From a virus: a stretch of 64,000 bases of DNA. The stretch covers positions 1,291 to 65,290 of IMG/VR virus record IMGVR_UViG_3300050120_000053; one strand, given 5' to 3'. The number at the start of each line of letters is the position of its first letter. Positions within the stretch are counted from its first letter, which is position 1. Below, piece by piece: positions 1-64,000 of the stretch. The translations under genes and the position numbers were made by a program. The notes under the pieces were generated by a model. That model saw nothing but the letters and a program-made list of their open reading frames with translations. It was not told the origin of the DNA and searched no databases.

Positions 1-132
1 CTGCTTGCTGATCTTGAATTCACGACACGTGGAATCGCAGCGGCCTCCCGACAGAGCCGGGCGCCAGACGTCTTGCCAGCGGTGCCACTCAAGCAGCAAT
101 GTTTCGACTTGCTCACTCTGGTCTAGAGTCAT
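1..132 (-). CDS. 5' part of a probable late-gene regulator (Q-position protein), runs off the window
   Basis: ATG at 132 gives MTLDQSEQVETLLLEWHRWQDVWRPALSGGRCDSTCREFKISKQ, open to base 1; occupies the position equivalent to the Q-like gene at 62201-62728 but is unrelated in sequence. Confidence 0.5.
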   Translation of the reverse strand, partial: MTLDQSEQVETLLLEWHRWQDVWRPALSGGRCDSTCREFKISKQ

Positions 133-201
133 TCCATCACCCGGTCACGTGAAACGCCAAAGCCGAATCGGCAGACAATAGTTTACCTCAAATTTCGCAG
201 T

Positions 202-230
202 CCTATACACATTTCATCCGTTTGTATAGG
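202..230. promoter_or_regulatory. Inverted repeat CCTATACA-N13-TGTATAGG upstream of the Q-position gene (copy 1)
   Basis: Same 8-bp stem and 13-nt spacer at 62801-62829 although the flanks differ. Confidence 0.55.
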
Positions 231-239
231 GCTTTGAGA

Positions 240-620
240 TCATTCTTCGCTCACCTCTTCGCCAAACTTCGACATGACATAAAGCCTCATGCCAGCGATG
301 AGCGGCGTCGGCCCATCGGCGCGCATCGAGTCATCACGCCACAATGCACACCACTCGCTACCTTCGGGGCATGGCCCGTCTGTCGGCTCGTAGAACTTGC
401 AGATGCCGAAGCCCTCTCTTTCGAAGATCGGGCCGCCATCACCCCATTGGGTCGACGGGAAGTACGGACTGGTGAATTTCGTTCCAGAGTCGATGGTAAA
501 TTCCGCCACCGCAAAATCGCCCTTCTCGTCCGTGGCTATGTGAGCGCGCGTGGCACCCTCGGCTTTCGCAACCCAGTAATCGAGTGTCGCGCCTTCCAGT
601 TCGCTAACTTTCATCTTCAT
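240..620 (-). CDS. NinX/DUF2591-family phage protein (paralogue 1)
   Basis: MKVSELEGATLDYWVAKAEG...PSTQWGDGGPIFERE...GPTPLIAGMRLYVMSKFGEEV. Confidence 0.8.
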   Translation of the reverse strand: MKMKVSELEGATLDYWVAKAEGATRAHIATDEKGDFAVAEFTIDSGTKFTSPYFPSTQWGDGGPIFEREGFGICKFYEPTDGPCPEGSEWCALWRDDSMRADGPTPLIAGMRLYVMSKFGEEVSEE

Positions 621-813
621 ACCCCGTGACCCCTAGAAACCGATACGAAACACACCCCGCCTCAACCACCGGCATCTGCGCCACCTCTGGCACCCGATAT
701 GCTGGATATCGAACCAATGGTGACGGCCGAAAAGCTGCGAACAGAATCAGCATCACAGCGCAGCCGATGAGTAGGGCCGCGAGGATTGATAGCGCGATGA
801 TTAGGGGCGTCAT
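604..813 (-). CDS. Small single-TM membrane protein (allele A)
   Basis: Hydrophobic N-terminus; first 35 aa identical to 63013-63219, C-terminus diverged. Confidence 0.7.
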   Translation of the reverse strand: MTPLIIALSILAALLIGCAVMLILFAAFRPSPLVRYPAYRVPEVAQMPVVEAGCVSYRFLGVTGYEDES

Positions 814-980
814 ATAACGCTTCCGTCATGCTCGTCCTCAATATCCGCAAACTCCGGCCGCAGCCCCTGCTTACTCGCAAATGCTCGTGCTGCGGCTTCG
901 TCTTGGAAGGTGCGGAGTTCGCCCTGCCACCAGGTTCTGACGTGGCCATCAGGCGTGTGCGTGAATAGGATTTGGGTCAT
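810..980 (-). CDS. Hypothetical phage protein
   Basis: MTQILFTHTPDGHVRTWWQGE..., RBS AAGGAG, overlaps neighbours. Confidence 0.65.
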   Translation of the reverse strand: MTQILFTHTPDGHVRTWWQGELRTFQDEAAARAFASKQGLRPEFADIEDEHDGSVI

Positions 981-1201
981 GTCGACTCCTTTAGTCCGCG
1001 CCACTCTGTGACACGGATTTTGCAGTTATCCCAATTTGAATCGCGCAAGCGATAGGCCAAATCAGGCGTGCTCCAGTAGGAATTGATCCAGCGCTCTCCG
1101 TCGAACCAGCGGTACCACTCCGTGTGCTCTGCCTTTTGGATTTCATATGCACCGACGATGGAGGGCTTGATTGATGCCGGAATCCACTGAGTCTTGTTCA
1201 C
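977..1201 (-). CDS. Hypothetical phage protein
   Basis: GTG start overlapping the upstream stop; ...TQWIPASIKPSIVGAYE...W.GL type small phage protein. Confidence 0.65.
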   Translation of the reverse strand: MNKTQWIPASIKPSIVGAYEIQKAEHTEWYRWFDGERWINSYWSTPDLAYRLRDSNWDNCKIRVTEWRGLKEST

Positions 1202-1464
1202 ACGCCCTCCTTCGGATGCGCCTGATCCCACGCGTAGTCAGTCATATGCAGCGATGCAGTACCCATTCTCGTTCTATCACTCGAAATCAAAGCTGCTGCG
1301 AAATCTAGAACCATCAGCTCGACATCGCGCAGTCTGCGCACCTCGGTGATGAGGTCTAGCATTCCTTCCGGATCTATCGCATGTACCGCGAACATCATTC
1401 GATCACCGGGAAGGCCGCTCTTAGCTATCTCTGCCAATTTTTCAAACTTTTCGAGATCGATCAT
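1198..1464 (-). CDS. Hypothetical phage protein
   Basis: MIDLEKFEKLAEIAK..., 4-bp overlaps on both sides. Confidence 0.65.
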   Translation of the reverse strand: MIDLEKFEKLAEIAKSGLPGDRMMFAVHAIDPEGMLDLITEVRRLRDVELMVLDFAAALISSDRTRMGTASLHMTDYAWDQAHPKEGV

Positions 1465-1649
1465 TTCGTCTCCGCATCATGGATGCAAGCGAACTTGGCC
1501 GATTGAACGGTCGAGGAAGCGAGGCTTTCGGCGGCTTGCCCCGCTGCCTGACACGAAGTCTGCTGGTAGAAGCGCGCCGTGGTAATCGACACATCGTTGT
1601 CGTGCGCCATCATTCCGGAATGGATGAAGATGATTAGTAGCCAGTTCAT
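1461..1649 (-). CDS. Small exported/membrane protein with two Cys
   Basis: MNWLLIIFIHSG... start at 1649 overlaps the upstream stop. Confidence 0.55.
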   Translation of the reverse strand: MNWLLIIFIHSGMMAHDNDVSITTARFYQQTSCQAAGQAAESLASSTVQSAKFACIHDAETK

Positions 1650-1852
1650 TTGATTGCCGCCGCAATAAGTACAACGATCCCGATAATGCCGAGCACGATT
1701 GCCAGCGGCAGCCACAACGGAGCCGTCACCCACCACCATGACCAATTTGCGACGTCCGAAACGCCGACCAACTTGAGCGTCAGGAAGACGATGAACATGA
1801 GCCCACAAACGCCGATGCCACCTGATTGCGCTGATTCATTTTTGCTAGACAT
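1646..1852 (-). CDS. Two-TM phage membrane protein
   Basis: GGIGVCGLMFIVFLTLKLVGV..NWSWWWVTAPLWLP motif common in phage membrane proteins. Confidence 0.75.
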   Translation of the reverse strand: MSSKNESAQSGGIGVCGLMFIVFLTLKLVGVSDVANWSWWWVTAPLWLPLAIVLGIIGIVVLIAAAIK

Positions 1853-2303
1853 GCTCGATCTCCTCTTGGTTGGTTTCAATTCCCATCTTCCTGTTGCGAC
1901 GCGGCAACCATCGCTCAAACCCGTTATCAAACGCTGCGAACTTCTCGTCGCGCGGCGCAGGACCTTGATCGAGCCAGCGATGGCACGGCGCGCAGCCGGG
2001 CAACGTCCGGTCGTGATTTGCCTTCAGCCCCATGCCCTTGCCGGAACTAAGCCTGTTGTCGTGACACGGGACGACACTAGGGTCTCCCCAATCTGACCGA
2101 GCGCAGAGCACGTTCAGATAGCAAGGCTCACCGCGACAAGCCGCCAGATACTTCGAGCCCTCGGCAACGGTCGGCTTCTTCACGCGCGCCCGGATCGCCG
2201 TCCGCTTCATCTGCGTCTTGGCGGTGGCGAGAGCGAAGGGCTTGGGTGAGGACTTACGGGAGAAGCCAGTTCGCTTGAGTCCTACCTTGCGAGTTAGCGC
2301 CAT
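1845..2303 (-). CDS. DUF1364/YbcO-like Zn-binding nuclease-domain protein
   Basis: YLAACRGEPCYL...CH...GKGMGLKA...GCAPCHRWLD. Confidence 0.7.
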   Translation of the reverse strand: MALTRKVGLKRTGFSRKSSPKPFALATAKTQMKRTAIRARVKKPTVAEGSKYLAACRGEPCYLNVLCARSDWGDPSVVPCHDNRLSSGKGMGLKANHDRTLPGCAPCHRWLDQGPAPRDEKFAAFDNGFERWLPRRNRKMGIETNQEEIEHV

Positions 2304-2394
2304 TTGCGCTCCAATACAAAATTCACCAGTTGCCCGATGATCGTTCCGAGACCGTAGCCCCAGATAATCTGATTGAGTACATGGGCTACGCCGC

Positions 2395-2601
2395 TCATAA
2401 TTTCCCCGCCGCTTGCACAATCGCGTGCGCGCAGTCCGCCTGCGTCTTGAACCACTTCTCCCGCAGCAGTTCTGCTGCCGCTTCCATCCCAGCCTTGTAG
2501 CCGTGGCCGAACAACATGAACTGAGTCTGCTCGGATGCTAGACTCTGAGCGATCAACTCGACATTGAATTCTTCGTGAAGCTTTCCGCGGACTTTGCTCA
2601 T
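2395..2601 (-). CDS. Hypothetical phage protein
   Basis: In-operon ORF with 4-bp overlap to ninB. Confidence 0.55.
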   Translation of the reverse strand: MSKVRGKLHEEFNVELIAQSLASEQTQFMLFGHGYKAGMEAAAELLREKWFKTQADCAHAIVQAAGKL

Positions 2602-3011
2602 TCGAATTCAACCCCCAAGGTTCCGGCGGCGTAGGCTTGAATAGCATTGAGGTAGGTAGAGAACTCCCCGACGCTCATCTTTGTGGTCGACTTGCGCAGC
2701 GTGACGATCTCGCCGTCAGGCAGAGTCACCTCGTCGAGCACACCGTACAGCCGCGCGAAATACTCGTGCCACGTGTCCTTGTCAAACTGCTTGCCGTCGA
2801 CCCACGCCTGCGCGGAAATATCGCGCAGCACAGCGCCCCAATAGAAACGGTTCTGGACTTCGTTGCGCTTGCGCTCTTCAGCGGTGACAATCACGCGCAA
2901 TGGCTGGCCCTTGTCGGCGCAACCGGGCGCGTTCGCTTTCACGAAGGCGACGAGCAGGTTCCAGACGCTGCCATTGCGAAGGGTGAACTCCTTGTAAAGG
3001 GCCGCGGTCAC
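2598..3011 (-). CDS. ninB: NinB-family recombination protein
   Basis: KRNEVQNRFYWG.VLRDIS.QAW...WHEYF...STTKMSVGEFSTYLNAIQAYAA. Confidence 0.85.
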   Translation of the reverse strand: MTAALYKEFTLRNGSVWNLLVAFVKANAPGCADKGQPLRVIVTAEERKRNEVQNRFYWGAVLRDISAQAWVDGKQFDKDTWHEYFARLYGVLDEVTLPDGEIVTLRKSTTKMSVGEFSTYLNAIQAYAAGTLGVEFE

Positions 3012-3457
3012 AGTTTCGCCTCGTAGCGTGCGATCATTGACCGGAGCTTTGCCGCCTGCTTGACGCTTTCCTTGGCCGCCATCCGGCGCGCGTAATAAGA
3101 CTCGTCGATCTCCTGATCGGGTTCGCCATGCGGTTCGCCGATATAGGAATTTCCGGTCTCGCTCGAATACTCAGCCAGCGCTGCGTTGTGCTTGCGCTTG
3201 GCGTCGAGCCATACCTTGCGCGCGCGGCGCACCTCGACAGCCTGAATCCCAATGCGCTCCAGATCGCTCACGTTTCTAGGTGCGTGTGACCCGGCCAGAT
3301 CAGTCCATTCAAGATCATTGACGTGGAACCAAGCGTCGCGGGCGGCGAGGTAGACAAGCCGAAAATCTCCATCGACTCGTCGCACAATTCCCGTTTCTCC
3401 AGATCGGGTATGCGTTACCAGCGTCCCCTTGATAATCATGCCGGGACTGACTTTCAT
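3008..3457 (-). CDS. Hypothetical phage protein
   Basis: 149-aa ORF with 4-bp overlaps on both sides. Confidence 0.6.
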   Translation of the reverse strand: MKVSPGMIIKGTLVTHTRSGETGIVRRVDGDFRLVYLAARDAWFHVNDLEWTDLAGSHAPRNVSDLERIGIQAVEVRRARKVWLDAKRKHNAALAEYSSETGNSYIGEPHGEPDQEIDESYYARRMAAKESVKQAAKLRSMIARYEAKL

Positions 3458-3768
3458 ACCGCCTCCGCTCTAACGACTTCGTCCGCGTACTGGACAGGTA
3501 TGCCGAGCATCTTGGCGATGCGGCGCTCTTCTCGGGCTCCGGAACTTGTGGACCAATTCGGCAGCATGTAAATCTCGTCCACGTCGCACAGCATGGCCAC
3601 GCACTTGCGCATATACATCTGCCACGTCGCGCCCGGGCCAAGATCCAACTCAGCCGGATTGACCACTAGCCAGCCGAGAGCGTCGAGACGGTTCGCGGCT
3701 GCGGTGAAGTGGTCGCGGTAATTTGGGACGTCGGTGATTGCGCCGGAGATGTAGATGGTGCGGCTCAT
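3454..3768 (-). CDS. DUF4406-family (nucleoside deoxyribosyltransferase-like) protein
   Basis: IYISGAIT...F..AA..L...G..VVNPA...W..YMR.C...L.D.D.IYML.NW..S.GA..E. Confidence 0.85.
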   Translation of the reverse strand: MSRTIYISGAITDVPNYRDHFTAAANRLDALGWLVVNPAELDLGPGATWQMYMRKCVAMLCDVDEIYMLPNWSTSSGAREERRIAKMLGIPVQYADEVVRAEAV

Positions 3769-4094
3769 GCTGTTATCTCTTCGGTTGCTTCATCATTCAC
3801 GGGCACGCCGCTGATGGGACGCATTGCAGAATCGGCAATCGGCCTTTCATGGACCATATGGACGCGTCCTTCGTGAGGACCATTGATGGAAATCCACGGG
3901 AGCGGGCGCGGTGAGCGAACTACCCAACAAAACCTAGTGGTCGTCGTACGGAAAGGAATACCATCCACAGTGGGGAACATTTCATTCTTTATGGCTGCTC
4001 GCACGATCTCCACAACTCTTCCCTTAAGTCCAGGAGTAGATATGGGCGAACCCGCCCCAACCACAATCGCCAAATCACCCGGCTTGCAGTTCAT
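3765..4094 (-). CDS. Hypothetical phage protein
   Basis: MNCKPGDLAIVV...IADSAMRPISG pattern typical of Burkholderiaceae phage ORFs. Confidence 0.7.
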   Translation of the reverse strand: MNCKPGDLAIVVGAGSPISTPGLKGRVVEIVRAAIKNEMFPTVDGIPFRTTTTRFCWVVRSPRPLPWISINGPHEGRVHMVHERPIADSAMRPISGVPVNDEATEEITA

Positions 4095-4771
4095 GCGGCC
4101 TCCAACATGACTTGATGCATCGCCACGGCGAACGGATTCATCGGCGCAGTTCTGCCCTTCTTACGGTCCATATATTCTTTGTGGCACTTGGCATGAGGCT
4201 TCAATTCCGGCTTCGGCACATTGGGCACCGATCCAAGGGCGTACTTAGGCGAAAATGACCCGCTGCCAGACGGCCGGGGCTGAATCCATCCAGCGATGTA
4301 ATATTTCTCGCCGCAGTACTCGCGCAGTTGTTCTGCGATGTATTCGGGAGAAGCAGGAACAATTTTGGATATTTCGCATGCCGTCAGTGCCCGGTGCTTA
4401 CTCAGTGCCCGGTCTATCTCTTCCCGGACCCACGAATAAGCGGTCGAGTGTTTCGTGTTCCCGCGTGGCTTAAGCCCGATCTTGTGCCCGCGCTCGACTA
4501 CGGACCGCCACGAGCGATTTGGGAGAAGGTCCATATGCAGTTTCAAGGGGCCCTTCATCTTCCACATCTTGCGGATGGCGGCGTCGTCTTCTGCGGTCCA
4601 CGGGAACAGAATCGGCTGGTCACGAACAAGACCCTTCCATCGGGCGCGGCATCGAATGGCCGACTCACTGCGGCCGGGCAGTTCGGCGAGCAATTTCCGA
4701 CCAGATATGCCCTCTTTCCATCTACGGGCGAGTAATTCGTCTTCGTGATTTGTCCGCGGTTTGCGGGTCAT
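4091..4771 (-). CDS. DNA-binding protein with repeated Myb/HTH-like segments
   Basis: LPGRSESAIRCRA..., WTAEDDAAIRKMW..., LPNRSWRSVVERG..., C-terminal HTH-like segment. Confidence 0.6.
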   Translation of the reverse strand: MTRKPRTNHEDELLARRWKEGISGRKLLAELPGRSESAIRCRARWKGLVRDQPILFPWTAEDDAAIRKMWKMKGPLKLHMDLLPNRSWRSVVERGHKIGLKPRGNTKHSTAYSWVREEIDRALSKHRALTACEISKIVPASPEYIAEQLREYCGEKYYIAGWIQPRPSGSGSFSPKYALGSVPNVPKPELKPHAKCHKEYMDRKKGRTAPMNPFAVAMHQVMLEAA

Positions 4772-5202
4772 GCTGCTTCCTTTTCGTACTCCTGAACCCG
4801 AACCTCGACGCGCGGGATCAGGCCGTATTGTTTTGTCACCATTGCGCGAACGATTTGCTTGTCATCCTCGAAAACGATGGCATTCATGGCGTCGGCGCAA
4901 AGCTTAGAAATGTTGTCCCAGTCCGGCTTAGTCGTGGCTCCCACAAGACCGCGCATGGCTAAATCCCGCTTCTTCATCGACCAGCTCGCGGGAATCGGCA
5001 TGTAGATATCGACGGCCAAGGCAATCGGCCGCTTCAAAGGCGCGCGGCCGCCCATGATCAGAAACGCGTAGTGCTTGACCAAGTTCTCGTAACTGACGGT
5101 CTTGGCCGGTGTGTATGTCCGGACGGCATTTCCGTGCCGCGCGAACCTCGGACGCCCTTTGCCGACCGGAACGCCGGGAACGGTGAAAGAGACGGAGTTC
5201 AT
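4768..5202 (-). CDS. rusA: RusA Holliday junction resolvase
   Basis: VPGVPVGKGRPRF...TKPDWDNISK...DAMNAIVFEDDKQIV. Confidence 0.92.
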   Translation of the reverse strand: MNSVSFTVPGVPVGKGRPRFARHGNAVRTYTPAKTVSYENLVKHYAFLIMGGRAPLKRPIALAVDIYMPIPASWSMKKRDLAMRGLVGATTKPDWDNISKLCADAMNAIVFEDDKQIVRAMVTKQYGLIPRVEVRVQEYEKEAA

Positions 5203-5927
5203 GCGCGCTCCTGATCGGCGTATGGATGAACGATCTCGGCATACTCCGGACCGATCACCTTGGCCGATACAGGCTCTGTCTGATGACCCAAAATCGCCTT
5301 GAGCTTTTCGATATGCGCCCGCGCGTTCCCGCGCTCCGATTCCGGGATCGACGCCAGTAACGGGCGAGCATTGCCGGTTTCAAGCAAAATGCCGATCGGC
5401 CCAGCGTTCCGCGGCGATGGCAACAAAAGATTGCCGTGATCCCGGGAGATCAACCCCTTGTCGACCGCGCTGTTAACGACTTCAGCGCGACAATCCGGGT
5501 CCAGACCCAGCGATACAGACCACTGCGGACCGGCGCCGCTATCGCGAGCATCGGCAACAGCCTTGATATATGCCTCCTTAAATGCCATTCGGGCAGGAAT
5601 GTCTTCACCCGACTCAAGCAGCGGAAGAGCAACCGCCCACGCCCTGCGCATTTCTTCGGTCCACGCAACCGTGGTTTCCTCGTCGCGCGGCAGCATCGCC
5701 CACGCTTCTTCAGGACCCGGCCGGCCGTCATCCACCCGGGACACGACGTCCGAGACCGTGAGAACCCCGCGCACTTCCTTGCGGCATCGCGCCAGAGCCT
5801 TTAGCACGGCGTCGTCAGGGAATGTCGAGAGGTCCGACACGAACACTGCGGCCGCACCCGGAGAGAACGTCCGTCCGCATAATTCGGCGGTTACTGCGAC
5901 TGCTTCAAGAACTCGGCTGCTGGCCAT
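5199..5927 (-). CDS. Replication accessory protein (P-position, helicase-loader-like)
   Basis: Directly follows the initiator; AELCGRTFS...RCRKEV.G.LTVSDV...DGRPGPEEAWAM. Confidence 0.6.
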   Translation of the reverse strand: MASSRVLEAVAVTAELCGRTFSPGAAAVFVSDLSTFPDDAVLKALARCRKEVRGVLTVSDVVSRVDDGRPGPEEAWAMLPRDEETTVAWTEEMRRAWAVALPLLESGEDIPARMAFKEAYIKAVADARDSGAGPQWSVSLGLDPDCRAEVVNSAVDKGLISRDHGNLLLPSPRNAGPIGILLETGNARPLLASIPESERGNARAHIEKLKAILGHQTEPVSAKVIGPEYAEIVHPYADQERA

Positions 5928-5928
5928 G

Positions 5929-6819
5929 TCATGCTCCCCTTGCTTCCCGTGCGCGAGCCTCTTCGATGAGCGGCCCAAATGAGTTGAGATTCGTTTGCGT
6001 CTTGTCTGCCTGCACCGCCTCCGCCGCCGTCACCTGCCTTCGAGTCGCCCATTCGGTCCTAAGCTTTTCAGCGTCTTTCAACATCGCACTGACCGGATGA
6101 CAGTTCTGCACGTAGTAGCGGCCGTTGTGGGAGACGTACCAGGCCGCTACTGCCGGCGACTCCTCTTGCCCAATGCGCTTTACAAAATTCGACATCTGCG
6201 AATTCACCGTTGCGTTTCGTACCGGTTCGGTTCGATACCTTCCGAAATACGCCACCGCATAAACCCGCCATGTCTCCGATGCTGGCGACTCGGCTTTTGG
6301 TTCTGGTCGTGGCCGGTCATTTCGTTTCGCAACCGATGACCCCGCAGGGGGATTCGGAACCAGAGCAATCGGTGAATCAGTCAATCGGTCAATCAGTGAA
6401 TCAGAGATACAAGGGCCAAGTGCTTCCACATCTTCTTCGCAGTCCTCATCTCCATGAGCACAATAACTTTCCACCATGGAGAGAAGTTCTTGCGGGCAAG
6501 GTGGTATCTCGCTCTTAGTTTCGTTCGAGTGCGGCTTCTGATGTTTGGAGAAGTTGACAATCTGGATAAACTTTCTCCCGTCAACCGCATACCGGACAAG
6601 GAATCCGCGACTCTGCAAATCATTGAGCATGGTGTCAACGTCGGCCTCAGGGTCGTAGGCAAGCGCCTTCGCCTTGATTTTCTTCGGGCGGTCCTCAAGT
6701 CGGCCGTCACGATCTGCCAGCATCCACAAGTAGACGAACAACAATCGGTCCAACGGAGAGAGTTCGGCTAAAAACTCGTTCTCCATGATTCCCGGTTTGA
6801 TATTTCTTGATCTAGCCAC
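5929..6819 (-). CDS. Replication initiator (lambda O-like)
   Basis: MARSRNIKPG...LLFVYLWMLADRDGRLEDRPKKIK N-terminus; internal short tandem repeats. Confidence 0.85.
   Translation of the reverse strand: MARSRNIKPGIMENEFLAELSPLDRLLFVYLWMLADRDGRLEDRPKKIKAKALAYDPEADVDTMLNDLQSRGFLVRYAVDGRKFIQIVNFSKHQKPHSNETKSEIPPCPQELLSMVESYCAHGDEDCEEDVEALGPCISDSLIDRLTDSPIALVPNPPAGSSVAKRNDRPRPEPKAESPASETWRVYAVAYFGRYRTEPVRNATVNSQMSNFVKRIGQEESPAVAAWYVSHNGRYYVQNCHPVSAMLKDAEKLRTEWATRRQVTAAEAVQADKTQTNLNSFGPLIEEARAREARGA
6366..6405. repeat. Five tandem 8-mers SAATCRGW inside the initiator gene (putative origin iterons)
   Basis: caatcggt gaatcagt caatcggt caatcagt gaatcaga; lambdoid origins lie within O. Confidence 0.6.
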
Positions 6820-6864
6820 ACCATGCTCCGTTGATCTTCGTGTTCCATCTGTCCGGCCAGCACT

Positions 6865-7074
6865 TCAATGCTTCTTTTCCTGACCCGCCGACACAATCAA
6901 GTGCCCAGCGATCGCAAATGCTTCAAATACCCTTGGGTCCTGCGCTGCCCGCTTTTCCAGCTCCTTCGCGAGCGCTTTTCTACCGTCTCCAACTTCCTCG
7001 ATTGCGGCTTGTACCGCCTCCCTTCCTATCCGGAGCGCTTCACCTTCTTCCATGTCATACCGTCCTTGCTGCAA
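6865..7074 (-). CDS. Hypothetical phage protein
   Basis: Small ORF between cII-like gene and initiator. Confidence 0.5.
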   Translation of the reverse strand: MQQGRYDMEEGEALRIGREAVQAAIEEVGDGRKALAKELEKRAAQDPRVFEAFAIAGHLIVSAGQEKKH

Positions 7075-7453
7075 TAACCTCTTCCATGAAGGTCAAGCAG
7101 GCGACCCGCGCAAGGTACTGGCTGATCGCCCGGTTACCGAGTTGAGCCTCGATCGCCGCTATGTGCTTGGCAGGCAGATCGCGCAATTGCTTTCCCTTCG
7201 AACTAATCGGCTTGGCCGCGAAGTATTCAGATGCGTGTGATGCGTACAGGCCGTCGATTTCCACCACGAGGTGGCTGAATGTCAGGTTCTTCCGGGTCCT
7301 CGAATTCCACGCCAGGTAGCAGGCATCCCGGAAGGACTTGCACTCGGCGACGAGCGCACCAGACACGAACACAAGATTCGCGGGGGTCGGGTGAATGTGG
7401 CCCACTACGACGCCTTGTGTGGCGGCGCTTTGCGGGCTTTCTTGAAGTTGCAT
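7055..7453 (-). CDS. CII-position transcriptional regulator
   Basis: Follows cro; SFRDACYLAW...ASEYF...RDLPA..IAAIEAQLGNRAISQYLA. Confidence 0.6.
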   Translation of the reverse strand: MQLQESPQSAATQGVVVGHIHPTPANLVFVSGALVAECKSFRDACYLAWNSRTRKNLTFSHLVVEIDGLYASHASEYFAAKPISSKGKQLRDLPAKHIAAIEAQLGNRAISQYLARVACLTFMEEVIAARTV

Positions 7454-7691
7454 CTCATACCTCCCTATAGTTACAAACAATCGAAATTGGCCGGAATACC
7501 AGTTGAACCGTCAGAGGGTCAGGGTCCAAATTAAAGGCGTCCGAAGACGCCGCTCACAAACAAAAATGAAAACGAACTACACATCGAATAAAACGCCCCG
7601 TCGAGAAGACCGGGGAAACCAGATCGCTACGGGGTGTGCGATCCGGGAGAGACTGGGGCGCTTAGGAATGCTTAGCGCGAAAAGGGGTGCT

Positions 7692-8000
7692 TCAAACTTT
7701 TCCGTCGGGATCGACTTCGCCATCTGGCGGCTGAACGTCGTCAGAAGCTGCAGCGCGATCGACTGCGGTAGGCGGAGAATTGGACGCATCATTGACGCGG
7801 CCTTGATCCATCAATTCAGTCAAAAAGAGATCTGGGCGCTGCAGCTTTACCTCGGATGGAATGCCGCGCTTTTTCCAGTTTTGGATGCGTTGAACGCCAC
7901 CGGTAGTTTTGTCGTAACCCAGCAACTCAGCGAGTTTTGTGGGTCCGCCAAGACGCTCAATGGTCTGTCGGTCGGCTTCGATGTCGGGGTGTTTTGTCAT
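7692..8000 (-). CDS. cro: Cro-like HTH repressor
   Basis: IERLGGPTKLAELLG...QRIQNWKKRGIP; divergent from cI. Confidence 0.85.
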   Translation of the reverse strand: MTKHPDIEADRQTIERLGGPTKLAELLGYDKTTGGVQRIQNWKKRGIPSEVKLQRPDLFLTELMDQGRVNDASNSPPTAVDRAAASDDVQPPDGEVDPDGKV

Positions 8001-8074
8001 GGTGTTTCAATTAAACACCATGTTTAAGAAAAACGCAAACACTGAAAACACGACGTTTAACAACATTTTGTTTA
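7994..8074. promoter_or_regulatory. OR operator cluster (consensus TAAACA-N3-TGTTTA)
   Basis: Perfect site 8012-8026; degenerate sites 7994-8008, 8045-8059, 8060-8074 between cro and cI. Confidence 0.8.
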
Positions 8075-8093
8075 CTTCGGCGAACATCGCGGC

Positions 8094-8885
8094 ATGAAAC
8101 AAGGAACTCACGAAACCGGATTGCGCCTGCTCGCGGCAGCTAAGGCGATAAAACAGGCGGATGGACCGTCGGATGTTGCTCGGCTTCTGAATGTGTCCCC
8201 GCAGACAGTCACTAACTGGACAAGGCGCGGCGTATCGAAAGAAGGAATGCTATTGGCCCAGCGCCTAATTGGGGTCAATGCAACGTGGATAGAATCGGGA
8301 GAGGGGCAGATGATCGACCTTTCTGCCCAGCACACTTCTGCCTCCGACCATCCTCCGGTCACAGAGGATAGAGACGCTCTAATTAAGCGTTTGCTTCCTG
8401 AGGGAAAAGGTAACGTTGTTGCCTGGGAAACCGAGGCTGATCTGCCCGACGACCCTGAGCGAGTCTGGATTGACCGCTTTGATTATCATTTTTCGGCGGG
8501 GTCTGGCTTGATTCAGTGGGAAGTGCGGGAGAAAAAGGCGTTGCCCTTCGACATGGGGTATTTCAAGGCGCTAGGTTCAAAACCCAAGGATTGCCGGCTG
8601 CTCGCGGTGCGGGGCGACAGCATGGAGCCGTATCTTTTCAACCGCGACATGATGATGATCGACTCCACACGCACCAACGTGCGCGATGGCCAGGTCTACG
8701 CGGTCTATTTCGAAGATGAGCCGCTGGTTAAACAAATCTTTAAACAGGTCGGCGGCGGCATTGTCCTGCATTCTTACAATTCCAAATACCCCGACAAGGA
8801 AGTCCACGCCGAAAGCATGGATCTAGTGAAGATCGTCGGCGAAGTGATACACCGGTCTGGGTCGGGGTTGGCCGGTGGCAACTGA
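8094..8885 (+). CDS. cI: CI repressor (HTH + S24 self-cleavage domain)
   Basis: N-terminal HTH (SDVARLLNVSPQTVTNWTRRG); SAGSG cleavage region, VRGDSMEP serine, VKQ lysine. Confidence 0.93.
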   Translation: MKQGTHETGLRLLAAAKAIKQADGPSDVARLLNVSPQTVTNWTRRGVSKEGMLLAQRLIGVNATWIESGEGQMIDLSAQHTSASDHPPVTEDRDALIKRLLPEGKGNVVAWETEADLPDDPERVWIDRFDYHFSAGSGLIQWEVREKKALPFDMGYFKALGSKPKDCRLLAVRGDSMEPYLFNRDMMMIDSTRTNVRDGQVYAVYFEDEPLVKQIFKQVGGGIVLHSYNSKYPDKEVHAESMDLVKIVGEVIHRSGSGLAGGN

Positions 8886-8938
8886 TCACCCGCTTTCAAA
8901 AGAACAGGCCGTTTGCGGCGCCGAGAGAGACCAAAAAA

Positions 8939-9178
8939 ATGAAACCGACCTGTCGGTACGGGCACGGGGAGCTTGAACTCCAAAACACGGCGTCGGAAGA
9001 CAGTCGCTGGGTTATCGGCCAGTTGGACTCGCGCACGATGCGCGCTTATTCCCTTCTCGATGGCGGCCCGGAATATCAGCCTTTCTCCCCGGTTGTCTTC
9101 AGTCTGAACATATATCGATGCAGCAAATGCGGATATCTCGAATTGTTCGATGACGAGGTAACTGATGGCGGTGCATGA
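8939..9178 (+). CDS. Small Zn-ribbon protein co-transcribed with cI
   Basis: CxxxH near the N-terminus and YRCSKCGYLELF. Confidence 0.65.
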   Translation: MKPTCRYGHGELELQNTASEDSRWVIGQLDSRTMRAYSLLDGGPEYQPFSPVVFSLNIYRCSKCGYLELFDDEVTDGGA

Positions 9179-9458
9179 GTTTAAACCCCGGAATGGATTC
9201 GGAGCCGCTTCCGCGCGCAGCGTTGACACGGGCGGCGGCGGCGGTGATGATGGTGGCATGGAAGCCAGAATCGCGAAACTCGAAGCTGCACAAGAATTCA
9301 TTCAGCGGGATGTGAAAGAGCTGAAGGACGATGTGCGCGCCGTTCGAACTGATATCACGGCGATTCGAACCACCGATTTTAGGCTGCTCTTTGGGGCGAT
9401 CATCGCGGTCGCGCTGGGCCTGGCTGGCATGATGGCCAAAGGCTTTCATTGGCTGTGA
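9165..9458 (+). CDS. Coiled-coil protein with C-terminal TM anchor, co-transcribed with cI
   Basis: MEARIAKLEA...DVKELKDDVR..TDFRLLFGAIIAVALGLAGMMAKGFHWL. Confidence 0.75.
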   Translation: MAVHEFKPRNGFGAASARSVDTGGGGGDDGGMEARIAKLEAAQEFIQRDVKELKDDVRAVRTDITAIRTTDFRLLFGAIIAVALGLAGMMAKGFHWL

Positions 9459-9544
9459 AAGAGGGGCCCGCATTCTCTTTGGAATTTCGGAAGGTATTCC
9501 TCATCGCGCGATGCGCCCATCAGGCGCGGAGATACCCCCATTAG

Positions 9545-9603
9545 AGCCCCGCCCCGAGCGGGGCTTCTCATTTGTGACCAGCCCGCAACGTGCGGGCTTT
9601 TTT
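9545..9603 (+). terminator. Two tandem intrinsic terminators ending the cI operon
   Basis: AGCCCCGC-cccga-GCGGGGCT and AGCCCGCA-acg-TGCGGGCT followed by a T run. Confidence 0.85.
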
Positions 9604-9644
9604 GCGTCCGCGCCACGCACGCCATAAAAAATATTCAACAATAT

Positions 9645-9685
9645 TAAACATGGTGTTTGACACATCTATAAACATGGTGTTTAAT
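9645..9685 (+). promoter_or_regulatory. pL promoter with two OL operators
   Basis: TTGACA 9657-9662, 17 bp, TTTAAT 9680-9685; operators 9645-9659 and 9669-9683. Confidence 0.88.
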
Positions 9686-9728
9686 AGCTCCATCGGTTCA
9701 GCAAACCCGCTGACCCCAGGAGCCCAAG

Positions 9729-9965
9729 ATGATCACCACCGACCGCACCGCTACCGCCGTCCTGCGAATCGTCTCGATCTCCCTTGGCGTCTCGATTTCC
9801 GACCTGAAGCTGACTGACCGCCTGGTTGATCTCGGCGCTGACTCGCTGGACGTCTACGAAATCATCATCGACCTTGAGAAAGAGTTCGACCTTGATATCT
9901 CGGACGAAGCCGCAGCCAAGTTTCAGGCGGTGCGCGATCTCGTAGATTTTTGCTACACGAATTGA
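9729..9965 (+). CDS. acpP: Acyl carrier protein (phosphopantetheine-binding)
   Basis: DLGADSLDVYEIIIDLEKEFDLDISDEAAAKF, close to AcpP DLGADSLD..E....LEEEF; attachment Ser39; acidic, 78 aa; RBS GGAG. Confidence 0.88.
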   Translation: MITTDRTATAVLRIVSISLGVSISDLKLTDRLVDLGADSLDVYEIIIDLEKEFDLDISDEAAAKFQAVRDLVDFCYTN

Positions 9966-9976
9966 GGAGTACTGAG

Positions 9977-10165
9977 ATGCCAGAGATTCAGAAATACCAG
10001 TTCCCGAGACTCACTTCCAACAAGAAGGAAGTGCTCTGCGTTCTCGGTCAATACGTGCTTGACCGAGAAGCGCGCGCCATGTCGCAGGATGACCGCGACG
10101 AACTGGTCAAGGATACCGCGAAGGCGATCCGCTCGATTATGGCGCTGCAGCCGAGGCACCTATGA
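9977..10165 (+). CDS. Hypothetical early protein
   Basis: RBS GAGGAG then MPEIQKYQFP... Confidence 0.65.
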   Translation: MPEIQKYQFPRLTSNKKEVLCVLGQYVLDREARAMSQDDRDELVKDTAKAIRSIMALQPRHL

Positions 10166-10482
10166 ACGCGCACTCAACCCCGGGCCGCGTTGACTTCGCA
10201 TCCGACGCCCTTCAGCAGGCACTCGACGACGCAGCCAGCATTGTTGCAGCCGCTGAAGAGGAAGCACGGTACGAGGTTACTCGCGGCGAAGTCCTTGACC
10301 ACATGTCGATGAACTTCACCCGGGCCGACGACAAGCTGTTTATGCAAGCACTCCGGCGCGAAGGTCGGCAAGACATCGCGATGATGCTTGACCTGATCCA
10401 GAAGTCTTTCAAGGCGGTAGTCGCGGAGAAGCGGAGCGCGATTCTGGCGAAGAAGGCTGAGCCGGATGACGGGATTCACTGA
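10162..10482 (+). CDS. Hypothetical early protein
   Basis: ATGA overlap with the upstream gene; helical 106 aa. Confidence 0.65.
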   Translation: MNAHSTPGRVDFASDALQQALDDAASIVAAAEEEARYEVTRGEVLDHMSMNFTRADDKLFMQALRREGRQDIAMMLDLIQKSFKAVVAEKRSAILAKKAEPDDGIH

Positions 10483-10490
10483 ATAGCAGG

Positions 10491-10679
10491 CAGTACGCAG
10501 TGGGGTGCCGTGGGGAAAGTGAAATGTGCTCAAGGGGATTAGCTATCTCGCTTGCGACATTGCGTAGTTTCGGGAGAGGACATGGCTCGGCCGGGCCGGA
10601 AAGTGTACCGAAATGAGGCTTAAATCCCGCCTAGCCCGCGCTAGGAGATTGCCGGTGGCCGGCGCCCCACTGCGTATTG
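10491..10679 (+). ncRNA. Putative structured RNA closed by a 20-bp helix
   Basis: 10491-10510 pairs fully with 10660-10679 (18 Watson-Crick + 2 G-U on the + strand); inner stems GGGATT/AATCCC, CCTAGC/GCTAGG and a G(CUUG)C tetraloop. Confidence 0.65.
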
Positions 10680-10739
10680 AACAGATTTTGTAGCACGGCA
10701 CCTGACCGACTCAGGCAACAACACGAGGGGTAGTTCCAA

Positions 10740-11603
10740 ATGAAAGCAACGCAAATCACGTTATCAGTAGTCCTTGCATTTTCGGCAATCGCAGCACAGG
10801 CTCAATCTAACCCGGCAGCAGCCGGTATCGCTGGCGCAAGCGTCGGCAGCAAGATCAGCGGCACGGTCAGCCTGAGCGGTGGCGGCAGCAGCGAATCGAG
10901 CGCACTGAACAAGCAACTGTCGTCGGCAACGGTAACGACTGCGACCAGCTCGGCAGCGAACAACGCAGCGGCTGCAGTGACGGGCACGACGTTCCAGACC
11001 GGCAGCAATCAGGCGTGGAACTACACGGTCGGCAATGGCAGCGGCACGGCGGCTTCGCAAGGCACGAACAGCGCTGGAACGCTCGGCATCGCCAACGTCA
11101 ACCAGATCGGCGTCGGCAGCTTCGCTCCGGTTGGTCTGACGGGTGACCTCGCTGGTGCTGGCGGCTCGCTCGTGACCATCGGTGACAACACCAGCGTCGG
11201 CACGAACCAAGGCCAGATCAGCGCCACGCAGGGTAACGGCACATGGAACGTGACGCTCGGCGCATCGACGGGCAGCGGCGGCATCGCGATCAACCAGACC
11301 GGCAACGGCTCGTCGTCGAACAACGTGACGCTCTCGACTTCTACCACTGGTGACGTCTCGGTAAGCGCGGCGACCGGCAACGTGAATCTGCAAACGGGCT
11401 TGGGTCCGGTGCAAGGCGACGGCTCGCAAGCGGCGATCTACACGAACCTTGGCGGCGGCACAAACACGCCGACCGGAACAGGTGGATTCGTAGCTGGCGC
11501 GAGCGGCAACGCGGCAGTGATCGACGCAACCGGTACGGGATCAGCTCTGATCCAGTCCATTAACCCCGGCGTGTCGCAACTGGCAACCGTGACCGGCCTG
11601 TAA
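10740..11603 (+). CDS. Secreted G/S/T/A/N-rich low-complexity protein (candidate fibre/amyloid-like subunit)
   Basis: Sec signal ending AQA at aa 21; no Cys, Arg or His; about 8 charged residues in the mature chain. Confidence 0.8.
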   Translation: MKATQITLSVVLAFSAIAAQAQSNPAAAGIAGASVGSKISGTVSLSGGGSSESSALNKQLSSATVTTATSSAANNAAAAVTGTTFQTGSNQAWNYTVGNGSGTAASQGTNSAGTLGIANVNQIGVGSFAPVGLTGDLAGAGGSLVTIGDNTSVGTNQGQISATQGNGTWNVTLGASTGSGGIAINQTGNGSSSNNVTLSTSTTGDVSVSAATGNVNLQTGLGPVQGDGSQAAIYTNLGGGTNTPTGTGGFVAGASGNAAVIDATGTGSALIQSINPGVSQLATVTGL

Positions 11604-11663
11604 TTCGTCAACTACGTGGGCGCGCTTGCGAGGGCGCGACCCGTGAATATCTCGGAGTAGATC

Positions 11664-12299
11664 GTGAAAAAAATACTAATTGCACTGGCCGCGATTTTGA
11701 TCGTCAGCTCAGCCCAGGCGCAGACAGCGGGGGCGAATTCTCAGGTTACATCGCAGGGTCAGGCGAATGCTGGCGGGGGAACGGCGGAACTCGCCTACGC
11801 GCCGGTTTCGAACATTGCTGGCACGGAATACAAGGTGAACTCAGCGATTGCTCCCGGCCTTGTCGCGGGATTCAATACCTGCACCGGATCGGACGTTGCG
11901 GCGCTTCAACTTGGAAGCGTTGGGCTGTCAGTGGGCGGCACGAAGCCGGATGACGCCTGCAACCTGCGCAGCGATAGCGGGCAGATTTATCAGATGGGCG
12001 ATCACGCTGCAGCGTTCGCGCGCCTCTGCGAGGACGAAGCGAATCACTACGCGATCAACGTGACCGGCGGGATCACCTATAAGCGTGATGACGGCGCGAC
12101 CGTGCACCGTGCATGTCCGATGCCGCGCAAAGACTGGATTGCAGCGGGTCGCCCGTTGCTTGACCCGATCACGGGCCAGCCGTACACCGATCCGCCCATT
12201 GTCGTGATGCAGTCGAAGGCCGACCCGAACGTCGCCATCATCGAACAGCGCGCCGCGCAGATCGCGAAGACGCAAGACCAAATCGTCTCATCGAAGTAA
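11664..12299 (+). CDS. Secreted 4-Cys partner protein
   Basis: Signal ending AQA at aa 19; APGL..GFNTCTGS...GLSVGGT..DDACNLR...YQMG...AA..RLCED. Confidence 0.8.
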   Translation: MKKILIALAAILIVSSAQAQTAGANSQVTSQGQANAGGGTAELAYAPVSNIAGTEYKVNSAIAPGLVAGFNTCTGSDVAALQLGSVGLSVGGTKPDDACNLRSDSGQIYQMGDHAAAFARLCEDEANHYAINVTGGITYKRDDGATVHRACPMPRKDWIAAGRPLLDPITGQPYTDPPIVVMQSKADPNVAIIEQRAAQIAKTQDQIVSSK

Positions 12300-12308
12300 G
12301 GAGCAGTC

Positions 12309-12503
12309 ATGTCACTTTTCCGCAAGCCATCGCTCAGCCGCGAGCGCATAGAAGCCCTGAAATTCGAAGCCATGATCTTGCGCAATGAGCGTCGGCTAGC
12401 GGAAGCGAAGGCGCGGCTGAGGGAGCGAGGGATTGACCCGATGCCGATCGGCGGGTGGTATGTCCCGACCAATGTGGCGCGTAGTTTTTCTAGGGGGTTG
12501 TGA
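12309..12503 (+). CDS. Hypothetical phage protein
   Basis: RBS AAGGAG; ARLRERGIDP motif. Confidence 0.65.
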   Translation: MSLFRKPSLSRERIEALKFEAMILRNERRLAEAKARLRERGIDPMPIGGWYVPTNVARSFSRGL

Positions 12504-12796
12504 TGAACGAATCGAATGCACCAGTGGTTATCGCCATGGACGAGATTGTCTCGTCGCAGATCCACGGTATTGGTCACGATGCACCGACGAGCACCTTGGC
12601 GATTCGGTTCAAGGCGAAGGACGGAAGCCCGGCCGCGCTGTATTTCTACCAGAACTTCACGGCTGAAGAGTTCGCGGCATTGAAGGGTGCCGAGTCGATA
12701 GGCAGCCACTTTTATCGAAATATAAAGCCGAGCAAAGAAAAATATCCCTTTGTCTGCATTGAGAAGATGCCGGCGGCCACTGAGGAACCGAAATGA
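12500..12796 (+). CDS. KTSC-domain protein
   Basis: VSSQIHGIGHD..T.TLAIRF......Y.Y..F..EEF..L..AESIGSHF..NIK. Confidence 0.85.
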   Translation: MMNESNAPVVIAMDEIVSSQIHGIGHDAPTSTLAIRFKAKDGSPAALYFYQNFTAEEFAALKGAESIGSHFYRNIKPSKEKYPFVCIEKMPAATEEPK

Positions 12797-13857
12797 GCAC
12801 TGCACTTTCAACGCGTCAGGAGTTTGGCGCACAGGAATCCACGCATGCGCTAGTCGAGACGGCATCGACGGCCATTGCAGCCAAGGCTAAAGCGATGGTC
12901 GAGGCACGGTACGTCATGGCGATGCGCCAGCCGCGCAACTGGGACCAGGTTCGTCAGGATCTGATGGCCGAGTGCAAGCGCCCCTCGTTTGCGCATAACA
13001 AAAGCGCCTACTACCGAAAGCCGATTGGTAAAGGCGTTGAGGGGCTGGGCATTCGGTTCGTCGAGGTCGCGTTGCGCTGCATGAAGAATGTGCTGGTCGA
13101 AACATCCATGACATTCGAGGACGAGTCGAAAGAGATCCACTGCGTAAGCGTGACGGATCTCGAATCGAACTTGACCTATCCGCTGGATGTTCGAGTGTCG
13201 AAGACGGTCGAACGCTCGAATCCGATGGATGACGGATCGTACATTTCGGTTCGCAAGAACAGTTACGGCAAGCTCACCTACACCGTCCCGGCCAACGATG
13301 ATGACTTGCTCAACAAGCGCGGCGCGCTGATTTCAAAGGCGATGAGAACGCTTGGCCTGCGCATCATCCCCGGCGACCTACAGGACGAGGCCGAAGAAAT
13401 CATCAAGGCCGTCCGCATGGATGAGGCCGCACGCGATCCTGGCGCGGAACGTAAGCGCATCGCCGATGCCTTCGGAGAAATCGGCGTGAAGGCTGCGGAC
13501 CTTGTTTCTTTCTTGGGCCACCCGCTCGACACATGTTCTCCGACTGAGTTGGTCGGTCTGCGCGGTATCTACGGTGCGATCAAGGACGGCGAGGCCACTT
13601 GGAAGTCCGTCATGGATAACAAGGAAGAACAGATGGACCGCGAGGACATCAAGCCGCCACAAAGCGGGGATGGCACCGCGAAGGTGATCCCAGTTTGTTC
13701 CGACGAGGACTTCAAGAAGAAAACCCCGGAATGGCGCAAGTTGATTCTCGAAAAGAAGAAGTCGGTCGCGGACCTGACGGCGATGATCGAGACGAAGATG
13801 CGCCTGACTGATGACCAGAAACTAACGATTGACGCATGGAGTCATGATGACGAATGA
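12793..13857 (+). CDS. Putative single-strand annealing/recombination protein
   Basis: Adjacent to YqaJ exonuclease; EARYVMAMRQPRNWD...YRKP.GK..EGL.IRF.E.A. Confidence 0.6.
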   Translation: MSTALSTRQEFGAQESTHALVETASTAIAAKAKAMVEARYVMAMRQPRNWDQVRQDLMAECKRPSFAHNKSAYYRKPIGKGVEGLGIRFVEVALRCMKNVLVETSMTFEDESKEIHCVSVTDLESNLTYPLDVRVSKTVERSNPMDDGSYISVRKNSYGKLTYTVPANDDDLLNKRGALISKAMRTLGLRIIPGDLQDEAEEIIKAVRMDEAARDPGAERKRIADAFGEIGVKAADLVSFLGHPLDTCSPTELVGLRGIYGAIKDGEATWKSVMDNKEEQMDREDIKPPQSGDGTAKVIPVCSDEDFKKKTPEWRKLILEKKKSVADLTAMIETKMRLTDDQKLTIDAWSHDDE

Positions 13858-15445
13858 GCGAATTCTCCACAACTTGGTGCAGGGCAGCGACGAATGGTTG
13901 GCGTTTCGCCTGACTCACTTCGGCGCGAGCGAGGCCGCCGCAATGTTGGGTATATCCAGCAAGGTCAAGCGTACGGAACTGCTGCATATGAAGCACACCG
14001 GCACGCCGAAGGAATTCTCCGACTGGGTTCAGAAGAACATTCTGGATTACGGCCACGAGGTCGAAGCGTTGGCTCGTCCGATCATCGAGGAAGTTCTGGG
14101 TGAGGATCTGTACCCGGTTACCTACTCGTTTGGCAAGATGTCGGCATCGCTGGATGGTCTGACGATGTCGGATGAAACGGCGTTCGAACACAAACAATGG
14201 AATGCCGCGCTGGCAGCGTCAGTCAAGGCAAAGATCCTGCCGGAAGAATTTCAGCCGCAGTGCCAGCAGATCACGATGGCGAGCCCCGCCAAGCGCGTGA
14301 TTTTTACAGTTTCGGACGGCACCCGGGAGAACATGGAATACATGGAGGTCTTGCCCGACCCGGCATGGCATGAGCGGATTCGCGCTGGCTGGGCGCAATT
14401 CGAAAAGGATCTCGTCGAGTATGTGCCGCAAGAGGTCGTCGAAAAGCCGAAGGCTGATGCAATCATGGCCCTCCCGGCTCTGGCCGTGCAGATTCGCGGC
14501 GAAGTCATCACGAGCAACCTGCCTGCGTTCAAATCGGCGGCCGAGCAGTTCATCACCGGCATCAAGATGGACCTCAAAACCGACGAAGACTTCGTGAACG
14601 CGGATGCGACCGTCAAATTCTGCGAGGTAAAGGAGAAGGAGATTGCGGTCGCAATGGATGCGGCGATCGCACAGATGTCGAGCGTCGATGAACTGATGCG
14701 CACCGGCAAATATGTCAGCGAGCAATTGCGCACGAAGCGTCTCGCGCTGAGCACCCAGATCGAGCAACGCAAGAAGCAGATCAAGGAAAATGCGGTAGCC
14801 GAACGTCGCCGGAAATACGCCGACCACGTCGAAGCATTGAACAACGCGCTAGGTGACGCGTCCGTCGTGGTTGCGGCTCCGGACTTTGCGGGTGCCATCA
14901 AGGGCCTTAAGACCATTGCGAGCGCCAATGACAAGCTCGATACGGCACTCGCCAACGGCAAGATCGCCGCCGATGCTGCCGCGCGTGATCTGCGTGCAAA
15001 GCTGGACTGGTACGAGCCGCTTAAGGCTGAACACGCTTTCCTATTCCGCGACCTACAGGCACTAATCCAGAAGCCAGTCGAGGATTTCGAACTGGCTGTG
15101 ACATCGCGGATTGACCTGCACAAGCAGGCTGAAGCGGAGAAGGCCAAGATAGTGGCACCGGCGGAGCAACCAACGCCAGCTACTGCGCCAGCAAAGCAAG
15201 TGCAGTCCGCGCCGTGGGTCGCGCCCGTGACGCCCGGTAGTGCGCCTACCCTGCGCCTTGGACAGATCAATGAGCGCTTGGCGCCTATTGCCTTGAGCGC
15301 TGAAGGATTAGCGAGTCTTGGCTTTACACATGCTGCCACCGATAAAGCCGCGAAGCTCTATCACGAGTCCTCTTTCCCGCTGATCTGCGCCGCCTTGGTT
15401 CGACACATTGAAGCGGCGTCAAGCGGTCAAAAGAAAGCCGCTTAA
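13844..15445 (+). CDS. YqaJ/lambda-type exonuclease with long coiled-coil tail
   Basis: QGSDEWL..R...FGASEAAAMLG...GHEVE..AR...ASLDG...FEHK...QCQQ. Confidence 0.88.
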   Translation: MMTNERILHNLVQGSDEWLAFRLTHFGASEAAAMLGISSKVKRTELLHMKHTGTPKEFSDWVQKNILDYGHEVEALARPIIEEVLGEDLYPVTYSFGKMSASLDGLTMSDETAFEHKQWNAALAASVKAKILPEEFQPQCQQITMASPAKRVIFTVSDGTRENMEYMEVLPDPAWHERIRAGWAQFEKDLVEYVPQEVVEKPKADAIMALPALAVQIRGEVITSNLPAFKSAAEQFITGIKMDLKTDEDFVNADATVKFCEVKEKEIAVAMDAAIAQMSSVDELMRTGKYVSEQLRTKRLALSTQIEQRKKQIKENAVAERRRKYADHVEALNNALGDASVVVAAPDFAGAIKGLKTIASANDKLDTALANGKIAADAAARDLRAKLDWYEPLKAEHAFLFRDLQALIQKPVEDFELAVTSRIDLHKQAEAEKAKIVAPAEQPTPATAPAKQVQSAPWVAPVTPGSAPTLRLGQINERLAPIALSAEGLASLGFTHAATDKAAKLYHESSFPLICAALVRHIEAASSGQKKAA

Positions 15446-15462
15446 CCGAACAGGAGCATCAA

Positions 15463-15936
15463 ATGGAAACGAAACAATGGTCGTTTGTCGATAAGTCCGG
15501 ATGGCCCTCAGGTGATTGGCATGACGAACCGGACAAGCTCCAGTGGTTAGACCAAGCAACCGGGTTGCCTTGCCTGATTCATCGAGGCCCCAGCGGTGCC
15601 CTTTGTGGCTACGTTGGAGTATCGGAGGCGCACCCCTTGTTCAAGGCCGACTACGACGCGGCGGACGTGGATGTGCACGGCGGCCTGACATTCTCCGACA
15701 TGTGCCAAGGACAAGCGGAGACGGGCAAGGGAATCTGTCATGTGCCCGGCGAGGGAGAGCCAGATCACGTTTGGTGGTTCGGATTCGATTGCGCTCATTC
15801 TGGCGATCTTTGCCCTGCCTACGATGGTCGCCATTTTTCTGGCGGCTACAACCAATACCGAGGCATTGAATACGTGAAGTCTGAGTGCGCCAGCTTGGCG
15901 GCACAACTCCACACTGACGCGAAACACCCCGCCTAG
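15463..15936 (+). CDS. Conserved hypothetical phage protein
   Basis: GALCGYVGV...HP...VHGGLTF...WWFGFDCAH.GD. Confidence 0.8.
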   Translation: METKQWSFVDKSGWPSGDWHDEPDKLQWLDQATGLPCLIHRGPSGALCGYVGVSEAHPLFKADYDAADVDVHGGLTFSDMCQGQAETGKGICHVPGEGEPDHVWWFGFDCAHSGDLCPAYDGRHFSGGYNQYRGIEYVKSECASLAAQLHTDAKHPA

Positions 15937-16108
15937 TTTCACCGCCGCCACCCGCATGCATTGGCCCTATGGCGTGTTCGCATGTTCCTAGGGTGGCGGC
16001 TCCTAACATTCGAGTGGATATGAAGCAGGTTATCAACGAAGCCGGTTCACGGCCAATCGAAATAATCTAAGTAACCGCAAGGCAGATCCCCTGCTTCTTG
16101 CCATCAAT

Positions 16109-16132
16109 AGCCCGCCATATGCGGGCTTTTTT
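16109..16132 (+). terminator. Intrinsic terminator
   Basis: AGCCCGC-catat-GCGGGCT followed by TTTTT. Confidence 0.85.
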
Positions 16133-16205
16133 ACGTGGCGGGGGTTGGGGGGGGGGCTATCGGAAATGTTGGGTGATAGGAATGTTTGGCGTTTGATGAA
16201 TGCAT

Positions 16206-16251
16206 TAAACACCATGTTTCGTTTGACACACGTATAAACATGGTGTTTAAT
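16206..16251 (+). promoter_or_regulatory. Second pL-like promoter with two CI-type operators
   Basis: TTGACA 16223-16228, 17 bp, TTTAAT 16246-16251; operators 16206-16220 and 16235-16249; near copy of 9657-9686. Confidence 0.88.
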
Positions 16252-16285
16252 ACTTCACATCAGCCAACCCACCCCGGAGTCCCCA

Positions 16286-16432
16286 ATGACCCCTCCCCAC
16301 AACGACCTCCTCCACGCGGCTTACTTGACCCGCGCGGACCATTTGCTCAAGCGCATGGCGGTCGCGGCCGGGTCTGGAATCGTGATCGGTATCGCCTGGT
16401 ACGTGCTCGTCGGCCTTCGCGCTGGCGCCTGA
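16286..16432 (+). CDS. 48-aa membrane peptide
   Basis: RBS GGAG; MTPPHNDLLH...GIVIGIAWYVLVGLRAGA (below ORF-track cutoff). Confidence 0.6.
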   Translation: MTPPHNDLLHAAYLTRADHLLKRMAVAAGSGIVIGIAWYVLVGLRAGA

Positions 16433-16453
16433 ATCTTCCCTCTCGGAGTCGAC

Positions 16454-16621
16454 ATGCATACGAACTGGATAGTTGTACTGATGACTGTTGGCGTGCTTTT
16501 GGCCGTTGTCGCATGTTTGCTGGTTCGCGGCGCGGCAATTCAGGAGCGCGAGGCAGCGGCAGAAGACGAGGCGTTTGCGAAGGTGCGACGTGCGATTGAT
16601 CCGCTGGCGGGATTGCGGTGA
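16454..16621 (+). CDS. 55-aa membrane peptide
   Basis: RBS GGAG; MHTNWIVVLMTVGVLLAVVACLLV... Confidence 0.6.
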   Translation: MHTNWIVVLMTVGVLLAVVACLLVRGAAIQEREAAAEDEAFAKVRRAIDPLAGLR

Positions 16622-16983
16622 TGGACTGCTATTGCGATTACGACGAGCCGTGGAAGGTGTACGCGAAGACTGAACGCAAGGCGCGGAAGGTCCACCTGTG
16701 TAACGAGTGCCATTGCCGCATCCAGCCGGGCGAGAAATACGAACACGTGACCGGTATCGCAGATGCAGTCGAAGTTTTCAAGACTTGCGCTCGCTGCATC
16801 GCGCTCCGCGATTGGGTCGAGGCGCATGTTCCCTGCTTCTGCTGGTGCCACGACGAGATGGTCGACGCAGCAATCGAAACGTGCCGGAATTATTCGCACG
16901 AAGCGCCGGGCCTGCTGTTCGGCGCCTATCGGCGGCAAGTAGCAATCAAACGCGCAGCGGCTGCATCGCGCGCTAACCACTGA
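16621..16983 (+). CDS. Cys-rich Zn-binding phage protein
   Basis: RKARK.HLCNEC...I.PGEKYE...KTCARC. Confidence 0.75.
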   Translation: MDCYCDYDEPWKVYAKTERKARKVHLCNECHCRIQPGEKYEHVTGIADAVEVFKTCARCIALRDWVEAHVPCFCWCHDEMVDAAIETCRNYSHEAPGLLFGAYRRQVAIKRAAAASRANH

Positions 16984-16993
16984 GGGAAAGACT

Positions 16994-18394
16994 GTGCTTC
17001 ATACCGATTACGAATCGTTCATTGCCAGCAAACAACTGGCCGACGTGCCGACTGGCTTTGACTGCGATGTTCCGGTCGGTCCGCTATTCGACTTTCAAGC
17101 CGCGTGCGTGAAGTGGGCACTGAAGCGCGGCCGCGCGGCGCTGTTCGAGGATACCGGTCTCGGCAAGACGCTGCAGCAGGCGATGTGGGCATACCACGTC
17201 TGCGAGCACACGGGCGGAAACGTCATCATTGCGGCCCCTCTCTGCGTCGCACAACAGACCGTCGAGGAAGCGGCGAAGTTCGGCATCACGATCAAGTATT
17301 GCCGGCATGACAGCGAAGTCGAGGACGGCATTACGATCACGAACTACGAAATGCTTGAGCACTTCGAGTTGGAATCGTTCGTCGGCGTCGTGCTGGACGA
17401 GTCGAGCATCCTGAAAGGCCACACGAGCAAAACCCGCGCTTTCATCACGGAAGCTTTTCGCCGAACACCGTACAAGCTGTCATGCACGGCCACGCCAAGC
17501 CCCAACGACTGGATGGAACTCGGCAACCAGGCGGAATTCCTCGGTGTCATGACGTCGGTCGAAATGCTCTCAACGTTCTTTACCCATGATGGCGGTGATA
17601 CCGGCAAGTGGCGCCTGAAGGGTCACGGCAAGGTCAAGTTTTGGGAGTGGATGGCCACGTGGTCGATTTGCATCCGCAGCCCTGCAGATCTCGGTTTCGA
17701 CGGCGATCGCTACATTCTGCCGCCGCTGACGCTGGTCGAGCATACGGTATCGAGCGAATCGCTTCTGGAAGGTCAGCTGTTCCCGATCGTCGCGCAGACG
17801 TTGACCGAACGCCGTCAGGCGAAGCGCGCAAGCCTGGCGGACCGGCTCGAAGTCGCTGTGAAGCTTGCTCGTGAGTCAGACGGCCCTTACATCATCTGGT
17901 GCCACCTGAACGACGAATCGGAAGCGCTCGCCGCGATCCTGACTGATGCCGTCGAGGTAACGGGCTCGATGACTGCCGACGAGAAAACCCGCCGCATCAT
18001 GGATTTCACGCATGGCAAGGTTCGCGGCCTGATCAGCAAAAGCTCGATCTGTGGCTTCGGCATGAACTGGCAACACTGCCGCCAAATGATCTTTGCGGGC
18101 ATGGACGATTCCTTCGAGAAGTACTACCAAGCCGTGCGCCGGTGCTATCGATTCGGCCAGACGCAGCCCGTCTCGGTCCACATCATCACCGCTGATACGG
18201 AAGGTGCTGTGAAAGACAACATCGCGCGCAAGCAAGCGCAGAGCGATTCGATGGCTGGCGAGATGGTCGCCTACATGCGCGAGCTCACAAAGAAGCAGAT
18301 CGAAGGGGCCAAGAGTGGTACCGAGGCTTACCGTCCAGCGCGCCCAATGGAAATGCCCGAATGGATTTTCCGAAATATGGAGTCAGTTCAATGA
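16994..18394 (+). CDS. SF2 (SNF2-like) helicase
   Basis: FEDTGLGKT (Walker A), VLDESS (Walker B), CTATPSPND, YQAVRRCYRFGQ. Confidence 0.88.
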   Translation: MLHTDYESFIASKQLADVPTGFDCDVPVGPLFDFQAACVKWALKRGRAALFEDTGLGKTLQQAMWAYHVCEHTGGNVIIAAPLCVAQQTVEEAAKFGITIKYCRHDSEVEDGITITNYEMLEHFELESFVGVVLDESSILKGHTSKTRAFITEAFRRTPYKLSCTATPSPNDWMELGNQAEFLGVMTSVEMLSTFFTHDGGDTGKWRLKGHGKVKFWEWMATWSICIRSPADLGFDGDRYILPPLTLVEHTVSSESLLEGQLFPIVAQTLTERRQAKRASLADRLEVAVKLARESDGPYIIWCHLNDESEALAAILTDAVEVTGSMTADEKTRRIMDFTHGKVRGLISKSSICGFGMNWQHCRQMIFAGMDDSFEKYYQAVRRCYRFGQTQPVSVHIITADTEGAVKDNIARKQAQSDSMAGEMVAYMRELTKKQIEGAKSGTEAYRPARPMEMPEWIFRNMESVQ

Positions 18395-19275
18395 ATGTTA
18401 TCGACCAGGCGATTGATGATCGATTCAGCCTTTACAACGCCGATTGCGTGGACGTTGCGCGCGCTCTGCCCGATGCGTCGATCGACTTCTCGGTGTACAG
18501 CCCGCCATTTGAATCTCTGTTCGTGTTCAGCAATTCCGAGCGCGACATGGGGAACAACGCATCGAGCGCGGACTTCTGGACGCACTACCGGTTCCTGATT
18601 GCCGAACACATGCGCATCATGAAGCCCGGTCGGCTGGTGGCGATCCACTGCATGAATCTGCCGACGTCCAAGACGCGCGATGGCTATATCGGGTTGAAGG
18701 ATTTTCGCGGCGAGATCATCCGTGCGCATCAAGCCGCGGGTTTCATCTATCACTCGGAAGTGTGCATCTGGAAAGACCCGGTAGTCGCCATGCAACGCAC
18801 GAAGGCGCTTGGCTTGCTCTACAAGCAATTGCGCAAAGACAGCGCCATGAGCCGCCAGGGCATCGCCGATTACCTTGTCGTGATGCGCAAGCCCGGCGAC
18901 AACCCGGAGCCAGTCACGCACACGCATGAAAGCCTGCCGGTCGATCTGTGGCAACGCTACGCCTCGCCCGTCTGGATGGACATTAACCAGTCCAAGACGC
19001 TGCAGTACATGAGCGCACGGGAGACGGACGATGAACGCCATATCTCGCCGCTACAGCTCGAAGTTATTGAGCGCGCGATCGACCTGTGGACGAACCCGAA
19101 CGACCTGGTTTATACGCCGTTCCTTGGCATCGGCAGCGAGGTCTACACCGCACTCAAGATGGGGCGCCGCGGCATCGGATCGGAACTGAAGTCGTCTTAC
19201 TTCAAGCTGGCTGTCGAGAACTGCAAAAGTGCCGTGGTTGATAACCAGGGCGATCTGTTCGCGGAACAAGCATGA
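18391..19275 (+). CDS. DNA methyltransferase (N4-C/N6-A)
   Basis: VYSPPF catalytic motif, TPFLGIGS SAM-binding motif. Confidence 0.88.
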   Translation: MNVIDQAIDDRFSLYNADCVDVARALPDASIDFSVYSPPFESLFVFSNSERDMGNNASSADFWTHYRFLIAEHMRIMKPGRLVAIHCMNLPTSKTRDGYIGLKDFRGEIIRAHQAAGFIYHSEVCIWKDPVVAMQRTKALGLLYKQLRKDSAMSRQGIADYLVVMRKPGDNPEPVTHTHESLPVDLWQRYASPVWMDINQSKTLQYMSARETDDERHISPLQLEVIERAIDLWTNPNDLVYTPFLGIGSEVYTALKMGRRGIGSELKSSYFKLAVENCKSAVVDNQGDLFAEQA

Positions 19276-19460
19276 CCAGCGAGCGCCAAGCAGTCGACAA
19301 GGCTCTAGCCAAGTACGACCTAGCGACCAATAAGACCGCCGTGCTCGCGCTTGAACTGCTCAGTACCACGGCGCAAATGGTGGCCGTCGACTTGGATCAG
19401 GAAATTTCGTATCTGGCGAATGGGTATCTGATTACACGCGCGCCAGCGAAAAGTGCTTAG
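19272..19460 (+). CDS. Hypothetical phage protein
   Basis: ATGA overlap with the methyltransferase stop. Confidence 0.55.
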   Translation: MTSERQAVDKALAKYDLATNKTAVLALELLSTTAQMVAVDLDQEISYLANGYLITRAPAKSA

Positions 19461-19498
19461 TCCGCGCACCTACTGCGACACTTTTAGGAGAATGAAAG

Positions 19499-20041
19499 AT
19501 GAGCAACAGATTGACGCAACATGACCGCAACTCGTTTATCAGCGCAGTTTTGAATGATGTCCCGATGATCGACTATGACGAACAAGCTCGCGAGAAAGTG
19601 CAGAAATTTGCCCTCACGCTGCTTCCGGAAGGGGTCTCAGCTGCATTGAAGGCATTCCCGGATTGGTTCATGGTGACCATGTATATATCGCTTCCCGGAA
19701 CGTTGAACAATTGCTCTGTGACAGCGAAAGACCGCAACGAGTTCGATAAGCAGTTGAAGGCAAATAAGAAACTTTGGGCAGAACTGGTTGCGATGGAAAA
19801 GGCGAAGAACGCACAGGGCACCATTCGTTCGAATCTTCGCGAAAAGGTGCGTGGGCTGGCATATAGCTGCACGACCGTAAATGCGCTCGAAACCCGCGCG
19901 CCCGAGTTCAAAAAGTATCTCGGCAAATCGACACCTGTCGTAGATCGCTCCGTTCCCGTTGTGCAGAACATCGTCGCTGATCTCGCGAAGGCTGGTTGGC
20001 CGAAGGATCAGAAGAAGCCAGCAGCACGCAAAGCAGCATAA
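19499..20041 (+). CDS. Nmad5-like (nucleotide-modification-associated) protein
   Basis: RLT..DR..FI.AVL.DVP.IDY.EQ N-terminus recalled for this family. Confidence 0.55.
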   Translation: MSNRLTQHDRNSFISAVLNDVPMIDYDEQAREKVQKFALTLLPEGVSAALKAFPDWFMVTMYISLPGTLNNCSVTAKDRNEFDKQLKANKKLWAELVAMEKAKNAQGTIRSNLREKVRGLAYSCTTVNALETRAPEFKKYLGKSTPVVDRSVPVVQNIVADLAKAGWPKDQKKPAARKAA

Positions 20042-20110
20042 CCCCGCACCCTACCCGCTGCGTCGGGGATGCGGGTTGGCGGGATTGAAAACACATATTG
20101 GAGCGACGAA

Positions 20111-21145
20111 ATGAGCAAGCCGTTTGTCATGAGTCAAGACGATGCCGTAGAGCTTTGGAATTCAGCATCCGGCGATTACTTTGAAGCACAGTTGGTTGAC
20201 TACGCCGCAAAGGCAATCAACTTCTTTACCGACATGATGCCCGGTAGCGCTTCGAATACTACGGCTTACGAATGTAATAACGAGGCTTGTGGCTGGTGCG
20301 GAAAGCGAGACGACACGGTTCATCCAAAACACGATCAAAGCACGCTGCTTTGTCCTCAGTGCTATGAAACGACAGAACCCACCCCCTCACCGATCTCGGA
20401 TCAAGTCGCCGTATTGGCAGACGATCAACCTGTTGCTTATCTAATGTCTCCGCCGTGCGAGGGCTCGTTCTGCACCGTCCACACAACGGGCGATCGGAAT
20501 GCCTTAGAAGAGCACGGCTGGACTTTCTACAACGAAGTGCGTAACGAATTCACCGCTCCGGCGCCGGTACTTCAAGCCGTTGCGTGGAGGATGCCAAACG
20601 CATTTTCAAGACATCGCCACGATAAATGGCGCATCAGCCAAGACTTAGACGATTTTCCTGAGAATGGAGAATGGCTCTACGCCGCCCCGCCTGCCAATGC
20701 GCTTGTCGCGAGCGTGCCGGTAGCATTCGATCAGCACGAAGTGGACCACGGAACTCACATTGAGATTGTTCCGCACTACGCGGACGATACCGAGATCGAT
20801 GCGAGACGTTACCGCTGGCTGCGTGATCCCGATGTCGATGTCGCGCTTGTGCTCGATAAGGTCACGGGGGAAGTTCCCACAACCGAAGGTTTGATCGGCG
20901 TCGGTTATAAGACCTATGAATACCGGTCGGGTGTTGAGTTGGACGCTGCCATCGATAAGGCCATCGGCGTCATAGCTTCGCCTGCCAGTCCCGCAGCGAG
21001 CGTGCTGACAGATGCGCAGCGAGATGCATTAGAGCGCGCTATCGTCGTGTTGCATCACCACCGGGATTTAGTAGGCATCAGCGAAAAGGCGGAGGTAACG
21101 ATTCGCGCCCTCCTTGCAGCGTCTATGGGCGGAGATCGGACATGA
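20111..21145 (+). CDS. Mosaic multi-module hypothetical protein
   Basis: CxxxxC..CxxC Zn ribbon, PVAY/AVAWR and DARRYRWLR modules. Confidence 0.65.
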   Translation: MSKPFVMSQDDAVELWNSASGDYFEAQLVDYAAKAINFFTDMMPGSASNTTAYECNNEACGWCGKRDDTVHPKHDQSTLLCPQCYETTEPTPSPISDQVAVLADDQPVAYLMSPPCEGSFCTVHTTGDRNALEEHGWTFYNEVRNEFTAPAPVLQAVAWRMPNAFSRHRHDKWRISQDLDDFPENGEWLYAAPPANALVASVPVAFDQHEVDHGTHIEIVPHYADDTEIDARRYRWLRDPDVDVALVLDKVTGEVPTTEGLIGVGYKTYEYRSGVELDAAIDKAIGVIASPASPAASVLTDAQRDALERAIVVLHHHRDLVGISEKAEVTIRALLAASMGGDRT

Positions 21146-21348
21146 GCACGCGCATCCCTTGTTCAGCCCTTCGCGCTGGCGAATGTCATAACGGGTTCCC
21201 AGTGACCGCAGCTTGTCATGGAATCGATGCGATGCCGCCGATTTGCATGCGCGAAGAATATTGCGGTCGAATCTATAACCATCTTGGCGGAACAACACTG
21301 GTGATCGCAAACGCGCTGAAAGCGTCTATGGGCGGAGATAAAGCATGA
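21142..21348 (+). CDS. Small Cys-rich hypothetical protein
   Basis: ATGA overlaps; ends ASMGGD like the upstream gene. Confidence 0.55.
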   Translation: MSTRIPCSALRAGECHNGFPVTAACHGIDAMPPICMREEYCGRIYNHLGGTTLVIANALKASMGGDKA

Positions 21349-22040
21349 CTGACAAACTTTTGCCGTGTCCACATTGCGGCTCGACTGCTCTTAAGACTGT
21401 CGGCAACGGTATCGGTGACACTTGGATCGAATGCATGTCGTGCGGCTGTGGGACTGGATTGTCCGAGTCGCACAAAGCTAATATTGATGCTTGGAACCGC
21501 CGTGTAGTCGCCCCCACGCAGGGCGCAGATGATACGCAAGTAGTAATTGCGGGTCTTAACGCTCTGCTTCATGACGCTCAGGATGAAATAGAGCGTCTGA
21601 CAGCCGCGCAGGGCGCAGATGCGCGACCTGTGGCGATCTATCAATCTCGCCTGCACACCGACGATGAACGATCATGGTCGGATTGCTACGAGGCAACGTT
21701 CTATGCCTGCAAAGCATACCCAGACAAGTATGCAACGCGCATCGTCTACGCCACCCTCGTCGCCGCGCCAATCATTACGCCTGAATCGGTCGGCTTACCG
21801 TCCTATCCGTCCGGTCATGTAGTTGGCCCGTGCGTGTGCGGAAGCTGGCCCGGTGGAGCGTGCTTGAAGTGCAAAGTGATCCCCGCACGCGACGCAGCGC
21901 CAAGCGTCACACAGGAAATGGTCTGGAGCGCGTACAACATGTGCCCGGATCATGTTCAAGGACAACCCGCGCGCATGCGATGGATGGCTGAGTTTATCAA
22001 TGCGGCTATCGCTGCTATCGCTCCAAGGGAAGAGACATGA
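21345..22040 (+). CDS. Lar-family restriction alleviation protein with C-terminal modules
   Basis: KLLPCPHCGS...IECMSCG...IDAWNRR. Confidence 0.75.
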   Translation: MTDKLLPCPHCGSTALKTVGNGIGDTWIECMSCGCGTGLSESHKANIDAWNRRVVAPTQGADDTQVVIAGLNALLHDAQDEIERLTAAQGADARPVAIYQSRLHTDDERSWSDCYEATFYACKAYPDKYATRIVYATLVAAPIITPESVGLPSYPSGHVVGPCVCGSWPGGACLKCKVIPARDAAPSVTQEMVWSAYNMCPDHVQGQPARMRWMAEFINAAIAAIAPREET

Positions 22041-23149
22041 CTGACCGCGAAGAGTTTGAGGCGTGGTGGACAAGGGATGTCCCGCCAGAATACATGGCCA
22101 CGGCGCGCATGCTGTTGACGCAATTGCCTGACAGCGCCTATGCAAGCGAACGCTGCCAGGCAGCATGGGAAGGTTGGCAAGCAGCCCGCGCCACTGCGGA
22201 ACAGAGCGAGATAACGTCGGAGCCTTTTGGCTATGTGTATCGAATAATCGGCGAGTCGCGACCGCATGATCCGATGTATCGGTTCGCGAAGACCGGGGAG
22301 TTAAACCCCGATCCTGAGGTTGTAAGAAGCTGGACGAAGCATGCTGTCTATCTAACGTCTCAAATCTCACGGAGCCGGGATAGCGTGATCGAGGCGTGTG
22401 CGCAGGAGGCCGACAAGCTTTCGGTCAAGTATTGGGCTGACTACAAGCGCGGGAAAGGACCAGAGCGCGCCAACCCGTACTTCGAAGGCAAGTCAGACGG
22501 TGCAGAGGATTCGGCGGACGCTATTCGCGCCCTTAAGTCGCAACAAGACGCTGCTATCGAGCCAAAGCCAGCGGAACAGAGCCTGGATCGCATCGATGCT
22601 CAGAGGTATCGGTGGCTGCGGGCACAGCACTGGAACGAATCAAATATGGCCGTGGTTTGCGATCCGAAGAAGTCGGTCAAGCTTGGATACGATTGCCCGA
22701 GCGGTGAACGCCTAGACGAAATCATCGATGCGTCTATCGCTGCTAGCGTTCGAACCGCAATGAAAGCTGCCGTTGGGAAACACCTTAAGTCGCAACAAGA
22801 CGCGGCTATCGAGTTGAAGCCTGCGGAACAGAGCAAACCAGCGGCGAAGAAACGAGATGAATCATGGCTCGATGCGGTCCATGGAAAGCGGTCTATGACT
22901 GAACGCACTGCGTCGGGGCCTGAATTGCTTGAACGCCTCGCTGCAAGTCAGAAGCTGGAAGACGTTTCCAACGGGCAATGGGCCGAGATCCATAAAGAAC
23001 TGGCCGAAAAGACGCTGGCTCAGGTGCGTGAAATTCTGACAGATTCCGCGATCCCTCACGTCGCTGTCCGTGTTTGTCGTGCGCTCGAAAAGATCGACTT
23101 GATCATTCCGAATGCTGGTGCTGCTATCGCTCCAAAGGACAAGACATGA
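22037..23149 (+). CDS. Mosaic multi-module hypothetical protein
   Basis: REEFEAWW, WEGWQAARA, RYRWLR and duplicated KSQQDAAIE.KPAEQS modules. Confidence 0.65.
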   Translation: MTDREEFEAWWTRDVPPEYMATARMLLTQLPDSAYASERCQAAWEGWQAARATAEQSEITSEPFGYVYRIIGESRPHDPMYRFAKTGELNPDPEVVRSWTKHAVYLTSQISRSRDSVIEACAQEADKLSVKYWADYKRGKGPERANPYFEGKSDGAEDSADAIRALKSQQDAAIEPKPAEQSLDRIDAQRYRWLRAQHWNESNMAVVCDPKKSVKLGYDCPSGERLDEIIDASIAASVRTAMKAAVGKHLKSQQDAAIELKPAEQSKPAAKKRDESWLDAVHGKRSMTERTASGPELLERLAASQKLEDVSNGQWAEIHKELAEKTLAQVREILTDSAIPHVAVRVCRALEKIDLIIPNAGAAIAPKDKT

Positions 23150-23694
23150 CTGAACCAATGCAAGAACCGTTGACAGAAGAATTCTTAGCTAAGTGGCAAG
23201 ATATTCAAAAGCACGGATATGACAGAGGGTGGCTAGGAATTGGCTGGGCTGCATGGCAAGCCGCCCGCGCCACCACAGAACAGAGCCTCGAAGCCTCCGC
23301 CATTTGCCAACGTCGCGCATCGGAAGCCCTCAGCAATCCGGCTATATCTGCGGATAGTAGGACAGCCGTGCATGCGGCTCTGGTGTGTGCGGCAGCGGAG
23401 ATCGCTGCTATTGAGTCGAGGGCAGCGGAACAGCGCGCCGATGCGTGGATTAGTGTCGATGAGCGGCTGCCAAAAGCATGCACCGAAGTCCTCGTATGGC
23501 GAGTCGATTCAGGTCCGTTCATCGCACAGCTTGTTGCGCCGTGTGACGTGCCAGACGCTGACGACGAATCCGATGATCTTCGCTGGCTTGCTGATGCTTA
23601 CGGATGGCAGGAAGGCAGTGAGAAGCCGACGCATTGGCAATCATTGCCACAAGGCCCGATAGTCGAGTCGCAACGAAGCGGGGATGGATCGTGA
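23146..23694 (+). CDS. DUF551-domain protein
   Basis: WISVDERLP...EVLVW...PTHWQSLP. Confidence 0.8.
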   Translation: MTEPMQEPLTEEFLAKWQDIQKHGYDRGWLGIGWAAWQAARATTEQSLEASAICQRRASEALSNPAISADSRTAVHAALVCAAAEIAAIESRAAEQRADAWISVDERLPKACTEVLVWRVDSGPFIAQLVAPCDVPDADDESDDLRWLADAYGWQEGSEKPTHWQSLPQGPIVESQRSGDGS

Positions 23695-24173
23695 GCACAT
23701 CGCAGTTGATTCTTGACCCGTGCTGTGGGAGCCGCATGTTCTGGTTCGATAAGAAAAATCAAGCGGTGCTGTTCGGGGATATTCGCGACGAAGAGCATGT
23801 GCTTTGTGACGGCCGGTCGCTGAACATTACGCCTGATGTACTGATGGACTTCCGCAAGTTGGAATTTGCGGCCGACAGTTTTCGCCTGGTCGTTTTCGAT
23901 CCGCCGCACTTGCGCAGAGCTGGCGCCGATAGCTGGCTGAAGGCGAAGTACGGGATTCTCTCGGACGACTGGCGCGAGGACTTGCGCCGCGGCTTTATCG
24001 AGTGTTTCCGGGTGCTGAAAGACGAAGGGATTTTGATCTTCAAATGGAACGAAACACAGATCAAGGTCAGCGAGATTCTAGCGTTGACCGATCAGAAACC
24101 ATTGTTTGGTCACGTGTCCGGGAAGCGCGCAAACACGCACTGGATCACGTTCATGAAAACCAGCGGCAAGTGA
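23691..24173 (+). CDS. Small SAM-dependent (adenine-type DNA) methyltransferase
   Basis: ILDPCCGSRMFWFDK...VVFDPPHL...LIFKWNE. Confidence 0.85.
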   Translation: MSTSQLILDPCCGSRMFWFDKKNQAVLFGDIRDEEHVLCDGRSLNITPDVLMDFRKLEFAADSFRLVVFDPPHLRRAGADSWLKAKYGILSDDWREDLRRGFIECFRVLKDEGILIFKWNETQIKVSEILALTDQKPLFGHVSGKRANTHWITFMKTSGK

Positions 24174-24195
24174 GTAACTCCCGCTACTAGCGGGA

Positions 24196-24420
24196 ATGGG
24201 GATAGAGATGAGTGAAACGAAAACACTAGGTGACGCGCTGCCAGAAGAAATTGCGCGAGTGACAGACCTGATCCCGATCTATGTGTCGATTGGTCCGGTC
24301 GGAACTATCGCGCTAATGATGATGCGGGCATCGCTTGGCCGAGCTACACGCGCCCTTGCCAGTGGCGACATATTGGAAATGATGGAGTGCCTAGTTGATC
24401 TGCAAGGTTATTCGGCATGA
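24196..24420 (+). CDS. Hypothetical phage protein
   Basis: TLGDALPEEIARV...IGPVG..A. Confidence 0.65.
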   Translation: MGIEMSETKTLGDALPEEIARVTDLIPIYVSIGPVGTIALMMMRASLGRATRALASGDILEMMECLVDLQGYSA

Positions 24421-24474
24421 GCCATAACGTGGAATCCGTACTTCAGATCGCGGCTGTTTATTTTGGGGTGAAGC

Positions 24475-24783
24475 ATGGGAATCGCATCAGGTAAGCGCAT
24501 CACGGCTAGGGAGGCGGCGGAGATCCTTGGCGTGCCGGACCATTTAATCTCCCGCCTTGATCCGCTCGGAAAGGTCATTAAGCGGTTCAAGCTGACACGC
24601 AAGACCCACGTTTATGACATCCAGTCTTTATATGAGTATCTTGAATCGTGCCAATCGAAACCATCACCAAAAATAAGCGCAAGCGCTACCGTTGGACGTT
24701 CAATCGCGTCATATCGGGATCTCGTGTCCGGCAAACCAAGCTTCTCCCTGAAGGAATTTCTGCCGCCGAAGCGGATGGGATAG
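24475..24783 (+). CDS. Excisionase-like HTH protein
   Basis: RITAREAAEILGVP...FKLTRKTHVYD; overlaps the 5' end of int. Confidence 0.65.
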   Translation: MGIASGKRITAREAAEILGVPDHLISRLDPLGKVIKRFKLTRKTHVYDIQSLYEYLESCQSKPSPKISASATVGRSIASYRDLVSGKPSFSLKEFLPPKRMG

Positions 24784-25643
24784 CTCGTCGGTGGGAGGCG
24801 GACATATACGCAATCGAAAATGGAGAAAGGAAAGCTACGATAACGATTGGTCAGTGCGTTAGGAAGCACGTTGCCGATAAAAGCCACACATGGAAAGATC
24901 GCCGTGGCCGGATTCTCGCACTGGAGAAGTGGAGCGCTGAATATGCCGATCAGGATGCGACAGACCTGCACGACTGGTCTATAGCGTTCGCAGAATATCT
25001 TCGATCAAACACTAACCACGTGAAAAATCCGAAGGTCCCCGTGGTCGACGGGACGATTCGCAACATCCTGTCGTACCTGCGCGCGGCCATGAAGTACGCT
25101 CACAAGTCGGGGTTCCTGTCGGTGGATCAAACGGTGCGCATGGTGATGCCGAGCGCCAGCAAGGCGCGGCACAACTATCCCCAGCGTAAGCAGATGCTGC
25201 AACTAGCAAGGAAATGCCAAGATCGTGAAGTGCGAGCGGCAATTCGGATAGCCTTCTATTCGGGCATGAGGCGCGGTGAAATATTGCGGGCGATCCCGAC
25301 GCCGAAGGGATTTGACTTGGCCACATCAAAGAACGGGCGCCCAAGAATTATCCCGATCCATCCTCGGATTGCTGTACTGGCTCGGAATGTGAAATTTACG
25401 ATCTCGGAAAGAAGGTTCAGCAACGAGTGGGACAAGGCACGTGCTTTAGCCGGGTTCCCGAATACGCGATTCCATGACTTGAGGCATAGCGCGGCATCGG
25501 AAATGATCAATGCAGGAATTGATATTTTGACGGTCGGCAAGGTACTCGGGCATACATCGATTACTTCAACGCAGCGCTACTCGCATCTGCTGACCGACAC
25601 TCTGTCGGGGGCAGTGAACAAGATCGGAAACAGGCGCAAATAG
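24648..25643 (+). CDS. int: Tyrosine integrase
   Basis: FYSGMRRGEI, KNG, RFHDLRHSAAS, VLGHTS...TQRYSH catalytic residues. Confidence 0.93.
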   Translation: MPIETITKNKRKRYRWTFNRVISGSRVRQTKLLPEGISAAEADGIARRWEADIYAIENGERKATITIGQCVRKHVADKSHTWKDRRGRILALEKWSAEYADQDATDLHDWSIAFAEYLRSNTNHVKNPKVPVVDGTIRNILSYLRAAMKYAHKSGFLSVDQTVRMVMPSASKARHNYPQRKQMLQLARKCQDREVRAAIRIAFYSGMRRGEILRAIPTPKGFDLATSKNGRPRIIPIHPRIAVLARNVKFTISERRFSNEWDKARALAGFPNTRFHDLRHSAASEMINAGIDILTVGKVLGHTSITSTQRYSHLLTDTLSGAVNKIGNRRK

Positions 25644-25677
25644 GGTGTGCATTTTTCTGCCGACAAGACATGCCCTA

Positions 25678-25921
25678 CTGTGTTTACCCACAGGATTGAC
25701 AGCGTCTTAGAGCCTTATGGAATGGTCGAAGCCTTACCCAGTAACTGTGCGGATGAACAGTCAGTTAGGATGCCAGATCCGGTTCACGAAAATCAGCAGA
25801 GAGCGCAAAACCTTTGATGCGCATGGCTTTGCGCGAATATCATATTTTTATTTTTGGAGGTAGTGGGCACTTTTCTGCCGTGCGCGCATTTTCTCTGCGA
25901 AGATACTGTATATCCAAACAG
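25678..25921. promoter_or_regulatory. Three LexA-type boxes (CTGT-N8-ACAG) in the expected att interval
   Basis: 25678-25693, 25745-25760, 25906-25921; the last is TACTGTATATCCAAACAGTA, 15 bp before an ATG. Confidence 0.75.
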
Positions 25922-25936
25922 TACCGAGAGCGCGCC

Positions 25937-26140
25937 ATGCACCACGTCAACCCATACGGCGAAGATCGGCCATGCTGGCTCTGTGAGCACTGGGGCGGCT
26001 GGGATTCGTCAGGCTGCTACGCCGTTTGCACGTACGATAATCACATCACCATCAAACAGGCGCCCCAACACGGATGTGCAATGTGGGTGAGAGCGATCGG
26101 CGCGGATGACGAGGATGACAAGCAGCGCGCGAAGGGCTGA
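25937..26140 (+). CDS. 67-aa Cys/His/Trp-rich protein, likely SOS-induced
   Basis: RPCWLCEHWGG...C...GCAMW; directly after the best LexA box. Confidence 0.7.
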   Translation: MHHVNPYGEDRPCWLCEHWGGWDSSGCYAVCTYDNHITIKQAPQHGCAMWVRAIGADDEDDKQRAKG

Positions 26141-26181
26141 GCGCTGTAGAGTGGGATTTTGCCGAGAGGCAGGGATAAATA

Positions 26182-26616
26182 ATGAAAGTATCCGATCTGG
26201 AGGGCGTGCGACTCGACTACTGGGTGGCACGTGCAGATGGGTATGCGGACGGAACCGTGAGCGAAGCCGCAGAGGCTCTTGACGGGGAAAGCGATCCTCG
26301 CATTTTTACGACGTCGGCCGGCAATCTACGGATAGCCCGGAAAGATACTGTCGCTGCATGGGCGCCATCGACAGATTGGGCGCAAGGCGGCCCGCTCCTC
26401 GCGCGTATGGTCGAAAGCGGCGAGTATTGCGTTTGGGAATATGACGGGGTTGTTACCGTTTCGAACCGCGATCCCGAATGCACGCCGAACAAAAGGCTTG
26501 AAAACGGCGAACTGGACTGGGAAGGAGAAAGTGTGCTCGGGGAAGGCCCAACGTTGCTAATAGCCGCCATGCGTGCCTTCGTGTCATCTAAGTACGGTGA
26601 GGAAGTGAAGGATTGA
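26182..26616 (+). CDS. NinX/DUF2591-family protein (paralogue 2)
   Basis: MKVSDLEGVRLDYWVARA...PSTDWAQGGPL...GPTLLIAAMRAFVSSKYGEEV. Confidence 0.82.
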   Translation: MKVSDLEGVRLDYWVARADGYADGTVSEAAEALDGESDPRIFTTSAGNLRIARKDTVAAWAPSTDWAQGGPLLARMVESGEYCVWEYDGVVTVSNRDPECTPNKRLENGELDWEGESVLGEGPTLLIAAMRAFVSSKYGEEVKD

Positions 26617-26666
26617 TGCGCCGCAGACTGCGGGCTGATTGATTTGCCGAGAGGCAGGAGACGAGT

Positions 26667-26951
26667 GTGAAAGTGAGCGAATTGTCGGGTGGCGAACTGG
26701 ATCTTTGGGTATCTCGCGCAGAGAACAGGAAGCTGGATATGTTGTACATGCCCTCTACCGATTGGGCTGTTGGCGGCCCAATAATCGAGCGTGAGCGAAT
26801 CGACATTCAACATGGCGGCTGGGAATGGGGAGCGTGGCGCGGCTCAAATCCTTTCTGGAGCCCAATAGGAGAGGCATTCGGACAAACGCCACTCGTCGCT
26901 GCAATGCGTGCTTACGTAGTCGGCAAGTTCGGCGAGGAAGTCTCGGATTAG
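26667..26951 (+). CDS. NinX/DUF2591-family protein (paralogue 3)
   Basis: MKVSELSGGELDLWVSRA...PSTDWAVGGPIIERE...GQTPLVAAMRAYV..KFGEEV. Confidence 0.82.
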   Translation: MKVSELSGGELDLWVSRAENRKLDMLYMPSTDWAVGGPIIERERIDIQHGGWEWGAWRGSNPFWSPIGEAFGQTPLVAAMRAYVVGKFGEEVSD

Positions 26952-26987
26952 GCTGATTGATCGTCGCTAATAGCGAGAGGAGAAGGG

Positions 26988-35252: not shown

Positions 35253-35683
35253 CAGAAGTTTCCTCCGATTGCAAACACATTTACACCGCCGCTAATCTGC
35301 GTGTCCTGGACGGATGCGACCAGCGAGTACCCGCTCGGCAGAAGCATCGGCATGACGTTCGGATTGTCTACAGCCTCAAGGCCCGCGCCAACGTTGGCCG
35401 AGTTGCAGAACACTGGCGTCACGCCATCGACAGGCGTGATCGCCGGCAAGACGATCTCCTGCCACAGAAAATAGGACGTTCCGTTGTAGACGAACAAGCG
35501 GATCACGCTCGCTGTCGTGGCACCGATCGCGCAGAACGCAATGCGCTCGATGCGCGTGCCGCTTGAACCAGCAGTGAGGACCGTTGCCTTGTTCGTCGGC
35601 GATGTACGCGACGAATCACCGGTCGAGATCAGGCCTACACCGCAAACCGGCGTAGTTGCGAAATTTGGCGTACCTTGTGCCAT
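35252..35683 (-). CDS. Tail fibre-associated structural protein
   Basis: P.F..TP...G.IST....R...TAGSSGTRIERI...LPSGYSL; within the fibre cluster. Confidence 0.65.
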   Translation of the reverse strand: MAQGTPNFATTPVCGVGLISTGDSSRTSPTNKATVLTAGSSGTRIERIAFCAIGATTASVIRLFVYNGTSYFLWQEIVLPAITPVDGVTPVFCNSANVGAGLEAVDNPNVMPMLLPSGYSLVASVQDTQISGGVNVFAIGGNF

Positions 35684-35692
35684 TATTTTTCC

Positions 35693-36559
35693 TTACAGGA
35701 CGAAGCCAGTTTGAAATGCTTGGTTGTACACACCACCAGTTGCACCTTGCGGAACTGCTAGATTGAAAATCCACCAGTCGCCAACGGCATCGGTGATAAA
35801 GAGCGCAGTCGATCCAGATTGAAGAGTGTAGGCACCGCCCGCGCCTGCCCCGTTGAATGCATCGGTCGCATTCGGGTTCAGCGTGATCTGGCCGCCATTA
35901 GCAAAGGCCGAGAAACAGAAGCCGTTCCATAGCGTCGAGGCCTGCACGAGATTGAGCGTGCCGTTACCGACGAAGTTGGCGAAGTGGTTTGCCGCACCGA
36001 CAGTTGCAGAGCCAGATAGCGCAGTGATCGGCTCGTTGCCCTGTACGCCCGATGCCGTGACGCGCATGCTGCCGTCGGCGAGCTTGAGCGCCAGGTCCCC
36101 GGCGCCATCGTTCTTTAGGCCAAGGCCGATACCGAGCGCCGCGACCGCACCGAGCGAAATCGATGACCAGCCAGAGCCGCCAGTGTCAGGGTCGGTGACA
36201 TTGTTGTCGGCAGTGCTCACCCACCACGAGCCACCCGCAGCAGACATCAGCGTCGCGCCCATCGGATAGCCGCCGATAGACGCCGAGAATGTCGCGTCGT
36301 ATCGGACTGCGCCGCCAGCGTTGACCCACTGAATCCATGCGGTGATCTGGTTCAGGATGCCGTTCATATCCTGGCCGAATGGCGGGATCCCGCCCGAGCC
36401 TTCAGGGATGAACGTCACCGGCGGAAAGCCATCGGTGAGCGATGCCGCGCCGGGAGTGGTCAGTATCTGAGATGAGACTGGGATCGGCCGTATAAAGCTG
36501 CTCTGCGCATCTGCAGCGAACGGCAGAGGAAACTTGACAGGTATTTGCGAAGCTATCAT
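35693..36559 (-). CDS. Tail fibre (baseplate-proximal part)
   Basis: GAASLTDGFPP.T...GGIPP.GQDMNGILN...IGGYP.GA; follows DUF2612 gene. Confidence 0.82.
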   Translation of the reverse strand: MIASQIPVKFPLPFAADAQSSFIRPIPVSSQILTTPGAASLTDGFPPVTFIPEGSGGIPPFGQDMNGILNQITAWIQWVNAGGAVRYDATFSASIGGYPMGATLMSAAGGSWWVSTADNNVTDPDTGGSGWSSISLGAVAALGIGLGLKNDGAGDLALKLADGSMRVTASGVQGNEPITALSGSATVGAANHFANFVGNGTLNLVQASTLWNGFCFSAFANGGQITLNPNATDAFNGAGAGGAYTLQSGSTALFITDAVGDWWIFNLAVPQGATGGVYNQAFQTGFVL

Positions 36560-36561
36560 GC

Positions 36562-37185
36562 CTATCCTTGAACTATGGTTGCCAAGACGCCACCCGGCCT
36601 CGGCAGCACATTGGTGTTTTGCAATATCGCAATCTGCAGCGCGGTCAACGTGAATTGAAACGTGTAGGTCATGGTCATGTTTAGGCCGTCCGTCACGTAG
36701 CAAACGAGGCCCGGAAACAGCGTTCTCAGGATCAGGTTCAGCCCCGGTATTGACCCGTCCCAGATGTTCGCTGCGGCCTTAGCCATGATGAGCGTTCTGA
36801 ACGCATCATCTGAAAGTGTGGCGTTTCCAGCTAACGCCTCGCCGGAATAGAAAGGCGACTGATTAAACGGATCGGCACTTAGCGTCCCAGCCTCTTGAAA
36901 GCCGAAATACTTCTGCGTGATGCCGGGTATCACGCGAGTCACGCCTACAATGCGCCCCCACACATCCAGCCCATATCCGACCGCCGTCTCAATGTTCCAA
37001 AGCTGGTCATAGAACGCGTCGATGTTCTGAGTTGGATCAACGTTCTGCGAGAAGTAATCGATCCATTGCAGAATTACCGGACTGTTCGCGTACTGGCTTA
37101 GAATCGTCTGCGTCCAGTCGAACGGCTGTGACCCGATGGCGCTTTCGCCTATGACAAACTGGCCGATGCCGTTCGGTGCGGTCAT
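36562..37185 (-). CDS. Baseplate wedge protein, DUF2612 family
   Basis: TILSQYANSP...WNIETA.GYGLDVWGRIVGV.R...LSDDAFR.LI..KA..NI. Confidence 0.88.
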   Translation of the reverse strand: MTAPNGIGQFVIGESAIGSQPFDWTQTILSQYANSPVILQWIDYFSQNVDPTQNIDAFYDQLWNIETAVGYGLDVWGRIVGVTRVIPGITQKYFGFQEAGTLSADPFNQSPFYSGEALAGNATLSDDAFRTLIMAKAAANIWDGSIPGLNLILRTLFPGLVCYVTDGLNMTMTYTFQFTLTALQIAILQNTNVLPRPGGVLATIVQG

Positions 37186-37781
37186 GGCAGAGTGAGTTGG
37201 CTAGAGGGCCACGTCGGCGTTTGCCCAGCATTCGCCTGAGAATGAGCAAACTGCAGCGCGTAGGTGTAGTTCATCATTGATGTGGCGAATTCATTCCACT
37301 GCGCTTGAGTGAAAGTCGCGCTTGTGCCGTTCGGATCGAAGTAGGCGAAACTTGAACCGCCACCAGGGAGACCTCGGCCCGCTGCGATTGAGGTTTCTAC
37401 GCTGGTGATATTCGCCTGCGCGGTTGCATTGGCGGCTTGCCCGGTGATAGAGGGAGCCGTGAACGTTCCGGTGTTTGAGGGAACGCAAACCGTCGAGCCG
37501 CTTGCGCAAGACACCGCAATGGGCGCGGCCAGTGCTTGCGCATATTGCTGGTCAGGTGTCAGTGTCTGAGCCGCTGGAGCGGTGAATGTCCCGTTGGCGT
37601 AGGCCCAGCCGATCCCAGCATTGCCCGTCAAAGGAACGGCGGAGTCGCCAGCCGGCGGGGTGTATGCGCTCACGCCATCCCATGCGATGACGTTGACGAC
37701 GGCCCCGTTATTGACGAGGGCATAATTGCCTGCAAATGCGGGAGCGCTTACGAGCGCGAGAGCGAGGAAGAGAGAGCGCAT
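37182..37781 (-). CDS. Fibre-chaperone-like protein with a Sec signal peptide
   Basis: MRSLFLALALVSAPAFA-GNYALVNNG.VVNVI.WDG...IGW.Y..G.F.AP; RBS GGAG; Cys pair. Confidence 0.7.
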   Translation of the reverse strand: MRSLFLALALVSAPAFAGNYALVNNGAVVNVIAWDGVSAYTPPAGDSAVPLTGNAGIGWAYANGTFTAPAAQTLTPDQQYAQALAAPIAVSCASGSTVCVPSNTGTFTAPSITGQAANATAQANITSVETSIAAGRGLPGGGSSFAYFDPNGTSATFTQAQWNEFATSMMNYTYALQFAHSQANAGQTPTWPSSQLTLP

Positions 37782-39577
37782 CAGATCACTCCATTGATGT
37801 TGCACTCACCAGCAGCACCAGATCCGCCAGTGCCGTTGTAGGTTCCACCACCGCCACCTCCAGGCTGGGCGCCTGCGCCAGCAGCGCCAGAATTTGAGCC
37901 CGCCCCGCCAGCGCCGCCAAAGACTGATGTGCCTCCGGCGTAAGCCGTTGAGCCGTTACTGCCACCGCCACCACCACCGCCATAGACCGATTTTCCGGCA
38001 GCGGCATTCTGCGTGCCACCTCCTGCGCCACCCCACGCGGAATTTGCACCGACTCCGCCCCCGCCCAGTCCGGGCCCATCGCTTCCAGATGTTGATGCGC
38101 CTGGCGCGCCACCGGTGGTTCCGATCCCCACAGACAGCGATCCACCGCCCCCGCCCCCGGAAGGTGATCCGGCGATGAACGTGGAAGCGGCGCCGCCGTA
38201 TGAGGTCAGGAGGGAGCCGAGCGTTGAGCTATTGCCGGCCGTACCGGGCGCCGACGAGCCAGCTACCGTGCATGTAACCGCAGCCCCGGGAGTGCCAATA
38301 GAAGGAAAGTTATACGGCACAGCTGCACCTCCTCCGCCTCCATAGACGCTGTTGGATGCGCCTGAATATCCGCCACCTCCACCACCCCAAAGAATCCCCG
38401 TGAATGCCTGATAGCCAGGAGGGATCGTGATCGTCGTCGTCGAGAGAAGCTTGAGCGAGAACGGGTTGAGAACGACGCTGTAAAAGTTCGTCCCGTCCGT
38501 GTTGACGATCCGCACTTCGCCCGGGTACATCACATACGATGACAGGCCGTCAACCGTTCCCGATGCGGGAGAAAGCGTAATGTTGCCCGTGCCTGCGTTC
38601 TGAACGATGACCCACCATCCGTTGCCGAGCGTCGTCGGCGAGGTAAGCGTCAGCGCCCAAGTGCCGGTTGCGTACAGAACGGACGAGCTATCCGTGCCAA
38701 TGGCCGTATAGGCCGAAGTGTGAGTCGACCGCTTGAGTGTGCTTGCGCCCGTCGACCCATTCGATGCGAGTGTGATGCGGCCCGCTGCATCGTAGGCAAG
38801 AACACACGACGTGCACGTACCCGCGCCCACGCCGGTCGGCGCCATCATCGTTGACGTGACGGTGCCGGTATCGTTGCTACCGACGAGCGTTCCACTCGGC
38901 GGGAACGTGACGGCCGTGTTATTGGTGAGCGTGCCCGTGAAACTGTAGGTGCTGCCGCTAAGCGATACCGCATGACCGCCAATTGCATGAACCGCCGTAG
39001 CGGTAGAGCCTGCGGTCGAGGTCACATCGCCAGTGAACGCCGGCATCGTCGAGGAAGCTAGGATTCCTCCTGCGCCAAGCGCCGGGATATTGCCGCTTGC
39101 AGACCCAATGGGTGTTGAGCAAGCAGTCGAGGCATTCGAGAGGTCCGAGCACGCGGCTTGAGTGACAACACCCGAGCCGTTCCCGCGCAGCGCGCCCATG
39201 ACCGCGCCAGCGCCGCCGTAGTTCGACCCGATCAGCGTGCCTTGCCACACCCCCGCCGTGATCGTGCCGAGCGTGGTAATGCTCGTCGCGCCGGTCCATG
39301 TGCCGGCTGCGATTTGCGACAGGATCGACGAGTAGGGCTGAATATTGCCGCCAGGCGTCAACCCGAGATTGGTCTGCGCTTGCGCTGCGGTCGTGGCACC
39401 CGTCCCGCCGAGATTGATCGGGAGACCTGCGGGGTTGTAATTGAGCTTTCCCGCGAAGTAGCTATTCCACTGGCCGGGAGTCGGCACTTGGCCGTAAGTG
39501 AATCCTGGCGCAGACTGGCCGAATGACGCGCACGACAGCAGGGCCATCGCAATGAACAACGAGAGGCGTTTGAGCAT
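37781..39577 (-). CDS. Glycine-rich tail-fibre-like protein with a signal-peptide-like N-terminus
   Basis: MLKRLSLFIAMALLSCASFG-QS; PINLGGTGATTAAQA..NLG fibre repeat; C-terminal WGGGGGG glycine-rich domain. Confidence 0.72.
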   Translation of the reverse strand: MLKRLSLFIAMALLSCASFGQSAPGFTYGQVPTPGQWNSYFAGKLNYNPAGLPINLGGTGATTAAQAQTNLGLTPGGNIQPYSSILSQIAAGTWTGATSITTLGTITAGVWQGTLIGSNYGGAGAVMGALRGNGSGVVTQAACSDLSNASTACSTPIGSASGNIPALGAGGILASSTMPAFTGDVTSTAGSTATAVHAIGGHAVSLSGSTYSFTGTLTNNTAVTFPPSGTLVGSNDTGTVTSTMMAPTGVGAGTCTSCVLAYDAAGRITLASNGSTGASTLKRSTHTSAYTAIGTDSSSVLYATGTWALTLTSPTTLGNGWWVIVQNAGTGNITLSPASGTVDGLSSYVMYPGEVRIVNTDGTNFYSVVLNPFSLKLLSTTTITIPPGYQAFTGILWGGGGGGYSGASNSVYGGGGGAAVPYNFPSIGTPGAAVTCTVAGSSAPGTAGNSSTLGSLLTSYGGAASTFIAGSPSGGGGGGSLSVGIGTTGGAPGASTSGSDGPGLGGGGVGANSAWGGAGGGTQNAAAGKSVYGGGGGGGSNGSTAYAGGTSVFGGAGGAGSNSGAAGAGAQPGGGGGGTYNGTGGSGAAGECNINGVI

Positions 39578-39580
39578 GGT

Positions 39581-41200
39581 TTAGACCGAGATGTTGATGT
39601 TTGCAGCGGAGGTGACGGGGAACTGATTGATCATCATCTGCAAGGACGTTGCGGTCATGGCGATGACGTTCATCGAGGCGCTCGCGAATGTCTGCGTGCT
39701 TGAAATCGTGTACGTTCCTGCGCCGCCCGCTGTGCCGGTTAGCTGATTGACGATCTGCGTTCCTGCGACGAGGCCTGAGGCAGACAGCACCTGACCAGCG
39801 GACAGGAAGCCGCCGGCGGCTGTCACGGTCAGCGTGAGCCCCGAGATCGAGCCGGTGATTGCAAAGGCCGGCGATGCCGACGAGCCCATAGTGAGCGACA
39901 AGATCATCGCCCACGGCCCCAGCGCGTAAATACCGGGATAGAACCGGCTCGCCAGGATGTTCGATCCTTGCTGTGACCGCGTGCCGCCATCGGCGCCAGC
40001 CAAGGCGTTCACGATTGCGGTCGAGATCAGCGCCGAAGCATTCGACGGGACCGAGGTCGAATTGATGATCGCGACGTTGAGATAAATTTCGGTATTCGCT
40101 GGCGTGTAGTGCGAGATCGAGTATGGGACGCCCGGAGGTGCATAGGGTTGGCTCGTGTCGTACACCACTGTTGTCGTGTCGCCAGGCATGGGGATGCCCG
40201 GTGGCTTCTTCGACATGATGGCCTGTGCGATTGCTGTCGCTGCGCCGCCCGCCACGCTGCAATAGATCGAGTTCGCAAGGATTTGCACGCCACCCAATTG
40301 CAAGGTTGTCGATGCCACGGTTTGCGAGATGCTCACCGTGTACGGGCTCGACGTCCCGGCGGTGATCGTTGTTCCGGGCATCATGCCGGGACCGCTGACG
40401 ATCTGGCCGATAGCCGGCGTGCCGCTCGTAACGGCAGTGACGGTTAGCGCGGTTCCGCTGATTGAGCCGACGATCGTCGCTGCCGGATTGACGGCAATCG
40501 GGTATGCGTTCGGGTTGTCCTGCGTGTACGCACCGAGCACGTTCGGCACGCTCAGCACAGCAGCCTGAATCGCCTGCGTGCTGTTGAGCGAATTGCCGGA
40601 GACCGACTGTTGCCGGCGAAGCTCGAACGCCGCGCGCGTTTCGACGAGAGCGCCCAGTTCACCATCGGTGGCATTGCTGATCGAATCCCATCCCGGTATT
40701 GCCTGATAGATCGCGTTGAGCGATCCTGAAGGGCAAGCGATCGGCCCTTGCACGTTGTTCGCGAACGGGAGAACAATGTTGTCGGTCGTCGGTATCGTGC
40801 CGGCCTGCGTGCACGAGTACACGTTGCCGGCGGTGTCTGACGCCAGAGCGCCGACAGGGATCACGACGCCGGACAAACCGGTACACGTGCATTGGACCGT
40901 GGTCGACGCGGCCGGGATGCGCGTCATGAAATAGATTCGGCCCAGACCGTCTTGCATCCGGCCAGAGGCATACGCTGGGTCGACACCGTTCGCGAGCGCC
41001 AAGAAGGCGTCATTGCAGGCACCGATGATGGCCGTTTGACTCTGCGCGAGCTGGCCTTGCGAAGTGGTCAATGACGGATTGATGTTCCCACCAAAGGCGC
41101 TGCCGGCGTCCGCCAACGAGCCCGCCAGGATTGCGCTTTCTGCAGGCGCGATGAAGCCAGCCGGCCCGAGGCTGACTTGTGGAACATTTGTGGTTGGCAT
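39581..41200 (-). CDS. Baseplate J-like protein with two inserted domains
   Basis: SLTTSQGQLA...DP..ASGR.QD.LGRIYF.TR..A..T.V...G..ETRA.FE.RR..SV. Confidence 0.9.
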   Translation of the reverse strand: MPTTNVPQVSLGPAGFIAPAESAILAGSLADAGSAFGGNINPSLTTSQGQLAQSQTAIIGACNDAFLALANGVDPAYASGRMQDGLGRIYFMTRIPAASTTVQCTCTGLSGVVIPVGALASDTAGNVYSCTQAGTIPTTDNIVLPFANNVQGPIACPSGSLNAIYQAIPGWDSISNATDGELGALVETRAAFELRRQQSVSGNSLNSTQAIQAAVLSVPNVLGAYTQDNPNAYPIAVNPAATIVGSISGTALTVTAVTSGTPAIGQIVSGPGMMPGTTITAGTSSPYTVSISQTVASTTLQLGGVQILANSIYCSVAGGAATAIAQAIMSKKPPGIPMPGDTTTVVYDTSQPYAPPGVPYSISHYTPANTEIYLNVAIINSTSVPSNASALISTAIVNALAGADGGTRSQQGSNILASRFYPGIYALGPWAMILSLTMGSSASPAFAITGSISGLTLTVTAAGGFLSAGQVLSASGLVAGTQIVNQLTGTAGGAGTYTISSTQTFASASMNVIAMTATSLQMMINQFPVTSAANINISV

Positions 41201-41258
41201 CGAGTAGGCGTAAAAAAACCCGCTCGAGGCGGGTTGATTGTCTGGGGCGAAGCGCGGT

Positions 41259-41609
41259 CTAGAAGCTGGCTGCTGTCGTCGTGCCGGTCGTGTCCGTGAT
41301 CTGCACTTGGCCGGTGAGTTTTCGATTGACGACGCCAGTGATGAACACTTGTGCGCTCGCTACACCGGGCACGGTCATCGCTGCGGCTACGAGGTCGGCC
41401 TTGACCAGCGAGAGCGATGGGTAATGGCCGAGAATGTCTTGCCAGTACGGGACGCCGATGGTTTGGTCATACCAGCATTCCCCAAGAAAGGTGCGTATCG
41501 CGCTGCAGCAGTCCTGCGCTAGGCTGTACGGTGCGGACGCAAGGGCAATATTCCCGGACGCGTCGAGTGTCCAATCCCACGTTAGCGGGTCGAGAAAAAT
41601 AGTGTTCAT
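41259..41609 (-). CDS. Baseplate wedge/sheath-initiator (gp25-like)
   Basis: WD.TLD.SGNIA.....Y..AQD...AIR.FLGE.WYD...GVPY. Confidence 0.8.
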   Translation of the reverse strand: MNTIFLDPLTWDWTLDASGNIALASAPYSLAQDCCSAIRTFLGECWYDQTIGVPYWQDILGHYPSLSLVKADLVAAAMTVPGVASAQVFITGVVNRKLTGQVQITDTTGTTTAASF

Positions 41610-41611
41610 GA

Positions 41612-42379
41612 TCAGTTAACCATCGTGCTGGTGTCTGCTTCTGCGTCGCCGTGGCTGTCATTGCCCTGCGTGTGGTAGTGGCCGCCGACAGACTTGCCGG
41701 CAATCACCACGTCGCTTTGGACATTGACCGGGCCAGCCATCGAAGCATTGCCACCCTGCGGCCCTTCGCCCTGCGTCAACTGGCCGTCCATCTCGATCGC
41801 GGGCGCAGAGTTGGTGATCTGCGTGCCGGCCGTCAAGCCGATGGTCTGGGTCGCCTGCAAGACGATGGTCGGTGCGGACAGATTGATTTGAGTCGGCGAT
41901 GTTATCGCGATGCCTGAGCTGGAAAAGGCGATGTACTGTGTCGGGGCGCCGTTCAGCATTCCGCCGAAGTAGACCGCATCTGCCATGTCGAACTTACGTG
42001 AGCTACCCGGATTCGCTTGACCCTTATTGGCGATCACGCTCGATATATCGCGGTCAGCGAAGCCCGCCCAGCCGATGTCACCGACTTGCGGGTCAATGAT
42101 GATCGCGTTTGCGCCACCCTGCAGCCGGAAGTACGGGCAATGGTAGATCGTCGCGTGTGGCGTTGCATTGCCTGCGCCATCGGTTTGATTCACGAGCGGC
42201 ATGATGTCCACAAAGCCGACCGGCGAGACGCCGCCGCTGTTGGTGACTCCTATCACCTTGACGATCTGCATCGTCCTGACTCGAGCGAGAATCGACCAGA
42301 CCATGAACGATTGCGCGTTGAAGTCTGACGCCGCCGAGTTTGGTGTCTGTATTCCGTTGTAGCCGTTGTTGCTAGGCAT
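41612..42379 (-). CDS. Baseplate central spike (Gp138-like)
   Basis: FRLQGGANAII.DP.VGDIG...FADRDIS...R.FD.AD..Y.GG; C-terminal HxH metal tip. Confidence 0.88.
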   Translation of the reverse strand: MPSNNGYNGIQTPNSAASDFNAQSFMVWSILARVRTMQIVKVIGVTNSGGVSPVGFVDIMPLVNQTDGAGNATPHATIYHCPYFRLQGGANAIIIDPQVGDIGWAGFADRDISSVIANKGQANPGSSRKFDMADAVYFGGMLNGAPTQYIAFSSSGIAITSPTQINLSAPTIVLQATQTIGLTAGTQITNSAPAIEMDGQLTQGEGPQGGNASMAGPVNVQSDVVIAGKSVGGHYHTQGNDSHGDAEADTSTMVN

Positions 42380-43259
42380 TGAAAGGTGATCCGCTAAATG
42401 ATGTTTCCCACTGACCGTTAGGCGTTTCGCTTTCGAGATCGTGGGAAATTTGAAACATCACGAATTTACCGTTCGCAAATGGAAGGCTGCTTTGCATCTG
42501 ACACGTTGTACCGATCTTCAATTGCGGATTGAACAGCGTCTTGACTGCGATACTGCCGCCCAAGCCGGCGTTCGTCGGATAGCCGATCATGCCGGTGCTC
42601 GGCGATATGAGCGGGATGGCGCCGCCGCGGCTTCCGCCCTTCGGCCAGATGGCAAGGATGCTGTTGTCGAGCGTCCAATTGATGTTTGCGGCATTGGCAC
42701 ACGCCTCCATCTGCTGCTTAGGCGAGCCATGAAAGTAAGGTGTGGCGAGCTTCGCTGTTACGCCGTTGTTCTCGAACGAGTAACCGTTCTGCACGGCCAG
42801 GTTCTGCATGATCGTTGCCACGTCTGCCGATCCAGGGAAGCTCAACGGTGCCGTCGATTTGATAGCCTCGAACAGACCTGCATGAGCCGTAATGTGCAGG
42901 GCTGAGTCCGGTGCGCCGTTCATGTCGACCTGCGCGAGCGATACCTGACCCGCAAAGATGGTGCTCATGCCGGCACTGGCGTCACCGGCCTCAATGAGCA
43001 TCTGATAAAACTTTATCGTCACTTGCCCGTTGTCAAGCCTGCTCACGGTCGATAGCTGGTTCATCAGCGAAGGCGTCAGGCCGTGCACGATCACTGATGC
43101 CTCGCCCATTGACGGCGGCCCAGCATTGGCAATCGTTGCCTGCACTCGCAGCCCGGAGACCTTGACCGTATCGTACTGGCCGTCGAAGGTGTACTGCGTG
43201 CCGCTTGAGTCTTGACCTAGCTTGAACGTGAGATCGATGCGGCGCTGCACGAAAGCCAT
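42372..43259 (-). CDS. Baseplate hub protein
   Basis: G..A...I.GL....MNQL...I.AGD...IF.G...WTLDN...P..G..IS..TG.IGYP. Confidence 0.82.
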   Translation of the reverse strand: MAFVQRRIDLTFKLGQDSSGTQYTFDGQYDTVKVSGLRVQATIANAGPPSMGEASVIVHGLTPSLMNQLSTVSRLDNGQVTIKFYQMLIEAGDASAGMSTIFAGQVSLAQVDMNGAPDSALHITAHAGLFEAIKSTAPLSFPGSADVATIMQNLAVQNGYSFENNGVTAKLATPYFHGSPKQQMEACANAANINWTLDNSILAIWPKGGSRGGAIPLISPSTGMIGYPTNAGLGGSIAVKTLFNPQLKIGTTCQMQSSLPFANGKFVMFQISHDLESETPNGQWETSFSGSPFNA

Positions 43260-43570
43260 TAGCCAGCTCCCTGCAAGTCTGTCGTCTCAAGGTACATCAG
43301 CACGTAGCGAGTACCGAGTCCGGGGCTGCTTGGGTCGTTAGCACCCTGCGTGTCCACGAAGGTGAGGTCGCCAATGAAGCCGAGATAGAGGTCGCGCACG
43401 ATCCGGTTCAGGTTCTGGCAAATGACTCCACCGATGATGAGCGATCCAGAGACATACAGATCGATGTAGAGCCCAGTCGATTTCTGATAGACATTGAGCG
43501 TGCAGTTCTGACCCGCAAGCTGAACCGAGAACGTCTGCGAATATGTGTCAGCGATGGGTATGATCTGCAT
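43259..43570 (-). CDS. Baseplate-associated protein
   Basis: IP....SQTFSV.L.GQ...L..YQK..GLY.D...G.L.F.DTQG..DP. Confidence 0.78.
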   Translation of the reverse strand: MQIIPIADTYSQTFSVQLAGQNCTLNVYQKSTGLYIDLYVSGSLIIGGVICQNLNRIVRDLYLGFIGDLTFVDTQGANDPSSPGLGTRYVLMYLETTDLQGAG

Positions 43571-44181
43571 TACTGGAAGCTCACGCTGTTAGGACCAAAG
43601 AGCGTCGCGGCGCCCACGGTCGGGCTCTGCGCCTGTACAGAGCCGCCGTTCTGCGGATCTGCGCCGCTCGGTTGTGCTGTATTCGAAAACGTGGTCGTCG
43701 CAGTCACGCGAATCTCTTGGAATGCGACATCCACGGTGATCAGTCCGACACCATTAGTCGCCGTCCTGCGAAAATCAAACCGGACAGCGTTGACGCTCTG
43801 TATTACCGCCCCTTCCGGCATGGCGATATTTACTAGCGTCAGGGACTTAACCAGTGTCGACACAGCGATAAGGAAGGCTTCTCTCACGCTATCCGACCCA
43901 CCCTTGGTCATCCGCACGTTCGTGTCGGACGGCGTGGCGACCTTGTTGTACGACTGGAAAGCACCCTGCTCCATCGAATAGTTGGGCACCAGCAGTTCGC
44001 GCTTGAAATCGAGGCTGATGATGGAGTCAGGCTGTAACGCTACCGAGCCATCAAGATTGAATACACCCCACTTTGGCCCCGCGAACATCCCTAGAACGCT
44101 CTTCACATCGGAGACGAGCAGCGAGGCCGTGTTCGTTACGTTTGCGACCTTTCCCAGCAGCGCAGGAATTCCGTTAGCCAT
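43570..44181 (-). CDS. Baseplate/tube-initiator protein
   Basis: Follows the tape measure; P.Y..EQGAF.SYNKV..P. Confidence 0.75.
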   Translation of the reverse strand: MANGIPALLGKVANVTNTASLLVSDVKSVLGMFAGPKWGVFNLDGSVALQPDSIISLDFKRELLVPNYSMEQGAFQSYNKVATPSDTNVRMTKGGSDSVREAFLIAVSTLVKSLTLVNIAMPEGAVIQSVNAVRFDFRRTATNGVGLITVDVAFQEIRVTATTTFSNTAQPSGADPQNGGSVQAQSPTVGAATLFGPNSVSFQ

Positions 44182-46496
44182 CAGCTGAGCCCTGTGTTTG
44201 CATTGACCGCGAAGGCGTACTGCTTGACCGCCGGCCCGATGTCCTTCGCGATGCCCTTCGCGTCGGTCGCCTGTGTATGCACGTTGATCTGTGCAATCTT
44301 CACGTCAGAAGTGGTCGTGTGATTGGCCGCGCCACTGTTGGCCTTATTCGCCGCTACTTGAGCACCCGCGCCGGATAGGTAGCTGTTCCTAGACGCCTCG
44401 AGAGATGCCCTCAACTGCTCGGGCGTGATTGACGATTTGTTGTTTCCCTTGCCGTCGTAATAGCTCTTGCCGGTTCGAGGATCAGCAACGCTCGCCCATT
44501 CTTTTGACGCCGCCAACATCGCCGCGCCGAGATCGTTGCTCTGGCCGTGCACGTAATCGCCAATCGCCTTGCGCTTGTTGTTCAGCAGGTACTGGTCGAA
44601 CACCTTGTCCTGCGTGCCCTTATCGAATTTCTCATTGCCGCTCAGGCCCAGCGCCTTGACGGCAGCCGTCAGGTTTTCCGGCATAACTTGGTAGCGCCCG
44701 GCTGCCTTGAAATCGCCGGCCTTCTGCGCGGCCATGACTTCGTTGATCGTCATACCGGCGAGATTCTCTGTGCCGGCCTTGTAACCGTGCGCGGCGCCGC
44801 GGTTCACGCTGTTGTAGTCGCCTTCGCCTTTCGAGATCAGCGCGCCGAAAGCGGAATCAGCAATGCTTTTTCCGACTGCAGCACTTGAAGCGGCAGTGCC
44901 ACCAGCGGCGTCCGGTGAGGCGCCCAACCGAGCCAGCGCCTCGTTTCGAGCGTCGAGCATCACCTTAGTTTTGTCGCCGAACTTGTCCTCAGTGATCGAC
45001 AGTTGAGTCAGATCGGAGCGTAACTTCGCGATCTGGGCATCGGACTTTGCCTCTCCCGGAGATGCCTTAATTCTGGCAAGCTCGGTATCAGCCGCAGCAT
45101 CGCGTTCTTGCTGCTTGTCTTCAGGCGATCCGGGTTTGGCCTTCTCCGTGTGCTTGCCGGTGATCGCATCCCACACAGCATGAGCACGGCCTTCGATCCA
45201 ATCGAACGCAGATGAAAACGCCTGAGTTAGTGCAGCGGTAATTGCCGGGCCAAGGTTCTTGATCAACCCGACGAAGTCGCTGAAGTACTTCCCCAGATCG
45301 CCGACCAGCGCATTCCAGGCTTTGCGAATATCGTCACCGTTCCCGGTGAAGAGCGCGACAACAAGTTTCAAAAGGTCTTGGACGCTTGTCGCCCAATCGA
45401 GAAACAAGGCCTTCAGTGAGGCGAATACAGGGGTAACTAGACCCGATACAGATGCCCACTTGTCAGCGAAGAACTGCCAGAACCCGCCAAAGGCTGATTG
45501 ACCTCCTTCGGTCCAGGTCTTCCAGTCTTCATAAAGCGCAGCGATGGCCCCGACAGCGATGCCGATGCCGGCCGCAAGCGCAGCAATGCCGGCCACCGGA
45601 GCGGCGAGAACCGCAGCGAAGACCGCGATCGTAGCGGCGAGACCAATGAACATGCCCTCTACCATCGGACGATGCGAGGACGCCCACTCGGAAAGCTTCA
45701 GAAGCCCGGCGCTCAATTGCTGGATATAGGGCGACAGCGACGTCAGTATCTTGCGGCCTAAGTCCCCGGACGCCTGCCCGAGTGCGCGCCAAGCCGCCTG
45801 CAACTGCTCCGCAGATTTGGCGTCTGCCTCGTTGGTATGGCCGATCTTTTCCTGCTCAGTCAGCAACGCCTGCACCGCCTGACGTCCCTGCATCAGAACG
45901 TTGACCGTGCCCTCGTCAAATCCCATTCCGGCGCCCAAGGCCTGCGCGCGAGCCGCATCCATGCCCTTGAACGCATCGGCTGCCATCAGCATGCGCTGGC
46001 TGGAAGTCGTCGCCTTGTCGAAATACTTCGAGATGTTGATGCCGCCCATCGCCAGGCTTTGAAGCACCTGAGCACCCGGCGTGCCGCTGATGGAGATTTG
46101 CGCCATCTGCTGCGCCATCGCCTTAAGCGAGCCGGACATGCCGGCGGCAGAGCCACCAGCGCGCTCGGCGACGCCCTGCCACGCCGACAGGTCTTCCGTC
46201 GACATGCCGATGTTCGTCGCCATGCGCCCGACAGCTGCATCGCCCGCTACGACATCCGACACGAACGACGATAGCCCCTTGCCGGCGGTAAAGACCGCGA
46301 GCATGCCAAGCGCCTGATTCTTGATCTGGCTGAAAAACTCGCCGGCTTGTTTGCCACGAAGTTCGAGCTCTTTAGCGGTTCGCGTGGCCTCGTCGTTCGT
46401 CTTCTTGAGCGCGACCGAGGCATCCTTCTGGCCCTTGGTGAATCCGCTCGCATCAAGTCCTAGCGCGACGACGAGGGAATCGATAAGGGTTGGCAC
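44181..46496 (-). CDS. Tape measure protein with C-terminal lysozyme-like domain
   Basis: IDSLVVALGLD.SGF.KG start, long Ala/Gly helical body; GEGDYNSVN...AAGRYQ...F...QD muramidase motif. Confidence 0.9.
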   Translation of the reverse strand: MPTLIDSLVVALGLDASGFTKGQKDASVALKKTNDEATRTAKELELRGKQAGEFFSQIKNQALGMLAVFTAGKGLSSFVSDVVAGDAAVGRMATNIGMSTEDLSAWQGVAERAGGSAAGMSGSLKAMAQQMAQISISGTPGAQVLQSLAMGGINISKYFDKATTSSQRMLMAADAFKGMDAARAQALGAGMGFDEGTVNVLMQGRQAVQALLTEQEKIGHTNEADAKSAEQLQAAWRALGQASGDLGRKILTSLSPYIQQLSAGLLKLSEWASSHRPMVEGMFIGLAATIAVFAAVLAAPVAGIAALAAGIGIAVGAIAALYEDWKTWTEGGQSAFGGFWQFFADKWASVSGLVTPVFASLKALFLDWATSVQDLLKLVVALFTGNGDDIRKAWNALVGDLGKYFSDFVGLIKNLGPAITAALTQAFSSAFDWIEGRAHAVWDAITGKHTEKAKPGSPEDKQQERDAAADTELARIKASPGEAKSDAQIAKLRSDLTQLSITEDKFGDKTKVMLDARNEALARLGASPDAAGGTAASSAAVGKSIADSAFGALISKGEGDYNSVNRGAAHGYKAGTENLAGMTINEVMAAQKAGDFKAAGRYQVMPENLTAAVKALGLSGNEKFDKGTQDKVFDQYLLNNKRKAIGDYVHGQSNDLGAAMLAASKEWASVADPRTGKSYYDGKGNNKSSITPEQLRASLEASRNSYLSGAGAQVAANKANSGAANHTTTSDVKIAQINVHTQATDAKGIAKDIGPAVKQYAFAVNANTGLS

Positions 46497-46499
46497 AAG

Positions 46500-47107
46500 C
46501 TATTCCTCTGGTTTCGACGCGATGCGCTTGTTGTAGGCATCTACGCTGATTATTTCGAGCAAGTCGTACACGTCTTCCATCCCGAGCACCGTATCCAACT
46601 CAGCCATTGTTGCCAGCCGAGCCGAAATGACGGCACCGATCGTGCGAGGGACATTGACGTATTCGGCGTACTGCCGCCCGTCACCTAAATCAAAGCTCAG
46701 GTCTAGCGGGCGGCGCTCGTGAAAAAATTGGTATGCAGGCCGAACACTTCTTTGCGGAGGCGGAGGCGCGTCGCGACTTCCTCGATGTCGTCTTCGATCA
46801 ACGCCCGAACGACGTTGGGGCGCGACGGGTCGGGAATGATCGAGATGCATCCAAACATCTCGTCCATCAACGGTTCGGCGTCTTCGAAGCTGAGTCCTGA
46901 CAGAGCTTTGAGTCCGAGCGCCGCGATACCGGCCAGCCCGGCGTTTGCAATGTCGTCCGGGATTTCAACGCCGGATTTTGCCAGAGCGAGAAACGCGCGC
47001 ATCGCCCACTTCTCTGACTGGCTGGGCGGCATCTCGCGGAGCAGAAAGACCTTGCCCTGATCGCGGCCGTCTGCGTCGAGGGTGATAGTGAGTGTCTTGC
47101 GCGCCAT
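46500..47107 (-). CDS. Tail assembly chaperone GT (via -1 frameshift)
   Basis: The -1 frame stays open to 46500 (...TIGAVIS.RLATM.ELDTV.G.EDVYDLLEI..VD.YN). Confidence 0.7.
46703..47107 (-). CDS. Tail assembly chaperone G
   Basis: Between tube and tape measure; GRD.GK.F.L.EM...E.WA.RA..AL. Confidence 0.85.
   Translation of the reverse strand: MARKTLTITLDADGRDQGKVFLLREMPPSQSEKWAMRAFLALAKSGVEIPDDIANAGLAGIAALGLKALSGLSFEDAEPLMDEMFGCISIIPDPSRPNVVRALIEDDIEEVATRLRLRKEVFGLHTNFFTSAAR
46721..46727 (-). other. Slippery heptamer T-TTT-TTC (programmed -1 frameshift)
   Basis: aaT TTT TTC in frame near the 3' end of chaperone G, as in the lambda G/GT scheme. Confidence 0.75.
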
Positions 47108-47538
47108 CAGGTCGGCACTCCAATAACCATCTGGAATTTCAACTGAAATTTCCGCGCGCCCAAAACCTTCTTGGCTTCTGCGAGCGGCGTGTAGTTGGTC
47201 AGCACGCCATTGGTGAGCGTGTACAGCTTGCTCACCGCCGGCTGCATGATGGTGCCGAAGAGAGCGTAACTTTCTTTCGCCGACTCTTCCGCCGCATAGA
47301 GCGACTCGAAAAACAAGTTGCTTGGACTGTCGGCTTGCAGAGTCACCGACATGGTTTTAATTTGGGGAATCCATCCTGAGCTGAGCACGCCATCAGCCCC
47401 AAGTTGGATTTCCTTCGTTTCTACCGCTTCGATGGAGTACATGTCATCGGAGCCGAAGCCGGCGATTTGCTGCGGTACTGCAAACAATCCAGCCGCGCCC
47501 AAGAAAAGGACGGAGTTCGCTGACGTGATTGAGGCCAT
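47107..47538 (-). CDS. Tail tube protein
   Basis: MASITSAN.V...G.DG.L..G...TLQADS.S..FF; follows the sheath. Confidence 0.82.
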   Translation of the reverse strand: MASITSANSVLFLGAAGLFAVPQQIAGFGSDDMYSIEAVETKEIQLGADGVLSSGWIPQIKTMSVTLQADSPSNLFFESLYAAEESAKESYALFGTIMQPAVSKLYTLTNGVLTNYTPLAEAKKVLGARKFQLKFQMVIGVPT

Positions 47539-47614
47539 CTAGTGATGCTCCAAAAAGAAACCCGCCAGGCTTGCGCGCGGCGGGTCGGAGAAAGGGGATG
47601 CGCTGTCCTGGCGG

Positions 47615-49117
47615 TTACTGCGCCGCTACCGACGCGACGTTCAGTTGCTGAATACTTCCGCCGTCGACGTACCAAAAGGTCATCGGTGGCGATTGCCGCA
47701 GCCCGCGCGTCTGTGCCGACGCCGGCTTGATCTGCAGGTAGTAGCCTTGAGATTGCAGCGTGCCCGCGATGTTCGTGCCTGCCGCGTTGTTCACCTGAGC
47801 GATTTGCGAAGCCGACAGCGCGACGTTCGGGTCATAGGTGCCGAAGTTACCAGCAGCAGTGATCGGGTCCTGCATCGCTGCGTTCACCATCGCATAACCG
47901 GCAGCGTCATACGGAATGCTCTTGACGTTGAACAGCAAAATCATGAGCGCCAACTGAAATTGACTGTTGAGTTGGATCTGGTTGATGTAGCTGTCCGCCC
48001 ACGTGAACGGTCCACTGATCGACCCCGGGGCAAGGCCCACGAAGTTCTGATTGGCCGTTGCCCAAGCGCCGTAGTAGTTGTAGCCGTTTGCCTTGAGGTT
48101 GGCTGCGACTGTCGGGTCGGTAACGCCCGGCGTCAGGCCCGATTGACTCTTGTAGGCAAAGTCGACGCGGCCATTCGTCTCGGTAAAGTCAACCGAAGCG
48201 GCGACGGCGCAAGCGAACACGGCATGCCCGAGATTGCTCGGCTCGTAAATCAGGAACGTGCCGGAGATGGCCGATTGCGTGAGCAGATAGCCAAGCGACG
48301 AAGTGGCGCTGGTCGACTCGGTCGGCGTGATGTCCGTATCCCAGCACACATACATGTACCGGTCGCCCTGCTGACCGTTCCACGTAGCGAACGCCAGCTT
48401 TTGCGTATTGCCCGATCCGGCGTCCGGATCGAACGCGGTGGTGAACGTTGCCCAGTTCGTCGTCTGCGCAACGATGGCCGTCATCGCTGAGACGGGCGCA
48501 GCAGCGGCAGCGCCTTGCGACAGGACGGCGCCGGTCGCCTGGGTAAGCATCAGCGATGCGGCCAGCGTGCCGGTCGCGTATGCCATCGTGGCTGTCGCGC
48601 CGGTTGTGGTCGTCGTGAACACGAACGCACCTGAGACGCTGTCATACGTCACCGCGAAGGTCGGCGAGGTGAATGCCGCCTGAATCAGCACGGCGGCTGC
48701 CGAGAAGCTGCCGGCGCCCGCCAGCGTGATCGTGCTCGACGTTTCCGGCGTGCCATCCGATACGATCGTCAGCGTTCCCGTCAGCGCGTCGAGTTGCGTG
48801 AGCGTCATCGCGGAGATGTTGCCGCCTCGCAGATAGGCCGCCACCGGTGCTATCGGGTACTGACTGAAGAGCAGCGCGCCCGGCAGAACGTTGCCGAGCG
48901 TAAAGCCCGCGAAGTAAATCGCTGCATCTGCAGCCTCGGGCGACATAGCGCCGAAGTATGCATCGACAGCCAGCGACGAGGGGAACGACAGCACGCTACC
49001 AATGGGAACGCGGGTATTCGTGGTCAGGATCAGGCCGCTCAGATCCAGCGCCGAGCCGCCCGCGCTGATGACGCTGGGAGTTGCATTTACGAGTGCAGAG
49101 GCGGGAATCGACGCCAT
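47615..49117 (-). CDS. Tail sheath protein, DUF3383 family
   Basis: IPAS..VN.TPSVI.AGG.ALD...NWA.F.T.F.PD...A..L..NGYN.YG...W.DSY.NQI.LN. Confidence 0.92.
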
Positions 49118-49210
49118 AGAAGCTCCAGAAAAAGAAAAACCGCCTCAGTGGGCGGCGTCAGAAACGAAAAACCCGGCGCGCGGCCGGGTTCGAAAGGGGG
49201 TGTTGCTGGA

Positions 49211-49936
49211 TTACAGCGGGTATGTCGCGTCTACATTGACGAGGCCGACATTAAGCTGGCTCGCGAAATCTTGCGGCACGGTCAGCACCGGGTTGCACTG
49301 CATCACGACATCGACAACCCATCGCTCTTCCATCTGCTGCTCACCGTTTTGGTATGGCATCTGATGCGCGTCGTTGGCGTAAAGCGGCGTTACGTCGAAG
49401 CCGGATAAAGCAAACGCACTGGTCGCAAATTCGTCGCGGAATAATGTGGTGATGATCTGCGAATTGTCGGCACTAGCCGGTCCGTGCACATCGAGCTGCA
49501 CGCTAACCTGCGTAGGCTGAAGCACGGTCTTGACGCCGGCCGCAATCGTCTGGATCGCAATCGTCTGCGAAGGGCTGACCGTATAAGTACCGACGCCACC
49601 GGCTCCGGTTCCAAGCGCGGTGACAGTCGTGTTCGCAGCAAGGTTGGCGCCGAGCAAAGTCGAGCCTACCGAGAGCGAGCCGTAGCCGACCGTCGCGATG
49701 GTCAGCGTGTTGCCGGCAATAGACCCGGTAAACACGGCATCCGCGTAGGCGTCGACGTTTGTCTCAAGGCGACCGCGCAGCGTAGGCGTCATCGTGACGA
49801 AATCGGGGCCGACTGGTTCGGGTACGCGGTTATCTTGGCCGCGCACGACTTCGATTCCTGTCGGCAGAATGGATAGCAGGAACGAACGAAGCGCGGTCAG
49901 CGTCTGGCTTTCCGTGAGGCTTAGGGAAATGCTCAT
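49211..49936 (-). CDS. Tail terminator/neck protein with an inserted domain
   Basis: GQ.NRVP.P...F..MTP...QLDVHG...LFRD...PLYA......N.E.Q.EERW. Confidence 0.78.
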   Translation of the reverse strand: MSISLSLTESQTLTALRSFLLSILPTGIEVVRGQDNRVPEPVGPDFVTMTPTLRGRLETNVDAYADAVFTGSIAGNTLTIATVGYGSLSVGSTLLGANLAANTTVTALGTGAGGVGTYTVSPSQTIAIQTIAAGVKTVLQPTQVSVQLDVHGPASADNSQIITTLFRDEFATSAFALSGFDVTPLYANDAHQMPYQNGEQQMEERWVVDVVMQCNPVLTVPQDFASQLNVGLVNVDATYPL

Positions 49937-50322
49937 TGGTTAGCTGCCATTTGTCGCGTGACGCAAAATTTCGTCCAGCCGGCTGTCGCATTCCAGTCTT
50001 CGAACTGAAACACCAGCAGCCACATCGAACCGTCCGGCAACGTCACCAGATCCCCGCCTTCCTGAGTGGAGCGCACAACGGCATCCCATTCGCCATTGGC
50101 GTACATCGCCTTGCGCTCGCCCTGGAGGTTCAGGCCGCTGACCTGAATCAGATCGTTATACTGAAGTGGCTGCATCTGGACTGGGATGTCAATCGCAGTG
50201 CCATACGCCGGCACGCGCTTGCCGTCGTCGTTGGTCCCGTAGCCTTGCGAAGGCTGGATCGATGCCGTGATCCACGGATTCACCGCAGCCACGTAGGCAC
50301 CTACGATATTGCTGAGGTTCAT
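49933..50322 (-). CDS. Head closure/head-tail adaptor
   Basis: MNL..IV...V.AVNP...GY.T..DGKR.P.Y...Q.Q.L. Confidence 0.78.
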   Translation of the reverse strand: MNLSNIVGAYVAAVNPWITASIQPSQGYGTNDDGKRVPAYGTAIDIPVQMQPLQYNDLIQVSGLNLQGERKAMYANGEWDAVVRSTQEGGDLVTLPDGSMWLLVFQFEDWNATAGWTKFCVTRQMAANQ

Positions 50323-50900
50323 TCTTGGACTTCCGAGTCGACGGTATTCATCATGTGATCCGAGTCGACCAAGGGTTTATCAAAACCTTTGCTTGCTACG
50401 GTCGAATCCGCGTTGCTTGGAGAACTGAAGTCTCGAATCGACTCCTGCAACTGCTCTGCGACGTGCTTGCCGAGACGCCCCAGCGCGATGGTCGAATCGT
50501 AGTTCGCCGCCTTGATGATCTTTCCGAGATCGGCTGGCCAAGCGCCCTTATTCTTTTGGATCATTCCGCGGAAATATGGCCGTGCCGGGATTTTGACGGT
50601 GTACGCCTCAACCTTATGCACTGTCGAGAAATTCGCTTTTTCCGCTCGTACGAACCGACCATTCTGATTGAAGGTACCGTCCGCCCTGATGCTGCGATTC
50701 ACCGTCACATCATGTTCGGGAATCTTCGCGGTCCCGCCATATTCGTTCACGAGGGCGACGTAGGCGACGGACGTTCCATCGGGATAGGTCGCGCCCTCAA
50801 GGAAGCCGACATTCACGGTCTTGGCCTTACCGACCTTCTCGGCGATCTCGCGCAACTTCGCTTCCAACGCTTCGCCGCCGGAGAAAGCTTTGGTGGCCAT
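50319..50900 (-). CDS. Neck/tail completion protein
   Basis: VNVGF.EGATYPDGT.VA.VA..NEYG...IP.RP.FR...KPL.D...M. Confidence 0.8.
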   Translation of the reverse strand: MATKAFSGGEALEAKLREIAEKVGKAKTVNVGFLEGATYPDGTSVAYVALVNEYGGTAKIPEHDVTVNRSIRADGTFNQNGRFVRAEKANFSTVHKVEAYTVKIPARPYFRGMIQKNKGAWPADLGKIIKAANYDSTIALGRLGKHVAEQLQESIRDFSSPSNADSTVASKGFDKPLVDSDHMMNTVDSEVQE

Positions 50901-51343
50901 TACCGGCGACCCCACCCGGCATACGGATCCATAGACCGGCCTGGTGACGCGATATAGCGCATGGTTCGGTACTGGGCCGTAGCCTGCCAAAACGCCGCGC
51001 CGTATTTGGTCGACTGAAACCATTGCACTGACCCGGGCGGGTAATCGTTCTGCGCTGCGACCGACACACTGCCTTGCGCGGCATTGCTGATCCGCCCGAC
51101 GAGCGGGGAGGATGCCTGTCCGTTGAGCGGCGCGTTCAACGCGGCGATGTGCGCTGTCATCATGTTCAGCAGCATCGAGCGCTGGCCGCCGACGCTATCG
51201 TCCCGGATGGGGCTGCACGGCGTGTTATCACAATACAACTGCGCTTCATTGAAATATTGCTGCGCAAGCGGTTGCGAGATCGATGTAGCGAGATCGGGGT
51301 ATCGCGTCGACCACGCGACGTAGTCAAACGCGACGACGCCCAT
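50900..51343 (-). CDS. Head-tail connector, DUF4054 family
   Basis: FDY..W..RYP...LL....AHIA.L...VGRIS.A.QGSVSV...W...T.YG..FW. Confidence 0.88.
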   Translation of the reverse strand: MGVVAFDYVAWSTRYPDLATSISQPLAQQYFNEAQLYCDNTPCSPIRDDSVGGQRSMLLNMMTAHIAALNAPLNGQASSPLVGRISNAAQGSVSVAAQNDYPPGSVQWFQSTKYGAAFWQATAQYRTMRYIASPGRSMDPYAGWGRR

Positions 51344-51345
51344 GA

Positions 51346-51771
51346 TCAGGCCTTCTTCTTCATGTGATCCGACTTCTCGATACCACGCGGCAACTTGTTC
51401 GGGTCAAGGCGTTCGAGCCCTGACTTCAGCGTGGTCTTGTCGCGCGCTTCGGCTTCCAAGCTCATGGTCTTTTCATGCGCAAAGATCAACCCATTTCGGA
51501 CTGCATCGAGTTCTGCGTTCTGAGCAAGCCACGCGTCCCAAAACTCTTTGTCGACGTTCGGCGTGAGAGCAAAGCCGCCGACGATCTGTGAATTCGGTGC
51601 CATGTTTTGCGGATGCGACCAGCCTTCCAGCGTGACGCGCTTGGCGCGTTCGCGGGCGACTTTGATGGCGCGATATCCGCCGCCCATGACGGGCTCTTGC
51701 GTTTCGACCATGTCGAATACGCGCATTACTAGGCCATGCGGAAGCTTGCACGCTACGGCTACTGTTGCCAT
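51346..51771 (-). CDS. Virion-associated protein
   Basis: V.VACKLPHGL...G..LT.NVD.EFW..W...N......NGLIFA. Confidence 0.75.
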   Translation of the reverse strand: MATVAVACKLPHGLVMRVFDMVETQEPVMGGGYRAIKVARERAKRVTLEGWSHPQNMAPNSQIVGGFALTPNVDKEFWDAWLAQNAELDAVRNGLIFAHEKTMSLEAEARDKTTLKSGLERLDPNKLPRGIEKSDHMKKKA

Positions 51772-51852
51772 GTCAACCCCTCTTAATTCCGGTGAAATAG
51801 AAAAGGCCCGCAACATTGAGTGCGGGCCTTTTGCGAACTGCGGTTGAAGTCT

Positions 51853-52923
51853 TTAGACGCCGAGCAACTGAGCGATGCCGAACGGCTGCCTCAGGATGCA
51901 GCCCCAGCTTCCCTGCGACATTTTTTGCTTATACGAAGACAAGTCTGGGATGATGTTGCTGCCGCGGAGCTTCTCGTTGAACGCCATGTAGCCGGTGTCC
52001 TGGCCTTCGACGCTTTCGGCGATCAACTGAACTACTTCGCCGGCTGCCGAACCTTGCGGGTTCTGTGCCGAGAGCGCGCCGTATTGAACGGCGGTCTTCA
52101 CCGTCATGTTCGGGAAATTCTTCTTCAGAAGATCCGAGACGTTCACGTTGTAGCTGTTCGTCGCGGTCAGCGCGACTTGCGAGACCGGCGACAGTGCCAG
52201 CGTCATCTTCGACATCTGGTCGATGTTGCCGGACGACTGGATCACCAGTTGCACGAACACGCTCTGGATGTCGGCATAGACTTCATTGGCCGTGGCGTTG
52301 ATCACGCCATTGACAATCCACTTGACGCCGCCTGCCGCCTTCGTCGCCGGAGCGATCGGAGCCGACAAGCTCGGGTCGTTCAGCAGGCCATAGTTCTGAA
52401 GGCCCTGAACGCCGTAGAAGTACGTCAGATTCTGAAACTTGTTCAGGTTGACAATGGCCGATTGCTTGAGTTCAGCGGCCCAGCCAATCTTCGCCAGACC
52501 CGCGCGCTCCATCTCCAGTTCACCGTATTCGATCACGGTCTGGTACAGATACGCTTCGCGTTGCGGGAAGTTCGTGTTCGCGCCCGAACGGCCATCGGCG
52601 GAGAAGTCGCCATAGCTCGACACTTCACCCGTGTGCTCCACCACCGGGAACATCGCAACCGCATCGACAAACGAGCCCTTGCGGACTTCGCCGAAGATAT
52701 CCGCCGCGGCGTTCTTGGCCGTCAGGATGCGCAGGATGTCCGCATCGACGAAGGTTGTGAGAAACGCCGGCACACCGCCGTTAGGGGTGGTGATGAGTGC
52801 GGGTTGCGCATCCATCGCCAAGGCGAAGTCGCTTTTCCATTCCGGCTTGGTGAATTCGACGGCGCCCGGGAAGTTGATGCCCCAGTCACGCTCGAATACG
52901 GCCAGGTCTTGATTTCGTTGCAT
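51853..52923 (-). CDS. Major capsid protein, DUF2184 family
   Basis: AMDAQP.L.T..N.G.P.FLT...D...G...YG.FS..G...N..Q...YG.LE.E...YFYG..GL.NYGLLNDP. Confidence 0.92.
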   Translation of the reverse strand: MQRNQDLAVFERDWGINFPGAVEFTKPEWKSDFALAMDAQPALITTPNGGVPAFLTTFVDADILRILTAKNAAADIFGEVRKGSFVDAVAMFPVVEHTGEVSSYGDFSADGRSGANTNFPQREAYLYQTVIEYGELEMERAGLAKIGWAAELKQSAIVNLNKFQNLTYFYGVQGLQNYGLLNDPSLSAPIAPATKAAGGVKWIVNGVINATANEVYADIQSVFVQLVIQSSGNIDQMSKMTLALSPVSQVALTATNSYNVNVSDLLKKNFPNMTVKTAVQYGALSAQNPQGSAAGEVVQLIAESVEGQDTGYMAFNEKLRGSNIIPDLSSYKQKMSQGSWGCILRQPFGIAQLLGV

Positions 52924-52944
52924 GGTAATTTACCTTTTCCTGGC

Positions 52945-53841
52945 TTAACCGAGGAGGTGGGAAGACATCTTGACCAGCTCGCCGGGGTTGCCGACGGACA
53001 ACGCGATCCATTTGGTTTGCGTGCCTGCTGCGACGGTGATCGTGGTCGACGCGGCCGTTTGTCCAACGTTCACTGCGTAGGTGCCAACACCGCCGGTACC
53101 TGTGAGAAGGCCATTTACGTACGTGCCCGCGGTGACGCCCGAGCCAGAAAGCGCGTCACCGATGCCGATCGCGCCCGAACCCACGGCGGTAACCGTGAGC
53201 GTGCCGCCCGAGCCGGTGATCGTCGTGCTCGCCACCGTCTGGCTTGCGCTGACCGTGTACGTGCCGACACCGCCAGTGCCCGTGAGAATCGCGGTGATCG
53301 TGGTGCCCGCGGTGACGTTCGTTCCGCTGATGCTTTGGCCGACAGTGAGGACGCCAGTCGTGACGGCGGAAACCGTCAAGGTCGTGCCAGCGATCGAGCC
53401 AGTAACCACGTTTGCCGCGATCGAGCCCGTGACACTAGCGCCAGTAAAGTTCGAGCCGAACTGAACTTGTCCGGTCGAGTTGTTCGTATATGCGGCCTGA
53501 CCGATGGCTGATGCCGAAGCGCCAGCATTCTTCACCCAGAAGTCGCCCGAGCTGAACAGCGTGGTCGGCAAGCCGGCAGGCACGAGCAGCGTGCTTTCGT
53601 TGAGGAATGCCGTGATCAGCGCTTGTTGGGCGCGATGCACGAAGCCTGTCGGAGCACCGCCGCCGAAATTGCTCACAGTGCGGTTGGCAGCATCAGCCCA
53701 TGCGAAACGGCCGATCGTCACGCCAGCCGAGCCAGCTACGAACGCACCCGGACCGTTCACAACCGTCGTGCGCGGGTTCACCGACGCGAAGTCGCCCTCG
53801 ACGCCAACGCCAGGAACTACATTTACTTGAGAAGGGAACAT
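52945..53841 (-). CDS. Head decoration/cement protein with nested insertion domains
   Basis: FP.QVN..P..GV.GDFAS.NP...GV.IGRFAW...P.GFV.R.QQA...GDFW core; two GSI.G.TLTV domains inserted. Confidence 0.82.
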
Positions 53842-53853
53842 GTTTTCTGGTCC

Positions 53854-55278
53854 TTATACTTTGCGAACGGCAGCGTTCGGGAAGCGTTCAGCGAAGCCTT
53901 GCGGGCGAGCGCTGTCGGCTGCGATGCGAACCGGAGTGGTGCCGGGTTTCGGCTGCGCTTCCAGCACTGCGCGGAAGGCGCTTGGGTGGATGTCCGAGAC
54001 ATCAATGCCCATCGTTTCGAGTGCGGTCTTGTAGACGAACTCCGCGCTGTCTGCGGCGATGGCCAGCTTGCCGACCCACGGTTGCACGGCGACTTCCGCG
54101 TGAGCGATGTCGCGCATGCGCTTCACGGCGGCAGCTTCGGCGGTCTTCACTGCCGACTTAATGGCAGCGTCCATTGCGGGCTTGCTCACCGAGTCGTCGT
54201 CTTTCTTGGCGGTCGCCGGCGGTGCGGGCGTACCCGGCGTCGGAGGCGGAGCATCGAGCGCGGGCTTCTTGTCGTCAGGCGGGTCTTTCTTGTCGTCGTC
54301 TTCGTCGCCGGCCAACTTCAGGCCGCGCAATTTCCCTTCGACATCCTTCATGTCTTCATCGCTGATCTTGCCCTTGAGCGAAGCCAGGATGTCGTCGACC
54401 GGGCTTGCATCGACAGCGCCCGCGCCGGGATCGGCCGGCATGTCGTCATCGAGACCGACGTTGTCGTCAGGATCGCCGAGCGAGTCGAGCAGTTCGACGA
54501 TGTCCGCGAGGTCTGCGTCGTTCGCGAGTTTCGGCTTGATCGCGGCCGCAATGAGCGGCTTCGACGTCAACCAGTTCGCAGCAGTGACGCCCGCAAGAAT
54601 GGGGTTGAGATTCAGCTTTGCGTCGGCTGCGAGTTTTGGCTTCAAGGCCAGCAAGGCCCCTTTCACCAAAGCGGCTTTCCGAGAAAGGGGCTTCTTGATG
54701 GTCATAGTTTGAAACTCCAAGGGTTTGCTGTCGCCAATGACGACGTCCGGTCCTGCTCTGCCGATCGGCACCACGGCTACGTGATTGCCGATAATGTTGG
54801 TCATGCGCCCGTCGAAATGAACGCCTTCGTAAGTGCCCGGCTCCATGACTGCCGTGTACCGATAGGCACATGACAGTTCGCGTTGCGTCTCGTTTTGGAT
54901 GCCGTCGATTGCGTCTCCAGCCCATACGACAAGGCTGTTTTGCAAATAAGGTGCGGCGAACACAGCGTTGGATCCGGTCGATCCAACAACCAAATCAGGC
55001 TGGTGGTCGTCGGCTGAAACCGGTATGTGTTCACTGAGAAGAGGAATGTTGTTGAACGTGGGGGCCGCCTTTTCAAGCTCGTCCGGGTCACGCAGCAACT
55101 GATAAATTTGTTTCGGGTCAAGTCCGAGCGATTCGGAATCCGGAATTTCTGAGCCCTGGTACGGGTTCACCGTGGCCTTGGAAATATTGGCCACTTCCAC
55201 GTGCAGCCTTCCGTCTTGGTCTATCCGGCGGACCGAGCCCTTATCGAAGGCGAGGCGGTCATGCTTCGAAGGTGTCAT
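53854..55278 (-). CDS. Prohead protease/scaffold, DUF2213 family
   Basis: AFD..S.R..D.DGRLHV...ISKA.VNPY.G.EIP...ELSC.YRY...GNHVA.V..GRAG.DV...D. Confidence 0.9.
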   Translation of the reverse strand: MTPSKHDRLAFDKGSVRRIDQDGRLHVEVANISKATVNPYQGSEIPDSESLGLDPKQIYQLLRDPDELEKAAPTFNNIPLLSEHIPVSADDHQPDLVVGSTGSNAVFAAPYLQNSLVVWAGDAIDGIQNETQRELSCAYRYTAVMEPGTYEGVHFDGRMTNIIGNHVAVVPIGRAGPDVVIGDSKPLEFQTMTIKKPLSRKAALVKGALLALKPKLAADAKLNLNPILAGVTAANWLTSKPLIAAAIKPKLANDADLADIVELLDSLGDPDDNVGLDDDMPADPGAGAVDASPVDDILASLKGKISDEDMKDVEGKLRGLKLAGDEDDDKKDPPDDKKPALDAPPPTPGTPAPPATAKKDDDSVSKPAMDAAIKSAVKTAEAAAVKRMRDIAHAEVAVQPWVGKLAIAADSAEFVYKTALETMGIDVSDIHPSAFRAVLEAQPKPGTTPVRIAADSARPQGFAERFPNAAVRKV

Positions 55279-55342
55279 TGGCTTTCGGCGGACGTAAAAA
55301 AGCCCGCACAGTAGCGGGCTCTGATGGAATGAATTTGACTGG

Positions 55343-55504
55343 CTATTTCACTTTGATGCGCAGGCCGCGGCACATCGCCTTGCCTGCATAGAACAGCGCC
55401 CTCTTCTCGCCAACGAATCGCCACGTGCTGAAGGCCACCAGATAGGCGAGCGGCTTCGCCCACCACGCTAGACGCACGCTGACCGAGATAGCGATCTGTG
55501 CCAT
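55343..55504 (-). CDS. Small basic hypothetical protein
   Basis: V.LAWW.K.YL pattern; 53 aa between F-like gene and scaffold. Confidence 0.55.
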   Translation of the reverse strand: MAQIAISVSVRLAWWAKPLAYLVAFSTWRFVGEKRALFYAGKAMCRGLRIKVK

Positions 55505-55505
55505 T

Positions 55506-56354
55506 TCAATCTCCGAGGCCGGGTATGACCGACTGGCATGTGCACCGGCAGCGCGGCAGTTGACCGGGCAGGATGAATTCGCCATCGATCTCGCATCCCT
55601 TGGATACGTCGAATAGCTCTCCCTTCCCGCCGTCGGCGCGACCTGCCGCGAGATGCGAGATGCGCGGGTGCTTGCCGGCGCCACTATGCTTCCAGCGAGC
55701 CATCGTGATGCCGAGCTCGCGCTGTCGCGTCTGGTTGATGACCGCGGTCATCTTGTTGCTTTGATCCTGCGCGATGAATGCCGCGCGGCGCTTGGTAATA
55801 TCGAACCGTTCCGTCAAGGCGGCGGTAAGCCCGCCAAGATCGCGCCCGACCTGCATGTGCCGCATGACCAAGCCCTCGACTTGCGTCAGGTGCTCGGAGG
55901 CAATGCTGCGGATCAGTCCAACGTTCTCGCCAATCGCGGCTTGCATGGCATTGTTCACTTCCGCCGTGGTTTTGAACTCGACGGTGAAGCCTGCTTTCTT
56001 CAGCACGTCTTTCAACTGGATGTCTGTGGCGCCGGCCGCTTTGTCAGCGAAGTATTTCGCCAGCGCGGGCGCGCCCTGATCAAACGCCTTGAGCCATCGG
56101 CGCGACATGCGGTGTATCGCACGGCGCATTGCATTGGCTGGGCTACCATCTCGAAGCGACTCGAAGCCGGCATCCTGCGCCATGCTGGGCGGAGGATTGG
56201 CGCGCCACTGCGCGGTGATCCAGTAGACGAGTGACTTGTGCAGGGCCGAGACCCACTTATCCAGCTCACGCTGATAGCGCGCCTCGACCCCGGCGTTCGG
56301 TCGCACGGCGCGGAGGACGATATCCTTGCCGGTCGGAGAGACGAGTTTTGCCAT
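55506..56354 (-). CDS. Head morphogenesis protein (Mu gpF-like)
   Basis: RA.FIA.DQ.NK...W.H......PR.SH...F....G...PG....CRC. Confidence 0.88.
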   Translation of the reverse strand: MAKLVSPTGKDIVLRAVRPNAGVEARYQRELDKWVSALHKSLVYWITAQWRANPPPSMAQDAGFESLRDGSPANAMRRAIHRMSRRWLKAFDQGAPALAKYFADKAAGATDIQLKDVLKKAGFTVEFKTTAEVNNAMQAAIGENVGLIRSIASEHLTQVEGLVMRHMQVGRDLGGLTAALTERFDITKRRAAFIAQDQSNKMTAVINQTRQRELGITMARWKHSGAGKHPRISHLAAGRADGGKGELFDVSKGCEIDGEFILPGQLPRCRCTCQSVIPGLGD

Positions 56355-56365
56355 CAGGAGGCGCT

Positions 56366-56620
56366 ATGGACGAGGAAAAGTACATCGATGTTGATTACGT
56401 CGGGTACGAGCACACGCACCCTAAGCGCGTCCTCGTTTATATCGGCGAGAATGACGAGCACCCGGCGCGCTTCAATCTTTACGACGCCCTGGAAACGCAA
56501 CTGGACATGTTCGCGAACCCCGATGAAACGATCAAGCGCGAGGCAATGGCCCTATTCGAGGCCATGCGCTTTGAGTTGTCGGCGATGATCTCGAAGATTG
56601 ATGCGATCAAGTACGACTAG
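56366..56620 (+). CDS. Acidic 84-aa protein on the strand opposite the head genes
   Basis: RBS AGGAGG at 56356; fills the gap between portal stop and F start exactly. Confidence 0.65.
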   Translation: MDEEKYIDVDYVGYEHTHPKRVLVYIGENDEHPARFNLYDALETQLDMFANPDETIKREAMALFEAMRFELSAMISKIDAIKYD

Positions 56621-58155
56621 GCCGCCGCCGGCTCTTCTGCCGGCTCCTGCTGCCCGCTGATCTTCTCTGCTTTCTCAATCGGCCCCGATTCGGGATCCGG
56701 CAATTCCGGCAGGTCTTCGTTCAGATCGAGCGCGGCATACGGGCCGTCCTCTTGCGAGGCAAGCCGCACGCGCGCCTCCTGCGGACTGATCACGCTTGCG
56801 CCGATCAGCTCGATGTCCGTGTCCGCTTCAACCTTGCGGGCATTCGCCATCTCCAACTCATTGAGCGGTTCGAGCGGCTGATACTGAAACCCGATCTCCG
56901 GGTCAATCTCGCCGTAGAGCGACAACTGAATGATGTTGATGATCGCCGACAGCAACGGCGTGAACAGCGCCTCCTGCTGAGCCAAAATCCACGCGTACCA
57001 GACGTTCAATTCGCCTTCGCTGGATGCATTCAGGCCGGATGGCGTAATGCCGAGCAGGACAATGAGCGGGATGCCCGCGACGGACGACATGTGCTCTTGA
57101 GCCTGCGCCTGGAGCTTATCCAGCCCCGTCAAAGGAACCGAAACGTTGAAAAGCTCCTCACCGTCCTTATCGATCAGCATCATGTTTCGGTTGTCGCGGC
57201 TCTGGTTAAAGAGCTGCGCACGGCGGTCCATCTCTTCGCCGCCACCGCCATTCAAGACGCCCGTGAGATTCGTCTTGAGGCCAGTCATGCTGAAACCGTG
57301 AACCAAGTCCGATACCGACTGGCGAGTGCGCAGCCAATTGTCGATGTACGGTTTTGCCATCTGACTCAGGCTCAGGCCGCCGAACGCATAGGCAGGCTTG
57401 AGCAAGTCCGGAACCGGCCGGCTTACGAATGTCAGCAAGCGGCTGGCATGGACTTCGTCTCCCATCACAAACCAGCTCTGTGGCTTGTAGTGACCGGGCT
57501 TGAGCGGACTCGTGCTGTTATAGGCGTTCGGATACGTCCAGATTGGCTCGATGACGCGCAGCGCCTTAAGTGGAACCTTGCCAATCTTGGCCTTGGTTAT
57601 CACGAGCGGCGTCTTCAGTTCCTGCGCGTCATCCGTGTCGCCGGTATCAATGTAAATCTGCGAGCGCCCGAAATACCCATCCTGCTCGGCTGCCTTCTGA
57701 AAGGCAGCCTGAACGCCCAGCCGTTTCATCTCGGCTTCGATATCGCGCAACTTATCGGACTTGTCGTTATCGCCGGTAGCCTGCAGCCGGATCCATTTGC
57801 GCGTCATCTCCTTCGCGATGATCTCGGCGGGACGCCGATACTCGGGCCGCTGGGAAAGCTCCGACAGATAGGCGTAGCCCATGAAACCAAGGCCTTCCGC
57901 GAACGCGCTATCGACGGCGTACGCGTAATTCGCATCCATCGCCGAGTCGCACGCCATCTTGGCTTGCGCCGGGATGACGCCTGGCGCCGCTGTCGGCAAC
58001 GTGTAGGCGCTGGCCTTCGGCGCACTGGCCGCGAGCGGCGTAAGTAAAGCCCGTTCGCTGATCTTCATCTCGTCCGATGCGGGCGCGATTACGACCGGCT
58101 CGACGCGAACTGGTGCCGGCGCAGACTTCCGCCAGGATTTGATGAAATTGAACAT
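56617..58155 (-). CDS. Portal protein, DUF1073 family
   Basis: F.GY.YLSEL.QRPEYR...IA.EMTR.W...SR.L.F...L.PAY.FGGLS...IP...LLGI.P.GLNASSEG. Confidence 0.92.
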   Translation of the reverse strand: MFNFIKSWRKSAPAPVRVEPVVIAPASDEMKISERALLTPLAASAPKASAYTLPTAAPGVIPAQAKMACDSAMDANYAYAVDSAFAEGLGFMGYAYLSELSQRPEYRRPAEIIAKEMTRKWIRLQATGDNDKSDKLRDIEAEMKRLGVQAAFQKAAEQDGYFGRSQIYIDTGDTDDAQELKTPLVITKAKIGKVPLKALRVIEPIWTYPNAYNSTSPLKPGHYKPQSWFVMGDEVHASRLLTFVSRPVPDLLKPAYAFGGLSLSQMAKPYIDNWLRTRQSVSDLVHGFSMTGLKTNLTGVLNGGGGEEMDRRAQLFNQSRDNRNMMLIDKDGEELFNVSVPLTGLDKLQAQAQEHMSSVAGIPLIVLLGITPSGLNASSEGELNVWYAWILAQQEALFTPLLSAIINIIQLSLYGEIDPEIGFQYQPLEPLNELEMANARKVEADTDIELIGASVISPQEARVRLASQEDGPYAALDLNEDLPELPDPESGPIEKAEKISGQQEPAEEPAAA

Positions 58156-58160
58156 TTTGG

Positions 58161-59549
58161 TTACGCCCGCTGAAGCGCGGCTTCTGAAATGCGCATAGGG
58201 GTAGCACCCGGAGCGAAGGCCATAACGATCGCGTCGGCCAAGTTGGGAGACGGAACTTCGCGCTTGCTGAGATCCTTCTTGCTTTCCACCTTCACCTTGC
58301 CGTTGTTGTCGTAGTCGCGCTTGGGCGTGGCCAGCTCGTCAATCAATTGCTCAAGGAATGGCAAATCACTCGAAAGACTGATCATTTCGTCATCCGCGAA
58401 CTTTTCGCCGTTTCGAACGGCGTTGTAAGTGTTACGGAATCGATCAGCCAGTAGCCACCACGCCTGCGCCTTGATATTCGAGAACTGATCCTTGTTCTTC
58501 GTCGGGTGCGAGTAAACGGCCTCTGGCCTGAACACAGCGCCACCGGCATTGAATTTCGCATACGTAATGCGCGGCATGTTCGGATTGGCGGCGTTCAGCT
58601 CACCAAACTTCGCGCCGGCCGTCGCACCAACCCCGATCGAGTCATACGTGACAGCCGCGCCTCGATCCCGGGCTGAGTGATAGACGCGCGTGCAGGACTT
58701 GAGCAATTCGTCCTCGCCCGCCTTCCACATATCGGCCCACAACACCAAGGAGCCGTGCGCGTAGACCGTGGCGCATTTATCCGCACCGGAGTCTGCAACG
58801 TCGAAGCCCATGCGTTTCGCGCCGGATGCCTCCCAGCCGAGCGCCTTGTGCGCATCAACCGCGGCCATGATCCACGAGCGCTTAATGATCGAGCCTTCGT
58901 CGTCATCTTTCGGCTCGCCTAAATAGATATGGCGATACTCGTCTTCATCCTCAGCCTTTGCGGCTTCGATGATCAGACGCATCGTTTCAGAGAGAAACGG
59001 ATTTTCGTCAAAATTGATTCTGCGAACAACCGTGTTCGGGGGAGGATTCACCACGAACCGCTTGTAAGCGAAGTCGGTCGCGAGCTTAGGGTTGAAGATC
59101 ACCCAAATCTGCGAGCCCTCTTTCCGAATCGTTGGCTCAAGAACCTTCCACTGCTCTTCGGTGAGGTTATGCGCCTCCTCGATCCAGAGAATGTCGATGC
59201 CTTCCAGCGACTTGATTTCGTCGATGGACCGCCACAAACCGTAAAACATAAACTCACTGCCAGTCTCCCGGCCAGTGATCTTGTTATCGATGATCTTGAA
59301 CTGGTCAAGCAACCCGAAGCGTTCAATCTGGTGCTTCAGCAGCGTATAGACCGATTCCTCTATCTTGTTCTGAAACTGCCGAACGCAGAGGACGCGAATC
59401 TTGTAGTTGCTCGCCAGGAAGGTGGCGAACCCGGCTGCGTCCCATGACTTCGTGGACGCGCGACCGCCATACAGCACCTTGTTGCGCGCCTTGGCTTGCC
59501 AGAAGGGGCGAAGGCAAGGATTCAGCGTTGGTTTAAGCGTCGTCCCCAT
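58161..59549 (-). CDS. terL: Terminase large subunit (PBSX family)
   Basis: VLYGGRASTKSW, SLEGIDILWIEEA, FNP, GFDVADSG.D, SPNLADA. Confidence 0.95.
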   Translation of the reverse strand: MGTTLKPTLNPCLRPFWQAKARNKVLYGGRASTKSWDAAGFATFLASNYKIRVLCVRQFQNKIEESVYTLLKHQIERFGLLDQFKIIDNKITGRETGSEFMFYGLWRSIDEIKSLEGIDILWIEEAHNLTEEQWKVLEPTIRKEGSQIWVIFNPKLATDFAYKRFVVNPPPNTVVRRINFDENPFLSETMRLIIEAAKAEDEDEYRHIYLGEPKDDDEGSIIKRSWIMAAVDAHKALGWEASGAKRMGFDVADSGADKCATVYAHGSLVLWADMWKAGEDELLKSCTRVYHSARDRGAAVTYDSIGVGATAGAKFGELNAANPNMPRITYAKFNAGGAVFRPEAVYSHPTKNKDQFSNIKAQAWWLLADRFRNTYNAVRNGEKFADDEMISLSSDLPFLEQLIDELATPKRDYDNNGKVKVESKKDLSKREVPSPNLADAIVMAFAPGATPMRISEAALQRA

Positions 59550-60144
59550 AGAAGTGCGAAAGTCCCGACGGTGCTCGATCATTCCCGGCGCCCGGGTCAA
59601 CAGTCAGCCCGTAGGCTTCGCGCTCCAATGCAACCAGCGTTTTCAGTGTCTCGGCCAGCTTCTTCATGCTGTCGACTCGCCCGGCGCTGGATATAACCTT
59701 GTTGTAGAGATCGTTGCGCTTGTCATTGCCGCGCTCATCGGGTGAGCGAAGGATTTCCCCCAACTCGTCGAACAGCTCGCGGTTGCCGGTGACGATCTCT
59801 AGCTCTTCCAACAGGGCCATTGCCAAGCGGCGAGACCGCGCGATGTCCTTCCGTTGGGATATCCGGATCGTGGCCTGAGTAGTGGCCTCAGCCTCAATTA
59901 CCTGAGATTCCGCGACGCGGGTTTGCGCACTAACCTCGCCGCTAACCAGCGACGCACTAACCTTTGCGTCGGCCTTAGCCTGAATTTTTGCCTTGAGATC
60001 GCGCGCCCATCCATCGCGTTTAGCGCGCTTTAGGATGCCTGCGTCCGACACCCCGAATTCGGCGCCAATGTCCTTCAGAGACCGGATTCCCGCGCGGTAC
60101 TGAATCTCGACCGCTTCCCAGTCGATAATCTTTCTATTTGCCAC
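59533..60144 (-). CDS. terS: Terminase small subunit
   Basis: DWEAVE..YRAG.RSL..IG.EFGVS...I.KRAKRDGW.RDL...LEREAYGL. Confidence 0.88.
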   Translation of the reverse strand: MANRKIIDWEAVEIQYRAGIRSLKDIGAEFGVSDAGILKRAKRDGWARDLKAKIQAKADAKVSASLVSGEVSAQTRVAESQVIEAEATTQATIRISQRKDIARSRRLAMALLEELEIVTGNRELFDELGEILRSPDERGNDKRNDLYNKVISSAGRVDSMKKLAETLKTLVALEREAYGLTVDPGAGNDRAPSGLSHFYGDDA

Positions 60145-60148
60145 GACG

Positions 60149-60673
60149 CTAGGCCCCGCCTATCACTCGCGCTATGGCCTCGCCTGTCGCCATTAAAGAC
60201 GCCATCGATTGCCAAGGCAGCGGAATAACACCAGCGTGCTCGCACGCCTCTTCGATCACGCCATCCAGAAGGATGTTGCCGGTTGACGTCCAAAGCAGAC
60301 ATTTCCTGACGCGCTTCACTGCGCCCTTCGACATCGCGAGCTGTACGGCATATAGAGCCGCCTGACCGATTCCTGAAACGACGTGGTTGTAGCCATTTGA
60401 GCCGTCTTTAGCCTCGATCACACTCGCCGAGCCATCCAAATGGAAAACGACAATATCGGCGCGCCCAAACTTCAGAGCCATCTCGTACACAACCGTGTCG
60501 TGCTCCGACATTGGGATGCGGTCTTCCAGCACGCCTGCGCTGACCGATTCTCGGAAGAGGCGGACTACGTCCTTCTCAATGCCGTGCGGAGCGCCGGAAG
60601 CAAGGATCGCGTGCGTTTCAGCTTCGATGCGCTCCCAGTCCGGCGCGGCTTTCTTTTCCTGCGCCATTTTCAT
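60149..60673 (-). CDS. PD-(D/E)XK-type nuclease with a TerS-like N-terminal stub
   Basis: E....GRADIV...VIEAK...GIGQA..Y; begins MAQEKKAAPDWERIEAE. Confidence 0.7.
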   Translation of the reverse strand: MKMAQEKKAAPDWERIEAETHAILASGAPHGIEKDVVRLFRESVSAGVLEDRIPMSEHDTVVYEMALKFGRADIVVFHLDGSASVIEAKDGSNGYNHVVSGIGQAALYAVQLAMSKGAVKRVRKCLLWTSTGNILLDGVIEEACEHAGVIPLPWQSMASLMATGEAIARVIGGA

Positions 60674-60720
60674 GCTCTACAAGTTAGTTACGCTTTGTGG
60701 CTCGTGGGCCTTCGGAAGTT

Positions 60721-60939
60721 TCACTCAATCTTCATTGATCGAGTACGTTTCCCATCTCGGAACGTCCAGAGATACTTGATGTGTGGCATCCCGCGCGACG
60801 CAAACTCAGCCATGGATTCACGAATGACCTGATCTTCGTCGCCGCCGGCATCCAGAAGGACTTGGTACATGTCCATTAGGGTGTCATCGCCGAATACCAA
60901 TTTGCTTTTCGTCGGTGGCGCTTGTTCGGTCGCTTGCAT
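60721..60939 (-). CDS. Hypothetical protein
   Basis: Late-leader ORF from MQATEQ. Confidence 0.45.
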   Translation of the reverse strand: MQATEQAPPTKSKLVFGDDTLMDMYQVLLDAGGDEDQVIRESMAEFASRGMPHIKYLWTFRDGKRTRSMKIE

Positions 60940-61190
60940 GTTGGCTCTCTTCACCGAGGAGTTCGATGTTTGGTTACGCGCTCCTACCGCTCTCCGCCCG
61001 AGAAAGGTATCGGTGGACGACATATAGCGCGCGGCTGGCGTTGTTTCGGTCACTGCACAGCTTGACCGGGCAGAAGCGCAACGGTTGACCGGTAGCCTGA
61101 CGGCCGGAGTGGTCGAAGTGCGCCAACCTGCGCGAAGAAAAAAGCCGGAGTTACCGGCAATTCAGCGTGAGGCGCTGAAGGAGACTCGGT

Positions 61191-61481
61191 TTAGCAGATG
61201 ATCGTGCCGGGCGGGTAACCGAGCGGACCCCACTGGTACGGCTGCTGCGGCCATTGGAATGGGGATGCCTGATCAACTTGGCGCGGTCTTTCGTGAAACT
61301 CGCGCATGATTCTCTGAAGATCGCTTTCGCCCGACTTCACTTCCACAACCGGCGGCGTCACTTTCTTGAAAACGAGCGCGAGATGATCCTGAATCGCCTT
61401 CCATTGCGCAGCCGTGGGCATGGCCCCGCCGTTCATCTCGACGAATCCATTCAGCCAGTATGCAAAGTCGCGTTCGTTCAT
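61191..61481 (-). CDS. Conserved hypothetical phage protein
   Basis: MNERDFAYWLNGF.E...PT..QW..I.DHL.LVF.K.TP. Confidence 0.75.
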   Translation of the reverse strand: MNERDFAYWLNGFVEMNGGAMPTAAQWKAIQDHLALVFKKVTPPVVEVKSGESDLQRIMREFHERPRQVDQASPFQWPQQPYQWGPLGYPPGTIIC

Positions 61482-61887
61482 GATCTCTCTATATAGGTTG
61501 AAGGCAAGCGCTACAAGCGACGGCGTCGTGCGCTCGTCCTGCGCGGGGCTCTGGCGGTTCCGGGATTGGTGAAGCCTCACCAGACACTGAGCCTATTAGG
61601 AAAGTGCCGCCGGGTCGATCCAAAGCGCTGTCCGCCCTCAGGTCGCAGAGACTAGCGGCGGTCTTGCAGTATTCCTACTGTAGTGGTCCGCCATCAATCC
61701 CTACGCCTCAGGGCGCTCAATCCGCCAACGCCTCACTCGCCTCATCCAGCGCCAGCATCACTAGCCATGCACAGCGAGCGCAGGCGTTTAGGTAGATGCT
61801 GAGGTACTCGAACATGGCTGCCTCTGTTGGGTGCGCGTCGATCCGTATGTGTTGCCAGGTGCCGACCCTGACCGAGCGCGCGGGGGA

Positions 61888-62013
61888 CTATTTCGCCATC
61901 CGCCGCAATGCATCAAGCTTTGCGATCAGCGACACCTTTAGCGCGCCGTCAATGCGCAGGCGCTGCAGATCGGCCTCGATGCTATCGATCAGGGCTTGAA
62001 TTTCGGGGTTCAT
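61888..62013 (-). CDS. 41-aa hypothetical protein, first ORF after pR'
   Basis: RBS GGAG-like; MNPEIQALIDSIEADL... Confidence 0.5.
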   Translation of the reverse strand: MNPEIQALIDSIEADLQRLRIDGALKVSLIAKLDALRRMAK

Positions 62014-62177
62014 TTCGATGCGCCAATGCAAAAACCCGACACAAGGCCGGGTTCGAGGAATTTTAGAGCGATCGATGCTTACGCGCAAATTTGGGGGGGG
62101 GTGTGCATTCCTGCACTGTCGCTCTGGAGCGCTCTGTCTCGCGCATTAGTACAACGGTTTTCGAGCGACACGGAGGA

Positions 62178-62206
62178 ATTGTATTCCGCATTTCGTTTGT
62201 TTACAA
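62178..62206 (-). promoter_or_regulatory. Late promoter pR'
   Basis: TTGTAA (62206-62201), 17 bp, TACAAT (62183-62178), immediately after the Q-like stop. Confidence 0.78.
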
Positions 62207-62728
62207 CGGGTTGCGTGAAATATTTTCGTCGCGCAACAGGGCGCTCACCTTCCCGCCAGTCGCCGCCACCGCACCCACCAGGCACGTCACGACCCGGTCA
62301 AATTTCTTCTGGTGCTTGGGCCATGACTCGACTGGGAGTCCAGCGGCCAAGGCGCGCTCGGTGTCCGAGTAGCACTTCATGCCCGCTCCATCGCACGGCC
62401 TGCACTTGCCTGCGTGGATGCCTTCGTAGATATGCCCTACCCCATTGCACTTGTCGCAGGTATCGATTGCATACTCCTTGATCGCCGCCGTCGAAAGTTG
62501 CCGAGCGTAGGACAGTTCGACCTTCAACTGGCACGTCACCTTATGCGCGAGCAGATGGAGCGCACGTTGGTACGACGCCCGGTCGTGGAGATATTTGAAA
62601 CGCCAGAGCGCGGCTCCGAGAGGATCGGAGAGACCCAAGGCAGTGAGCCTGTCGATTGGCCTTTCGAAGTCAGCATGCCATGCCAAATCCTTCGATAGCA
62701 ACGCACTCACAACCTGCTCTCTGATCAT
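62201..62728 (-). CDS. Q-like late antiterminator with Zn finger
   Basis: CDKCNGVG...CRPCDGAG; last early gene, directly followed by a sigma70 promoter. Confidence 0.7.
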   Translation of the reverse strand: MIREQVVSALLSKDLAWHADFERPIDRLTALGLSDPLGAALWRFKYLHDRASYQRALHLLAHKVTCQLKVELSYARQLSTAAIKEYAIDTCDKCNGVGHIYEGIHAGKCRPCDGAGMKCYSDTERALAAGLPVESWPKHQKKFDRVVTCLVGAVAATGGKVSALLRDENISRNPL

Positions 62729-62800
62729 AATTCGCGCCTTGGAAGCGTTAAGCGAAACCGTATGTTTGCTGCCCAACATTTTATCAGATAAATTCGCACT

Positions 62801-62829
62801 CCTATACACATTTTATCCACTTGTATAGG
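62801..62829. promoter_or_regulatory. Inverted repeat CCTATACA-N13-TGTATAGG upstream of Q (copy 2)
   Basis: Matches 202-230. Confidence 0.55.
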
Positions 62830-63016
62830 GCTTATGCATCACTTTCTTCTCATCGCCCACGATCCAGAATATTCCCGCTGACTCCATCGCATTGCGGATT
62901 ACCTGGAAACATTCGTGGAGTCGCACGTTTGGCAAATCAAGGCGCACGTCGACGAAGACAACCCATTCAGATGGCCGCCACGGCTGCTGGATCTTAGGGA
63001 CTGGCGGCGCTTTCAC
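62813..63016 (-). CDS. Hypothetical protein occupying the position of NinX in the left-end allele
   Basis: GTGA overlap with the upstream stop; KAPPVPKIQQPWRP... Confidence 0.5.
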   Translation of the reverse strand: MKAPPVPKIQQPWRPSEWVVFVDVRLDLPNVRLHECFQVIRNAMESAGIFWIVGDEKKVMHKPYTSG

Positions 63017-63219
63017 GGCTGCTCCTCCCCGGTGACGCCAAGAAACTGATAAGAGACGATCCCCGCTTCCACCACCGGCATCTGAGCCGCCTCGACCGGA
63101 GGATGCACGTGCCATCTAACCAGCGGTGACGGCCGAAAAGCTGCGAACAGAATCAGCATCACAGCGCAGCCGATGAGTAGGGCCGCGAGGATTGATAGCG
63201 CGATGATTAGGGGCGTCAT
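63013..63219 (-). CDS. Small single-TM membrane protein (allele B)
   Basis: See 604-813. Confidence 0.7.
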   Translation of the reverse strand: MTPLIIALSILAALLIGCAVMLILFAAFRPSPLVRWHVHPPVEAAQMPVVEAGIVSYQFLGVTGEEQP

Positions 63220-64000
63220 ATAACGCTTCCGTCATGCTCGTCCTCAATATCCGCAAACTCCGGCCGCAGCCCCTGCTTACTCGCAAATGCTCGTGCTGCG
63301 GCTTCGTCTTGGAAGGTGCGGAGTTCGCCCTGCCACCAGGTTCTGACGTGGCCATCAGGCGTGTGCGTGAATAGGATTTGGGTCATGTCGACTCCTTTAG
63401 TCCGCGCCACTCTGTGACACGGATTTTGCAGTTATCCCAATTTGAATCGCGCAAGCGATAGGCCAAATCAGGCGTGCTCCAGTAGGAATTGATCCAGCGC
63501 TCTCCGTCGAACCAGCGGTACCACTCCGTGTGCTCTGCCTTTTGGATTTCATATGCACCGACGATGGAGGGCTTGATTGATGCCGGAATCCACTGAGTCT
63601 TGTTCACACGCCCTCCTTCGGATGCGCCTGATCCCACGCGTAGTCAGTCATATGCAGCGATGCAGTACCCATTCTCGTTCTATCACTCGAAATCAAAGCT
63701 GCTGCGAAATCTAGAACCATCAGCTCGACATCGCGCAGTCTGCGCACCTCGGTGATGAGGTCTAGCATTCCTTCCGGATCTATCGCATGTACCGCGAACA
63801 TCATTCGATCACCGGGAAGGCCGCTCTTAGCTATCTCTGCCAATTTTTCAAACTTTTCGAGATCGATCATTTCGTCTCCGCATCATGGATGCAAGCGAAC
63901 TTGGCCGATTGAACGGTCGAGGAAGCGAGGCTTTCGGCGGCTTGCCCCGCTGCCTGACACGAAGTCTGCTGGTAGAAGCGCGCCGTGGTAATCGACACAT
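63125..64000 (+). repeat. 876-bp exact direct repeat, copy 2 (contains copies of the ORFs at 810-1464)
   Basis: Identical to 719-1594. Confidence 0.97.

Follow-up and report, generated by a model that had tools for sequence, protein, structure and literature searches.

What does a temperate phage from peat soil gain from an acyl carrier protein (ACP), and why does the gene for this protein stand at the head of one of its early operons? We addressed this question for a stretch of 64,000 nucleotides (hereafter, the window) that forms part of a virus record of 70,257 bp rated complete by CheckV. The coordinates of the features discussed below are compiled in Table 1.

Table 1. Features of the ACP locus and of its regulatory region. 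Positions refer to the window unless a related contig (L number) is named.
Feature	Position	Strand	Basis
cro-like HTH gene, divergent from cI	7692-8000	-	Pfam, PHROGs (phrog_8008)
OR region: exact operator at 8013-8025 and degenerate copies at 7995, 8046 and 8061	7995-8073		
CI-type repressor gene (HTH + Peptidase_S24)	8094-8885	+	Pfam, PHROGs, match to Shewanella phage vB_Sb_QDWS
Two tandem intrinsic terminators closing the cI transcript, just 5' of pL1	9544-9604	+	
Operator OL1a, exact AAACATGGTGTTT, overlapping the -35 of pL1	9646-9658		
pL1 early-left promoter: TTGACA (9657-9662), 17-nt spacer, TTTAAT (9680-9685)	9657-9685	+	
Operator OL1b, exact AAACATGGTGTTT, from the pL1 spacer into the -10	9670-9682		
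Shine-Dalgarno AGGAG, 6 nt 5' of the ATG	9718-9722	+	Read from sequence
ACP gene, 78 aa, Ser39 in DLGADSLD	9729-9965	+	ORF list, Pfam, PHROGs, NCBIfam, PDB sequence match, AlphaFold2, Foldseek
gp62, small conserved early gene that follows the ACP in 6 related loci	9977-10165	+	
gp106, conserved helical early protein, translationally coupled to gp62	10162-10482	+	
Intrinsic terminator ending the ACP-to-exonuclease operon	16109-16133	+	Fold z -4.1
pL2: operators 16207-16219 and 16236-16248; TTGACA (16223-16228), 17-nt spacer, TTTAAT (16246-16251)	16207-16251	+	
ACP-gp62 slot gene, L087	307-564		
ACP-gp62 slot gene, L089	1111-1605		
ACP-gp62 slot gene, L094	1291-1845		
ACP-gp62 slot gene, L092	45-599		

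A stand-alone acyl carrier protein of the type II kind

The gene starts with ATG and encodes a protein with a pI of 4.06 and 16 acidic versus 7 basic residues, in which DLGADSLD occupies residues 34-41 and D38-S39-L40 lie at the N-terminus of helix II. A sequence-only reading of this DNA had proposed a 78-aa acidic ACP with Ser39 in that motif and had suggested a search with the PP-binding HMM. The profile searches bear the proposal out: Pfam PP-binding (PF00550) matches residues 11-74 with 43.6 bits against a cut-off of 20.8, and the PHROGs family phrog_5934, "acyl carrier protein", matches with an E-value of 2e-13 (51.3 bits). The two NCBIfam models for housekeeping-type proteins score slightly lower than their thresholds demand, with 62.4 bits for TIGR00517, the AcpP equivalog (cut-off 70.45), and 63.8 bits for NF002148 (cut-off 71). 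Against Pfam, PHROGs and NCBIfam, the ORF matched carrier-protein families only and showed no similarity to N proteins.

The best solved relative by sequence is the ACP of B. subtilis (49 bits), whose alignment covers residues 8-75 and contains a single one-residue gap, on the N-terminal side of DLGADSLD. An AlphaFold2 model built from an alignment of 60 sequences has a mean pLDDT of 85.8 and places helices at residues 4-19, 39-53, 59-64 and 68-77, with helix II beginning at Ser39. When this predicted model was compared with the PDB using Foldseek, the best 50 listed matches were all ACPs, with TM-scores between 0.76 and 0.94; E. coli AcpP in its complex with BioH (4etw_B) aligned at a TM-score of 0.88 and an rmsd of 0.9 Å. 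The four-helix ACP fold on which the earlier reading had staked its identification is therefore present in the model. Compared with the housekeeping AcpP of E. coli and B. subtilis (TIGR00517), the phage protein has the same fold (TM-scores of 0.84-0.94, rmsd of about 0.9 Å) at an identity of 37-46%, but it falls under the equivalog cut-off, is encoded outside a fab cluster and lacks one residue before the motif. We conclude that the product of the phage gene is a true ACP, free-standing and of the kind found in type II fatty-acid synthesis.

The record offers this protein no enzymatic company. The ACP gene is the only PP-binding gene in the 70,257 bp, and the same record contains no match to an ACPS/Sfp phosphopantetheinyl transferase (PPTase), a ketosynthase, an AMP-binding enzyme or a PlsC-type acyltransferase, so that the lack of fatty-acid, PKS and PPTase genes, which had been claimed for the vicinity, extends to the whole genome. 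Because the phage record is without a PPTase, covalent attachment of 4'-phosphopantetheine would need a host enzyme. A theme of lipid manipulation had also been suggested from the presence of a patatin phospholipase gene; the gene is there, but its tie to the ACP is a loose association, since it lies about 18 kb away, on the opposite strand, in the late/lysis region.

Orphan ACPs of phages are an already catalogued class, to which the window adds one member. Those of phrog_5934, such as ORF197 of Ralstonia phage RP13, gp111 of Xanthomonas phage phiXF1 and ORF32 of Erythrobacter phage vB_EliS-R6L, are likewise small, stand-alone proteins with an intact DSL serine, encoded among small early genes and with no fatty-acid-synthase, PKS or PPTase genes adjoining. 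The genes of 130-147 aa that follow the ACPs of RP13, phiXF1 and FL-1 match neither ACPS nor any other relevant Pfam family. The database examples differ from the window protein in that their identity to it is below 40-45% and they mostly come from large lytic or jumbo phages, whereas the window ACP belongs to a temperate phage and stands directly behind a repressor-operated promoter. Phage ACPs have been termed auxiliary metabolic genes of unclear function (PMC5463345, PMC10152775, PMC13573597), and a contact between a phage ACP and host FabZ was predicted computationally in 2026 (PMC13291599). Our literature search found no experimental study of any phage ACP, only annotations and that one computational prediction.

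The early-left promoter and its operators

The ACP gene had been described as the first gene of a CI-repressed pL operon, and the regulatory region agrees with that description: a CI gene with a divergent cro lies upstream, and two exact operators sit on pL1. The operator is a palindromic 13-mer, AAACATGGTGTTT, with half-sites AAACA and TGTTT. In the 64 kb there are five instances of AAACA-N3-TGTTT, where 0.07 would be expected; they lie at positions 8013, 9646, 9670, 16207 and 16236, so that within the window the 13-mer is confined to the gap between cI and cro and to two early promoters. Our promoter consensus scan overlooked pL1, as it demands an A at position 2 of the -10 element.

Along its whole length, the repressor shares 57.5% identity with "repressor protein C" of the cultured Shewanella phage vB_Sb_QDWS, which has the same 13-mer once at cI/cro and twice downstream of cI; the spacing of the OL pair is 24 bp in both phages, and the block GTTTGACA-N6-ATAAACATGGTGTTTAAT is kept in three promoters, namely pL1, pL2 and that of QDWS. 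Since a phage with a homologous CI has the same 13-mer in the same layout, we take the 13-mer to be the operator of this CI family, and the window phage and QDWS may be homo-immune. The immunity module of QDWS (OK094664.1) spans positions 2929-4261 and the rest of its genome is unrelated to the window phage; the first pL gene of QDWS encodes a 147-aa hypothetical protein, not an ACP.

At the level of sequence, the ACP is thus shown to be the first cistron of a repressor-operated early-left promoter, and we infer that CI represses pL1. Two small ORFs lie between cI and the tandem terminators, which fold with -33.1 kcal/mol (z -3.7). Given the operators of pL1 and these two insulating terminators, the ACP is predicted to be off in the lysogen and to be produced immediately upon infection or induction. 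A search of sequencing runs for this DNA listed no RNA run; the only run listed with the DNA in full was a peat metagenome, which may be the sample of origin. An isrK-like Rfam match over the tandem terminators (16.8 bits against a threshold of 50) was at chance level and was discarded, and Rfam gave no match at the gathering score for the whole window or the leader region. A 5-bp hairpin in the pL leader (9698-9715) was considered as a nut/boxB-like element and rejected, because it folds no better than shuffled sequences and its second arm is not kept in the related contig L101.

In that contig (positions 1226-1420) the same layout of terminator, promoter and leader is found, with the conserved leader ATCGGTTCAGCAAAC, but the operator repeats (AAATCATTTTG) and the repressor are different. 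This arrangement indicates that immunity modules have been exchanged before a conserved start of the early transcript.

Behind the ACP, the pL1 operon comprises gp62 and gp106, then a secreted two-gene cassette and a KTSC gene, and lastly a gene of 354 aa at the position of RecT and one for a YqaJ-type exonuclease. The second operon, pL2, encodes two small membrane proteins, an SNF2 helicase, a DNA methylase, Nmad5, a Lar-like protein and, lastly, the integrase. Since the pL2 promoter nearly duplicates pL1 and has its own terminator upstream, the early-left region would consist of two separately repressed units. The likeness to the pL operon of lambda (N, cIII, kil, gam, bet, exo, xis, int) is evident in the CI with a divergent cro, in the operators shared between OR and OL, and in the recombination genes and integrase downstream on the same strand. 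However, lambda makes one antiterminated transcript, while the window phage has two separate repressor-operated promoters (pL1 at 9657 and pL2 at 16223), each preceded by a terminator, and no N homologue; we found no sign of an N-type antiterminator in the early-left region. The suggestion that the ACP stands where lambda has N is therefore correct as to map position, but it has no counterpart in sequence or family similarity to N.

Neither gp62 nor gp106 belongs to a known family according to Pfam, PHROGs and NCBIfam scans. For gp106, the ESM Atlas gives a low-confidence helical model whose neighbours are only generic helical bundles, and a co-folding prediction of the ACP with gp62 and gp106, run without controls, scored 0.01, a value that we count neither for nor against a complex. 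A non-coding gap of 250-290 nt always lies 3' of gp106, before the secreted cassette (window 10483-10739, and also in L089, L094 and L087); in the window the gap has no match in Rfam.

The soil-phage lineage and its surface

Searches of INPHARED (tblastn and megablast), IMG/VR, GTDB and JGI metagenomes returned only generic ACPs of less than 50% identity. A word-indexed protein search gave four relatives, and an exhaustive protein search gave one relative at 73% identity followed by ordinary bacterial ACPs at 35-59%. The 73% relative lies on a 2.7-kb JGI contig (L002) that differs from the window in the genes on both flanks and is without gp106. Among the best general matches was also a 216-aa metagenomic protein (P0006) that carries a lipoprotein-type signal (…LASC) and two ACP domains, and which is apparently an exported tandem carrier protein.

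The ACP clade was recovered indirectly, by way of the adjoining gp106, which has a dozen homologues on contigs from soil and peat. Six of the nine gp106 loci (the window, L087, L089, L094, L099 and L100) have an ACP of this type just 5' of gp62-gp106; L101 and L102 have gp62-gp106 without the ACP, and none is visible in L092. As judged from the gene content of L101 and L102, the ACP is dispensable for this phage group. It is promoter-proximal in the window only: in the related phages it is the third or a later gene of the operon, following small ORFs, a KilA-N gene or an antirepressor gene, or it is absent.

The slot between the ACP and gp62 is either empty or filled by a gene of 85 aa (Cys-rich), 164 aa or 184 aa; these genes are mutually unrelated and lack a Pfam match, and by this variation the slot is a hot spot. 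From the stop codon of the ACP to the next start, the junction TGAGG-N-G-N-NCTGAGATG with a ribosome site is kept between the window (9966-9976) and L002 (1666-1680) despite unrelated downstream genes; it looks like a recombination joint at which modules of early genes are swapped. On the other side of the gene, an ORF of 42-45 aa that ends in ...VW(C/G) abuts the start of the ACP in L002 (1302-1430), L094 (906-1034), L099 (289-426) and L100 (1590-1727); it occurs in two versions of unrelated sequence and is missing in the window.

A phylogeny of the protein, which the sequence-only reading had recommended, was built from the clade, 71 representatives of ACPs in general and three phage ACPs from databases (RP13, phiXF1 and FL-1). 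The six soil-phage ACPs form one phage-specific clade with an SH-aLRT support of 99 and a stem of 0.53. The ACPs of RP13, phiXF1 and FL-1 are placed elsewhere in the tree, outside the window clade, which indicates that phages acquired ACPs more than once. Between the window ACP and its 73% relative dN/dS is 0.12, with synonymous change saturated; 20 columns, D34, L35, A37, D38, S39, L40 and D41 among them, show no variation in seven relatives, and the GC3 of the gene (0.72) is like that of the neighbouring phage genes. By these comparisons the lineage is shown to be small, phage-specific and, as substitution patterns measure it, under purifying selection.

The genome gives contradictory signals as to the host. 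The nearest relatives of the terminase are in Klebsiella phages (65%), those of CI are in Shewanella and Burkholderia phages, and a search for tRNA genes as a host clue found none. The terminase and CI signals indicate a mosaic, for which no host is assignable.

To describe the surface of the phage protein, we set each alignment column of the clade against 55 general ACP representatives, taking S36 of E. coli as the equivalent of S39. The recognition core is kept in the clade (D38, S39, L40, D41, E44, E50, E52, D59 and E60); the DSLD motif, the acidic core of helix II (D38, D41, E44, E50 and E52) and D59/E60 are common to the phage ACP and to housekeeping AcpP. In contrast, the clade is non-acidic at positions 17, 33, 51, 61 and 63, which are mostly Glu or Asp in the 55 general ACPs. 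These lost acidic sites correspond to E13, E30, E48 (Lys/Arg), E58 and E60 (invariant Ala) of E. coli, and at the pocket position where E. coli has I62 the clade invariably has Phe. The loss of the five acidic residues may weaken binding to some host enzymes; read from the alignment, it would fit equally well a specialised carrier with one dedicated partner. The window ACP has Ile-Ile-Ile where E. coli AcpP has L42-V43-M44, while the other members of the clade keep Met at the M44 position. In E. coli AcpP, each of M44I, V43E and L42M abolishes the binding of SpoT while fatty-acid synthesis stays functional (PMC3340395).

Possible roles in the early lytic cell

Since the phage has no PPTase or acyl-handling enzyme, and since the neighbours of the gene are freely swapped among relatives, we infer that the ACP must work through host proteins. 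[quoted passage not shown] The explanation we prefer, at somewhat less than even confidence, is that the phage ACP, once modified by host AcpS, competes within the host ACP network early in lytic growth and thereby curbs or redirects lipid and envelope synthesis. The strong promoter would deliver a burst of an ACP paralogue early in the lytic cycle; this paralogue would compete with host AcpP for AcpS and CoA, as well as for the enzymes that depend on ACP to make fatty acids, phospholipids and lipid A, and envelope lipid synthesis would be throttled or redirected as a result. The role of the protein would thus be host takeover, as is usual for genes at such a position in the operon, instead of a biosynthetic pathway of the phage's own.

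This interference model is an analogy with over-expression experiments in E. coli, in which any ACP (native, cyanobacterial or with Ser changed to Ala) suppresses growth, an effect ascribed to depletion of CoA, to inhibition of glycerol-3-phosphate acyltransferase by apo-ACP and to unproductive binding of enzymes (PMC4736557, PMC3896788). A second ACP beside the housekeeping one is also found in bacteria, and the reports on E. faecalis AcpB (PMC6509188) and on Acp1 and Acp3 of P. aeruginosa (PMC6158461) describe these paralogues as not needed for bulk fatty acid synthesis and show that a second ACP can serve regulation instead of biosynthesis. These are chromosomal host genes, unlike the phage ACP, and they are likened to it by role only.

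Several other explanations have to be weighed against interference. The label of auxiliary metabolic gene given to phage ACPs in the literature (PMC5463345, PMC10152775) corresponds to a productive carrier in the classical sense, one that host AcpS and FabD would load and that would sustain or re-tune the synthesis of host fatty acids, lipid A or acyl-homoserine lactones. The near-AcpP score against TIGR00517 (62.4 versus 70.45 bits) and the intact core for recognition by AcpS and the fatty-acid synthase, with its invariant Ser39, speak for such a carrier. However, host AcpP is already among the most abundant proteins of the cell (PMC3896788), which makes a supplement seem unnecessary, and a tailed phage needs no lipid; in addition, five acidic residues typical of AcpP are gone, and the tight shut-off in the lysogen by operators and tandem terminators suggests a product that is unwelcome in a growing cell. 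We regard a productive role as unlikely. It is hardly credible that the gene has no function and is a passenger, taken from a host and now drifting within an early region of mosaic make-up: its accessory nature, its absence from some relatives and its variable position in the operon would suit a passenger, but the low dN/dS in the face of saturated synonymous change and the 20 invariant columns, which include the whole DSLD motif, do not, nor do the drift of its composition to match the phage genome and its survival in at least six phages that are diverged and stem from different samples.

Other readings give the protein a single partner. The ACP could be a decoy, as the sequence-only reading had suggested, and imitate AcpP so as to block or trigger one specific non-lipid partner; SpoT, IscS, an SMC-type complex and an ACP-dependent defence protein are examples. 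In this role an orphan carrier without enzymes, expressed immediately early in an operon otherwise devoted to host-directed and recombination functions, would be at home. E. coli AcpP has partners of this kind, among them MukB, which is stimulated equally by apo- and holo-AcpP (PMC8602292), and a changed peripheral surface around a retained helix II core would suit selective binding. We nevertheless consider a decoy of this type distinctly unlikely, given that strict invariance of Ser39 is not required of a pure apo-mimic, that our literature search found no ACP-dependent defence system and that, with no host assignable, no candidate target can be named. For SpoT in particular, the window protein has the Ile that, as M44I, abolishes binding in E. 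coli (PMC3340395), a point that weighs only lightly because the relatives in the clade keep Met. A partner within the phage is also conceivable, with the ACP acting as carrier or subunit for gp62/gp106 or for the variable adjoining gene, either in the transfer of acyl or aminoacyl groups or, much as ACP serves LYR-type proteins, as a structural component. The ACP is directly upstream of gp62-gp106 in six of the nine gp106 loci and these two proteins belong to no known family, but neither carries an enzyme signature, gp62-gp106 occur without the ACP in L101 and L102, and the ACP occurs without gp106 in L002; a partner of this kind seems very unlikely. A sharper form of host takeover is possible, though doubtful: the ACP would be an immediate-early effector, an AcpP mimic evolved by the phage whose remodelled surface seizes one host ACP client and which is kept off in the lysogen because it is toxic. 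Candidates for such a client would be AcpS itself, an enzyme that makes phospholipid or lipid A, or a stress or defence protein that senses the state of acyl-ACP. If this mimic reading is true, envelope growth would be stopped or a host response blinded.

Phages as different as jumbo lytic viruses and small temperate ones carry orphan ACP genes. To this class the present locus adds a clean regulatory frame, in which the ACP is the first gene at a repressor-operated promoter and is shielded from transcription in the lysogen. It also adds a conserved lineage that is confined to phages and has a surface of its own. A simple prediction follows, namely that the product would harm a growing cell or show strong activity in it, working through host ACP clients. 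Although the phage itself is uncultivated, its ACP would be well suited to serve as the first orphan phage ACP whose function is tested. If the prediction proves true in a cultivable relative, a widespread class of supposed auxiliary metabolic genes would be explained as host-takeover factors.

Follow-up and report, generated by a model that had tools for sequence, protein, structure and literature searches.

The DNA analysed here (the window) is a stretch of 64,000 nucleotides taken from a virus record of 70,257 bp (IMG/VR) of peat origin, which CheckV rates as complete. A gene for a CI-like HTH/peptidase-S24 repressor (8094-8885) is followed by two terminator-like hairpins (9544-9598) and by operator-like repeats (TAAACATGGTGTTT, 9642-9692), the presumed start of an early operon. 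On the + strand come an orphan acyl carrier protein (ACP) gene (9729-9965), a small ORF (9950-10165) and a 106-aa ORF of no known family (10162-10482), whose orthologues mark the syntenic elements considered below. Immediately downstream lies a 189-base element (10491-10679, + strand) with an interior of 149 nt. The element sits between two early genes, the second being a 287-aa gene with an N-terminal signal-peptide-like sequence (10740-11603, + strand), which has a partner gene at 11664-12299 (+ strand). A conserved gene further on, phrog_3657 (12793-13857), served as the anchor gene for recovering a wider family. The element is found about 800 nt and three ORFs 3' of the operator region. 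Neither a promoter-like nor a terminator-like site flanks it, and nothing terminator-like occurs in 10680-12600, so that transcription of the operon probably runs straight through it. Most simply, it belongs to the early transcript of a repressor-controlled operon, where the sequence-only reading, a first description of this DNA, had also placed it. An 18-bp palindrome at 16202-16253 (GCATTAAACACCATGTTT / AAACATGGTGTTTAATAC) repeats the operator-like motif of 9642-9692 and is probably a second operator region of the same repressor. Among contigs from four peat runs, 10491-10679 is covered only in the probable source run.

The element is closed by a helix, P1, formed from its two ends. The 5' strand (10491-10510, +) begins 8 nt past the stop codon of the 106-aa ORF and pairs with 10660-10679 (+) at all 20 positions, as first claimed, through 18 Watson-Crick and two wobble pairs. 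Both wobbles (G10493-U10677 and U10506-G10664) become C-A mismatches on the - strand, which bears out the remark that they are G-U on the + strand only. No long-range helix elsewhere in the 64-kb window is as long as P1, and in 300 dinucleotide shuffles of the element none reaches its 20 bp (shuffle maximum 15). An RNase III site calls for roughly 20 bp of near-perfect double-stranded RNA in the transcript, a length that P1 supplies with 20 of 20 positions paired. The whole element folds with -89.1 kcal/mol on the + strand (z = -4.33) and with -68.2 kcal/mol on the - strand (z = -2.70).

The interior (10511-10659, + strand), hereafter the cargo, behaves differently. A three-branch fold is predicted for it by minimum free energy only, and when it is folded alone its z-score is +0.51, with 140 of 200 shuffles equally good; a structured cargo is thus not demonstrated for the window. 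The interior stems listed in the sequence-only reading are present but no better than chance, and the repeat GGAAAGTG at 10514 and 10598 is likewise real, but its three copies in the window are within expectation. In the window element, only the closing helix is statistically special. The absence of a match to a known RNA family was confirmed with Rfam 15, which gives no hit at gathering threshold in the 64-kb window and, for 10300-10900 at E up to 10, only chance-level scores for snoZ242 (19 bits) and isrG (8 bits). ARAGORN reports no tRNA in the window, no tRNA match is obtained in 10300-10900 at E up to 10, and the element contains no T-loop-like motif, anticodon arm or tRNA score. No homologue of the window-type cargo occurs in 95 related loci or 401 Burkholderiaceae genomes. 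Two specific candidates were rejected. A CsrA/RsmA sponge is not indicated, as GGA counts lie within those of shuffles in all seven syntenic elements (two in L003, one in L008), and a retron msr-msd RNA is not indicated either, since neither the ten neighbouring ORFs scanned nor the genes called on the syntenic contigs contain a reverse transcriptase domain.

The 106-aa protein upstream of the element has eleven relatives (61-72% identity), all on metagenome contigs and with conserved gene order. Downstream of the orthologous gene, which encodes 99-108 aa, there are six distinct elements: L003 (with redundant copies L004 and L005), L006 (also L007), L008, L011 (also L012), L016 and L022. They are 142-189 nt long and are closed by a P1 of 14-22 bp, the sequence of which differs while the pairing is kept throughout. 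P1 reads CAGUACGCAGUGGGGUGCCG in the window, CUGCUUAAGGGUGGCG in one group and CUUUUCAGUGGAUGG with variable bases in another. A core, CAGUGG/CCACUG, is common to the window and the group A relatives L006 and L011, and is shortened to AGUGG/CCACU in L016 and L022. The non-Watson-Crick pairs of the syntenic helices comprise ten G-U, no A-C and two other mismatches, with L016 only partly counted. One additional small ORF separates the upstream gene from the element in L006 and L016. L008 and L006 are 89% identical in the upstream gene and 52% in the element, while for L016 and L022 the values are 70% and 82%. In these comparisons the element diverges faster than the gene before it and independently of that gene, as a mosaic, independent module.

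IMG/VR protein searches with the two flanking genes give no match, a metagenome scan returns one locus and a genome scan none, and a cultured-phage collection holds no match to the element DNA or to the flanking proteins. The anchor gene is present in the Ralstonia phages Hennie and Firinga, whose compact early operon leaves no room for an element. In two related loci (L013 ~1990-2050 and L014 ~660-715) a small three-way junction replaces the large element; two hairpins are enclosed by a GAUC/GAUC helix, and the stem of one of them is shorter in one locus than in the other (CCGCU-GAGA-AGCGG vs CCGC-UUCG-GCGG). Protein-coding inserts of 56, ~80 and 198 aa are found between the 104-aa gene and the leader of the secreted-type gene (L006 1113-1283, L016 ~482-725, L009 1196-1792), and this gap acts as a site at which accessory modules of various kinds are inserted.

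A search with the anchor gene, phrog_3657, recovered 95 related loci, 15 in prophages (Caballeronia, Paraburkholderia, Pandoraea, Ralstonia, Herbaspirillum, Dyella and other genera) and 80 on viral contigs. A strand-neutral scan of these loci for long-range helices yields 17 distinct clamps, as such closing helices with their interiors are called here, of 18-24 bp. All 17 fall within the early operon on the upstream side of the anchor gene; the downstream side has none. Beyond the syntenic elements, about 20 clamps of this kind occur in early operons of Burkholderiales phages and prophages related to that of the window, one of them in the Caballeronia glathei DSM 50014 prophage (NZ_JFHC01000026.1, about 89740-89864), and many related phages have no element. 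Family members are intercistronic and lie on the coding strand; P1 has a median of 19 pairs, and the elements have a median length of 139 nt (range 96-247 nt). The 15 clearest elements, which include the window element and three syntenic copies, contain 22 G-U and no A-C pairs in P1, while six weaker elements contain seven of each.

The best-sampled sequence class, for which an alignment of 11 sequences was made, is R1 (UUUUC..AUGGCG clamp; L006, L043, L011, L026 and others). Pairing is possible in 95.3% of its cells, and 15 of the 22 P1 pairs have changed on both sides. None of 500 shuffles is as good, and sliding the partner strand reduces pairing to 33-50%. Such compensatory change is what a check for covariation among homologues was to look for, and together with the preference for G-U over A-C it upholds the earlier suggestion that the + strand is under selection at the RNA level. 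A covariance model of the class finds further copies, including second copies in tandem, and matches five of 151 Burkholderiaceae genomes, though one of these hits (L125) looks spurious and may fall in a coding region. The window element is not detected by this 11-member model at E up to 1, and its membership of the family therefore rests on synteny, architecture and the shared 6-bp core.

Several local features recur around the clamps. A small hairpin with the loop GGGAGU or AGGAGU, e.g. GCUGGGAGUAGC, is conserved within 40 nt before several of them (L026 ~1905-1925, L047 ~1590-1610, L054 ~3128-3148, L056 ~545-565, L097 ~1780-1800). Seven elements (L016, L022, L054, L071, L121, L123, L124) share a G-G mismatch 4-5 pairs from the outer end of P1 (UUGAGUG / CACUGAA), a position taken by a C-G pair in other members; this mismatch may mark a recognition feature or one that restricts cleavage. 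Two of the viral contigs (L054 10291-10473 and L060 10100-10281) also match strongly, at 161-168 bits, the Rfam RT-15 RNA, which is linked to reverse transcriptases. These matches lie about 4-5 kb 3' of the anchor gene, and the window has none.

While P1 is kept, the cargo is not. The interiors of 33 elements fall into 26 BLAST clusters, and on average, with a fold z-score of -0.22, they are no more stable than shuffles. No peptide is conserved among them, the ORFs in related elements differing in frame, length and strand. A few cargos are recognizable. One element (L065, also L066 and L067) scores 44.4 bits on the Rfam tRNA model (RF00005); the T-arm of this tRNA-like RNA is canonical, its D-loop is enlarged and its anticodon loop abnormal, and P1 lengthens its acceptor stem to 19 bp. 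It is the middle one of three consecutive clamps (L065 1332-1427, 1680-1788 and 1791-1919) in an ORF-poor stretch of 820 nt (1190-2014), and ARAGORN assigns it a 19-nt D-loop insertion and a 2-nt "anticodon". In another element (L083) a canonical T-arm adjoins the 3' strand of P1. Cargo types can be sequence-conserved across genomes, as in L121, L123 and L124 or in L006 and L043. Tandem arrays of clamps are found in L054, L056, L064, L065 and L082. A helix-pattern scan of IMG/VR gave one match, on a 392-kb contig of otherwise unrelated sequence (L002 302-508). There, a 19-bp inverted repeat (GAAGCGAAUCGCAGUGGGG and its complement) surrounds ~170 nt with a T-arm-like GCGGGUUCGAAUCCC on the - strand, in which ARAGORN finds no tRNA. 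The match is probably due to chance, its count being within the estimated number of random matches, and it may otherwise be one more clamp, here of a large unrelated phage, that encloses a tRNA-like RNA.

An intercistronic duplex of about two turns on the transcribed strand has the form of an RNase III substrate, and the element is on these grounds read as an RNase III-delimited cassette; the median of 19 pairs in P1 likewise fits two turns of double-stranded RNA. According to this reading, the element would be co-transcribed with the repressor-controlled early operon, and two 20-nt segments 149 nt apart form a near-perfect duplex of about two helical turns, the conserved and selected part. 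The host's double-strand-specific RNase III would be expected to cut this putative substrate, separating the upstream early mRNA from the downstream mRNA and freeing the enclosed RNA of 150-190 nt with a blunt, exonuclease-resistant duplex end. The enclosed RNA would then be an exchangeable cargo, almost wholly different between related phages and tRNA-like in a few; it should accumulate as a discrete species and might act in trans. Against this reading, a plain hairpin would be enough for RNase III, and the duplex by itself leaves the length of the interior unexplained. We assign a probability of about one half to the view that the element is an RNase III-type duplex which excises and protects a variable RNA. 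The clamp family as a whole looks like an undescribed slot for small RNAs cut from the early transcript, and no published description of such cassettes was found in the literature searched.

The closest competitor, which we consider possible but rather unlikely, holds that the element acts purely in cis. The duplex would be a processing or stability element, either cut or serving as an exonuclease block, that uncouples the upstream early genes from the downstream genes in translation and decay, and the interior would be a functionless spacer. It draws on the fact that P1 alone is conserved and exceptional and that the element is always intercistronic and on the coding strand; a cargo that is a mere spacer is favoured by the lack of a thermodynamic signal in the interiors, nearly all of which are unrelated. 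However, a spacer as long as 60-210 nt is more than a processing hairpin needs, and the tRNA-like interior and the one with a T-arm are clearly shaped RNAs. These tRNA-like cargos, the persistence of cargo types across genomes and the tandem arrays, which with up to three clamps resemble gene arrays more than punctuation, favour a cargo that acts in trans.

The sequence-only reading also considered a leader that controls the secreted two-gene module 60 nt downstream, at the level of translation or transcription. The position is suggestive, as the window element and its six distinct syntenic counterparts all lie directly 5' of the signal-peptide-like gene. The leader of that gene has features of its own, in the order of an AUUUUGYAG motif (10685-10693, +), a 5-bp hairpin (CCUGA-CCGAC-UCAGG, 10701-10715, +), a C/A-rich stretch and the ribosome-binding site. 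In relatives the hairpin reads GCACG-CCGGACGC-CGUGC (L003 2326-2343, L009 1818-1835, L017 ~12148-12166 on the - strand), with all five pairs changed and pairing kept. This motif and hairpin may constitute a protein-binding or stability site for the secreted-type gene. The hairpin is independent of the large element, since L009/L010 and L017 have the same motif, hairpin, ribosome-binding region and secreted-type gene but no element. Conversely, the gene behind clamps with this architecture in L042 and L043 is a non-secreted one of 101 aa, and other clamps are found before the ACP gene (L026, L056, L097) or after it (L060). The 60-nt leader 3' of the window element is unstructured with its ribosome-binding site open, and the duplex energies of the element with this leader lie within shuffled controls. 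The suggested leader role is thus not supported, and we regard it as very unlikely.

More improbable still is the other regulatory function first put forward, that of a processive antiterminator RNA of the HK022 put type, which would modify the RNA polymerase transcribing it. No N-like gene is recognized, and some relatives (L026, L056, L097) have their clamp close to where the early operon begins, within a long stretch of non-coding sequence. In the window, however, the element is ~800 nt and three ORFs away from the operator region, with no terminator-like site after it. An RNA that binds the polymerase should moreover keep a conserved core, whereas the interiors are hypervariable and unrelated, and the element is missing from many related phages.

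A feature acting at the DNA level, such as an invertible promoter segment, a MITE or a cruciform bound by a protein, is hardly credible, even though invertons and MITEs are classically recognized by inverted repeats of this kind, 20 bp long and 100-250 bp apart. The element is present once in the 70-kb phage, and that of L026 once in its 8.6-Mb Caballeronia host genome, which speaks against a MITE. Inversion is opposed by the strand bias of the mismatches (22 G-U, no A-C), by the lack of a promoter-like site inside the element (a weak test) and by the copies from independent samples, which align colinear and unflipped (L003/L004, L006/L007); no recombinase is found among the ten neighbouring ORFs scanned. 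The least probable option is that the element encodes the 30-residue peptide of the ORF at 10524-10616, which does exist as described, with an ATG and GGGGA seven nt upstream, but has no counterpart in any related element and a start region buried in the predicted fold.

Returning to the RNase III-delimited cassette, its function may be sought beyond the window, although we advance the following only as a doubtful extension. Temperate phages of several proteobacterial groups would share an RNA slot in which an RNase III-cut duplex of ~20 bp excises and stabilizes a fast-evolving cargo, perhaps in part tRNA-derived, from the first transcript made after induction or infection, and the cargos, acting in trans, would serve host takeover or anti-defence as decoys or inhibitors. 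Such a role would explain the extreme diversity and modular exchange of the cargo. If the duplex is an excision signal, the slot would amount to a large unannotated reservoir of phage-encoded small RNAs, expressed at the earliest lytic stage and evolving like anti-defence genes. For annotation, gaps of this kind should not be read as empty or as spurious small ORFs; gene callers place ORFs over several of the elements.

Known phage RNAs offer several comparisons. The c4 RNAs of P1 and P7 and the CI RNA of P4 are leader-derived regulatory RNAs of 70-80 nt. RNase P processes them, and the targets to which they are complementary are on the transcript that contains them. Like these, the RNA proposed to be excised here would be a small RNA from a phage operon transcript and not the product of its own gene. 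However, the element has no match to the Rfam C4 model and no target complementarity above controls. A second likeness is to phage tRNAs and tRNA-like RNAs (RF00005; species 1 and 2 RNAs of T4), given that the clamp of L065/L066/L067 encloses a cloverleaf with a canonical T-arm and that the T-arm of L083 adjoins the 3' strand of P1. The window element differs in lacking a T-loop, an anticodon arm and a tRNA score, and the tRNA-like relatives have an acceptor stem of 19-21 bp and an abnormal anticodon loop.

The nearest parallels are RNase III duplexes, which include the stems of 16S and 23S rRNA operons, the stem of the Bacillus subtilis scRNA precursor, the T7 sites R0.3-R1.3, the lambda N-leader and sib. 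RNase III excises rRNAs and the scRNA from flanking stems, and it cuts early transcripts of T7 and lambda between genes. Like these, the clamp is a near-perfect helix of ~20 bp whose two strands flank an RNA inside a larger transcript. It lies between cistrons of a phage early operon, and compensatory changes preserve its pairing. In contrast to the clamps, the sites in T7 and lambda are simple, small-loop hairpins that enclose no cargo. The rRNA and scRNA stems each flank one conserved RNA, whereas the RNA flanked by the clamp, for which cleavage is a proposal, differs in almost every phage. Should the proposal be correct, these cassettes would be a natural counterpart of the engineered stem scaffolds that stabilize RNA aptamers.

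Follow-up and report, generated by a model that had tools for sequence, protein, structure and literature searches.

A fibre-like gene and its partner within the baseplate operon

The window, the whole 64,000-nucleotide stretch analysed here, comes from a complete, contractile-tailed phage that encodes a fibre-like protein and a putative chaperone partner within its baseplate operon (Table 1). Both genes belong to the late baseplate operon, and translational coupling links them to the genes for the baseplate J-like protein (J) and the DUF2612 protein (Wedge1): the fibre ATG lies 3 nt past the J stop, the fibre stop and partner ATG overlap as TGATG, with GGAG about 8 nt upstream of that ATG, and the partner stop overlaps the DUF2612 start as ATGA. 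The annotated ATGs are the true starts of both proteins. The pair had been described as interrupting the adjacency of J and DUF2612, and comparison bears this out, with J and Wedge1 adjacent in 10 of 23 related loci and a leader-bearing fibre gene between them in six. A moron reading of the pair, with its own promoter and terminator and intergenic gaps, was rejected because these junctions leave no gaps and a crude scan for sigma-70 consensus sites found no promoter-like site near the pair.

Table 1. Features of the fibre-like gene, its partner and the neighbouring genes, in window coordinates
Feature	Position	Strand	Evidence
Baseplate J-like wedge protein, 539 aa	39581..41200	-	Pfam PF04865, phrog_6; stop 3 nt before fibre ATG
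Fibre-like protein, 598 aa	37781-39577	-	ORF; Gly_rich_2 tip
Sec-type signal peptide of fibre, aa 1-20	39518..39577	-	MLKR, hydrophobic core, SFG before Q; sequence
Mature N-terminal module of fibre, aa 21-47, Q-S-x-P-G-F-x-x-G-Q-x-P-T-x-x-Q-W-N-S-Y-F-x-x-K, candidate docking peptide	39437..39517	-	16 invariant columns, 11 proteins (alignment A4)
Fibre shaft, aa 48-282	38732..39436	-	GGTGATT-type motifs; Cys pairs C143/C153, C255/C258; matches repeats in signal-less fibres
Beta-sandwich domain preceding tip, aa 283-375	38453..38731	-	Conserved in 102-sequence alignment A1; AlphaFold2 pLDDT >95
Glycine-rich tip, Gly_rich_2, aa 379-592	37802..38443	-	PF21722, 26.9 bits vs cut-off 24.3
Partner of fibre, 199 aa	37182-37781	-	ORF
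Sec-type signal peptide of partner, aa 1-17	37731..37781	-	MR, hydrophobic core, AFA before G; sequence
Partner N-terminal beta domain, aa 18-73, YAxVxxGxVxNVIxWDG...IGWxY	37563..37730	-	phrog_14370, E 5e-11; strand-rich AlphaFold2 model
Partner C-terminal helical domain, aa 85-199 and stop codon, Cys pair C92/C99	37182..37529	-	Weak DUF4376; match to Pam3 gp25
DUF2612 / Phage_Wedge1 baseplate wedge protein, 207 aa	36562..37185	-	PF11041, E 1e-54
Primary signal-less tail fibre, 288 aa, conserved tail-fibre N-terminal region	35693..36559	-	phrog_12796 'tail fiber protein', E 3e-38
Remaining signal-less set: 143-aa protein, 297-aa glycine-rich protein, 72-aa protein	34139..35683	-	Sequence; gene order repeated in L001

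A separate, signal-less fibre set does exist at 34139-36559, as the earlier note had stated. Relatives of its 288-aa primary fibre sit directly after Wedge1 in related loci, and its 72-aa protein resembles the chaperone N-domain without a leader (E 8e-16 against P0221, which is also a match of the 199-aa partner). BLASTP detected no similarity between the 598-aa protein and the window's 297-aa glycine-rich protein, which leaves unsupported the idea that the phage's own fibre shares its tip; a Pfam scan of the 297-aa protein gave no match to PF21722.

Sec-type leaders on both proteins

Sec-type leaders, proposed earlier for both proteins, are present on both. Read from sequence, each has the n/h/c layout of signal peptidase I substrates with small residues at -3 and -1 (the fibre's hydrophobic core spans 11 residues), and all leader-bearing relatives have this layout. 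The next in-frame starts past the leaders, at fibre codon 31 and partner codon 37, fall inside conserved mature sequence and have no ribosome-binding site, contrary to the idea that translation truly begins downstream of the hydrophobic segments. Nor do homologues lack the signals, the other weakness that had been foreseen: leaders of divergent sequence are kept on relatives of the fibre (P0002-P0006, P0140-P0181, loci L073-L089) and of the partner (P0122-P0130), retaining a positive tip, an unbroken hydrophobic core and small residues at -3 and -1. The predicted cleavage site of the partner falls where signal-less relatives begin (M-x-YAxV). Because relatives keep the leaders despite diverging sequence, and cleavage sites match the starts of signal-less relatives, the leaders are not start-codon artefacts. 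As an estimate of chance, a crude leader filter flags 9 of the 235 six-frame ATG ORFs in the window; conservation among homologues is a stronger argument than this count. Judged from these sequences, Sec export of both proteins is well supported and very probable.

Predicted folds of the fibre and its partner

The identification of the 598-aa protein as a fibre was upheld by its AlphaFold2 model (pLDDT 95), which Foldseek matched to virion fibre tips of mycobacteriophage Bxb1 (9d93_Qa, E 4e-5) and cyanophage Pam3 (7ypx_A, E 3e-4), with low TM-scores of 0.31-0.43 for the fibre tip against 9d93_Q and 7ypx_A. Foldseek also likened the beta-sandwich before the tip to the tailspike N-domains of CBA120 TSP4 and Solidus gp83, and the tip to the ALK/LTK glycine-rich domain; in a viral structure library the tip has 402 matches at E ≤ 0.001, many of them named glycine-rich domain proteins. 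A protein search returned 263 fibre homologues, and most of the best 120 carry PF21722. A profile search of PDB sequences with the fibre gave zero matches, and tblastn against isolated phages gave one short match (aa 289-365).

The chaperone-like character suggested for the partner likewise agrees with its model (pLDDT 95.6; strands at residues 2-49, helices at 58-166). Among 48,161 PDB representatives, an exhaustive aligner placed the Pam3 chaperone gp25 (7ypx_a) first, as a moderate, full-length match (Z 6.5, 142 residues aligned, rmsd 7.7 Å), with the next row at Z 4.9. Foldseek gave no match at E ≤ 0.001, 7ypx_a being second at E 0.17, and the partner profile (alignment A2) gave none at E ≤ 1 across all PDB sequences, gp25 included. 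A Pfam scan of the partner at E ≤ 0.1 returned only DUF4376 (PF14301; 18.5 bits, below the cut-off of 25) and no match to Caudo_TAP; PF14301 also has an unmarked match in the relative P0190 and weak matches in P0194 and P0209. In isolated phages the partner was matched solely through its N-domain. In about 60 loci a member of the N-domain family is encoded immediately behind a glycine-rich fibre gene. By predicted fold the pair resembles the Pam3 fibre gp24 and chaperone gp25, and the two proteins are probably related as fibre and chaperone.

Closely spaced cysteine pairs were confirmed in both proteins, and the fibre has C436/C592 in addition to those in Table 1. The idea that cysteines signal export was rejected for the large fibre family: proteins with no leader have comparable counts there, and the C-terminal Cys occurs in some of them too. 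Cysteine content sets leader-bearing proteins apart from leaderless ones for the small partner only: every close leader-bearing partner has an even count, and the leaderless relatives of the first search have 0-2.

Recurrence of leader-bearing pairs

Signal-less proteins are the norm, accounting for about 113 of the 120 best of the 263 glycine-rich relatives and for nearly all of the roughly 60 partner loci. Of the 145 best representatives of the chaperone family in a search of 1.84 billion proteins, about 27 have leaders, as does the fibre gene in about 8 of 23 related loci. In all nine pairs seen with a leader on the partner, the fibre has one as well (9 of 9 pairs: the window, L001, L003, L005, L098, L099, L100, P0002/P0126 and P0003/P0125). 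The contexts of these nine pairs include contractile-tailed, long-tailed and P22-like phages, and in the long-tailed contexts L005, L099 and L100 the leader-bearing protein is the sole fibre-like gene seen. In the part of the literature that we searched, no tailed phage was reported to export a tail fibre or a fibre chaperone through Sec.

Recurrence of an exported fibre and chaperone across phage types implies either a last assembly step that depends on lysis or a group of fibre-like exoproteins, made by phages, whose target is the envelope, and either would be new biology. Such genes are annotated as tail fibres and presumed to encode virion parts. The arrangement is also relevant to host-range prediction, fibre engineering and the periplasmic production of disulfide-bonded fibres.

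A conserved module at the mature N-terminus

Every protein in which the module QSxPGFxxGQxPTxxQWNSYF was seen has a leader in front of it. The distal parts that follow the module are unrelated and measure 268-1512 aa, the one in L075 having an S74 chaperone domain, and every gene context read for the module is an E217/Pam3-type baseplate cluster. Two prophages in one Paraburkholderia fungorum genome have different N-modules; the second, the only one whose gene context was read, has a Mu-like baseplate, a 66%-identical tip and an N-module with which the signal-less protein P0066 begins. Differing N-modules in one host genome fit a phage-side binding partner better than a host-side one, and shared descent may by itself explain the co-variation of N-module and baseplate type. 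A search of isolated phages for the N-module gave zero matches. A complex prediction of Wedge1 with the first 90 residues of the mature fibre in three copies, run without controls, scored 0.27 against a mark of 0.32 and favours neither side of the docking question. The invariant 27-residue N-terminus (Q-S-x-P-G-F...) is a concrete experimental handle.

Possible roles of the leader-bearing pair

We propose, with a probability of about 0.55, that the pair is a fibre and chaperone module of the Pam3 gp24/gp25 type that has been retargeted to the periplasm by cleavable Sec signals, the host-recognition part probably being made there, away from cytoplasmic particle assembly. SecYEG would export both chains unfolded, and signal peptidase I would cleave between G20 and Q21 of the fibre and between A17 and G18 of the partner. 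In the periplasm the chaperone would keep hold of the glycine-rich tip as the fibre forms its trimer, and the paired cysteines would oxidise there. Once holin, endolysin and outer-membrane disruption had merged the compartments, the 27-residue mature N-terminus would dock the fibre on the E217/Pam3-type baseplate, giving the virion a second, exchangeable set in addition to its signal-less primary fibre.

Docking to virions at lysis is itself a tentative element of this proposal. The invariant N-module, the unrelated distal parts behind it, the E217/Pam3-type contexts, the second prophage of P. fungorum and the missing promoter-like site all counted for it. Against it, we know of no tailed phage that adds a periplasmic part, lysis dilutes periplasmic contents fast, and a virion with a complete signal-less fibre set may not need the exported one. 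Textbook tailed-phage assembly is wholly cytoplasmic. Also in favour of docking, disulfides tie the fibres of Pam3 to its wedge, and a reducing agent releases them (PMC9942802). Fibre-wedge disulfides of this type could presumably close only after the virion has left the reducing cytoplasm. In its broadest form the proposal would be a two-compartment virion assembly, common to many tailed phages: exchangeable receptor-binding fibres, each exported together with its chaperone, would be folded and oxidised in the periplasm and would join finished cytoplasmic particles, with the short mature N-terminus as docking peptide, only once the holin had breached the inner membrane. We regard this generalisation as possible but not probable.

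The pair may instead be exported and never join the virion, with the fibre at work in, or on, the envelope of the cell that made it or of that cell's debris, whether as a receptor mask or decoy that spares progeny from debris, in superinfection exclusion, or as a cell-bound adhesin whose N-terminus binds an envelope component. T5 has a precedent for the first of these, its Llp lipoprotein protecting progeny from adsorbing to debris. This reading, which we hold to be possible but not probable, dispenses with a new assembly route and suits both a virion that owns a separate fibre set and a leader-bearing fibre that is accessory among related loci; the MAT fibres of Bdellovibrio, a cell-surface system, have the same layout (PMC10769870). 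A Sec leader alone, however, leads only to the periplasm, where external receptors are out of reach, and a decoy could be released at lysis with no export at all. Coupling to late baseplate genes, with no promoter-like site for expression in a lysogen, also argues against it, as do the long-tailed contexts with no other fibre-like gene seen and the different N-modules of the two P. fungorum prophages.

A lipoprotein, cut by signal peptidase II between LLS and C16 and tethered to the outer membrane, is improbable for the 598-aa protein. The LLSC that had suggested it belongs to a loose lipobox, ALLSC (residues 12-16), which P0002, P0003 and P0140, the closest relatives, retain, but LLSC is only a loose fit to the conserved lipobox [LVI][ASTVI][GAS]C. 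Other proteins with the N-module either have no such Cys or have it outside a lipobox, whereas the small-x-small site before Q and the Q-S-x-P-G-F start are invariant throughout the family; plain sites of the signal peptidase I type occur in P0004, P0005, P0006 and the L005 protein, and this part of the earlier note was set aside. That the hydrophobic N-termini are no export signals, being mis-called starts or buried segments of virion proteins that are cytoplasmic as tailed-phage structural proteins normally are, is very improbable given starts fixed by coupling and a ribosome-binding site, downstream starts inside conserved mature sequence, leaders that diverge freely yet keep their defining features, and predicted cleavage sites that coincide exactly with the starts of signal-less relatives.

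Comparison with known systems

The periplasmic fibre module that we favour is most readily compared with Pam3, whose baseplate belongs to the same family (J-like wedge and Phage_Wedge1, Pam3_gp18 plug, sheath initiator) and whose 7ypx chains were picked by structure searches for both proteins. Pam3 gp24 likewise ends in a beta domain and a polyglycine-type glycine-rich tip (PDB 7ypx; PMC9608196, PMC9942802), and the next gene, gp25, codes for a chaperone of two domains, in which a linker joins a beta-sandwich of about 55 aa at the N-terminus to a helical part at the C-terminus (PMC9608196). Chaperones of the gp25 type bind the fibre tip as a 3:3 complex. In contrast, sequence similarity to Pam3 was undetectable in profile searches of PDB sequences, the gp25 beta-sandwich starts from Met1 with no leader (PMC9608196) whereas both proteins here have Sec leaders, and the fibre described here supplements a primary one that has no signal. 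The Pam3 fibre begins with a helical domain whose Cys28 is bonded to the wedge, an arrangement absent here, where the mature N-module has no Cys and a sequence unlike that domain. Cys-rich loops are described for the Pam3 wedge gp23; Wedge1 here has one Cys and none of these loops.

Glycine-rich lattice domains taken as receptor-binding also stand at the distal fibre end in Salmonella phage S16 gp38 (described in the Pam3 paper, PMC9942802) and the Bxb1 tail-tip protein (9d93_Q). Those two proteins were found on virions, and we know of no leader on either.

MAT fibres of Bdellovibrio bacteriovorus have a signal peptide, an invariant N-terminal anchor, a phage-fibre-like shaft and swappable tips, some with S74 (PMC10769870), a likeness of layout only. 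They are encoded by cellular genes and sit on the predator surface, whereas the exported pair lies inside phage baseplate operons; their anchor, directly after the signal peptide, is beta-rich and about 130 aa long (PMC10769870), against about 27 aa for the invariant part here.

Tfa proteins of the Mu, P2 and lambda type (Caudo_TAP) are small and encoded directly after the fibre gene, as is the partner, and the gp25 beta domain has been likened to the N-terminus of TfaMu (PMC9608196). The partner here differs from them in its leader and in having no Caudo_TAP match. Leader-bearing proteins encoded in or beside tail-fibre regions include lambda Lom and Bor, T5 Llp and Cor, all of them small proteins of the outer membrane or lipoproteins that often have promoters of their own. 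Unlike the pair described here, none of these is fibre-like or paired with an exported chaperone.

Operon setting of the leader-bearing pair

The window derives from a 70,257-bp virus record rated complete by CheckV and, by gene annotation, codes for a full contractile-tailed phage: terminase, portal, protease and major head protein; sheath, tube and tape measure; hub, gp25-like sheath initiator, baseplate J (J) and DUF2612 (currently named Phage_Wedge1, here Wedge1); and fibre genes with a GH19-type endolysin. The late genes are all encoded by the minus strand, with the 598-aa fibre and its 199-aa partner between J and Wedge1. The fibre ATG comes 3 nt after the J stop; at the next two junctions stop and start codons overlap, as TGATG between fibre and partner (with GGAG upstream) and as ATGA between partner and Wedge1. 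Given these tight junctions, and because a crude consensus scan found no sigma-70-like promoter ahead of the pair, the two genes belong to the late baseplate operon and are not a self-expressed insert. The 58-nt gap that separates the gp25-like gene from J contains a hairpin resembling a terminator, with a T-run, so J, the pair, Wedge1 and the fibres may form a separate or attenuated transcription unit.

Features of the window and of related gene loci (L-numbers)
Feature	Source	Coordinates	Strand
Terminator-like hairpin	window	41217-41235	-
J	window	39581-41200	-
Fibre, 598 aa	window	37781-39577	-
Partner, 199 aa	window	37182-37781	-
Wedge1	window	36562-37185	-
Leaderless 72-aa protein	window	34139-34357	
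111-aa ORF	window	33661-33996	+
287-aa ORF	window	10740-11603	+
Lipase-type gene	window	27272-28297	-
Lipase-type gene	L005	10366-11301	
Lipase-type gene	L096	9874-10956	
Lipase-type gene	L100	6666-7307	
Lipase-type gene	L003	4822-6237	
Run of fibre-like ORFs	L076	1594-5175	
Run of fibre-like ORFs	L097	7001-9831	

Leaders on both proteins

Read from the sequence, the fibre opens with MLKR, followed by a hydrophobic core of 11 residues and SFG/Q, and the partner with MR, a hydrophobic core and AFA/G (slashes mark predicted cleavage). We regard both leaders as genuine features. The earlier note had relied on the annotated ATGs being the true starts, and this is borne out, as the next in-frame starts (fibre codon 31, partner codon 37) fall within conserved mature sequence and have no ribosome-binding site. 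Its expectation that homologues keep the signals also held: leaders are retained, despite drifting in sequence, in both near and distant homologues, namely fibre relatives P0002-P0006 and partner relatives P0122-P0130 (P-numbers, homologous proteins from searches). Leaderless partner relatives start 1-4 residues ahead of a conserved Tyr, and this start coincides with the predicted cleavage point. Leader calls follow a crude hydropathy rule that made a few false calls (P0070, P0141, P0323). A lipoprotein fibre is unlikely, because family members do not share the Cys whereas they do keep the site before Q.

A fibre and probable chaperone of Pam3 type

Pfam places Gly_rich_2 at fibre residues 379-592. 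The predicted model of residues 270-598 (pLDDT 95, with 102 homologues) matches the mycobacteriophage Bxb1 tail-tip protein, the cyanophage Pam3 fibre and the ALK/LTK glycine-rich domain, as well as 402 viral proteins at E <= 0.001 in a predicted-structure library; structure comparison likens the beta domain ahead of the tip to tailspike N-domains. The partner model (pLDDT 95.6) comprises an N-terminal beta domain and a helical domain. Among 48,161 PDB representatives aligned, its best match was 7ypx chain a, over the full length, with a moderate Z of 6.5 and a high rmsd of 7.7 Å over 142 aligned residues; the second-ranked match (Z 4.9) covered helices only, and a PDB sequence search gave no sequence-level match. 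Chain a has 162 residues, the length published for the Pam3 chaperone gp25, and is taken to be that protein. The predicted fold thus points to the partner probably being a fibre chaperone.

In Pam3, a two-domain chaperone embraces the fibre tip 3:3, and the baseplate is made of J-like and Wedge1-like proteins (PMC9608196, PMC9942802). The published module corresponds to the one in the window, whose components belong to an already known type, the Pam3-type fibre and chaperone. The beta-sandwich of gp25 begins directly at Met1 (PMC9608196, PMC9942802) and gp25 is therefore leaderless, unlike the window partner. We found no description, in the literature searched, of export signals on both fibre and chaperone; the window contributes their joint presence on such a pair, together with the invariant mature N-terminus described below.

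Spread of exported and leaderless forms

In about 60 viral and genomic loci, a glycine-rich gene is followed by the partner N-domain (YAxVxxGxVxNVIxWDG...IGWxY), which nearly always starts at M-x-Y, without a leader. Searched with HMMER, 1.84 billion representative proteins yielded 707 partner relatives, and about 27 of the best 145 carry a leader. Wherever a pair with a leader-bearing partner was readable (9 of 9), the upstream glycine-rich protein carried one too. These concordant pairs come from the window, two prophages of one Paraburkholderia fungorum genome (GCA_046026255.1), an alphaproteobacterial provirus (L005), a GTA-like long-tailed phage (L099), a contig with a P22-type stabilisation protein (L098), L003, L100 and the P0003/P0125 contig. 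The exported form recurs as a variant of a common module. The window also contains a leaderless 72-aa relative of the partner N-domain, located after a 297-aa glycine-rich protein. A single phage thus seems to produce the exported and the leaderless variant together, although the 297-aa protein does not match the Gly_rich_2 profile.

Fusions and partial forms also occur. In P0137 (298 aa, metagenome) the partner N-domain (MAKYGIVKGGVVINVISYDG...) and a Gly_rich_2 domain form a single protein. The P0128 and P0129 contigs encode leader-bearing proteins of 241-242 aa that share only the partner C-terminal domain and lie in long-tailed phage modules, after a SPRY-like gene or before an S74 fibre gene; as these neighbours are not glycine-rich, the exported C-domain serves other fibre types too.

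A conserved mature N-terminus

After its leader, the fibre reads Q-S-x-P-G-F-x-x-G-Q-x-P-T-x-x-Q-W-N-S-Y-F-x-x-K. This N-module, about 27 residues long, does not vary across at least 18 proteins (268-1512 aa) whose distal parts are mutually unrelated, one ending in an S74 intramolecular chaperone domain. A leader precedes it in every such protein, with no leaderless copy among the search matches, and all readable contexts are baseplate clusters of the E217/Pam3 type. Of 23 Wedge1-related loci, 10 have J immediately next to Wedge1, 6 have a leader-bearing fibre gene between the two, and 2 have one behind the primary fibre. In the second P. fungorum prophage (L001), whose baseplate is Mu-like, the tip of a 614-aa protein is 66% identical to that of the window fibre but stands behind a different N-module; the latter stands at the extreme N-terminus of a leaderless protein, P0066. 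A constant head with swappable tips is the signature of receptor-binding proteins docking on a conserved partner.

Two loci, L076 and L097, contain 3 or 4 consecutive leader-bearing fibre-like ORFs, which look like a multi-part fibre with every segment exported; the last ORF of the L076 run is glycine-rich in composition, without a Pfam match.

Proposed route and fate

On these sequence features, we put the probability that the pair is exported through Sec at roughly 0.85. Signal peptidase I would cleave between residues 20 and 21 of the fibre and 17 and 18 of the partner, the co-exported chaperone would help the fibre to trimerise in the periplasm, and paired cysteines would be oxidized there. 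Close leader-bearing partners have even Cys counts (2-6, versus 0-2 in leaderless relatives, in the first search), which fits periplasmic oxidation; many leader-bearing partners in the wider set from the 1.84-billion-protein search have no cysteine at all, so this argument is limited to close relatives.

Lysis would then merge the compartments and let the fibre dock on virions, a step we favour tentatively. It is suggested by the conserved N-module and by the use of a different one in the P. fungorum genome's Mu-like prophage, by the tight coupling of the pair to baseplate genes, by the leader-bearing protein being the only fibre-like gene seen in long-tailed phage contexts, and by the precedent of Pam3, in which disulfide bonds tie the fibres to the wedge and reducing agent releases them (PMC9942802); we infer that bonds of this kind can form only outside the reducing cytoplasm. 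Only slightly less likely is a non-virion role for the exported fibre, which would act in the envelope or be released as a decoy. In favour of this role, the leader-bearing module is dispensable, as the virion already possesses a fibre set, and Bdellovibrio MAT fibres share its layout and are displayed on a cell surface (PMC10769870). The module was absent from cultured phages in the collection searched.

Neighbouring genes

Several phages carrying the exported fibre module have lipase-type genes in or beside the lysis region, a co-occurrence of small count and without a control set. They encode patatins in the window and provirus L005 (PF01734, above cut-off in both), GDSL-type lipases in L096 and the P0128 contig, and Lipase_3 in L100 and the P0164 contig. 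Two further window ORFs have leaders and no Pfam match. One is a 287-aa early-region ORF with leader end AQA/QSNP; the other, located just past the fibre cluster but on the opposite strand, is 111 aa long, has a clear Sec-type leader (MIRYLAALALFVPLMASA/QQ) and is a candidate moron.
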